IMG/VR virus record: IMGVR_UViG_3300010376_000094
Coordinates: 1-33,319 of that record
Direction: 5' to 3' (one strand)
Length of the DNA: 33,319 bases
Source: a virus
Taxonomy: Duplodnaviria; Caudoviricetes
Of the stretch, positions 1 to 33,319 are shown one piece after another. Every line of letters begins with the position of its first letter. Within the stretch, counting starts at the first letter, position 1. Below the pieces are notes generated by a model that was given only the letters and a program-made list of their open reading frames with translations, made no database searches and had not been told where the DNA came from. The translations under genes and the position numbers were made by a program.

Positions 1-2
1 AG

Positions 3-119
3 GCCCGCATCCTGGACGCGATCCGGGCAGCCGAAGAACGCTACTTGGCTGAGCCGCCAGCCAACGGCGAGGAGGAAGCCCCCGAGATCGTCGGTGAGGC
101 CAATGGCATGGCTGGGTGA
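3..119 (+). CDS. 3' end of a gene truncated by the window edge (hypothetical)
   Basis: Open frame ARILDAIRAAEERYLAEPPANGEEEAPEIVGEANGMAG ending TGA at 117-119, with GC-rich codon usage. Confidence 0.45.
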   Translation, partial: ARILDAIRAAEERYLAEPPANGEEEAPEIVGEANGMAG

Positions 120-154
120 TGCACAGAATAAATATACCCTATGCACGAAATAGC

Positions 155-183
155 TTTGCGTCCATCAGCAGAATAGCCTAAAT
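155..183 (+). promoter_or_regulatory. Putative sigma70-type promoter for the plus-strand cassette
   Basis: TTTGCG-N17-CTAAAT in an AT-rich intergenic stretch; resembles the alphaproteobacterial CTTGAC-N17-CTATAT consensus. Confidence 0.45.
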
Positions 184-235
184 ACACACCCAGCCCACCG
201 GATTGGCCGGGGGCATATCTACCGGAGAGCCGGAG

Positions 236-571
236 ATGAGCGCTAGAAAATCCCCCCTTCTGCTACACGTCCCAGCTGTCATCCTACGGGAGCAGCGTGT
301 GTTCCGACTGCACTTCCTGTGCGACGCTTGCACCGAGACAGGCAGCGAGTGGGTCGAGGAAGCCCTCGTGGTTCGCAGCGGTTATTGCCCCTGCTGCGAT
401 GCGGAATGCCAAGCTTACGGCATCGACGAACTATTCGAGACCATGCCTGAGTTCGATCTTTCGGAGGACGAGTGTGACGGCCACCGAGATGCGGCTGTGC
501 CTGGCGGCGCTGGGTTGGAGCCAGGAGGCGCTCCAGCGCAGGCTGGGCATCGCGAGAAAGACGGTGAATAG
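236..571 (+). CDS. Hypothetical protein with Cys pairs (possible Zn ribbon)
   Basis: GGAG upstream of ATG 236; CDAC and CPCC motifs; the C-terminal part overlaps the next gene, so the true end is uncertain. Confidence 0.5.
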   Translation: MSARKSPLLLHVPAVILREQRVFRLHFLCDACTETGSEWVEEALVVRSGYCPCCDAECQAYGIDELFETMPEFDLSEDECDGHRDAAVPGGAGLEPGGAPAQAGHREKDGE

Positions 572-677
572 CTGGGCGGACGGATCGCAAGAGATCCCGC
601 CCCGTGTAGCCGACTGGCTGCGCTACTTAGCCGCGCCGGCGATGGAGCGGCCTTTACCAAAGGACTGGAACCGATGA
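474..677 (+). CDS. XRE/Cro-like helix-turn-helix protein
   Basis: GGAGG at 463-467 then GTG 474; MTATEMRLCLAALGWSQEALQRRLGIARKTVNSWADGSQEIP matches the HTH_XRE pattern. Confidence 0.8.
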   Translation: MTATEMRLCLAALGWSQEALQRRLGIARKTVNSWADGSQEIPPRVADWLRYLAAPAMERPLPKDWNR

Positions 678-916
678 GTGACCGACTCGCCCTGTCGAAC
701 GCCATCGAGGATGCCGGTATCCCGCGCGACAAAGCGCAGCGACTGGCCTCCGTCATCTTCGAGGCAATTCATACAAGTGTGGCCACGAAGGCCGACCTGC
801 AGGCGATGGAAGCGCGGCTGACCGAACGGCTTACGCGACGCGGCATCGCTGCCGTCGTCATTGGCATCTCGGCCTTGTTTGGTGCTCTGCACCTCTGGCC
901 GCCACACCTAGGATAG
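674..916 (+). CDS. DUF1640/CCDC90-like coiled-coil membrane-anchored protein
   Basis: EDAGIPRDKAQRLA...VATKADL...coiled coil, then a C-terminal TM helix; ATGA overlap with the upstream gene. Confidence 0.7.
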   Translation: MSDRLALSNAIEDAGIPRDKAQRLASVIFEAIHTSVATKADLQAMEARLTERLTRRGIAAVVIGISALFGALHLWPPHLG

Positions 917-1025
917 CGCCCCCGCGGCACGGCGCTGGATAGACGACCGCCGCACATAAGCGAGGCGGCTAAGGCCCCGTCAGGCCCGCCGCCTCTGACC
1001 ACACATCGAGAGGATACCTCGACCT

Positions 1026-1373
1026 ATGGCTACCCGAACCATAACCGCCGCCATCGTGGCGGCAACCATGACAATGACCGCCTGCGCCGCGCCCTCACAA
1101 CCCGTCCTGGACGCTCTTGTCGTTCAGTGCCAGGCCGGTGACCAGAATGCCTGCCACGCCGTGCCGATGGCGGAGGCCGCCGTCATCCGCGAGAAGAACG
1201 AACAGAACGAAAAGGTCGCCAAGGGCGTGCTGCTGATCCTCAGCGTCGGGCTCCTCGCTGCGGCTGTCGCGGCCGGTGCTCGAGCGAACCCACCGCCGCC
1301 CCCTCAGCCGGTATTCGTGCCGCCCCCGCCGCCGTTTCATCCACCACCGCCGCCCGTGATATTCCTGCACTGA
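1026..1373 (+). CDS. Putative lipoprotein with TM segment and poly-Pro tail
   Basis: Signal peptide ending MTA-C; C..GDQNAC motif; hydrophobic helix; PPPPP tracts. Confidence 0.65.
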   Translation: MATRTITAAIVAATMTMTACAAPSQPVLDALVVQCQAGDQNACHAVPMAEAAVIREKNEQNEKVAKGVLLILSVGLLAAAVAAGARANPPPPPQPVFVPPPPPFHPPPPPVIFLH

Positions 1374-1383
1374 GGGCTGAACC

Positions 1384-1584
1384 ATGGCCGATGACATGCC
1401 GAGCCGGGTCGCTGTGCTGGAGGAGATCGCCCGCAATACCGAGACGATGCTGGCCGAGATCCGTGCGGATATTCGCGAGGTCCGCGACGCTCAGCGCGGC
1501 GACTTCCGTTGGATGATGACGGTGTGGATCAGTGGCATGGCCGCATTACTGGCCGTCATGGCCCACGGTTTTCACTGGCTATAG
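1384..1584 (+). CDS. Small coiled-coil plus TM protein (XhlA-like architecture)
   Basis: SRVAVLEE...DIREVRD...DFRWMM followed by a TM helix ending AHGFHWL. Confidence 0.7.
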   Translation: MADDMPSRVAVLEEIARNTETMLAEIRADIREVRDAQRGDFRWMMTVWISGMAALLAVMAHGFHWL

Positions 1585-1603
1585 GGAGCGCCCCAACGGG
1601 CGG

Positions 1604-1843
1604 ATGAGTATGCTAGAGGGTATCATCGCAGGCATCGTCGTGTTTGCGATCTGGGGGTTAATCATCCACGGGAGTGCGCGTCTTCTGCTAACACTCCTGA
1701 TCGGTCTTTGCGGGGTATGCGGTAAATTCGCGCGCGTCATCGACCGGACGCCTGATCGCATTCTGATCCCAAGCTGTATCGTAGCTGCCCCGCTGGTCTT
1801 CGTCGGCATCCTGTTCTCTTTGTTTCTTCTCGCTCAACTCTAA
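1604..1843 (+). CDS. Small two-TM membrane protein, possible superinfection exclusion
   Basis: Two hydrophobic stretches; lower GC; stop overlaps the stop of the convergent ejection gene. Confidence 0.55.
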   Translation: MSMLEGIIAGIVVFAIWGLIIHGSARLLLTLLIGLCGVCGKFARVIDRTPDRILIPSCIVAAPLVFVGILFSLFLLAQL

Positions 1844-3486
1844 CGCTGCCGCTGTGGAAATGCCTGGGTGCCGATGGCGGGTGCATACCGCAGCGGATTG
1901 GCAATCGGCGCGCCTCCCGCGTTGATCAACGCATTCACGAAGGGGCGCGACTGCTGATAAGCCTGCCCCGCCCATTGACCAGCTCTTGCCGCGGCGGCGG
2001 TGCCCCCTAAAATTAAGGCAGCCGGCGACAGATAATTTGCCGGGTTGAGGATCTCACCCGATGTAATCCCTTGAATAACTCCTGGCGCACCACCAGCCGC
2101 GCCCACCAGACCTACATCCCTCCAGAAGCTCGATGAAGGCTGTGCGGGCGCAGACCCGCCGCCAAACAGCGTGCGGATGCTGCTGGCAAAGTCCCCCAGG
2201 CGACCCACCACTGAGTTGCTGGAAACTGGCACCCCTTTCAGGTCGGTGAATCTATTCAGCACGCTGCTGAACAGCGTCGTCGGGTTGATGTGCCCATTCG
2301 GCAACACGGCCTTTTCCACACCCATAAGCAGCCGATATCGCGTGCGTGCGTCCACCCAGTTGTCGAAAGCCCCAGCCGGCGATGATGCCTGAAAGCCGGT
2401 ATCCATCACCTTGTCGAGCAGCTGGGCCGCCTGCTTAACGAATGGCTGATCGCTGCCGACGAGATCATGCAGCGCCGATCCGGCACCGACGAGGTTGTCA
2501 AAGTCCTGGCCGCTGATCACGCCGTTCTTTATCCGGCTGCGGATCTGGTTGATTAGCGGGTCGATCTGACTGCCAGCGCCATTGCTCTGAGCCAACCGCT
2601 GGACCTGGGTCAGCGCTTGATCAAAGGCACCTCCCGGCGCCGCATTGATCTGCCCGCTCTGAGCGGCCTTGGTCACGGCTTGCCCGAGATCGGTTTTCGC
2701 TGCCGACAGGTTAGGCGCCTTCCAGTCCGAGACGTCCTTGCCAAGGATTTTGCCAACTGCGCTGTCAATCTGGCCTGACTGGGCATAGGTGGGGGGCGCC
2801 CCCATCGCCTTGACATTGCCGCCCGGCAGGTTTGACGCAGCGATGTCGGTCACGCCCTCACGCTGTGCCGTTTTCGCTGCATCTGCCACCTCTGGCTCGA
2901 TCGAGCGGCCAGCACCGAACCAATTGCCAACCTTGTTGGCAACGCCGCCCAGCGCGCCCCCGAGCGCAGCGCCGACGCCAGCACGCTGATACCAGGGTTC
3001 GTCTGGGTTGCCCGCCAAAGCGTTCTGCGCGGCGCCGGTAGCAGCACCCGTCAGGATGGAACCACCTAAGCCAGTGCCGACGCCAGCAGCCCCAGCGGCG
3101 ACGTCCCCGCCCAGGGCAAGCGGGATAGCCACGGCCGTGCCACCGATCAGCTTGCCGGCAGTTGAGGCGTATGGATGCCCCTGCATCGCAGCCTGCGCCT
3201 GCGCGGTTGCCGTTGGATCTGGTGTCAGCCCAACGTTGCGGGCGATGTCAGAGCCGACGCTGTATATGCCGCCGGTGACGGCCCTCGCCGCGCCACCCAA
3301 TGAGGCCCTCAGGCCACCTGGGTCCCACATCGTGTCAGCCCCCGGAGCGGTCGTTGTCGTCTGTTGACCAGAGCCATCACCGGAGCTTGCGGGCGCCGTC
3401 GTAGACGATGCTGGCGCCGCCGGTTGCGCCATCAGTTTGGTGATATTCTTCTGACGGTCAGCCCAGGGATCGCTATCATCAGCCAT
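1840..3486 (-). CDS. Putative DNA ejection/injection protein (P22 gp16-like position)
   Basis: 548 aa Gly/Ala-rich protein, last of the virion operon; start taken at MADDSDPW just after the upstream stop. Confidence 0.6.
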   Translation of the reverse strand: MADDSDPWADRQKNITKLMAQPAAPASSTTAPASSGDGSGQQTTTTAPGADTMWDPGGLRASLGGAARAVTGGIYSVGSDIARNVGLTPDPTATAQAQAAMQGHPYASTAGKLIGGTAVAIPLALGGDVAAGAAGVGTGLGGSILTGAATGAAQNALAGNPDEPWYQRAGVGAALGGALGGVANKVGNWFGAGRSIEPEVADAAKTAQREGVTDIAASNLPGGNVKAMGAPPTYAQSGQIDSAVGKILGKDVSDWKAPNLSAAKTDLGQAVTKAAQSGQINAAPGGAFDQALTQVQRLAQSNGAGSQIDPLINQIRSRIKNGVISGQDFDNLVGAGSALHDLVGSDQPFVKQAAQLLDKVMDTGFQASSPAGAFDNWVDARTRYRLLMGVEKAVLPNGHINPTTLFSSVLNRFTDLKGVPVSSNSVVGRLGDFASSIRTLFGGGSAPAQPSSSFWRDVGLVGAAGGAPGVIQGITSGEILNPANYLSPAALILGGTAAAARAGQWAGQAYQQSRPFVNALINAGGAPIANPLRYAPAIGTQAFPQRQR

Positions 3487-3487
3487 G

Positions 3488-5371
3488 CTATTTGCCCGCC
3501 TTCGCAAAGTCCGGATAGAGCTTCTTGGCTTCAGTTATGCTATCCCAGAATTTCTTCTGATCAGCGGAGTTCAGCCCCTTCAGATAGGTGGCTATCTCCT
3601 GATCCGTTAAGTGATCGGCACCGAAGGCCACCGGGTCCAGGTTCGACGCCCACTGGCTGGTCTTGGTCCTATACTGATTCGCGTATTGATCTGCATCCTG
3701 TCCGGGATACTGCGAACGGAAATACTTGAGCCGCGCCATCTGGAAGCGTTCATACCCGATCTGTCTGGCCGACAGTTCACGGATAGCCTCGACCTGCTGT
3801 TGCATATTCGGGCTAGAAGCCTCGGCCTCGAGGCGTGCCATGTCGGTGCCAGAAAATGCACCTGAGTTAGTCAGGCCCTGATGCAGAGCCTTGGAAAGCT
3901 CCTGATAAGCGGCAACGGAGTCGTTGGGCATCGAGGGCAGTTGAACGCCCCATTGCGAGAGCACAGTCCCCCAGTTGTTCCATTGCGCTGAGGTGGGGCC
4001 GGTCTTGAGGTCGGGATGTGCGTTGATGATCGAGAGTGCGCTCTGCCACGGCTGTATCCGCGAAGCGAGCCCAGCTTCACGCGACACATCGGCCGAGTAT
4101 TCCTTGGCAGACTGCTCCCAGAGCGGCTGCATCCAAGGCACCGGCGGAACGACGTTTGGCGTCGTGAGAATCGGTGCGCCGCCAGGGGTTCGCTGCACCC
4201 CCGGGAGCTGGTAGCCACCCCCGCCGCCGCCTGCTCCTACGGGCCGGCCGGTCGCGTCGAAGGCTTGGAAGCCTGCTGGCTGAACGGAAGAGCCGCCGCC
4301 CCCCGTTGGCGACACGGTCGCCCCGCCGGCCACAGGCTGCGCTGAGGTGGCGCCAATGAAAACCGAGGGCGTCTGACTACCCCCGCCACCACCCCCGCCT
4401 GTAGCGCCGCTTGGCGCGCTCTGTGCCCAGGGTCTGCCGCCGTATCTGTCGTAGAGTGCCGAGGCCACCGCGTATTGCTGCTGCGGTGATGCTTGGATGG
4501 CGAGCTGCGTGCGTTGGTTCGGCGGGATGTTGGCCAGTGCCTGCCCCTCGGCCCATGTCGAGGGGATGATCTGATAGTAACCAGAGCCGCGCTGTTCGAC
4601 AGGCGCGTTGCCAACACGGGAGAAGATGTTCTGGTTGCCGCTCTCGCGCTGCGCGAATGTCGCCAGATCGGCGTCCTTCTGCGATAGCTGCTGGCCAGGT
4701 TGGGCGGGTGATCCAGGCGGTGGACCGGCAGGCTGACCACCCCCGACGTTTCCAGATGATGGCGCACCGCCGCTGGCTGCACCTCCGCCACCCCCACTGC
4801 CGAACAGGACACTCTTCGGTATCTGATATTGCCTGCCTTTGGGGCCGAAGCGGCCCTCGTTGTCTGTAACAGTAACGAGTTCCGCGCCCTCTCCTGGCGT
4901 GAGGCCCAACTGAATAGAGCCAGCCGGGTTGAACTGCCCGGCGCCTGATGTCCAAGTGCCTGGCGTGGTGCCATAAACGAGGTTAGAGCCCGTGTTGACC
5001 TGCATCCGCTGCGGACCGACCAGTTCGCCCTGCCGCTCCGCCGACATGCCGCCGAGCGCGGTCGCGCGCATGAAGTCGGCCGGCTTGCCACCACGGCTCA
5101 TTGCATCGGTCGCTTGCGCCACGAGCCCGTCGACATTCGCACCGATGAGAGCCGACTGCGACAGCGAGTTTTTCACGTCATCCCAACTAGGATTTGGGTT
5201 GGTCGCCATAAGCTGACGCATAGACTGATACGCCGGTTGCAACTGCGCCTGCTGGAGATCAAACTGCTTCTGCCGGAAGTTGTAGTAGTTAGTTGATGCC
5301 GTGTTGGCGTCGTTGATCGCCTTCAGCGGGTCAACGACTGTCGGCTGCGACAGATAACTGTAATCAGGCAT
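3488..5371 (-). CDS. DNA ejection protein with lytic transglycosylase (Rpf/lysozyme-like) domain
   Basis: AQRESG...GSGYYQIIPSTW...ASPQQQYAVASALYDRYGGRPW matches the Rpf/transglycosylase motif, flanked by Gly/Pro linkers; GAGGA RBS before ATG 5371. Confidence 0.75.
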   Translation of the reverse strand: MPDYSYLSQPTVVDPLKAINDANTASTNYYNFRQKQFDLQQAQLQPAYQSMRQLMATNPNPSWDDVKNSLSQSALIGANVDGLVAQATDAMSRGGKPADFMRATALGGMSAERQGELVGPQRMQVNTGSNLVYGTTPGTWTSGAGQFNPAGSIQLGLTPGEGAELVTVTDNEGRFGPKGRQYQIPKSVLFGSGGGGGAASGGAPSSGNVGGGQPAGPPPGSPAQPGQQLSQKDADLATFAQRESGNQNIFSRVGNAPVEQRGSGYYQIIPSTWAEGQALANIPPNQRTQLAIQASPQQQYAVASALYDRYGGRPWAQSAPSGATGGGGGGGSQTPSVFIGATSAQPVAGGATVSPTGGGGSSVQPAGFQAFDATGRPVGAGGGGGGYQLPGVQRTPGGAPILTTPNVVPPVPWMQPLWEQSAKEYSADVSREAGLASRIQPWQSALSIINAHPDLKTGPTSAQWNNWGTVLSQWGVQLPSMPNDSVAAYQELSKALHQGLTNSGAFSGTDMARLEAEASSPNMQQQVEAIRELSARQIGYERFQMARLKYFRSQYPGQDADQYANQYRTKTSQWASNLDPVAFGADHLTDQEIATYLKGLNSADQKKFWDSITEAKKLYPDFAKAGK

Positions 5372-5714
5372 TGGCGTCCTCATCCGGCTGCTGCGGCGAC
5401 GGATAGAGTTGCTTCGGGAAGGCCGCCTCCGCGTGGATGCCCTGGTGCATCACGGCGGCAAACATCATGCGTGCCCAGTTGCGCAGACCTTCCGCATCTC
5501 GTGGCATCGACGCCAGGAGCTGAGATGCCTGATCGCCCTCGATGTGTTCCTTCGTCAACAGTTTCTGGATGTAGTCCCGGACTTCCTTCGGATCTGGGTT
5601 GGGGTCGTTCGCCAACCTGGAGAGCATCTCCATTTCACCGCCCGTGGCATCGCGACGGCGGATCATGTGCTCCTGTGTGCGTCCGCGCATACCGTGTTTT
5701 ATCGCATCGCTCAT
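5364..5714 (-). CDS. Hypothetical helical protein in the ejection module
   Basis: 116 aa ORF overlapping neighbours on both sides. Confidence 0.65.
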   Translation of the reverse strand: MSDAIKHGMRGRTQEHMIRRRDATGGEMEMLSRLANDPNPDPKEVRDYIQKLLTKEHIEGDQASQLLASMPRDAEGLRNWARMMFAAVMHQGIHAEAAFPKQLYPSPQQPDEDANA

Positions 5715-6232
5715 CAGTAGATCCCCTGTTGGAGCAGGGCATTCTGTGCCTGCTGGGCCTGTATCTGCTGAGGAACGGTCAGCGCATTCACCACATCGGT
5801 GCGCGGACCATAGACGCCGGCTGCTAATGGTGCCCCGTATTGCGCCGCTAGCGTCGGGTCGAAATAGGTGCGCCCAGCTTGTGCGGCCGCGAGCGACTCG
5901 GCGTTCAAGGCGTCGGTGTCATCCTGCGTCGCAAGGCCGTGCCTGGCGCGGTAGCTGCGCGCCTGTTTAGTCACGGTGTCAGGCGCTGGAGGGTAGTTGT
6001 AGGTCGCATGGACCGGCGCCCCTGACTGAGTGCCTGTCTGTCCGATCACCGGATTTCCCGGCTTCGGCGGCTGTGGAGTATTCGGCGACACGTAGGTGGT
6101 AGCCGGATTGGCTTGGTTCATCACCGGCTGTGGCAGGCGCGTAGCATAGACATTCACGGTCGGGATCGGCCTACCATAGTCGTCCACGGCCCCGGCCACA
6201 TATGGCTGCGACAGATAGCTGTAATCAGGCAT
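5714..6232 (-). CDS. Hypothetical (ejection-associated) protein
   Basis: 172 aa; N-terminal MPDYSYLSQP identical to that of the 3488-5371 protein. Confidence 0.65.
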   Translation of the reverse strand: MPDYSYLSQPYVAGAVDDYGRPIPTVNVYATRLPQPVMNQANPATTYVSPNTPQPPKPGNPVIGQTGTQSGAPVHATYNYPPAPDTVTKQARSYRARHGLATQDDTDALNAESLAAAQAGRTYFDPTLAAQYGAPLAAGVYGPRTDVVNALTVPQQIQAQQAQNALLQQGIY

Positions 6233-6241
6233 GGGATGACC

Positions 6242-7069
6242 TTAGCTTTTCAGGGCGCCACTCTCGGTGAAGTTGGGATTATTCGTGCCGTAACTGGATG
6301 CCTGCTGCGTTGGGCTCGTCTGCGGGCTCGTGTTCTTCTGGTAGTTGCTGTAGCTCAGATAGTTCTGCAGGCCCTGGTTGATGGCGTTGCCCACCCCGGT
6401 GATGCTCGATCCCGTCGCGTTGCCGGCGTTGGTGTAGGCCGTTGCCGCTGTGCTGGCGTCCGTCGCACCCGTGGTACCCGTCGCCGAGGCCGCGTTCTGT
6501 CCCAGCGTGCTCACCTGGTTCAGCATGTTGCCGGCAGCCGTGAGGTTGTCTCGATACGAGGTGTTCTGGTTCAGCCAATCCGTGAACGTCTGCTGCGCTT
6601 CGTTGTAGCGGTTCGCGTAGGTGCTGTCGGCCAACCCCGTGGCGTAGGTCGCCGCCCCCTTGAGGCTCGCCCCTGATACGCCCAGCCCTCGCGCCGCTGC
6701 CGCACTCTGCGTTGCCCTCAAGCCTTGGCCCAACGACCACTGATAACCCGGCGTCTGTTCCAACTGCGACTGCGTCAGCACCGAGGCCGGCATGTTGGCG
6801 GTGGCCGCTGAGAGATAGGGTGATACACCCTGCTGCGAGGCCACGCTCTGCGCCAGCGCCGACTGTGGATCGACCGTGGTGTAGCCCGCATTGATATACG
6901 GGTTCTCTTGCTGCGCCGTGTAGTAGTATTCCTTACCGGCGGTGTCGGCCGCTTTCGCCGCACCCGACGATGCCGCGCTGCCGCCAAGCAACGATGTAAG
7001 ACCGCTTACCGCGCTGCCCGTGCCGCTGATGGCAGCCGCCGTGCCGGCCGTGCCTAATGTTGCAACCAC
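6242..7069 (-). CDS. DNA transfer/pilot protein (P22 gp7-like)
   Basis: Ala/Gly/Ser-rich N-terminus; TPGYQW...QG...SAAAARGLGVSGASLK motif typical of this family; follows the GNAT gene. Confidence 0.7.
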   Translation of the reverse strand: MVATLGTAGTAAAISGTGSAVSGLTSLLGGSAASSGAAKAADTAGKEYYYTAQQENPYINAGYTTVDPQSALAQSVASQQGVSPYLSAATANMPASVLTQSQLEQTPGYQWSLGQGLRATQSAAAARGLGVSGASLKGAATYATGLADSTYANRYNEAQQTFTDWLNQNTSYRDNLTAAGNMLNQVSTLGQNAASATGTTGATDASTAATAYTNAGNATGSSITGVGNAINQGLQNYLSYSNYQKNTSPQTSPTQQASSYGTNNPNFTESGALKS

Positions 7070-7070
7070 A

Positions 7071-7526
7071 TCAGTCTCCCAGCCACTTCCAGTAATAGGT
7101 CTCCACCGCCTCGAAACTCAGCCGGCGCAGCAGCGCCCCGCAGTCCTTGTGCAGCTTCGAGCCCACCGCCCAGCGATGCACGCCGCGACGTCGAAGATCC
7201 GCCTCTACCGCACGGAACAGCACCGTCCCGGCATTGCTGCAGCGGTATTCCGGATGCACATAGAAGATGTCGCAGGTTGCCGAGAGACAGGTGTTGTAAT
7301 GCAGACCCGGCGAGATGAAGCCCCAGTAGTAGCCAACAAGTTTGCCGTCATCCCGCAGCACGACGATCTGCAGCTGCCCCAGCGCGTCCATCTTGTCGTA
7401 GATGTCCCACTGCGGCGATAGCGGCACCTTGTCCTTGTCGAGCGCCAGCTCCTCCCAATGCATCGGCAGCATAGGGAGCATCTCGTCCAGGGTCGGTCGC
7501 CATGGCTCAGGCTTCGCGCTTAGCGT
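7071..7526 (-). CDS. GNAT-family acetyltransferase (virion operon)
   Basis: DIFYVHPEYR...G..LF motif A; start placed at ACG 7526 behind GGAGG (see findings); first in-frame ATG lies ~14 codons downstream. Confidence 0.8.
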   Translation of the reverse strand, partial: TLSAKPEPWRPTLDEMLPMLPMHWEELALDKDKVPLSPQWDIYDKMDALGQLQIVVLRDDGKLVGYYWGFISPGLHYNTCLSATCDIFYVHPEYRCSNAGTVLFRAVEADLRRRGVHRWAVGSKLHKDCGALLRRLSFEAVETYYWKWLGD

Positions 7527-8826
7527 GATACGCCTCCAGCGCCTGCACGCGGTCTGCCAGTTCCTTGATGGCATTTATCACGGCATAAAATACCGGCGTC
7601 GGGTCGACGCGGCGCAGATCGTCCAGCGTACGGTCGCCCAGCTTGCCTTTGCCCCGTGACACCGCCTCCGGCACCAGCCGCTCGACCTCCTGCGCAGTGA
7701 ACCCCACATACTCGGTGCCGCTGTCGCGTCCATCGAAATCCGGACGGAAGCGGAACCGCCGCGGGCGCAACTGCTGCACGGCGTCGAGCCCGATCGAGAA
7801 ATCGCCCGTTATGTCCTTGACCCGCGCATCGGAGCTATCGGTCCACATGCCACCGCCTGGCTTATAGGCCGTGTTGTAGACCTCGAAATTGCGGTAGAAG
7901 TCGATCGACAGGCCGACGCCGGTGGCATTGACATAGGTCATCTGACCGGCGCTCTGATCCAGCTGGAACGCATACCCCGCCTGAAACGCCAGATTGGCAA
8001 TCGACCCGGCGTCATAGATGGCCGGGCCGCCGGTACAGTAGAAGCCATTGGCCGACTGTGCCTTGTCGCTGAACACCGCGCCTGGCGCCGATACCGTGCT
8101 CTTGAACGTCGCGGCGCCCGTGACGGTCAGCGTGTCGCCGATTGTCGCCCAGCCGGTGGTGGCGAAGTCGGTGCAGTCCATATTGCCCTGCGCCACGACA
8201 TTGCCGGTCACGGCCGCATCACCGGTCACATAGATCGAGGTGTCCGTGGCAATAGCGCCGGTGGCGTTGATGGTGGTGGTGTGCAGCCCGCCAGTCATGG
8301 TCGAGGTGCCATCGACCCGCACATAGTTGCTGAGCTGCAACGCGGTGTTGTCCACATACTGCTTCGTCACCGCTCCGAGCGCCGCCGTTGGATCGGCCGC
8401 CAGCACAAGCGGACCGGCCATCGTATCGCCGGATGTATTGACATACCGGGCATCGGCCGACGGCGTGTCGAGACCGAGCCCGGTGGCCGTCTGCCAGATA
8501 TGCAGCGAGGCGCTCCACAGGATGCGATCGCCATTGTGGATGGTCTGCCCGCCGATGCCGGGAATGCCGGCCGGTGCCGTCTCCGGGGTGGCTGGGTTGG
8601 CGGTGACCGCGATGTAATTCTCGGCGTCCGTCCGCCCGCCGCCGCTGATATCCGGCGTGTTGGCCGCGACAGCCCAGGTGCCCGAATAGGTGCCGTTGAT
8701 GACGCTGAACAGCCCGGCCACCGATGTGCTGTAGGCCGCATTGCTGCCGGCCCTGGCCAGCGGAAAACGGTCGGTCGTCAGCAGGAAGCCGGCATCAGGT
8801 GCGGCGCTGATCTTGACGTCGGGCAT
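7507..8826 (-). CDS. Tail fibre/spike with C-terminal intramolecular chaperone (Peptidase S74-like)
   Basis: SDARVKDI...LDAVQQLRPRRFRF...GFTAQEV...INAIKEL coiled coil; LAADPTAALGAVTKQYVD fibre motif. Confidence 0.85.
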   Translation of the reverse strand: MPDVKISAAPDAGFLLTTDRFPLARAGSNAAYSTSVAGLFSVINGTYSGTWAVAANTPDISGGGRTDAENYIAVTANPATPETAPAGIPGIGGQTIHNGDRILWSASLHIWQTATGLGLDTPSADARYVNTSGDTMAGPLVLAADPTAALGAVTKQYVDNTALQLSNYVRVDGTSTMTGGLHTTTINATGAIATDTSIYVTGDAAVTGNVVAQGNMDCTDFATTGWATIGDTLTVTGAATFKSTVSAPGAVFSDKAQSANGFYCTGGPAIYDAGSIANLAFQAGYAFQLDQSAGQMTYVNATGVGLSIDFYRNFEVYNTAYKPGGGMWTDSSDARVKDITGDFSIGLDAVQQLRPRRFRFRPDFDGRDSGTEYVGFTAQEVERLVPEAVSRGKGKLGDRTLDDLRRVDPTPVFYAVINAIKELADRVQALEAYHAKREA

Positions 8827-10517
8827 CAGCCGGCCCTCCGCTCGCGCAGTTCCTTCACCTCAGTCGACAGTTCCTGCACTGCCCGCCACAGGATGGGGAT
8901 CAATTCGGTCGGCCGCAGGCTGCGGATACCGCCGTCGTCAACATAGGCCGCGCAGTCGAGGTGCAATGCATCGAAGCGTGCTTTGATCTCAGTGGCATCG
9001 AAGCCAAGGTGGAACTGCGTCCCCGGCACCGAGACATACTCGGTGGTGTAGCGCGTCTCCTCGACCATGCGCGGCGAGCCGTCCTCGTTGAACAGATACT
9101 CGTATTGCACATGGCCGTCGGTCACCCGCTTCTCGGCGGCATGCACCATCTCGATGCGCTCGGCCGGCACTGGGTCTTTACGCTCCTCCTTCCAGCGGAA
9201 AGCGATCGGGCGCACGGCCCGGACAAAGTCCGTGGCGTTGAAATCAAGTGCGCGGATGTCCGTCTTCAGCGCCGGGTCGGAGGTGTTGACCGTGCCGCTC
9301 GTGGCATAGATCGTGTTCCACCGGTTGGTCGACAGACCGCACGTCTTGGCGTTGTCAGCGAGCGGGTAGACATAGCCGCCGGCGAACGAGCCGGACTGAA
9401 AGATTTCTGCCACGGCGGCGCCGCTGTCGTCATCACAGACGAACATCACGTTGGTGGGGTTCGCCGTGCCGCGCACCTGACACGCCAGCGGGATGTGGTT
9501 GGTCGATGCCCGGAAATACCCGCCGGCCGTCATGGTGTCGGCGGATGTCGCATCGACCATCACGCCGTAATCGGAACAGGACCCCGGCCACGTGTAGAAG
9601 CCGCGCTGGAAGTTCACCGCGCTGCTGGTGCCGATCACCTGCGCGCCGACGGTGGAGCGGTGGGTGCCGTTGGCCACCAGTTGCAGACCGATGGCGAGGT
9701 TGTAGGACGTGCCAAAACTCTGCCCCGGCGGAAACGGTGTGGTGCTGTCGGCGCTGCTGTTGTTGGCCGCGTCCAGCTCGTTCACCACGGTGCCGGTGGT
9801 CGTCAACGTATTCCAGGAGAACAGTCCGAACCCCTGCGAACCGGCCCGGCCAAGCTGGCACGAGCCGTTCCAAGCCGTGGCATAGGTATAGCCGGTCATG
9901 GCCCGCGAGCTGACCGTCTGGGCTGACCCGTTGATGGTGTAGACACCGACGCCGCCCGTGGTGCCGGAGGTCTGCGCGGTGATCATCGCCAGGGTGACGC
10001 CGGAACCAGTGATGTAAATGGACGGCCCCAGGTTGGTGCCGGCCGAGATCGCTGAGACGGTCAGTGTGTTGCCGGCGATCGAGCCGGTGAAAGCCCCGCC
10101 GCTGCCGGTGTCGGTCAGCGTGACATTGCCGCCCGACCAGTTGCCGATGCCGATCGCCGCTGAGAGGGACTGTCCCGCAGAGGCGCCGTGCAGGATGATC
10201 CGCATCGCGTCCATGTTGTTCGGCGTGGTGTTGCCGATCGGCGGCGGTGAGGCGAGATCAACGCCACCGCTGTGGCTGTCTACGTAGCTCTTGGTGGCGG
10301 CCTGCATGCTGCTGGTGGGGTCGGCCGGCAGCGTCACAGGGCCCGAGAGGTTCCCTCCGGTCAGTTGTAGATACCGCCCGTCGTGGGCCGCCGTGAGGCT
10401 GCTGAAGGGCGCCGAATAGGCGGTGGTGCTGCCCTGGCGCGCCAGCGGGAAGCGGTCGGTGGTCTGCAGCGCGCCGGGATCAGACGCCTGGCTGATCTTG
10501 AGAACGGTTTCGCTCAT
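8826..10517 (-). CDS. Second tail fibre/spike with S74-like chaperone domain
   Basis: TSDPALKTDI...RPIAFRWK...HLGFDA...LWRAVQEL; LPADPTSSMQAATKSYVD motif. Confidence 0.85.
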   Translation of the reverse strand: MSETVLKISQASDPGALQTTDRFPLARQGSTTAYSAPFSSLTAAHDGRYLQLTGGNLSGPVTLPADPTSSMQAATKSYVDSHSGGVDLASPPPIGNTTPNNMDAMRIILHGASAGQSLSAAIGIGNWSGGNVTLTDTGSGGAFTGSIAGNTLTVSAISAGTNLGPSIYITGSGVTLAMITAQTSGTTGGVGVYTINGSAQTVSSRAMTGYTYATAWNGSCQLGRAGSQGFGLFSWNTLTTTGTVVNELDAANNSSADSTTPFPPGQSFGTSYNLAIGLQLVANGTHRSTVGAQVIGTSSAVNFQRGFYTWPGSCSDYGVMVDATSADTMTAGGYFRASTNHIPLACQVRGTANPTNVMFVCDDDSGAAVAEIFQSGSFAGGYVYPLADNAKTCGLSTNRWNTIYATSGTVNTSDPALKTDIRALDFNATDFVRAVRPIAFRWKEERKDPVPAERIEMVHAAEKRVTDGHVQYEYLFNEDGSPRMVEETRYTTEYVSVPGTQFHLGFDATEIKARFDALHLDCAAYVDDGGIRSLRPTELIPILWRAVQELSTEVKELRERRAG

Positions 10518-10975
10518 CAGGGACCTACGTGGATATTGCCGGAGGAGAGCCAGGGCTGGCCGCCGCCGGGGTTGGTGGTCGGCAGCCCGGAGAGATCAAG
10601 CGATGCCCAGTGTGTGGCCGTGTCGCCGGCCTGCCGGGCCGTGGTCTCAGTGTTCAGCGCGTTCTGCAGGTTGGTGTCCGCATTCGTCCGCGCGGTCGTC
10701 TCCGCGGCGAGCTGCGCGGACTGGCTGGCATCGGCGCGCACCCGTGCTGTTGTCTCGTCGGCGAGATCCTGCGCCTGCGAGGCGTCGGCGGCCTGCCGCA
10801 GCGCGCTCTCGGTTGCCAGATCCAGCGGCGGCCCGAGTGCGGCCCCCGTGCGGTCGAACAGCAGTATGAAGAACCGGCGCCATTCCGGGTTGACCTCGCC
10901 GCTCTGCGGATCGACCAGCGGCGACGATGGCACCGCGGCGCGGAAAGGACGGGTGGTGGTGGTTGTGACGCTCAG
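10517..10975 (-). CDS. Coiled-coil tail needle-like protein (P22 gp26-like position)
   Basis: PLVDP..G.VNPEWRRFF N-terminus then repeated ETTAR..AD units; start inferred at CTG 10975 (alternative GTG 10933). Confidence 0.65.
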   Translation of the reverse strand: MSVTTTTTRPFRAAVPSSPLVDPQSGEVNPEWRRFFILLFDRTGAALGPPLDLATESALRQAADASQAQDLADETTARVRADASQSAQLAAETTARTNADTNLQNALNTETTARQAGDTATHWASLDLSGLPTTNPGGGQPWLSSGNIHVGP

Positions 10976-11652
10976 AGGAGTTTTCCTAGTTGCCTAGCCC
11001 ACACGAGAGGGTCTTTTGCCCATTTCCGATGATTGCAATCGGCACACGTAAGCTGGATGTTTGTGATCCAGTTCGATCCGCCGCGGCTGAGTGGAACTAT
11101 GTGATCCACGTGGTAGCCGATTTTAAGAGACGCACCGCAGTATGCGCATCTCGTCTTTTGCTGCTTGAGCAAGGCTCTAATCTCAGCACCGCTGTGATGG
11201 CCTTCTGCGCCTTTTTGCCGCGCGACCCGCCGCCTGCTGTTGGCCAGAACATGCTCAGGATTTGCGTCGGCCCAGCTTTTGTAGCTGGCTTTAAACTTCT
11301 CAGGATCGGCCTTCCGTTCAGCGGCCTTCTGTATCGCCCTAGCCTCTCGGTTGCGGTCATACCAAGCCTTGAACCAAGCCTTCTTTTTCTCTGGGTTAGC
11401 TGCGTCATAGGCTTGTCCATATGCGCGGCGCTCTTCTCTGTTGGCCCAATAGTATGACTTTGAGTAGGCCCTGGCAGTTTCACGGTGCTTGGGACGATCC
11501 GCAACTTTGTGCAGTTGCTGGCATTCGGCACACTGCCCGGTGCTGACATATCGCTCCGATATGTGTCCTCGTTTACAGGGCTCTCCGGTGAAATACCGAG
11601 TGGCACCGGCTTGCCTAGCCTCCTCACGAGAGACATGCTTTCGGTCAGCCAT
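10972..11652 (-). CDS. Free-standing HNH homing endonuclease
   Basis: RYFTGEPCKRGH..ERYVSTGQCAEC N-domain; CAYC...HVDHIVPLSRGGSNWITNIQLTCADCNHRK HNH motif; lower GC than flanks. Confidence 0.92.
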   Translation of the reverse strand: MADRKHVSREEARQAGATRYFTGEPCKRGHISERYVSTGQCAECQQLHKVADRPKHRETARAYSKSYYWANREERRAYGQAYDAANPEKKKAWFKAWYDRNREARAIQKAAERKADPEKFKASYKSWADANPEHVLANSRRRVARQKGAEGHHSGAEIRALLKQQKTRCAYCGASLKIGYHVDHIVPLSRGGSNWITNIQLTCADCNHRKWAKDPLVWARQLGKLL

Positions 11653-11653
11653 T

Positions 11654-11716
11654 GCGAATGCTCCCAACGTTCGCTGTGGTCAGGAGCGGCGTGGTGCGCA
11701 AACACCGCGCCGCTCC
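11654..11716 (-). promoter_or_regulatory. Two hairpins in the HNH leader, one occluding the RBS
   Basis: GGAGCGGCG...CGCCGCTCC inverted repeat (11683-11716); GCGAA-CGTT-GGG-AGCA-TTCGC (11654-11674) contains GGGAG and ends 1 nt before the ATG. Confidence 0.6.
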
Positions 11717-11718
11717 GC

Positions 11719-14103
11719 TTAGGTTTTAGCAGATGCGTCGAACTCAATCCACGCACCTTGTAATGCGGTAGGGGTTGGCGAGGTCCAGGACACTCTAAAT
11801 ACGCGATCTCTTGCGTACCCAAGTCTTTGAAATTGAATGTTAGTCAGATACTCGCCCTTGCCGCCAAACGAATTGCCCACCGGATTGCCGAATGTGTGGC
11901 CGCGGTCGTCCGACCAATCGAGATACAGCTGGTTCGGATTGGCGATCGTGCTCACAAACACATCGTCCATGCCGAGCAATTCCGGCTTGGGTGTATCGAA
12001 CCATTTCCAGGCACCCGTGCCGTCCTCGGTGCGCCACTCGAAGACGTCGTCCTCGAGCCCCACTTTTGTCGGCCCCCAGGTCGAGCCGCCGCTGCTCTGC
12101 TCCCAGCCCGCCGTCAGGCCGTTCTCCATGCCCCAGACGCCGGAGCCGTCCTCGAGGCCAATGACCATCTGCTCGCCGCCCGACCAGTCGCCGCCGACCA
12201 GCACGATGCCGGGGGCGGTGTAGGTCGTGTCGGTGAGAGCAACCGCCTTGCCATCGCGCGCCCATGTGCCGTCCGGCCCGAGAAACAACCCGTCCCAACT
12301 ACGCTGCACGGTGAGACTGATCGCGGCGCCAAACATGCTGAGCGTCAGGAAGTAATTGCCGCGCGGGATGGTGCCGAGTGCCACCTGGCGATACGTGCCG
12401 GTGTTCAGCACCGCCAGGCGCGCGACATACTGATCGCCCTCGGCGAAGAACCGCACGCGATAGCCGGCGGACAGATCGGCCGCGGCGCGCCCGACGATCC
12501 ACAGATCACCGCGGGTCACGACGTGGTCATAGACGGGCGGCGTGACCCGGAAGGCAATGCTGTAATCGGCATTCGGTAGCGTGATGGTGGGCTGATAGAG
12601 ACCGAGCCCGTCATAGCCGACCAGCTGGCCGTTGGCGCCACCCTCGCAGACATCGCAGCAATCAGCAGACAGATCCCAGCAGACCAGCTCGCGGTTGCCG
12701 TAGGTCGGCACGGCGGTGAGCCCGCTGTCCATCGGGTTGAGGTAGTCCTGCAGCCGCGTGCCGTTGGCGGCGCCGAAGGTCCAGCGGGTGAGGTCGCGGA
12801 CCTGTGTCGGCGGTCCGGCGGTGCCGGTCTCGATGTCGGCTATGAACTGCCGGTAATAGACGCGATCACCCTCGTTCAGGATGTGCGGATAGGCGCGCTG
12901 GCGCTTTATGGGAATGCCGAGCTCGTCATAGACGTTGCGGTCGAGCGCGTAGAGATTGCCGTTCTGCCAGTCGCCGACGATGACGTCGTCGTTCACCGGA
13001 TAGGCACAGTTGGCACGGTGACGGTGTTCCGCGCCAAACGCATCGAGCGACACCCATTCGTGCCAGAACTGCGCAGTGATATCGTAGACCCAGGTATGGT
13101 CAGCAGTCGGGAAGGTCAACGCATAGAAGGCGTGACCGGCCATCAGGAAGCAGAAGCCGACGGCATCGCTGATCGTCGGATACCGTGCGATGGCGTCTTC
13201 GATGGCGAAGGTGGAGATGCGGGCATATTTGTAACCGCTGCCTTGCAGGACGACGCCCTGGCCCTGGCGGTCGCGGCTGAGCCAGAACACAGAATTATCA
13301 TAGACGGCGGCGCTGTATTTCGCGACGCAGCCGTGATCGACGAACGTCGATTGCACCTTCTGAAACGTGGACTGGATGTTGGTCTGCGCGCTGCTGAGGC
13401 TGGTATCGAACGTGTAACCCGTGTCCTGCCAAATCTCCGTCGTGCGGTCACCCAGCAGCCAGATTTCACCCCTGGCCACCGCGAGCGTGACCAGCATATC
13501 GCTGAACGTCTCTTTGTCGGCGAAATCCAGGCTGTCAAAGGTCGTGGCCAGCGAGCCGGACCAGTAGAATTGCGGCGTGCTAGGTTTATTAAACACGAGG
13601 TAGGTATCGACAAAGTCGACCTTGTCGGCGCCAGCAAACATGCCGTCCGGATCGTCGGTCGGATTGTAGAGGAGGGCAAAGGCGTCGGTGGCCAGCGTGA
13701 CCTTCCAGCCGCCAGCCGCGCCGCTGCTGCCGTCAACGATGACGAGATCAAGCCCGTTATCCTGCATGGAGACGGGGGTGGTGATGCGGGGTGTGATGGT
13801 GCCGAGGGCGGTCGCCGCCCAGGTGGTGGGATCAAGGCGATAGACGGTATCGCCACCGACCGCGTAGATGCCGCCGGTGGTGACTTGTTTGATGGCACGC
13901 ACCGGTCCTTTGGGTAGTTGACCGACAAGGCGCAGGCCGGGCGTCGGGTAGAGCACATGCGAGGCGGCCTCGCCCGCGCCACCCGAGCCGGTATATTGGT
14001 TGGCAGTAGGGACCGCCTCGGGGAACAGGTTCATGCAGCGCTGCGCCGAGGCGATGACGCTGCGGGCCTGATACGCACCGCCGGTGAGTTGCTGACGCGG
14101 CAT
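11719..14103 (-). CDS. Tail hub / packaged-DNA stabilisation protein (P22 gp10-like) with large insertion
   Basis: GGAYQARS..ASAQRCMNLFPE...LYPTPGL start; TWVYD...WHE; WSDDRGHTFGN...RLGYARDRVFRV end. Confidence 0.85.
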   Translation of the reverse strand: MPRQQLTGGAYQARSVIASAQRCMNLFPEAVPTANQYTGSGGAGEAASHVLYPTPGLRLVGQLPKGPVRAIKQVTTGGIYAVGGDTVYRLDPTTWAATALGTITPRITTPVSMQDNGLDLVIVDGSSGAAGGWKVTLATDAFALLYNPTDDPDGMFAGADKVDFVDTYLVFNKPSTPQFYWSGSLATTFDSLDFADKETFSDMLVTLAVARGEIWLLGDRTTEIWQDTGYTFDTSLSSAQTNIQSTFQKVQSTFVDHGCVAKYSAAVYDNSVFWLSRDRQGQGVVLQGSGYKYARISTFAIEDAIARYPTISDAVGFCFLMAGHAFYALTFPTADHTWVYDITAQFWHEWVSLDAFGAEHRHRANCAYPVNDDVIVGDWQNGNLYALDRNVYDELGIPIKRQRAYPHILNEGDRVYYRQFIADIETGTAGPPTQVRDLTRWTFGAANGTRLQDYLNPMDSGLTAVPTYGNRELVCWDLSADCCDVCEGGANGQLVGYDGLGLYQPTITLPNADYSIAFRVTPPVYDHVVTRGDLWIVGRAAADLSAGYRVRFFAEGDQYVARLAVLNTGTYRQVALGTIPRGNYFLTLSMFGAAISLTVQRSWDGLFLGPDGTWARDGKAVALTDTTYTAPGIVLVGGDWSGGEQMVIGLEDGSGVWGMENGLTAGWEQSSGGSTWGPTKVGLEDDVFEWRTEDGTGAWKWFDTPKPELLGMDDVFVSTIANPNQLYLDWSDDRGHTFGNPVGNSFGGKGEYLTNIQFQRLGYARDRVFRVSWTSPTPTALQGAWIEFDASAKT

Positions 14104-14774
14104 CAGGCCATCACCATCACACGCGCCTGCGCAGCGCCGCCGCTCCCGCCCGCAGTAGGAAAGCCGGCGATGTAGCCTGTCGGCACAGCGCCGTTGAATG
14201 CTGCGCCGCCGAAGTTCGCTGTAAATACGTTGCCTGCAACGCCGGCTTGACCGGCAAGACCGCTGCCGAAGGTAACAAACGGTATGATCGTGCCAGACGG
14301 AGTGCCCTGACCGCCGCCGCTTACGCTATTGGTGGGATCGCCATTAACGGCAGCACCTTCCCACGGACCAGCCGCACCTGTTCGGAACCATATTTTGCGG
14401 TTGGTCACGTCAACCGCGACACCAATAACACCACCGCTTGTAATTACCCCCAGACTGCGGCCCGAATTGCCGGAGGTATTAGTGATGACGCCAGAGCCAG
14501 TATGCCCCACCACCAGGCACATATTACCACCGGAATAACTACCGCTTAGCAGCGCGTAGGTCGAAGATGTATTACCGATGCCGATGCCAACACCAGCGCC
14601 GCCAGTGAATGTCGTCAGTGTGACCTCGAAGTAGAACTTGCCGCTCGTCTGGCCGTCCGTGAAGACGACATGCGCGCCCTGGTTGGTGGATGTCGTGCCG
14701 GTGTTGGTTGCGATGAGATTGCCGCCGGAGAGGGTGACGGCGGCAACGGTTGCTGGGTCCCAGACGCTCGACAT
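14103..14774 (-). CDS. SPRY/ConA-like beta-sandwich virion protein
   Basis: WDP....VTLSGGNLIAT...TSGKFYFEV...VIGVAVDVTNRKIWF...NGDP is SPRY-like; ATG 14774 overlaps the upstream TGA. Confidence 0.7.
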   Translation of the reverse strand: MSSVWDPATVAAVTLSGGNLIATNTGTTSTNQGAHVVFTDGQTSGKFYFEVTLTTFTGGAGVGIGIGNTSSTYALLSGSYSGGNMCLVVGHTGSGVITNTSGNSGRSLGVITSGGVIGVAVDVTNRKIWFRTGAAGPWEGAAVNGDPTNSVSGGGQGTPSGTIIPFVTFGSGLAGQAGVAGNVFTANFGGAAFNGAVPTGYIAGFPTAGGSGGAAQARVMVMA

Positions 14775-16960
14775 CAGACGCGTGCCGCTAACAGGGTAAT
14801 CCCTAAATCGCTCAGCGTCGCATCCTGGCTGCCTGGCGCTACTATCTGCAACGTGTCGCCCACACCAAGCGTCCCGCCGCTCCCGCTTAGCGTGCAACTG
14901 GTGTTGCTGGCCGTGGTGATCACCACCGTGCCGAGTGCGGTAGTCGAGCCGCCGCTGACCTTGTTTACCGTGAATGTCGCCGAGGCCGTCGCCTTCGTCG
15001 TGTCGTAGACCACGCTGCCCGCGAGGTTGGCCGGCAGCGTCACACTCCACGGCATTGGCACGTTGACCTGCTGGCTCGCCGCCGGCTTACCCACGAAGGG
15101 GAAGGACAATGGCACTTGCTGCACTTCGGTCGGCAACTGCGCGTAGCCAATCGTATGGTTATCCACGTATTGCTTCGTGGCCGCCTGTAGGGCGCTGGTT
15201 GGGTCGGCGGCCAGAATGACCGGACCACCGGACGGGTTCAGCGCCAGCGTGGAGCGCTGCGTCCAGGTGACGTTCACCGTGGCCGCGCCGTTGCCGCTGC
15301 CGCCCGTGGTGCTGATCGGGTTGGTGGGCGTGGCTCCGAACACATAAGGCTCGCGCCCGGCGATGTAGTTCGCCGCTGTGACGTTGCCGCCACCACCGAC
15401 GGCGGTCACCTGGATGATGCCGCCGTAGCCGTCATAGAGTTGATCGTTGACCTGATACTGCGCGCCGCCGGCGGCGACGCCGCTGACCGCCCCGCTGTAG
15501 CCCAGGCTGTCGATAACCAGCCCGTTCGCGCCCTCGCTGAGCCGACCCGCGCCCACCGTGACCTGCGCGTTGCCGATCACCACGCCGGTCGAGCGCATGG
15601 CGGCGGTGCTGAAGTTGACGTTCCAGAAGTCGATGCCGCCGACGGCGGCCTGCGGCAGGCGCGCGGTGCCGTTGGGGTTGTTATTCGTCTGCGGCGCGGT
15701 GCTGACAACCCACGCAACCGCACGATCGAGCGGCCACATACAGTCTGGCCGGCCAAGCAGCAGCGCGGTTCGCATACCGACCCCGTTTGGGGCGCCCGCG
15801 TGCGAGGATGACTGCGCCATCGTGACGTAGCTCTCGGCGCCGGTCGCGTGGCTGCTGTCCTCGTTGTAGTAGAGCAGCCCGGCTATGTTCATGCCGCCGA
15901 CGCCGTTGGCGCCGTTATAGCGCGAGATCGCCAGCTCGCTCGCCGCGACATACGCCCAGTTCCTGGCGCCGGCGCCAAGGTTGACCTGGCCTGATACGGC
16001 CACCGCGTTGCCGAACGATCCGGCACCCGGCTGGTATTCCAGATCGAGATATGACCAGAGCGGGTTGACGAAAAACGAGCCCGACGTGTCGGCGGTGGCC
16101 GAGGTCTGCGTCATGTTGACGCGCAACCCCTGCTGGCTGCCTAGCGTGCCGCCGAAGTTCTGCTGCACCGCGACTTGCCAGAACCCCATGCTTATCCCGG
16201 TGGCGTCGGTCGCGTTGTTCGGCAGGTTAAAGAGCGCCTGCTGGAACGGCCCGCTGCCGGTCGGCTTGCCGGTGTAGCTGGAGTTGATGTTGACGATGTT
16301 GGGGACGGCGGCGGCGTAGCTGTTGCCCGGCGTCCGATAGAAGTTCGCCTGCAGCCGGTTGGCCACGTTGACCAGGTTGCCGGTCGCGCCGTCGTTGGCG
16401 TTGCCGCCGGTGCCGAGCGTGATCTGCATCGGCACGCCGAGCGGATCGGTGCCCGTGCCGCCAAGGTTCAGCGCGTTGCCCGAGACTGATGGTGGTGCGA
16501 CGACGAGGTTGTTGGCTGAGCGGATGACCGCTGGATTGGTGCTGGCCGCACCCGGCGTCAGTGCCAGCGTGTTGGAGCCCGCGCCGGTGCTCAGCGTGCC
16601 GCCGGTGAGCGGTAGATAATTGCCGCCGGCACCGCTGGTAGAAGTGAGCACGCCGCCTGATAGCATCAGCCCGGAGCCGATGCTGTTCACGGTGCCGGCG
16701 TTCCATTGCAGCACGGTGTCCAGCATACCGCCGGAGAGCGTCAGGCGGGCGCTGAGCGTGGTCACCATGCCGGCGGACCATTGCTGCGTCCCCGACGGGC
16801 CAGCCGGCCCAGCGGGCCCCTGGGCGCCGGGAGCACCCTGGTTGGCCGCAATGGCCTCGTTCAACGCCTCGGCATAGAGCACGTCGCCGGCCTTCCAGGG
16901 ATAGACCGGCATCTCCGTGCCGTCCGGCAGGGTGACCGTGCCGCGCAGCGTTACACTCAT
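14774..16960 (-). CDS. Tail fibre/spike-like structural protein
   Basis: True start MSVTLRG at 16960; [18 protein letters not shown] anchor; short collagen-like G-X-Y run; YLPLTGGTL and [18 protein letters not shown] motifs. Confidence 0.75.
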
Positions 16961-17721
16961 CCGAGGACGGCCCCTTCGCTGAGGGTGAAGGCCCGACCGA
17001 GGCCGCGGCCGATCAGGCTGAGATCGCCCCACATGCGCCCGAGCGGCGCCGGCATGGCGAGCTGCGGGATCTGCGTGTTGGCCATCCGCAGCGTCTCCAT
17101 CGCTTCCTTCATCGCCGCGACATGACCGGGATTGGCCGGCAGGCCGTAGGAGAGCTGCAACCGCACCGCGAGCGACCAGATCATGGCCGGGTAGTATTCC
17201 GGCGGAACACCCAGAGGATCGGTCAGCGCCACATAGGTAGGCAGCGGCATCTTCACGGTGAGGTAGAGGCCATACATATTGGCCGGCGGCACTGGCCACC
17301 AGTAGACACGCCCTGTGGGCCAGCCGCTGTCGTAGAATACGACGCTTGGGATGGTCTCCAACGTCTTGACGCTGATCGCCGCGTAATCTTCCCGGCTCTG
17401 CAGTATCTCCACCGGTATATCCACGAGGTTGGGTGGCACGCCGGGGATGATGCGGATGTAGGCCGCGGCTATATGATCAGGTCGCGACACATCGAAGTCA
17501 CAGCCCAGGCCGATCGTGTAGAATTGCGCACCGGTGCTGGCCGGCACGCTGACCTCCTGCTGCACATAGACGAGCCAGCGTTTCTTCTGCCATTCCGCCA
17601 CGATCATGCGCAGCCAGTCGAGCGCGGTGTTGTTGTCGTCGTCCTGCGGCGTCTGCCCGACACCGACGATGCCTGACACGCGCAGCGAGAAGTCGATCAG
17701 GTCACCGGTGGTGCTGATCAT
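16957..17721 (-). CDS. Head-to-tail adaptor (P22 gp4-like)
   Basis: [25 protein letters not shown]...[12 protein letters not shown]...YWWPVP...[14 protein letters not shown]; syntenic between capsid and gp10. Confidence 0.8.
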
Positions 17722-19118
17722 GTGGTCACCTGCTGCATTTCGGCGTTGCTCAGCACGCGCGGCCAGTAGCGGAACCGGCGCATGTAGCCGTTCAGCATCC
17801 ATGCACCGAGCGTCGGATTGGCGCCCCCTAGGACCACACGATTGATACCAGTTGGTGCCGTTGTGCCGCTGGCAGCGTTAGTAAGAGCGCCACCATTCAG
17901 CATCAGACCCCAAGCCGGACCGTAGGTTATGGCGACTTTGCTGATCGCGCCGAGCGTTACGCTGTTGGCTGTGCCGACGTTCAACTGATTGACGTTGTTG
18001 GCTTGTCCAAATCCAGACGCGGCGTTGGCTCCTGGTCCGAACATGACCTCGGCCAGATTATTATTGGAACCATCATCAGCCCTGAATACGCCAGCTTGCG
18101 TTCCACTCGCAGGAACCTGTGCCATCGAGAAGTCACCAACGAACGAGCCAGCGCTCTGGCTATACCAGGCGCTGGTGGCTGCCGTTGCCACATCAGCGCT
18201 GCGTGTGACCGACGCTGCCACCGTGGCGATGTAGGACGTGGGGAATGCACCCGCCTCCAGTTGAGCATTCAGCACAGAGCCGGACACGGTGAGTGTCAGG
18301 GTGCCGGCGGTTGGCGTGAATGTCTGGGACACACGCGCCGGGAACGCGCCGCTCCCAACCAGAGCGCCGGACGCCGTGCCCGATTTCGTAATCGTGCCGG
18401 TGCCATAGAACGACAGCGTATATGCCTGCGCCGTGACGGCGACGCTCTGGGTTCCTAGCGTGGCGCTATTCAGCAGGATGTTGGTCCGCGCTTCCTCGAT
18501 CAGTAGCCCCAACGGCGCGTGCGTGATCGGATCATAGTCAAAGCGCGGCACATCGCTCGCTGCCGTCTGCAACGTGCCGTTCACATCGAAATAGGTGCCT
18601 GTGCTGGCCCGGGTAAACGTCACCCGCGGATCGAGCGGGCCGCCCAGGAACGACATATCCAGCGACGCCAAGCCGGCACTCGGCCCCCACGCGCTGCCGG
18701 TCCAGTTGTAGACCGCGACGCCGTCCAGCACGCCGTAGGGCGTCGGCACCGACGCACGCGCCTGCCCCGCCGGTTGCCAGTTCGTGCCGTCCCAACTGAA
18801 CGCTGCCACACCGCGCAACGTGCCGGACGGTGTGCCCGCGCCTGTCCTGCCGCTGGCCGGCGTCCACGCACTACCGGACCATGTATAGACAGCCACGCCG
18901 TCGAGCACGCCTGTAGGCGTTGCCACGTCGGGCATGGTGCGGCCCGCCGGTTGCCACGCCGTGCCATCGAAGTTGCACAGCGCCACGCCGTCGAGCACGC
19001 CACCGGCTATGCCGACGCTGGACGCGGCACGGCCAGCTGGTTGCCAGGCCGCGCCGTCCCAGGAGAACCCAGCGACGCCGGTGAGTACGCCGCTGGGGGT
19101 TGCAACACTGAGGCCCAT
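17718..19118 (-). CDS. Head spike/fibre-like protein with N-terminal tandem repeats and C-terminal lectin (ConA/LamG-like) domain
   Basis: Five ~30-aa repeats; TFTRASTGTYFD...PRFDYDP...GLLIEEARTN...QLEAGAFPTSYIAT...TRSAD; ends NGYMRRFRYWPRVLSNAEMQ. Confidence 0.75.
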   Translation of the reverse strand: MGLSVATPSGVLTGVAGFSWDGAAWQPAGRAASSVGIAGGVLDGVALCNFDGTAWQPAGRTMPDVATPTGVLDGVAVYTWSGSAWTPASGRTGAGTPSGTLRGVAAFSWDGTNWQPAGQARASVPTPYGVLDGVAVYNWTGSAWGPSAGLASLDMSFLGGPLDPRVTFTRASTGTYFDVNGTLQTAASDVPRFDYDPITHAPLGLLIEEARTNILLNSATLGTQSVAVTAQAYTLSFYGTGTITKSGTASGALVGSGAFPARVSQTFTPTAGTLTLTVSGSVLNAQLEAGAFPTSYIATVAASVTRSADVATAATSAWYSQSAGSFVGDFSMAQVPASGTQAGVFRADDGSNNNLAEVMFGPGANAASGFGQANNVNQLNVGTANSVTLGAISKVAITYGPAWGLMLNGGALTNAASGTTAPTGINRVVLGGANPTLGAWMLNGYMRRFRYWPRVLSNAEMQQVTT

Positions 19119-19531
19119 CAGGCTGACAGCACGCCGAACCAGGCGCCCTGGAGCGGCGAGAACAGCATCATCGACTTGCCCGCCGCCAGCGCGATGCCGG
19201 TGCCCGCCGCCACCCCGTTGATAGTGTCGCTGCCGGCGGCATTGGCGAACAGCTGTGACGATGCCGCGCCACCGTTGGTGACCAGCAGCGTCTGGCCGCC
19301 CATGGCCGGAGGCAACATGCAGCTATCGGCGGTCGTAGCGCAGACCGCGATGAGGGTTTGTTGCGTCGTGATCGGCGTCGCGGCGGCCCGCGTGCCACCG
19401 GCGTGCGCGGTGATCGAGGCCGCGGTCCATCCGTTGCCGTTCAGAATGCCCGTGAGGTCATGCATCCCTGTGCCAAGGTTGTATTGGATGGTGCGGCCTG
19501 ACGGGTAGGTCGTGGTCGGATACTGCGCCAT
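19118..19531 (-). CDS. Putative capsid decoration protein
   Basis: 137 aa small-residue beta-rich ORF directly after the capsid gene; GAGGAGG RBS. Confidence 0.6.
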   Translation of the reverse strand: MAQYPTTTYPSGRTIQYNLGTGMHDLTGILNGNGWTAASITAHAGGTRAAATPITTQQTLIAVCATTADSCMLPPAMGGQTLLVTNGGAASSQLFANAAGSDTINGVAAGTGIALAAGKSMMLFSPLQGAWFGVLSA

Positions 19532-19541
19532 GGCACCCTCC

Positions 19542-20693
19542 TCAGTTCGCCATCAGGCGACAGGCCAACTGCGGACGTATGGCCTGGTATCCATACAAAA
19601 TGTCCAGACGGCAGGGCAGCACATCGTTGTTGATGTCATATTGCCGCACGACGCGAATGCTGAGCCCGTCCTTCTGTGCCCTCGCTGCCATGTCGACCCC
19701 GCCCGGCATCACCAAGTCCGCCGTCGCGAAGGTGAATGCATCCGGGTGATAGGCGATGCTGCTACCCGTTGCGGTGCTGGCAGTGCCGGAGAAGGTCAGT
19801 GCGTTGCCCGAGGTCGGCGAGGCGTTGACGTTCTGGTAGGCGCCCGTTGCGGTAATCGCGGGTGCGATCTGCATATTGCCCGCGCCGCCCGCGTAGTTGG
19901 CGGTCAGCACGAACTGCTGCAGCCGGCCGGTGTTGACCTTGGTCTCGGGATGCACGGCGGTGCAGCCGGCAATCGTAAACACATCGCCCGCGTTGCCCGC
20001 GCCGGTGCCGGTGGTGACAGCGAGTGTGCTGCCTGTCTGCCCGCCAGCGCCTACCTGATAGTTTGCCTCGGCGCCGCGCGTGTAGGTCGTGAGGAACGTG
20101 TTCTCGGCCCACTCGAAGCCAGCAGCGAGGCCCATTACGCCATCCACATACTGCCGTGCGATCTGCGTTGACTGCTGGAACAACCCCTTGAGGCTGTCGA
20201 CCATGTCGACATTATCCTGGGTGTTAATTCGCAGCTGCCACTGCTGCGTCTGCGGCGTGAGGTTGTCGAGTAGTGCTTTGCGGGCCAGCAGCACGTTGCG
20301 GAAGGTCTGTGCGACACCCGCGGTGCCAACGAGGTTCCAGACGCTGTTGACCATGGTGAGCGCGTCGGCCTCGACGTTGGCGGCAAGCACGGCGCACGCA
20401 GGCTCCAGGTATCTGGCACTGAAGTCATCGATGTTCAGCGTCAGTTCCTGGGAGCTGAAGCTGAAGTCGACGTGCTTCTGATTGGCGATCGTCAGCGTGG
20501 TGTTGGTTTCCACCGTGTTCTGGATGGCAAGCGTTGGTGTGCTGGCCACGGTGAACTGCACCGGGAGGCGGATGCGGATCGTTGATCCGATCTTGGCGCC
20601 GGAGACGGCGAAGCTGTCGTCATATTGTCTGTTGATGCTGCCGACGAAGTTAAGGCGCTGATGCAATATGGCCAGCGCCTTAGCGGTGATCAT
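19542..20693 (-). CDS. Major capsid protein, exon 2 (P22 coat-like)
   Basis: MITAKALAILHQRLNFVGSINRQYDDSFAVSGAKIGSTIRIRLP...QKHVDFSFSSQELTLNIDDFSARYLEPA...CRLDILYG. Confidence 0.93.
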   Translation of the reverse strand: MITAKALAILHQRLNFVGSINRQYDDSFAVSGAKIGSTIRIRLPVQFTVASTPTLAIQNTVETNTTLTIANQKHVDFSFSSQELTLNIDDFSARYLEPACAVLAANVEADALTMVNSVWNLVGTAGVAQTFRNVLLARKALLDNLTPQTQQWQLRINTQDNVDMVDSLKGLFQQSTQIARQYVDGVMGLAAGFEWAENTFLTTYTRGAEANYQVGAGGQTGSTLAVTTGTGAGNAGDVFTIAGCTAVHPETKVNTGRLQQFVLTANYAGGAGNMQIAPAITATGAYQNVNASPTSGNALTFSGTASTATGSSIAYHPDAFTFATADLVMPGGVDMAARAQKDGLSIRVVRQYDINNDVLPCRLDILYGYQAIRPQLACRLMAN

Positions 20694-20934
20694 CCATGTG
20701 TTCGGTCGCGCTCGCTAGGCGCGGCCCGCTTGCGGCTGCAAGCTGCTGCATATTCCTATGCAGAGCAGACTATCTCATCATCCGTTTGCACGGAGCCGGG
20801 CGCTTCGGGCCGCTTGGCCCTACTGGCTTGCGCCATAGTCGTTACACCTTCTCCCGTTGCGGGGAGCTTGGCTCGGTATTGTCCGTTCTGGAGGTTCACC
20901 GAATTCACCCGGTTTTACATCAACCCGATCAAAA
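20694..20934 (-). ncRNA. Group I intron (ORF-less, 241 nt, IA-like) in the major capsid gene
   Basis: 5' exon ends in U paired to G in P1 (ACAUCAAU/GUUGAUGU); terminal G; P3 CCGGGUG/CGCCCGG; P4 UUCGGU/ACCGAG; P7 GACUA/UAGUC; P/Q/R/S-like core; removal restores the reading frame. Confidence 0.92.
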
Positions 20935-20970
20935 ATTGATGTTGAGGAGTGTGTTGGTCGCGGTCGCCAC
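20935..20970 (-). CDS. Major capsid protein, exon 1 (MATATNTLLNIN)
   Basis: AAGGA RBS then GTG; 12 codons that join in frame to MITAKAL, giving the usual NTLL-I-MIT coat N-terminus. Confidence 0.88.
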
Positions 20971-21023
20971 CTGTGGTTGTCCTTATTACAGGACGTGACC
21001 ACTGGTTGTTCTCATCTCAGCTT

Positions 21024-21083
21024 TGGCTTTTCATCAGTCCCGACGACGCATCTGCTGCGCCGCCGGGTGCTGATGAGAAGCCA
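21024..21083 (-). other. 60-nt imperfect hairpin in the capsid leader
   Basis: TGGCTTCTCATCAGCACCCGGCGGCGCA-GCAGA-TGCGTCGTCGGGACTGATGAAAAGCCA. Confidence 0.6.
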
Positions 21084-21215
21084 GTAGGCACGTGATTACG
21101 AAAAGACTGATTGCCGGGCGTTTAGAGGGTCTCCGGCGAGGACCACGCGCGGTTGTTTCAGCTGTTCCGCGATCCAGCGCGCAGTTGGTTTACGTCGTCC
21201 TGCGATCGACGGAGC

Positions 21216-21350
21216 CTATTTCTTGCGCTGGCTCTCGCGCTTCTTCGAGAGGGCTATAGCCACCGCCTGCTTTTGCGGACGGCCAGCCTCGACCTCTCTC
21301 CGAATGTTAGAGGACACCACCTTGGGCGACGTCCCGCGTTTCAGTGGCAT
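21216..21350 (-). CDS. Small basic phage protein (44 aa, not in the ORF track)
   Basis: MPLKRGTSPKVVSSNIRREVEAGRPQKQAVAIALSKKRESQRKK resembles a common head-region MPLKKG...QAVAIAL family; TGATG overlap. Confidence 0.8.
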   Translation of the reverse strand: MPLKRGTSPKVVSSNIRREVEAGRPQKQAVAIALSKKRESQRKK

Positions 21351-21556
21351 CAGCGCTTGCCGTTCTTGCCCAGCACCAGCGCGTCCGTCGCTCTGCCCGT
21401 CGGCATGCTCTTAGACGAGCCGGTATCCCCGCTGGGTGCCTTGTAGGTATCCAGCGCGCCGAGGCGCGAGCGAAACGCCCTCTCGTGCGACTGCATGGCC
21501 CTGTCGCTGCCGGTTGTCGTGCCGGTATCGCAGTGGGGCGGTGCCTTGCCTGCCAT
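21350..21556 (-). CDS. Hypothetical protein
   Basis: 68 aa; GGGA upstream; coupled to the downstream gene. Confidence 0.6.
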   Translation of the reverse strand: MAGKAPPHCDTGTTTGSDRAMQSHERAFRSRLGALDTYKAPSGDTGSSKSMPTGRATDALVLGKNGKR

Positions 21557-21560
21557 GATG

Positions 21561-21701
21561 CTATCCCTTTCCTTGCGCGCGCTTCAGCGCGTCCACGTTG
21601 AGCTTCTCGGGCGTCGGCAGTGGCCGCACCTGGTCGACCTCGGCCACCGTCTTGGCGGTGCTGGGCTTCGGTGCGTCGAAGTTGATGCGTGTCTCGGCCA
21701 T
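21561..21701 (-). CDS. Hypothetical protein (46 aa)
   Basis: GGGAG RBS before MAETRINFDAPK. Confidence 0.55.
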   Translation of the reverse strand: MAETRINFDAPKPSTAKTVAEVDQVRPLPTPEKLNVDALKRAQGKG

Positions 21702-21741
21702 GTCATTACTCCCGTTCGGCGTGCTGCGGCCTGACAGGCCG

Positions 21742-22454
21742 TCAAGCATTGCGCCGCCGCTCCTGCGCCTGCTTCATGTAGTAATCGACCAGCTTGTTCG
21801 GATCGGTCTCGAGATGCGGGTCGTAGCGTGTCTGCGCCCGCCCGCTGACCGGCTTCGGTGGCGCGGGAACCTTGCTGATGTTGCGTGCCGGCTGTGCCTC
21901 CAGTTTGGCGGCATACTGGCCGAGCGCGATCGCCCGTGCCCGCTCGCCGCGCAACGAAGCGATGTGCATCAGCGCATCCGGGTCCTCGTGCAGCGCGCCG
22001 CGATCTTGTGGCCCTCCGGCATCTCCACCAGCAGCGCGGCAATCTGTGCATCGGCCCCCATGCCTTGCAGCTCGTTGCAGCGCTGCGTCCAGTCCGGATA
22101 AGCATCGCGCCCGGCCTGATGGAATGAGTTGATGCGATCCTGCAGACGCCGCTCCTCGGCCCGCCGGTCGGCCTCCTGGTTGATGGCGGCCTCGAGCTGC
22201 GGATCGGGCGGAGGCGCCGGCTGCCCTCCATTGCGCACCTGCGCTTCAAGGGCAGCCAGCCGGGCGGCCATTTGGTCACGCTCACGGGCCGCGGTGCCGA
22301 GTTGTGCCCGCAGCGCGCCGATGCGGCGGTTGAACCGGCTCTCCTCTTCCGGCGGCTTCGGCTCCGGTTGCTCCGGAGCGGATGTTTCCGGCGCCTCTGG
22401 GGCCTCACCAGGGGCCTCGGTCTCTTGCCCCTGTTGTTCTTCTGTCTCGCTCAT
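21742..22454 (-). pseudogene. Scaffolding protein, split by a 1-nt frameshift near 21997
   Basis: Acidic Pro-rich N-terminus and coiled coil; the frame switch at ATCGCGGCGCGCTG gives HKIAA..LHEDPDALMHIASL...ISKVPAPPKPVSG; position between portal and capsid. Confidence 0.75.
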
Positions 22455-22648
22455 CAGTGCCGCTGTGGGGCCTCCTGGCGCGGGTGATGCTGAGCGCGGT
22501 GTTCGGTGACCGCCTCGGCAACCTTCAGCTTCGTCTCATCGACGCGCACATAGCCGTCGCCAACCTCGGTTGCCGGATGCAGTGGCGGCGGGTCGGTATC
22601 AAAGATGTTTGGCAGGATGCCGGGCGGCAGCGGTGGCTTATCAGGCAT
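22454..22648 (-). CDS. Hypothetical protein
   Basis: GAGGTG RBS; coupled to the scaffold gene. Confidence 0.55.
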   Translation of the reverse strand: MPDKPPLPPGILPNIFDTDPPPLHPATEVGDGYVRVDETKLKVAEAVTEHRAQHHPRQEAPQRH

Positions 22649-22651
22649 TGA

Positions 22652-22822
22652 TCACCTCGGGGTTGAGGGTGGCGTGTCGGTAACGCTGAAGTCATCAGGC
22701 GGGGCCTCAAGCGTGCCCACAGTGCCGCGCGTCATGGCGGCGGCGGCTTCCAACTCGAGGATGCGGGCGCGCAGACGCTCGATCTCGGCGAGCGCGTCAG
22801 CCAGCCGCTGATCAGAGTCCAT
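22652..22822 (-). CDS. Hypothetical coiled-coil protein
   Basis: MDSDQRLADALAEIERLRARILELEA. Confidence 0.6.
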   Translation of the reverse strand: MDSDQRLADALAEIERLRARILELEAAAAMTRGTVGTLEAPPDDFSVTDTPPSTPR

Positions 22823-23090
22823 TGTGTCGCTTAGAAGGCCGCCGCCAGCGCGGCTTGCCATTCTTCCCTAATTTGCGGGGCGTGCCGTCGAACCTGTGCC
22901 AACGGTAGAACTCTTTGTCGCGCAACCACCTATTGTGCGCCTCGGCTTCCTCCCGCACCGGATCGGCGATAGACGTAAACCGCACGCCGTATTGCGCCTC
23001 TAGCGCGTCGATTTCATCGCGGATGTATTCCGGCCAAGTGCTCACCTCATCAAACCAAAGGCCGACGAGGCTTGCGTCAGCCAGCCGCTG
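22794..23090. repeat. 17-bp exact direct repeat GCGTCAGCCAGCCGCTG at 22794-22810 and 23074-23090
   Basis: Direct comparison of the two sites. Confidence 0.85.
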
Positions 23091-23108
23091 GTCCGTTTCC
23101 TGTTCCAT
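22812..23108 (-). CDS. Hypothetical protein
   Basis: MEQETDQRLADASLVGLWFDE..., 98 aa, overlaps the portal 3' end. Confidence 0.5.
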   Translation of the reverse strand: MEQETDQRLADASLVGLWFDEVSTWPEYIRDEIDALEAQYGVRFTSIADPVREEAEAHNRWLRDKEFYRWHRFDGTPRKLGKNGKPRWRRPSKRHNGL

Positions 23109-25269
23109 TGCCCTGTGGCTCCGGCGGCGGTGCGGCTGCCTGGATGTTGCCCTGCAGCGCCATTTCCATATCGCCGTGGTGGGCCAGCAGTCCGGGCAAC
23201 TCGGTCTGCAGCATATCTCTGACCATCTGCCGGATGATGACCTGCATAGCATTCGGATCGATGCCGCCGATCGCCTTCAGGCGATCCGTCTCGGCCTTAT
23301 ATTCGTCAATGACCAGGTCATTGCTCTTGTCCTGCAGCAATGTCTGCTGATGCACGACCTGCGCCTTGGGCGTGGCGATCTCGGCATCGGCCTGCTGTGC
23401 CCCTTGCTGCGCTTTCTGGGCAAATTGCTGCGCCTGCTGCATGACGGCCTGCATCTGCGGATCGGGCCCTGGCTTGTATTGCTGCGGCAGGCCCCGCTTC
23501 AGCCGATCAGCCAGTTCATCGGCGCCGGGGAAATCCGAATTGGCCGCCCAGACGTCGCCGAACACCTGCCAGGCGCCGGTCTGCGCCATGATCTGCACCA
23601 GCGCGTTGGCAGTCTCCTGGCGCTGCGTGCCGAATGACGGGCCAACGTCCGCCTCGACGTCGTATCTACCCACGTTCGGGTTGAAGATGACCCGCGGATC
23701 AGGCTGGTTATCGTCGTCCTGCTGCTGATCGGCCTGCCCCTGCGTCAGCTGCTGCCATTGCCCGTTCTGCCCCTGCGCCACCTGCATATGCGACCACGGC
23801 GCGTCGGGGGCCATGACAATATCCTTGTCCGTCCCGTCCTCGTGCATGATCTTCATGGTTCTAGTCGTGTCGTAGACCTTCGGTATTAAATCCAACAATA
23901 TACGGCCAACTTGCCTAATACCTTTCGCCTGGTTATCAATATAATGGTATGTTGCATTATCCCCTTGTCTTTGCCGTTGCTGGATCGCTACGCCACTGCG
24001 CTCATTGCTCGGCATGCCCAGCTCGGCCTGATACTGGCCGGTGACATCGAGCAGGTCCTGCCGCGCCAGCGTCATGCCTTCGATGTAGGCCTGCGCCATG
24101 TTGGGCGGCTCGGCCCGCTGCGGCGGCGGCAGCTGATTGCCGTCATCGTCCACGCTGTTGTAGGGCAGGAACGCGTGGTTGGTGATGTTGGCCGTCTTCC
24201 AGTAGTCCATGTGGCTGCTGATCGACTTCGCATCGGCGATCCACGGCACTTTGCTCTGCAACGCCACCTGCTCAACCGCACTGCTGGCCCAGTAGTTATA
24301 CATCCTCTGTGCATCAATCTGTGACCGCGTGTGTCCTTTGCGGTCCATGATGCCGTCGATCACACTCTCCTCGCCGATGAACGGCACGATCGGAATGTAT
24401 TTGCCCGGCCAGATGCCGCGCTCGGTGATCTTGTCGCCCTCGATGCGATACCAGCTGACACTCGGCTTGGACACATCGCGCGTCTGGGCAATCAGCGGCT
24501 CGTAGACCTCCCGCTGCGCGTCATCGATGTCGCTGTCCTTCAGCACGCGGCCGTCATGCAGCAGGTGGATGCGGTCGGTATCGATGGTGCGGCGCCAGTA
24601 TTGCGCCACGCGCACATGGTCCTTGGCCACCCAGCTATCGCCCGTGTAGTCGAACGGCGCGGGGGCCGGTGCCTCGTGCTCGCCGTGCTCCGCCTCCCAC
24701 TCATCGCGCGGCACGTCCTCGAACACGAAGGCAAAGTGCATGTCGGCCTTGTCGTATTCGGCAGCGTCCGGGTCGAGATAGATGGTATCCGGATTGGATA
24801 CCCGTTTGATGTAGATTTCCAGGTCGAAGCTCTGGTCATCGACATATTCGGTGACGACGCTGACATAGCCGATGCCGCGCTCGACCTGGTGGTAGATCGC
24901 CGTGCTGTAGGCATCCACCGCTTTGCTCTGATACTCGATGCGACGGATGATGCCGCTGAACACCTGCGCTGCTTCGTAGGTTGCCCGGTCACCAGTCGGC
25001 GTCACCTTCACCTGCGTCTTGTTCTGCCGCGCGTCGTTGATGATCTGCAGATTGTGCTGTCTGACCTTGTTATGCGTCAGGCACGGGCGGCCGCGGCGTT
25101 GTCCTTTGATGTCCTCATCCCATTGCCAGCCGTTGTAGACGTCGGCGTTGGCGAATTTGACGTCCATCTCGGCGCGGTGGCGCGCGGTTGCCTCCCACTC
25201 CTGGCAGCGTTCGAAGCGGCGTTTGGCCTCGCGCAGTATCTCGGCATCACCGCGTTGCGGACGGGGCAT
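23077..25269 (-). CDS. Portal protein (P22 gp1-like)
   Basis: QWD...RPCLTHNKVRQH...IINDARQNK; GKYIPIVP; DAQRMYNYW; SNERSGVAIQQRQRQGD; GRYDV..DVGPSFGTQRQE. Confidence 0.92.
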   Translation of the reverse strand: MPRPQRGDAEILREAKRRFERCQEWEATARHRAEMDVKFANADVYNGWQWDEDIKGQRRGRPCLTHNKVRQHNLQIINDARQNKTQVKVTPTGDRATYEAAQVFSGIIRRIEYQSKAVDAYSTAIYHQVERGIGYVSVVTEYVDDQSFDLEIYIKRVSNPDTIYLDPDAAEYDKADMHFAFVFEDVPRDEWEAEHGEHEAPAPAPFDYTGDSWVAKDHVRVAQYWRRTIDTDRIHLLHDGRVLKDSDIDDAQREVYEPLIAQTRDVSKPSVSWYRIEGDKITERGIWPGKYIPIVPFIGEESVIDGIMDRKGHTRSQIDAQRMYNYWASSAVEQVALQSKVPWIADAKSISSHMDYWKTANITNHAFLPYNSVDDDGNQLPPPQRAEPPNMAQAYIEGMTLARQDLLDVTGQYQAELGMPSNERSGVAIQQRQRQGDNATYHYIDNQAKGIRQVGRILLDLIPKVYDTTRTMKIMHEDGTDKDIVMAPDAPWSHMQVAQGQNGQWQQLTQGQADQQQDDDNQPDPRVIFNPNVGRYDVEADVGPSFGTQRQETANALVQIMAQTGAWQVFGDVWAANSDFPGADELADRLKRGLPQQYKPGPDPQMQAVMQQAQQFAQKAQQGAQQADAEIATPKAQVVHQQTLLQDKSNDLVIDEYKAETDRLKAIGGIDPNAMQVIIRQMVRDMLQTELPGLLAHHGDMEMALQGNIQAAAPPPEPQGNGTGNGPAAG

Positions 25270-25481
25270 CAGTCGAGGCTCTCGCGTGTGTTGCTCAGGA
25301 GGGTGCGGGCGATCTTCAGTGCCACGGCCATGCGCTCACGCTCTGCGATGCGCCGCAGTTCAAGGCTCATGTGATAGGTCAGCATGCAGAGGCTATCGGC
25401 GGCGTCCGGCAGATCGCCGGCCATGGTAGCGTCCTGCACCCGCTTGGCGGCGTCCCGGCCTTCGTGGTGACTCGGGGTCAT
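25269..25481 (-). CDS. Hypothetical protein between terL and portal
   Basis: ATGA and TGATG overlaps at both ends. Confidence 0.55.
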   Translation of the reverse strand: MTPSHHEGRDAAKRVQDATMAGDLPDAADSLCMLTYHMSLELRRIAERERMAVALKIARTLLSNTRESLD

Positions 25482-26794
25482 ACGCCCATCCATGCGGTGC
25501 TGGTGGAGCGCTCGGTGGTCTCGTATTGGCTGAGCCACTGCGGCTCGGCCAGCGGCGATTGCTCCGTCTCACGCACGCCTAGCGCCAGATAGCGCATACT
25601 GTCCGCACCGTGGCTGGCGAAATCATGCACCGGCGTGTTGCGCCAGGTCTGCGCCTGCTCGTGCCACTCGCGGCGGTAGTTGCGCAGCGCGCGGATGCCT
25701 GCCCCGCACCTCTCCGCGTCGAACCAGCATTTCGGCAAAACGAGCCGCACCGCGTTGATGCCGTCGGCCGGGCTGTGTTGACGGACAATTCGCGTTGGTT
25801 TCACGCCGAGGCCGTGCAGTGTCTCGGTGCGGCTGCGGCCGGAGCCCAATTCGCGCACCTGCGCGTCATGCGGCAGCAGGTGCTTTTCGTAGGCGTAGGG
25901 GCGCTGATGCATCAGGTGAACGTAGTAATCGAGCGCCTCGCCGGAGCCCTCGATGTAGTCGATCAGCCGCCACTGACCGCCGCGGGTGACCTGCAGGAAC
26001 CAGATGGCCGTCGAATCATCGATGCCCAGATCCCAGGCGGTCCAAACTTTTAAAGTAGGTTCGTGAGGAACGTTGGTTATCCGTCCTTCCTCTTCGGCTT
26101 GCATCATGAGCTTGCCATAATACGATCCGGAGTTAGGAGCCTCGAAGCTACAGCATAGCTCCTGTTGGAACTCCTCTTCATCAAGCTCACCGCGCAACCG
26201 CTCTATCGCCTGCTCGGACAGCACGCCGGTCTTGGTGTAATCGAGAAGGTATGAGGAATAGCCTGGAGACGTGCGGGCTCTGTCATAGGCGGCCTGGAGT
26301 AACCCGCGCCCTTTGGGCGTCCCGGATCTGATAAGCGTTCCACTGGTATCTGCCAGCATCGGTTCAATTACGAGCGGCACAAGGGATGGCGTCGTATCAT
26401 CAAACTCATCGATCGCAACCTCGATCGCTCCCCCGCCACGCCAGACATCTGGGTTATCACAACCGCCGCACTGAAAGGTGGCACCACTCGGCAGCTTTAC
26501 CGCCATGTTGGACCGTTGGACGACAGCGCCTGGAATAGCCTCTGCGGCCTGCACGACCTGGTCCCAAAGGCCAGTCCGATGCCACTGGACGCCGTATGGC
26601 AGCAGGTGAACCACGCGCGCATTCGGACGCTTATCCAGCAACCCTCGACGCAGCCCACGCCACATCAGAGCCGTTGACTTCCCTGCCCTACGGTGGACAA
26701 CAGCAACAATCCGAGGCGCTGGATCGTTAATCAATGGAATCTGCCACTCACGTGGAGTAAACGGAAGCGTAACAGTTTGCCTTTTCCCCACCAT
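25478..26794 (-). CDS. terL: Terminase large subunit
   Basis: Walker A VHRRAGKST; Walker B VAIDEF; GTPKG coupling motif; nuclease WDLGIDDSTAIW and HDFASHGADSMRY. Confidence 0.95.
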   Translation of the reverse strand: MVGKRQTVTLPFTPREWQIPLINDPAPRIVAVVHRRAGKSTALMWRGLRRGLLDKRPNARVVHLLPYGVQWHRTGLWDQVVQAAEAIPGAVVQRSNMAVKLPSGATFQCGGCDNPDVWRGGGAIEVAIDEFDDTTPSLVPLVIEPMLADTSGTLIRSGTPKGRGLLQAAYDRARTSPGYSSYLLDYTKTGVLSEQAIERLRGELDEEEFQQELCCSFEAPNSGSYYGKLMMQAEEEGRITNVPHEPTLKVWTAWDLGIDDSTAIWFLQVTRGGQWRLIDYIEGSGEALDYYVHLMHQRPYAYEKHLLPHDAQVRELGSGRSRTETLHGLGVKPTRIVRQHSPADGINAVRLVLPKCWFDAERCGAGIRALRNYRREWHEQAQTWRNTPVHDFASHGADSMRYLALGVRETEQSPLAEPQWLSQYETTERSTSTAWMGV

Positions 26795-26927
26795 GAAACG
26801 ACGTGATGCCTTAACTGCCGGCCTGCGGTTCTACGACGAGGACCGAGGGCCATGTCCTCGGGGGCACGGTTACGGTCTGTCGGGGGCCTTCGGGCATTCA
26901 GGCGAACCGGAGGCCAAATCGCGCTAG
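26793..26927 (+). pseudogene. Probable truncated HNH-endonuclease N-terminus
   Basis: MKRRDALTAGLRFYDEDRGPCPRGH resembles SREEARQAGATRYFTGEPCKRGH of the HNH at 10972-11652. Confidence 0.45.
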
Positions 26928-27143
26928 CACGCCGCGCAGTTCCTTGAGAGACTTGCGGCCAAAGTTAGGCTGCCGCAGCCACCTCATCTCGGAGAGCGCA
27001 GCAACATCGTTGAGCGTCACGCACGCCATCGCCTCAATGGCATTAATAACACGCACAGAGAGGTCGATCTCGCAGAGATGCCGCAATCGGCTAATGTTGA
27101 GGTCCTGGCTGGGCAGATCAGAGTGGTCCATCCACACAGTCAT
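26898..27143 (-). CDS. Stand-alone RNA polymerase alpha-CTD-like protein
   Basis: LCEIDLSVRVINAI..MACVTLNDVAALSEMRWLRQPNFGRKSLKELRGVLARFGL parallels the RpoA CTD LELSVRSANCL...LLRTPNFGRKSLNEIKEVL. Confidence 0.8.
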   Translation of the reverse strand: MTVWMDHSDLPSQDLNISRLRHLCEIDLSVRVINAIEAMACVTLNDVAALSEMRWLRQPNFGRKSLKELRGVLARFGLRFA

Positions 27144-27416
27144 CTACTCTTACCTATGCCATTGATATGTCAGGTGCACGTGGCGCGTTCTGAAGCGAAC
27201 TGCGGCGGTTCGCTTCGCTACTCTGTGGGTTCCTGAGCGGCCTCGCCGGTCATCGACTGCGTCAATGAAAACAGCAGCTTCTATCGAGAGGCGTTACGTC
27301 CACTAATGTCCCTTTGCGGACGTTGACCGTCTCTCCGGCCTGCCACGCCTGCCCGCTATCGGTCGGCGTTCACCACGATTGAGAGCCGGGCTTCCCCGAG
27401 AGGTTCGTCGGACCTA

Positions 27417-27839
27417 CTACCCCCTCGCTTCCATCAGCTTGTCCGTTGGAGGAACCGCATTAGTTGCATTGGCGGACGCCTCGGCTTCGTCGGCGAGCTG
27501 CCGGAAATATTGCCCCGCGCCTTTCAGCCACTGCTCGGTATGCTGCTCGCCGTAAAGGCGGTCCGCGGCGTCCTCCAGCCAGTGCGCGGCTTCTCTGAGC
27601 CCGGCTACGCGGCCCGCAGCGTAGTTGGAGGTGGCCGGTTCGCCCATGTGCTTCTTCAGCAGCGCATAGCTGCGGACCCAGCGTATCAGCGAGCGATATA
27701 CGTCGGGCTGGAGCCCGACCCAGTGGTCACCACCCTCACGAGGCGCCCGCAACAGCACCTGCCAGCCGTCAAACGACGCATACAGGCCATCTCCCAGATA
27801 CGTCTCAGAACCACGCGGCGGCAGGTCGTCATCCATCAT
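27417..27839 (-). CDS. Hypothetical phage protein
   Basis: ETYLGDGLYASFDGWQVLLRA motif seen in small phage proteins; start uncertain. Confidence 0.6.
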   Translation of the reverse strand: MMDDDLPPRGSETYLGDGLYASFDGWQVLLRAPREGGDHWVGLQPDVYRSLIRWVRSYALLKKHMGEPATSNYAAGRVAGLREAAHWLEDAADRLYGEQHTEQWLKGAGQYFRQLADEAEASANATNAVPPTDKLMEARG

Positions 27840-27866
27840 TCCGTCCGATAACCCGAGCAAGCGGAC

Positions 27867-28133
27867 TTAATCCACATCCTGCAGGCTCGCCAGCGGCGGC
27901 AAGGTGACCAGCCCCACCCGCTGCACCTTCTCAGGCTTCTGCCGCGCAAAGTGTCCGTCCTCGCCACGCGGACGACCGATCCGCTGCACCAACCGTAGCC
28001 CCCGCATCTTGCGCGCCACGCTGTCGTGCGTGCGGCCCAGCCGCTCAGCGATCTGCCGCTGCGTCAGACCCTCTGCGTGTAGCTTGCGCAGCAGCGCCTC
28101 AGCGTCCTCAGTCCAGGCGACGCCACTACCCAT
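27867..28133 (-). CDS. GcrA-like N-terminal HTH protein
   Basis: WTEDAEALLRKLHAEGLTQRQIAERLGRTHDSVARKMRGLRL parallels GcrA WTDERVELLKKLWxEGLSASQIAxxLGxxSRNAVIGKVHRLGL; GcrA C-terminal domain absent. Confidence 0.7.
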   Translation of the reverse strand: MGSGVAWTEDAEALLRKLHAEGLTQRQIAERLGRTHDSVARKMRGLRLVQRIGRPRGEDGHFARQKPEKVQRVGLVTLPPLASLQDVD

Positions 28134-28665
28134 CGCGACGCCGCAGCAATGTCAGGCCGATCAGCCCAGTGCCCAGAATGGCCAGCCCACCCGGCTCCGG
28201 CACACTGCCCTGCACGGTGGACGAGAAGCTTCCTGACGCCACACCAGTCGCCTGGTTCACGGACAACTCCAGCCTGCCCAGCGTCGGCGCAAAGCCGGTC
28301 AGCGTCAGCAGCGCGTCGTCGTTCAGGCTAAGATCATTCCCCACCACGGACGGCGGGTCCACTTGGCTGGTAAGACTAACCGTGGCCACAAGGCCGTTGT
28401 TCGTCGCAACGAACAGGTTGGCCAGGTTGGTAAACGGGCTGTATTCCAGTGGCGTGTTCACAGCAACGCAGTTCACGCACGTGCCAAGCGCGGTATACGC
28501 CCCCGTGCCGTTGACCAGACTGGCGTTGGCACTGAAGGTGACGTTGACGCCGTCGAACGTGGCATTGCCGACGATGTTCATCGTGTCGCCGGGACCGATG
28601 GACGGCAGCGCATAAGCAGGCAGCGCCAGCGCACTCAGCGCTGCGGCAATGGCTACAGCTCTCAT
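28126..28665 (-). CDS. PEP-CTERM sorting domain protein
   Basis: Sec signal peptide (MRAVAIAAALSALALPAYA); Thr/Asn/Ser-rich body; C-terminal VPEPGGLAILGTGLIGLTLLRRR; AGGAG RBS. Confidence 0.92.
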   Translation of the reverse strand: MRAVAIAAALSALALPAYALPSIGPGDTMNIVGNATFDGVNVTFSANASLVNGTGAYTALGTCVNCVAVNTPLEYSPFTNLANLFVATNNGLVATVSLTSQVDPPSVVGNDLSLNDDALLTLTGFAPTLGRLELSVNQATGVASGSFSSTVQGSVPEPGGLAILGTGLIGLTLLRRRDG

Positions 28666-28676
28666 GGCATATTCTC

Positions 28677-28745
28677 CTAGGTTGCCGATGAAACGACGAT
28701 GATGGCGATGGCCACGATGACGCCGAGCAGCGTGTAGTCACTCAT
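28677..28745 (-). CDS. Possible 22-aa membrane peptide
   Basis: MSDYTLLGVIVAIAIIVVSSAT fills the gap between neighbours and overlaps the upstream stop. Confidence 0.35.
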   Translation of the reverse strand: MSDYTLLGVIVAIAIIVVSSAT

Positions 28746-28995
28746 GCGTGGCTATGAGCTTTTTGCGCACCGCAATGCAGTCCTCTCGCACCGCGATGAA
28801 GTTGCCGTTGGTCACGAACAGTATGCAGCGAGCGCCTGGCGCAAGATGGCTGCGAACCTGCGGCTCACGAATGGACGAGACTTCCTCGGGGTTGACGTAA
28901 ATGACCTGACGTCCGTCTGGCGAATGCAGCTCCACCAACGCGATGCTGCCGACAAGGATGGCGGCGCCAGGGAGGAAACGAGCCGGCGCCGCCAT
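28738..28995 (-). CDS. Small beta-rich protein (FlbD-like pattern)
   Basis: LVELHSPDGRQVIYVNPEEVSSIRE...IAVREDC..V..KL. Confidence 0.6.
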   Translation of the reverse strand: MAAPARFLPGAAILVGSIALVELHSPDGRQVIYVNPEEVSSIREPQVRSHLAPGARCILFVTNGNFIAVREDCIAVRKKLIATHE

Positions 28996-29001
28996 GTGCC
29001 A

Positions 29002-29202
29002 TCATCCCGACGGCAGAGTTTCCGGCCTGCCAACGGCCAGAAACAGCGACACACGCACCATGCCATGCAGCATGCGCACCACATGCGGTTGCTGACCCGC
29101 CTGCACCGCCGCATCAAGCTCAGCCTGCGCTGCCTGATCCGTCGCCAGCTCACGCTCGAAGTGGTCAGCGGTGTCGCTCAGCAGGTCCTCGAGTGCGCTC
29201 AC
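29002..29202 (-). CDS. Hypothetical protein
   Basis: GTGA overlap with the upstream stop; 66 aa. Confidence 0.5.
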   Translation of the reverse strand: MSALEDLLSDTADHFERELATDQAAQAELDAAVQAGQQPHVVRMLHGMVRVSLFLAVGRPETLPSG

Positions 29203-29681
29203 TTCGGTCCGGTTTCCGTCTCGCCAGGGAAGTAACCCCAGCCCCACGGCGCAACATAGGCCCAGCCACCCGCTTCCGGCGGTGGCTTGACCGCCATATC
29301 CGGCGGCGGTGGCGTCACATCAGGCGGCGCAGGCGGTAGGTGAATGGGCGGCTGCGGCCGCGGATCGTTCGGTCCCCAGATCACCAGCGGCGGCTCGCCA
29401 GGGTTGACCGGCGGCAGATAGATCGGCGGCGTCGGCCTTGGGTCAGTCGGGCCCCAAATGCCAGGCGGCTGGCCACCCGGATGGAACGGCGGCGTCGGTC
29501 TGGGATCGTTCGGTCCCCAGATGCCCAACGGTGGCTCGCCACCACCTTCACCTGGCGGCATCGGACCACCGCCTACGCCTAGGTCAGACAGATAGCCTTG
29601 GCCCTCGAGACGCACCGCACGCCCTGTGCGCGTGGCTTTGTCCCACAGAACGCCGTCAATGGTTATGCCCACTGTGGCCAT
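29199..29681 (-). CDS. Proline-rich repeat protein
   Basis: AGGAG RBS; three IWGP(N/T)DPRP(T/Q)PP repeats; Trp/Tyr-rich end GGWAYVAPWGWGYFP. Confidence 0.75.
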   Translation of the reverse strand: MATVGITIDGVLWDKATRTGRAVRLEGQGYLSDLGVGGGPMPPGEGGGEPPLGIWGPNDPRPTPPFHPGGQPPGIWGPTDPRPTPPIYLPPVNPGEPPLVIWGPNDPRPQPPIHLPPAPPDVTPPPPDMAVKPPPEAGGWAYVAPWGWGYFPGETETGPK

Positions 29682-29738
29682 GCATATTCTCCTGATGTCT
29701 GTGTAGTGTTACTTGTCGGCACGGGACGTGTCGTGCAG

Positions 29739-29933
29739 CTATTTAGGCGGGTTAGCCTTACGCTGCGCGCGGGTCATCTGGTTGCGCGCCACGCCTTGCT
29801 GCGTCGCTTTGACAGAGCCGGGCTTCAAGTCACCGGCCTTCTGCAGTGACTTGACCGCGATGGGCCACGCGCTCTTGGTTGGCACACCGCGTGCGGCGAT
29901 GCGCTTAACCGCCTTATCCAACAGACCGGGCAC
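29739..29933 (-). CDS. Small basic phage protein
   Basis: AGGAG then GTG 29933: MPGLLDKAVKRIAARGVPTKSAWPIAVKSLQKAGDLKPGS. Confidence 0.65.
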   Translation of the reverse strand: MPGLLDKAVKRIAARGVPTKSAWPIAVKSLQKAGDLKPGSVKATQQGVARNQMTRAQRKANPPK

Positions 29934-30114
29934 TGTGGCTCCTGACAGCAGCGAGATACGCCGCATGATAGGCAGGATCGTTACACTTGGCGGAAACCAC
30001 TTCGTAGTGCGCACAGAGCAGACGGTAGGCCGTCGTCCAGTCACCATCATGGGATGCGGTGAGTGCAGCGGCAGCGAGACGCTGTAGTTCGTGGTAGTCA
30101 TCAGCAGGCGTCAC
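29914..30114 (-). CDS. Hypothetical protein
   Basis: GTGA overlap; MTPADDYHELQRLAAAAL. Confidence 0.5.
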   Translation of the reverse strand: MTPADDYHELQRLAAAALTASHDGDWTTAYRLLCAHYEVVSAKCNDPAYHAAYLAAVRSHSARSVG

Positions 30115-30278
30115 AGATATCCGAGCAGCAACAGGATCAGCACGATCAGCAGCAGCAGGAACACCAGGCTGCCGCCATACATATATCCCGGGCCATACCA
30201 CGGCTGACGATGGCCCCACGCGCCGCCAAGCAGCAGCACGACCAGCACCACGACGAGGATGATCGTTAGCGGGTTCAT
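30111..30278 (-). CDS. DUF3309-like small membrane protein (55 aa, not in the ORF track)
   Basis: MNPLTIILVVVLVVLLLGGAWGHRQPWYGPGYMYGGSLVFLLLLIVLILLLLGYL: two TM helices with a Gly/Tyr loop. Confidence 0.75.
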   Translation of the reverse strand: MNPLTIILVVVLVVLLLGGAWGHRQPWYGPGYMYGGSLVFLLLLIVLILLLLGYL

Positions 30279-30457
30279 GCGCGCATGGTTACGTTGGGAA
30301 ACCGCAGGCGGATGCCGTTCGTGCCGCTCTCAGCCAAGGCATCCTTGAACAGCTCCATAGCGCGCTCGGCTTTCTCGGCGCTGACGCATTTCACCTGGAT
30401 AACCAGCGTATCACCTTCGCGCTCAATGACAGTATGCGTCTGCGTATCGTCGCTCAT
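30275..30457 (-). CDS. Hypothetical protein
   Basis: 60 aa; ATGA overlaps at both ends. Confidence 0.55.
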   Translation of the reverse strand: MSDDTQTHTVIEREGDTLVIQVKCVSAEKAERAMELFKDALAESGTNGIRLRFPNVTMRA

Positions 30458-30555
30458 GTCATATGCATGATGGCTGTATATGCACCGTAGCTACAGAGCG
30501 CTAATGCGAGCCATGTGACGGTGAGCAGCGCGAGCAACTCGAGGAACCTGTACAC
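30454..30555 (-). CDS. Possible 33-aa membrane peptide
   Basis: GTG start, MYRFLELLALLTVTWLALALCSYGAYTAIMHMT, ATGA overlap with the next gene. Confidence 0.4.
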   Translation of the reverse strand: MYRFLELLALLTVTWLALALCSYGAYTAIMHMT

Positions 30556-30566
30556 CCCATTTGTAT

Positions 30567-30905
30567 CTACTCCGCGGGCGTGTCCCACTCGATTTCCAGA
30601 GTGGTTTCATCTGCATCTATGGTGGGTGCTACGTTTGTAGTTACAGGCTGTGCTGGCGCCCATTCGAATGCGATGGCAACGGGGCGATCGGGATCGCCGC
30701 GCAGCTCTGTCACAGCAAGATCGGGCAATGTCTTGCGCAACAGACCGAGAGCGGCTCGCACCTGGGTATCTGACATTTCAACCGGGCGAGTAGTCTGTGG
30801 GTCATTCAACCCTAAAGCGAATAGATTCAGCCGCTTGCAGAGCTGTGTGGTCTGGATAGCGGCACGGCACCTTTCGTCCTGACGTGGATTGATCCTGGCT
30901 GCCAT
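30567..30905 (-). CDS. Putative terminase small subunit
   Basis: MAARINPR...IQTTQLCKRL...MSDTQVRAALGLLRKTLPDL resembles a phage family usually found before terL; first gene after the antiterminator. Confidence 0.6.
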   Translation of the reverse strand: MAARINPRQDERCRAAIQTTQLCKRLNLFALGLNDPQTTRPVEMSDTQVRAALGLLRKTLPDLAVTELRGDPDRPVAIAFEWAPAQPVTTNVAPTIDADETTLEIEWDTPAE

Positions 30906-30911
30906 GGACCG

Positions 30912-31490
30912 TCACGCTTCCCGTGCCCTGAGACAATCCACATCCACTGCGACCTCGCGCAGCTGACCGAGCATCATCAGCGAGACGAGGGCCATATCGG
31001 TCCCGACGCTGAGCACCATGGCGTGGTGTCCTTCCATTGGCCCTTTGCGGAGGCTCACAGCGTCGCCTGGGCGCCACGGCGGCTCCTGGGCTGGGGGTAT
31101 AGCCCTCTCGACCTCGGCGGCCTGTAGCGCGCTCACAGCGCCTTCTGGGCATATGCTCGGCCGATCACCCGTCATGAGCAGCTGGAACACGCCTGGGGCG
31201 TATCTGACGGGGTTCCAGGGCCGGCTGAGATCGAGGCGGACGAACAGGTAGCCTGGGAACAGCGGGCCGGTATGCCAGGTGCGGTCGCGCCAGCGGACGG
31301 TGACGAGCGGCAGGTAGGCTTCGAAGCCGCGGCGGTGCAGGTTGGCGTGGGCGAGGCGCTCGGCCTGTGGCTTGGAGGCGACGACGCACCAGGGCGGACG
31401 GCTACCGCTAGGCGCTTGGCAACGAAGTGGAGGCTGTTGCCGCAGCCTTTCCGGCGTATCTACGCACTCACGGATTGTTGCGTCAAGCAT
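30912..31490 (-). CDS. NusG/RfaH-family transcription antiterminator
   Basis: NGN domain WCVVASKPQAE..A..NL.RRGFEAYLP...PLFPGYLFV; KOW domain GDAVSLRKGPMEG. Confidence 0.9.
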   Translation of the reverse strand: MLDATIRECVDTPERLRQQPPLRCQAPSGSRPPWCVVASKPQAERLAHANLHRRGFEAYLPLVTVRWRDRTWHTGPLFPGYLFVRLDLSRPWNPVRYAPGVFQLLMTGDRPSICPEGAVSALQAAEVERAIPPAQEPPWRPGDAVSLRKGPMEGHHAMVLSVGTDMALVSLMMLGQLREVAVDVDCLRAREA

Positions 31491-32025
31491 CGTTGTGTGC
31501 CGGAACGACGCGGAACGTTGGCTTCGGTAGATCTGGGCCTTTGACGCCGGCGCGTTTGTAGGCCTCGGTCAGCTCGGCGCGCGTCATCTCCCGTCGCGTA
31601 GCTGGCAACGCGTTGTTTGCCTTGGCGTAGTAGGCGGCTTTCTCGGTTTCTTCCTGCTTCAGTTCGCCAATGACGCGGGCGACCACGCTGGCGACATGCT
31701 GCAGTTCGTTGGGATGGCGTGGTGAGGGTGGTTCTGACGGTGGAGTCGCCTCTTTTGCCGCAATGAGTGGCGGCATTGGGCGATGTTCGCGCCACCACGG
31801 CACGAGTGCGTCGCACAATTCGGCGTAGGTAGGGAAGAATTTGCACTGGCTTGCGACGTGCTCGAGGGAGTCTGGACAGAAGGCGGCGGTTGACCCGAAG
31901 CGTTGCAGGAGCATCGGCACATAGGCGCCAAGCTTTCCCACCAATTCGTCCTTGGCCATATTGGCCTGGGTAAGCGTTGCGAGGGCTTTGAGCCAATCGC
32001 GGACGATGGCTTGTGGGTCATGCAT
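31483..32025 (-). CDS. Hypothetical replication-associated protein (lambda P-like position)
   Basis: Follows the initiator; CKFFPTYAEL motif. Confidence 0.6.
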   Translation of the reverse strand: MHDPQAIVRDWLKALATLTQANMAKDELVGKLGAYVPMLLQRFGSTAAFCPDSLEHVASQCKFFPTYAELCDALVPWWREHRPMPPLIAAKEATPPSEPPSPRHPNELQHVASVVARVIGELKQEETEKAAYYAKANNALPATRREMTRAELTEAYKRAGVKGPDLPKPTFRVVPAHNDA

Positions 32026-32848
32026 GGCCTTTGGCCTCCGCTGCCAGCAACAGGCGTTCGAGTGCTTGGTGGCCTTCCGCGGCGATGGACATGCCCTCGT
32101 CGGCAATGACCGCTAGTCCGGCGTTGCGAAACGGTCGGACGGCTGCCATCAGCCAACCTCCCGGATCGAGTGGGCGGCATTGGTCGCACTCCCGCAGCTT
32201 GGCCAGTACCAGGGCACAGTCGTCCCTTGCAACCTTGAGTAGTTTGCCTAGGAAGGCCCTGGCGCTGGTATCCATGACGCCGGTGAGCCGCTGGACAATC
32301 CTTACCCCATCGCTAAACAATTCATCTCGAGGGCCGTCTGACGAGCCAGCGGCAACGCCGCGCTCGTCCGCTACGCTAGTAGCGGAAAGGTTCTTACTTG
32401 GTTCTACTAAAGGTTTGGCGGCACGTGGTGCCGGTGTTTTGGCAGTAGGTGCCGGTGTCGCGGCACTAGGTGCCGGTGTTGTGCGGCGCACACCGGCAGT
32501 AGGTGCCGGTATTTCATCGGTAGTAGGTGCTGGTGTTGGAATATCATTGCCGGCACTATATGCCGGTGTATCGCGATCCGCTCCGTTGCTTGGGCGGCAT
32601 ATTTGATACAACCTGGACTTGCTGAGTGGCTCGCTACGAATGAGCCCAACTGCCTCTAGGCGTTGCAACGAAATGCGGACCTGGCGCTCCTTTAGCCCGG
32701 CCGCCTCGCCGATCACCGCTTGGCTAGGCCACGTCTCGCCACAGCCGTTGGCCATGTCGCACAGCACCACCAGCACCATTCGGTCGCTCAGCGGCAGCTT
32801 GCGCCGGCGTCCCTCAGCAATCGCCCAGCCCGTCGCCGGCACGCTCAT
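32018..32848 (-). CDS. Phage replication initiator (N-terminal winged HTH, lambda O-like organisation)
   Basis: VLVVLCDMAN..GETWPSQ..I...AGLKERQVR..L.RLE..GLI; central TPAP repeat linker. Confidence 0.85.
   Translation of the reverse strand: MSVPATGWAIAEGRRRKLPLSDRMVLVVLCDMANGCGETWPSQAVIGEAAGLKERQVRISLQRLEAVGLIRSEPLSKSRLYQICRPSNGADRDTPAYSAGNDIPTPAPTTDEIPAPTAGVRRTTPAPSAATPAPTAKTPAPRAAKPLVEPSKNLSATSVADERGVAAGSSDGPRDELFSDGVRIVQRLTGVMDTSARAFLGKLLKVARDDCALVLAKLRECDQCRPLDPGGWLMAAVRPFRNAGLAVIADEGMSIAAEGHQALERLLLAAEAKGHA
32420..32570. repeat. Iteron-like direct repeats (putative origin) inside the initiator gene
   Basis: GGTGCCGGTG-like cores at 32427, 32448, 32469, 32502, 32526, 32559; AT-richer tract at ~32389-32416. 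Confidence 0.7.
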
Positions 32849-33279
32849 GCCGCCACCTCCATGCTGGGGATAGACACCACGAACACCCGCCTGCCGCGGC
32901 CGGCGCCTCGTGTCTCAGTGACGATGCCGGCCTCCGCCAGCACCCGACGCATATGCCGGTATGCCTCGCTCTGGTGGATGCCGAGCAGGCGGCTCAGCTC
33001 AGGACCGGACGGCACCATGGCTCCCGGCCGGAGCCGCGGCAGCACTAGCGCCCGCAGCTTGGTGCGGTGGGCCAGCCCACGGGGCTGATTGCGATGATAG
33101 GTCATAGACACAAACCTCCGGCTTGCGTCCGCCGGGGCTTTGTGCGAAAGGAGGCTTGCAGGTCTCCTACACACCTTTGCCCAGGCAGCGACGCTTGGTT
33201 CAGTTGCAGTTACGGGTCGGTTACCGCCGGCCCGTTCTGCATTTAGCCCTGTGCGCATGAGTCCCGCAACGGTCATCAT
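32845..33279 (-). CDS. HTH-like hypothetical protein; start either 33279 or 33105
   Basis: PSGPELSRLLGIHQSEAYRHMRRV is HTH-like; GGAGG precedes ATG 33105, and an ATGA overlap supports 33279. Confidence 0.55.
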   Translation of the reverse strand: MMTVAGLMRTGLNAERAGGNRPVTATEPSVAAWAKVCRRPASLLSHKAPADASRRFVSMTYHRNQPRGLAHRTKLRALVLPRLRPGAMVPSGPELSRLLGIHQSEAYRHMRRVLAEAGIVTETRGAGRGRRVFVVSIPSMEVAA

Positions 33280-33319
33280 GCCGCATCCTCAGCCTCAAAC
33301 CGGCGCCATTGGGCTATGA

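Follow-up and report, generated by a model that had tools for sequence, protein, structure and literature searches.

The coat gene locus

The DNA analysed here (the window: 33,319 bases, about 63% G+C) is from an uncultured phage with a P22-like late operon of terminase, portal, presumed scaffold, coat, head-tail adaptor, head closure, tail spike and ejection proteins. The coat gene belongs to PF11651 (E 1.4e-31), in agreement with an earlier note on this DNA that had called it P22-like, and the nearby portal gene to the P22-like PF16510 (E 1.2e-162). No sigma-70 promoter-like site was found in 19300-22900. The 5' part of the coat gene is laid out as follows.

20980-20984, minus strand: Shine-Dalgarno AAGGA, 9 nt 5' of the GTG and predicted to pair with 20994-20990 as a small hairpin
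20935-20970, minus strand: exon 1, 36 nt, 12 codons with the GTG at 20970, its last base being the U of the U.G pair
20694-20934, minus strand: group I intron, 241 nt, ORF-less and P2-less, with P7.1, P7.2, P9, P9.1 and P9.2 and a terminal G at 20694
20917-20931, minus strand: internal guide, of which 20924-20917 pairs with exon 1 (P1) and the adjoining 5' bases with exon-2 positions 2-6 (P10)
20931-20929, minus strand: in-frame TGA inside the intron
19542-20693, minus strand: exon 2, 383 codons of the P22-like major capsid protein, ATG first

The ribosome binding site AAGGA, the GTG, the first exon, the 241-nt insert ending in G, the AUG that opens exon 2 and all helices named in the earlier note are present at their coordinates on the minus strand. 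Unspliced, the coat frame runs from codon 12 into TTT TGA, as that note had it, i.e. it stops two codons into the intron; with the exons joined it is open for 395 aa (12 + 383 codons). The insert was correctly described as ORF-less: it has stops in all three sense frames, its whole length is taken up by RNA fold, and it encodes no endonuclease. The ORF finder places the start of the coat gene at the exon-2 ATG, which bears out the expectation that annotation would hide the intron. Taken alone, exon 2 begins its match to phrog_283 at profile position 11 (E 5e-69) and that to PF11651 at position 22, versus position 2 for the Pfam match of an intact intron-less relative. A second intron, or a core-less mini-intron, was considered and rejected, as an nhmmer profile gives a single match across the whole window and the joined protein aligns gap-free to that of the intron-less relative L001.

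Elsewhere in the operon, the presumed scaffold gene (22454-21600, minus strand) has an apparent frameshift at about 21999, where a contig from sequencing run X1 is one base longer and where L001 is in frame; it is probably an assembly error. The minus strand of the window also carries RNA polymerase alpha-CTD-like, GcrA-like, PEP-CTERM and NusG-like genes (26898-27143, 27867-28133, 28126-28665 and 30912-31490), of which the GcrA-like gene, scoring at the Pfam cut-off, and the PEP-CTERM gene hint at an alphaproteobacterial host.

Fold and class of the ribozyme

The Rfam model RF00028 matches 20944-20746 over its full length with 60.2 bits (gathering score 50; E 4.6e-13), and in a search of the window up to E 1 the only other match was a sub-threshold chance match. 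The helices, all on the minus strand, are these.

20942-20935/20924-20917, minus strand: P1, with the U.G at the splice junction; P1 region -8.4 kcal/mol
20912-20906/20802-20796, minus strand: P3
20903-20898/20877-20872, minus strand: P4
20892-20890/20884-20882, minus strand: P5
20866-20862/20855-20851, minus strand: P6a
20840-20836/20772-20768, minus strand: P7, GACUA/UAGUC, the guanosine site with its G-C pair, invariant in 7/7 sequences
20835-20832/20827-20824, minus strand: P7.1
20820-20816/20811-20807, minus strand: P7.2
20794-20790/20785-20781, minus strand: P8
20763-20757/20752-20746, minus strand: P9
20742-20738/20733-20729, minus strand: P9.1
20726-20719/20711-20704, minus strand: P9.2
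20768-20840, minus strand: P7 catalytic core, with P7.1, P7.2, the P3 3' strand and P8 between the P7 strands

The U.G pair in P1 and a P10 with exon 2, both proposed earlier, were located, the latter as a duplex of five pairs (-5.6 kcal/mol) between the guide-adjacent bases and exon-2 positions 2-6. With only four A's between P1 and P3 there is no room for P2, and the intron is P2-less as had been thought.

When the window's intron is aligned with six related introns from coat genes (P1 left out), 94.2% of 417 cells pair, 33 of the 62 pairs are changed on both sides, and covariation is seen in every helix except the invariant P7. None of 500 shuffles reaches the observed level, a count that is not a probability since the sequences are related and the structure comes from the window alone, and slid controls give 31-45%. 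Free folding of the region is modest evidence only (z -2.26, with 4 of 200 shuffles equally good), and its minimum free energy fold misses P6a-P7 as drawn, which is expected for a pseudoknotted core, though not supportive.

The two stems P7.1 and P7.2 between P7 and P3 mark subgroup IA2, that of phage introns of the T4 td type. Both are present and covary, which places the intron in class IA, as the earlier note had argued. P7.1/P7.2 are among the features that define group I classes (PMC3984707), and IA2 is the subgroup traditionally tied to phages and is heterogeneous (PMC11878797). That the 241-nt insert is a group I intron of IA type is confirmed and well supported.

Splice junctions and intron-less alleles

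One relative, L001, is an intron-less coat gene 89% identical over 395 residues without a gap, in which AAT is directly followed by ATG ATC and 11 of the 12 exon-1 residues are conserved. Since the exon ends are directly joined in L001, both splice sites are fixed, where the earlier note had placed them. Among the G's scanned over 20760-20660, solely that at 20694 yields the L001 sequence; the alternative 3' splice G's that keep the frame (20715, 20709, 20703, 20691 and further on) were rejected, as they give indels against L001.

Homologous loci were compared as the best 80 of 600 confirmed stretches. By blastn and profile search the intron is absent from all 80, and at least 78 read in frame through the segment before MIT, which the earlier note had proposed as a check on its reading and which came out in its favour. 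A search anchored on exon 1 gave one locus among viral contigs, a chance match, nine among metagenomes (the window's own stretch, L204, L208 and six that are unrelated or chance) and none in genome contigs.

Two contigs from sequencing runs cover the intron itself. One of 607 nt, from run X1 (possibly the source sample), spans both junctions without a difference. Another of 323 nt, from run X5 of a second study, covers 20674-20931 with 11 differences and continues into a diverged copy of exon 2; of its five listed differences, two together turn a G-C pair of P9.2 into A-U and one repairs a P9.2 mismatch, at a depth (3.8) where sequencing errors are possible. The intron-less joint of the window allele was not found among the DNA contigs of the runs, which can speak for presence only.

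Related introns, their sites and endonucleases

A pattern for the core found 122 loci in 10 of the 64 parts of the viral collection, from which about 770 are estimated in total. Host genes were read from 100 of 142 flanking stretches, which represent 59 of the 80 loci whose flanks were complete; apparent duplicates and short-frame loci were removed by eye, and the sample is biased by the pattern and not de-replicated. With that proviso the commonest host is the major head gene (11 of 59 loci), followed by tape measure (7), DNA polymerase (6), terminase (4), RNA polymerase (4) and helicase (2).

Near the start of P22-like coat genes such introns are numerous. The closest to the window's, in L136, is 83% identical over 175 nt, sits 46 nt further on, has a P2, and lies in a P22-like coat gene that is directly preceded by a free-standing HNH gene. 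Searching with a pattern for the 3' junction yielded 33 loci, of which 32 are P22-like coat genes; in 30 of the 33 (the L213-L245 family) the intron is 26 nt downstream of the window's site. Where exon 1 of these could be located, 25 of 27 have an ORF of 175-184 aa and two are ORF-less; the one ORF tested is HNH endonuclease-like (E 6e-8). As the ORF of this family is either in P6 or missing, its gain or loss can be read directly. In L204 one intron lies 4 nt upstream of the window's site and a second, with a predicted junction, some 70 nt downstream, and L223 (=L261; 1059-1331) has an ORF-less intron with a U.G pair and a P2 at exactly the window's site. Together L136, L204, L223 and the family at 26 nt thus reveal five intron sites in a stretch of about 75 nt at the start of these genes. 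All introns seen at the window's own site are ORF-less.

The window has a free-standing endonuclease gene of this kind:

10972-11667, minus strand: HNH / endonuclease VII-like gene, 3' of the head-closure gene and about 9 kb from the coat gene

No intron core was found around it, there is no endonuclease gene beside the window's coat gene, and none could be tied to the intron site. This gene and the ORFs of the introns 26 nt downstream are candidates only for an endonuclease acting in trans.

Several observations on relatives deserve mention in their own right. Just upstream of the intact coat gene, L002 (2989-3162), L003/L004 (2989-3129) and L019 (2986-3117) have a truncated copy of the coat N-terminus, of about 50 residues, fused behind an unrelated frame. 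In L276 a group I intron (about 975-1712) interrupts another capsid-like gene and has a 184-codon opposite-strand frame, a putative LAGLIDADG endonuclease by motif. In L280 (MW202674.1, 450-720) a P22 coat gene is annotated in GenBank as two genes and a hypothetical; GACTA and TAGTC motifs occur in the gap, which gives no Rfam match at E 0.01.

Sister introns after a G

The subfamily around L236 was examined at 27 of its 28 loci, L264, whose start is missing, being excluded. An intron occupies the window's site in four of the 27 and is absent from 23, including L247, which is 98% identical to L236. In the intron-less alleles the codon before the site ends in G (22) or A (1), never in U, and there is no extra codon. 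The same-site introns that follow an exon ending in G are listed here.

L236 (=L246, L277), about 195-456: same-site intron, exon 1 ending in G
L258, about 877-1142: same-site intron, exon 1 ending in G
L260: same-site intron, exon 1 ending in G, identical to L258 over 300 nt
L208, contig end, minus strand: same-site intron, exon 1 ending in G

In each the insert lies between CAG and GTC, from which it follows that exon 1 ends in G. When their 5' ends are folded, the guide takes up four exon bases, of which the last forms a G-C pair, and a loop GAC complements exon 2. RF00028 scores are just above the cut-off for L236 (52.1 bits) and L258 (52.5); L208, at its contig end, had no Rfam match at E 0.01.

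J5/4, whose adenosine normally receives the wobble, is AA in 100 of 106 distinct core contexts. The six exceptions are the three distinct G-ending introns, L276, one other intron and a chance match, and a targeted scan for the change returned four loci, the three already known and L276. A strict linkage of the change to a G-ending exon was rejected, and the association is not exclusive, because L276 combines the changed J5/4 with a canonical U.G.

Is the window's intron then the canonical U.G member of a natural matched set, whose sisters L236, L258/L260 and L208 splice after G in a Watson-Crick G-C pair with an altered J5/4? We regard this as tentative, at slightly less than an even chance. 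Against it, in each of the three sisters a U that lies four bases inside the insert is able to pair with G; with the next G as 3' site this alternative U.G would keep the frame and add one codon, an extra codon that is in no intron-less allele. A C-G pair at the 5' splice position is known from fungal mitochondria. No published report of a G-C splice pair was found, which is weak evidence as older literature is thinly covered. A separate observation concerns L223, whose exon 1 ends ATC AAT as in the window's clade, an ending that none of the 23 intron-less alleles in its subfamily has; co-conversion of exon sequence is a possible explanation.

Splicing, mobility and the question of a gate

The fold, both junctions, the in-frame stop and the intact intron-less alleles are established. 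We consider it highly probable that this compact IA-type intron self-splices from late mRNA, and that it is a tolerated mobile element, not a regulator. Self-splicing of the intron RNA is likely, by analogy with established group I chemistry: P1 would dock its U.G pair, free guanosine held in P7 would cut after 20935, and P10 together with the terminal G would align exon 2 before the exons are ligated, joining 12 codons to 383 to give the full 395-residue coat protein. Ribosomes on unspliced RNA would halt two codons into the intron and so leave the core free to fold. Arrival at the coat site may have been by homing or recombination with an endonuclease in trans, which would be supplied from elsewhere because the intron encodes none. 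The scattered distribution, together with relatives that do encode an endonuclease, suggests a mobile element whose own endonuclease was lost or never present.

Could the ribozyme instead gate the coat protein, as the earlier note had it, with a splicing rate that depends on the structured leader, on a metabolite or on ribosomes translating the 12-codon exon, so as to time or limit coat synthesis? A distance of 36 nt separates the intron from the start codon, and the leader in front, with a z of -5.5, is able to pair with the Shine-Dalgarno; by folding and direct reading an alternative long stem would free the latter; a riboswitch-controlled group I intron is moreover described in C. difficile (PMC3984707). 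The leader (21170-20975, minus strand) folds strongly and is conserved before the coat genes of L001-L009 and L014-L020. Its main element is the following.

21024-21083, minus strand: long leader hairpin, z -5.54, with compensatory changes in the intron-less L001, outside the intron

Yet hairpins of this sort are also found upstream of coat genes in the clade that have no intron, and the leader is therefore independent of the intron. Among 21 homologous leaders folded (25 shuffles each), L001, L005, L009, L002, L016 and L019 have z below -3.5, with intron-less L001 at -4.9, L005 at -4.9 and L009 at -4.5, and seven more distant ones range from 0.1 to -2.2. The coat leader often pairs over the Shine-Dalgarno, with or without an intron, and has no Rfam match. 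No aptamer, of the c-di-GMP-II type or any other, was found beside the intron up to E 1 among 4227 Rfam families, and an undescribed aptamer is possible. The intron is missing from all 80 homologous loci, most close relatives being intron-less, and related introns are spread over several sites and many other genes. Interplay of the strongly structured leader with splicing is possible, but nothing supports a regulatory gate for the coat protein, and we judge this role unlikely.

Still less likely is that the intron is inactive or dispensable and that translation starts at the exon-2 AUG, the coat protein being used minus 12 residues. Exon 2 does open with ATG and a 383-aa open frame. Initiation there is nevertheless improbable because the Shine-Dalgarno pairing is weak (-2.2 kcal/mol, versus -5.9 at exon 1) and because the same-site sisters L236, L258, L260 and L208 have at this position GTC, which is not usable as a start; exon 1 is in addition kept at 11 of 12 residues with L001, and the ribozyme core and guide are intact. 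That the intron is a chimeric assembly or a chance fold, for which at least one assembly error nearby (the missing base near 21999) might be cited, is refuted to near certainty by the RF00028 score (E 4.6e-13), by a guide complementary to these very exons, by the separate X1 assembly unchanged over both junctions, by the X5 variant from another study and by the independent same-site intron in L223.

Capsid genes as hosts of group I introns

The host gene had been thought unusual, and this view did not survive: group I introns in capsid genes are already published and common, so that novelty of the capsid host does not hold, and the major head gene accounts for 11 of the 59 loci in our own census. 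In the mycobacteriophage LittleE, RT-PCR together with sequencing of the protein's N-terminus proved that a major capsid intron is spliced (Pope et al. 2013, PMC3706429). Both that intron and the window's interrupt the major capsid gene of a phage rich in G+C, close to the mature N-terminus, behind an exon 1 whose last base is U, and both end in G. They differ in that LittleE's is about 819 bp long, carries an endonuclease gene in antisense orientation and belongs to an actinobacterial siphovirus, whereas the present one is of 241 nt and ORF-less in a P22-like, uncultured phage. The same source describes an ORF-less 265-bp tail-gene intron in BAKA/Optimus and refers to another capsid intron, that of lactococcal phage Tuc2009 (PMC3706429). 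The crAss-like Delta and Zeta phages also have group I introns in their MCP genes (Yutin et al. 2021, PMC7886860); these were recognised by their endonuclease domains, each gene has several, and the large Bacteroidetes phages concerned have another capsid family. In a 2025 paper the apparent preference of phage introns for genes of nucleotide and DNA metabolism is called mysterious (PMC12350094), and the available text of PMC10914365 does not mention capsid introns.

Nor is loss of P2, which had seemed worthy of remark, exceptional, being described for some group I introns (Hausner et al. 2014, PMC3984707) and seen in the inserts of Salmonella phage Vi06 (in DNA polymerase) and Klebsiella phage RCIP0099. 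These run like the window's from P1 straight to P3, have P7.1, P7.2 and P9-P9.2 and are 70-80% identical over the core; they differ in host gene and site, and that of Vi06 has an ORF. Among 230 matching GenBank phage records none covers 80% of the window intron. Collaborative homing, in which an ORF-less intron is paired with a free-standing endonuclease (PMC3984707), resembles the present case in that the window's intron is ORF-less and L136 has its free-standing HNH gene upstream of the coat gene, and differs from it in that the window's coat gene has no endonuclease gene next to it. No published account of introns in P22-like coat genes was found in a literature coverage that is incomplete.

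What the finding means

Phage group I introns commonly reside in virion genes, besides those of DNA metabolism, and the window adds an example. It also illustrates an annotation trap, for gene callers lose the first 12 coat residues. With its 241 nt the intron is an easily assayed ribozyme. If the sisters do splice at a G-C pair, the near-universal U.G rule would be broken, with the window's intron as the control, and one site with two recognition chemistries would be a natural experiment on how a ribozyme chooses its 5' splice site.
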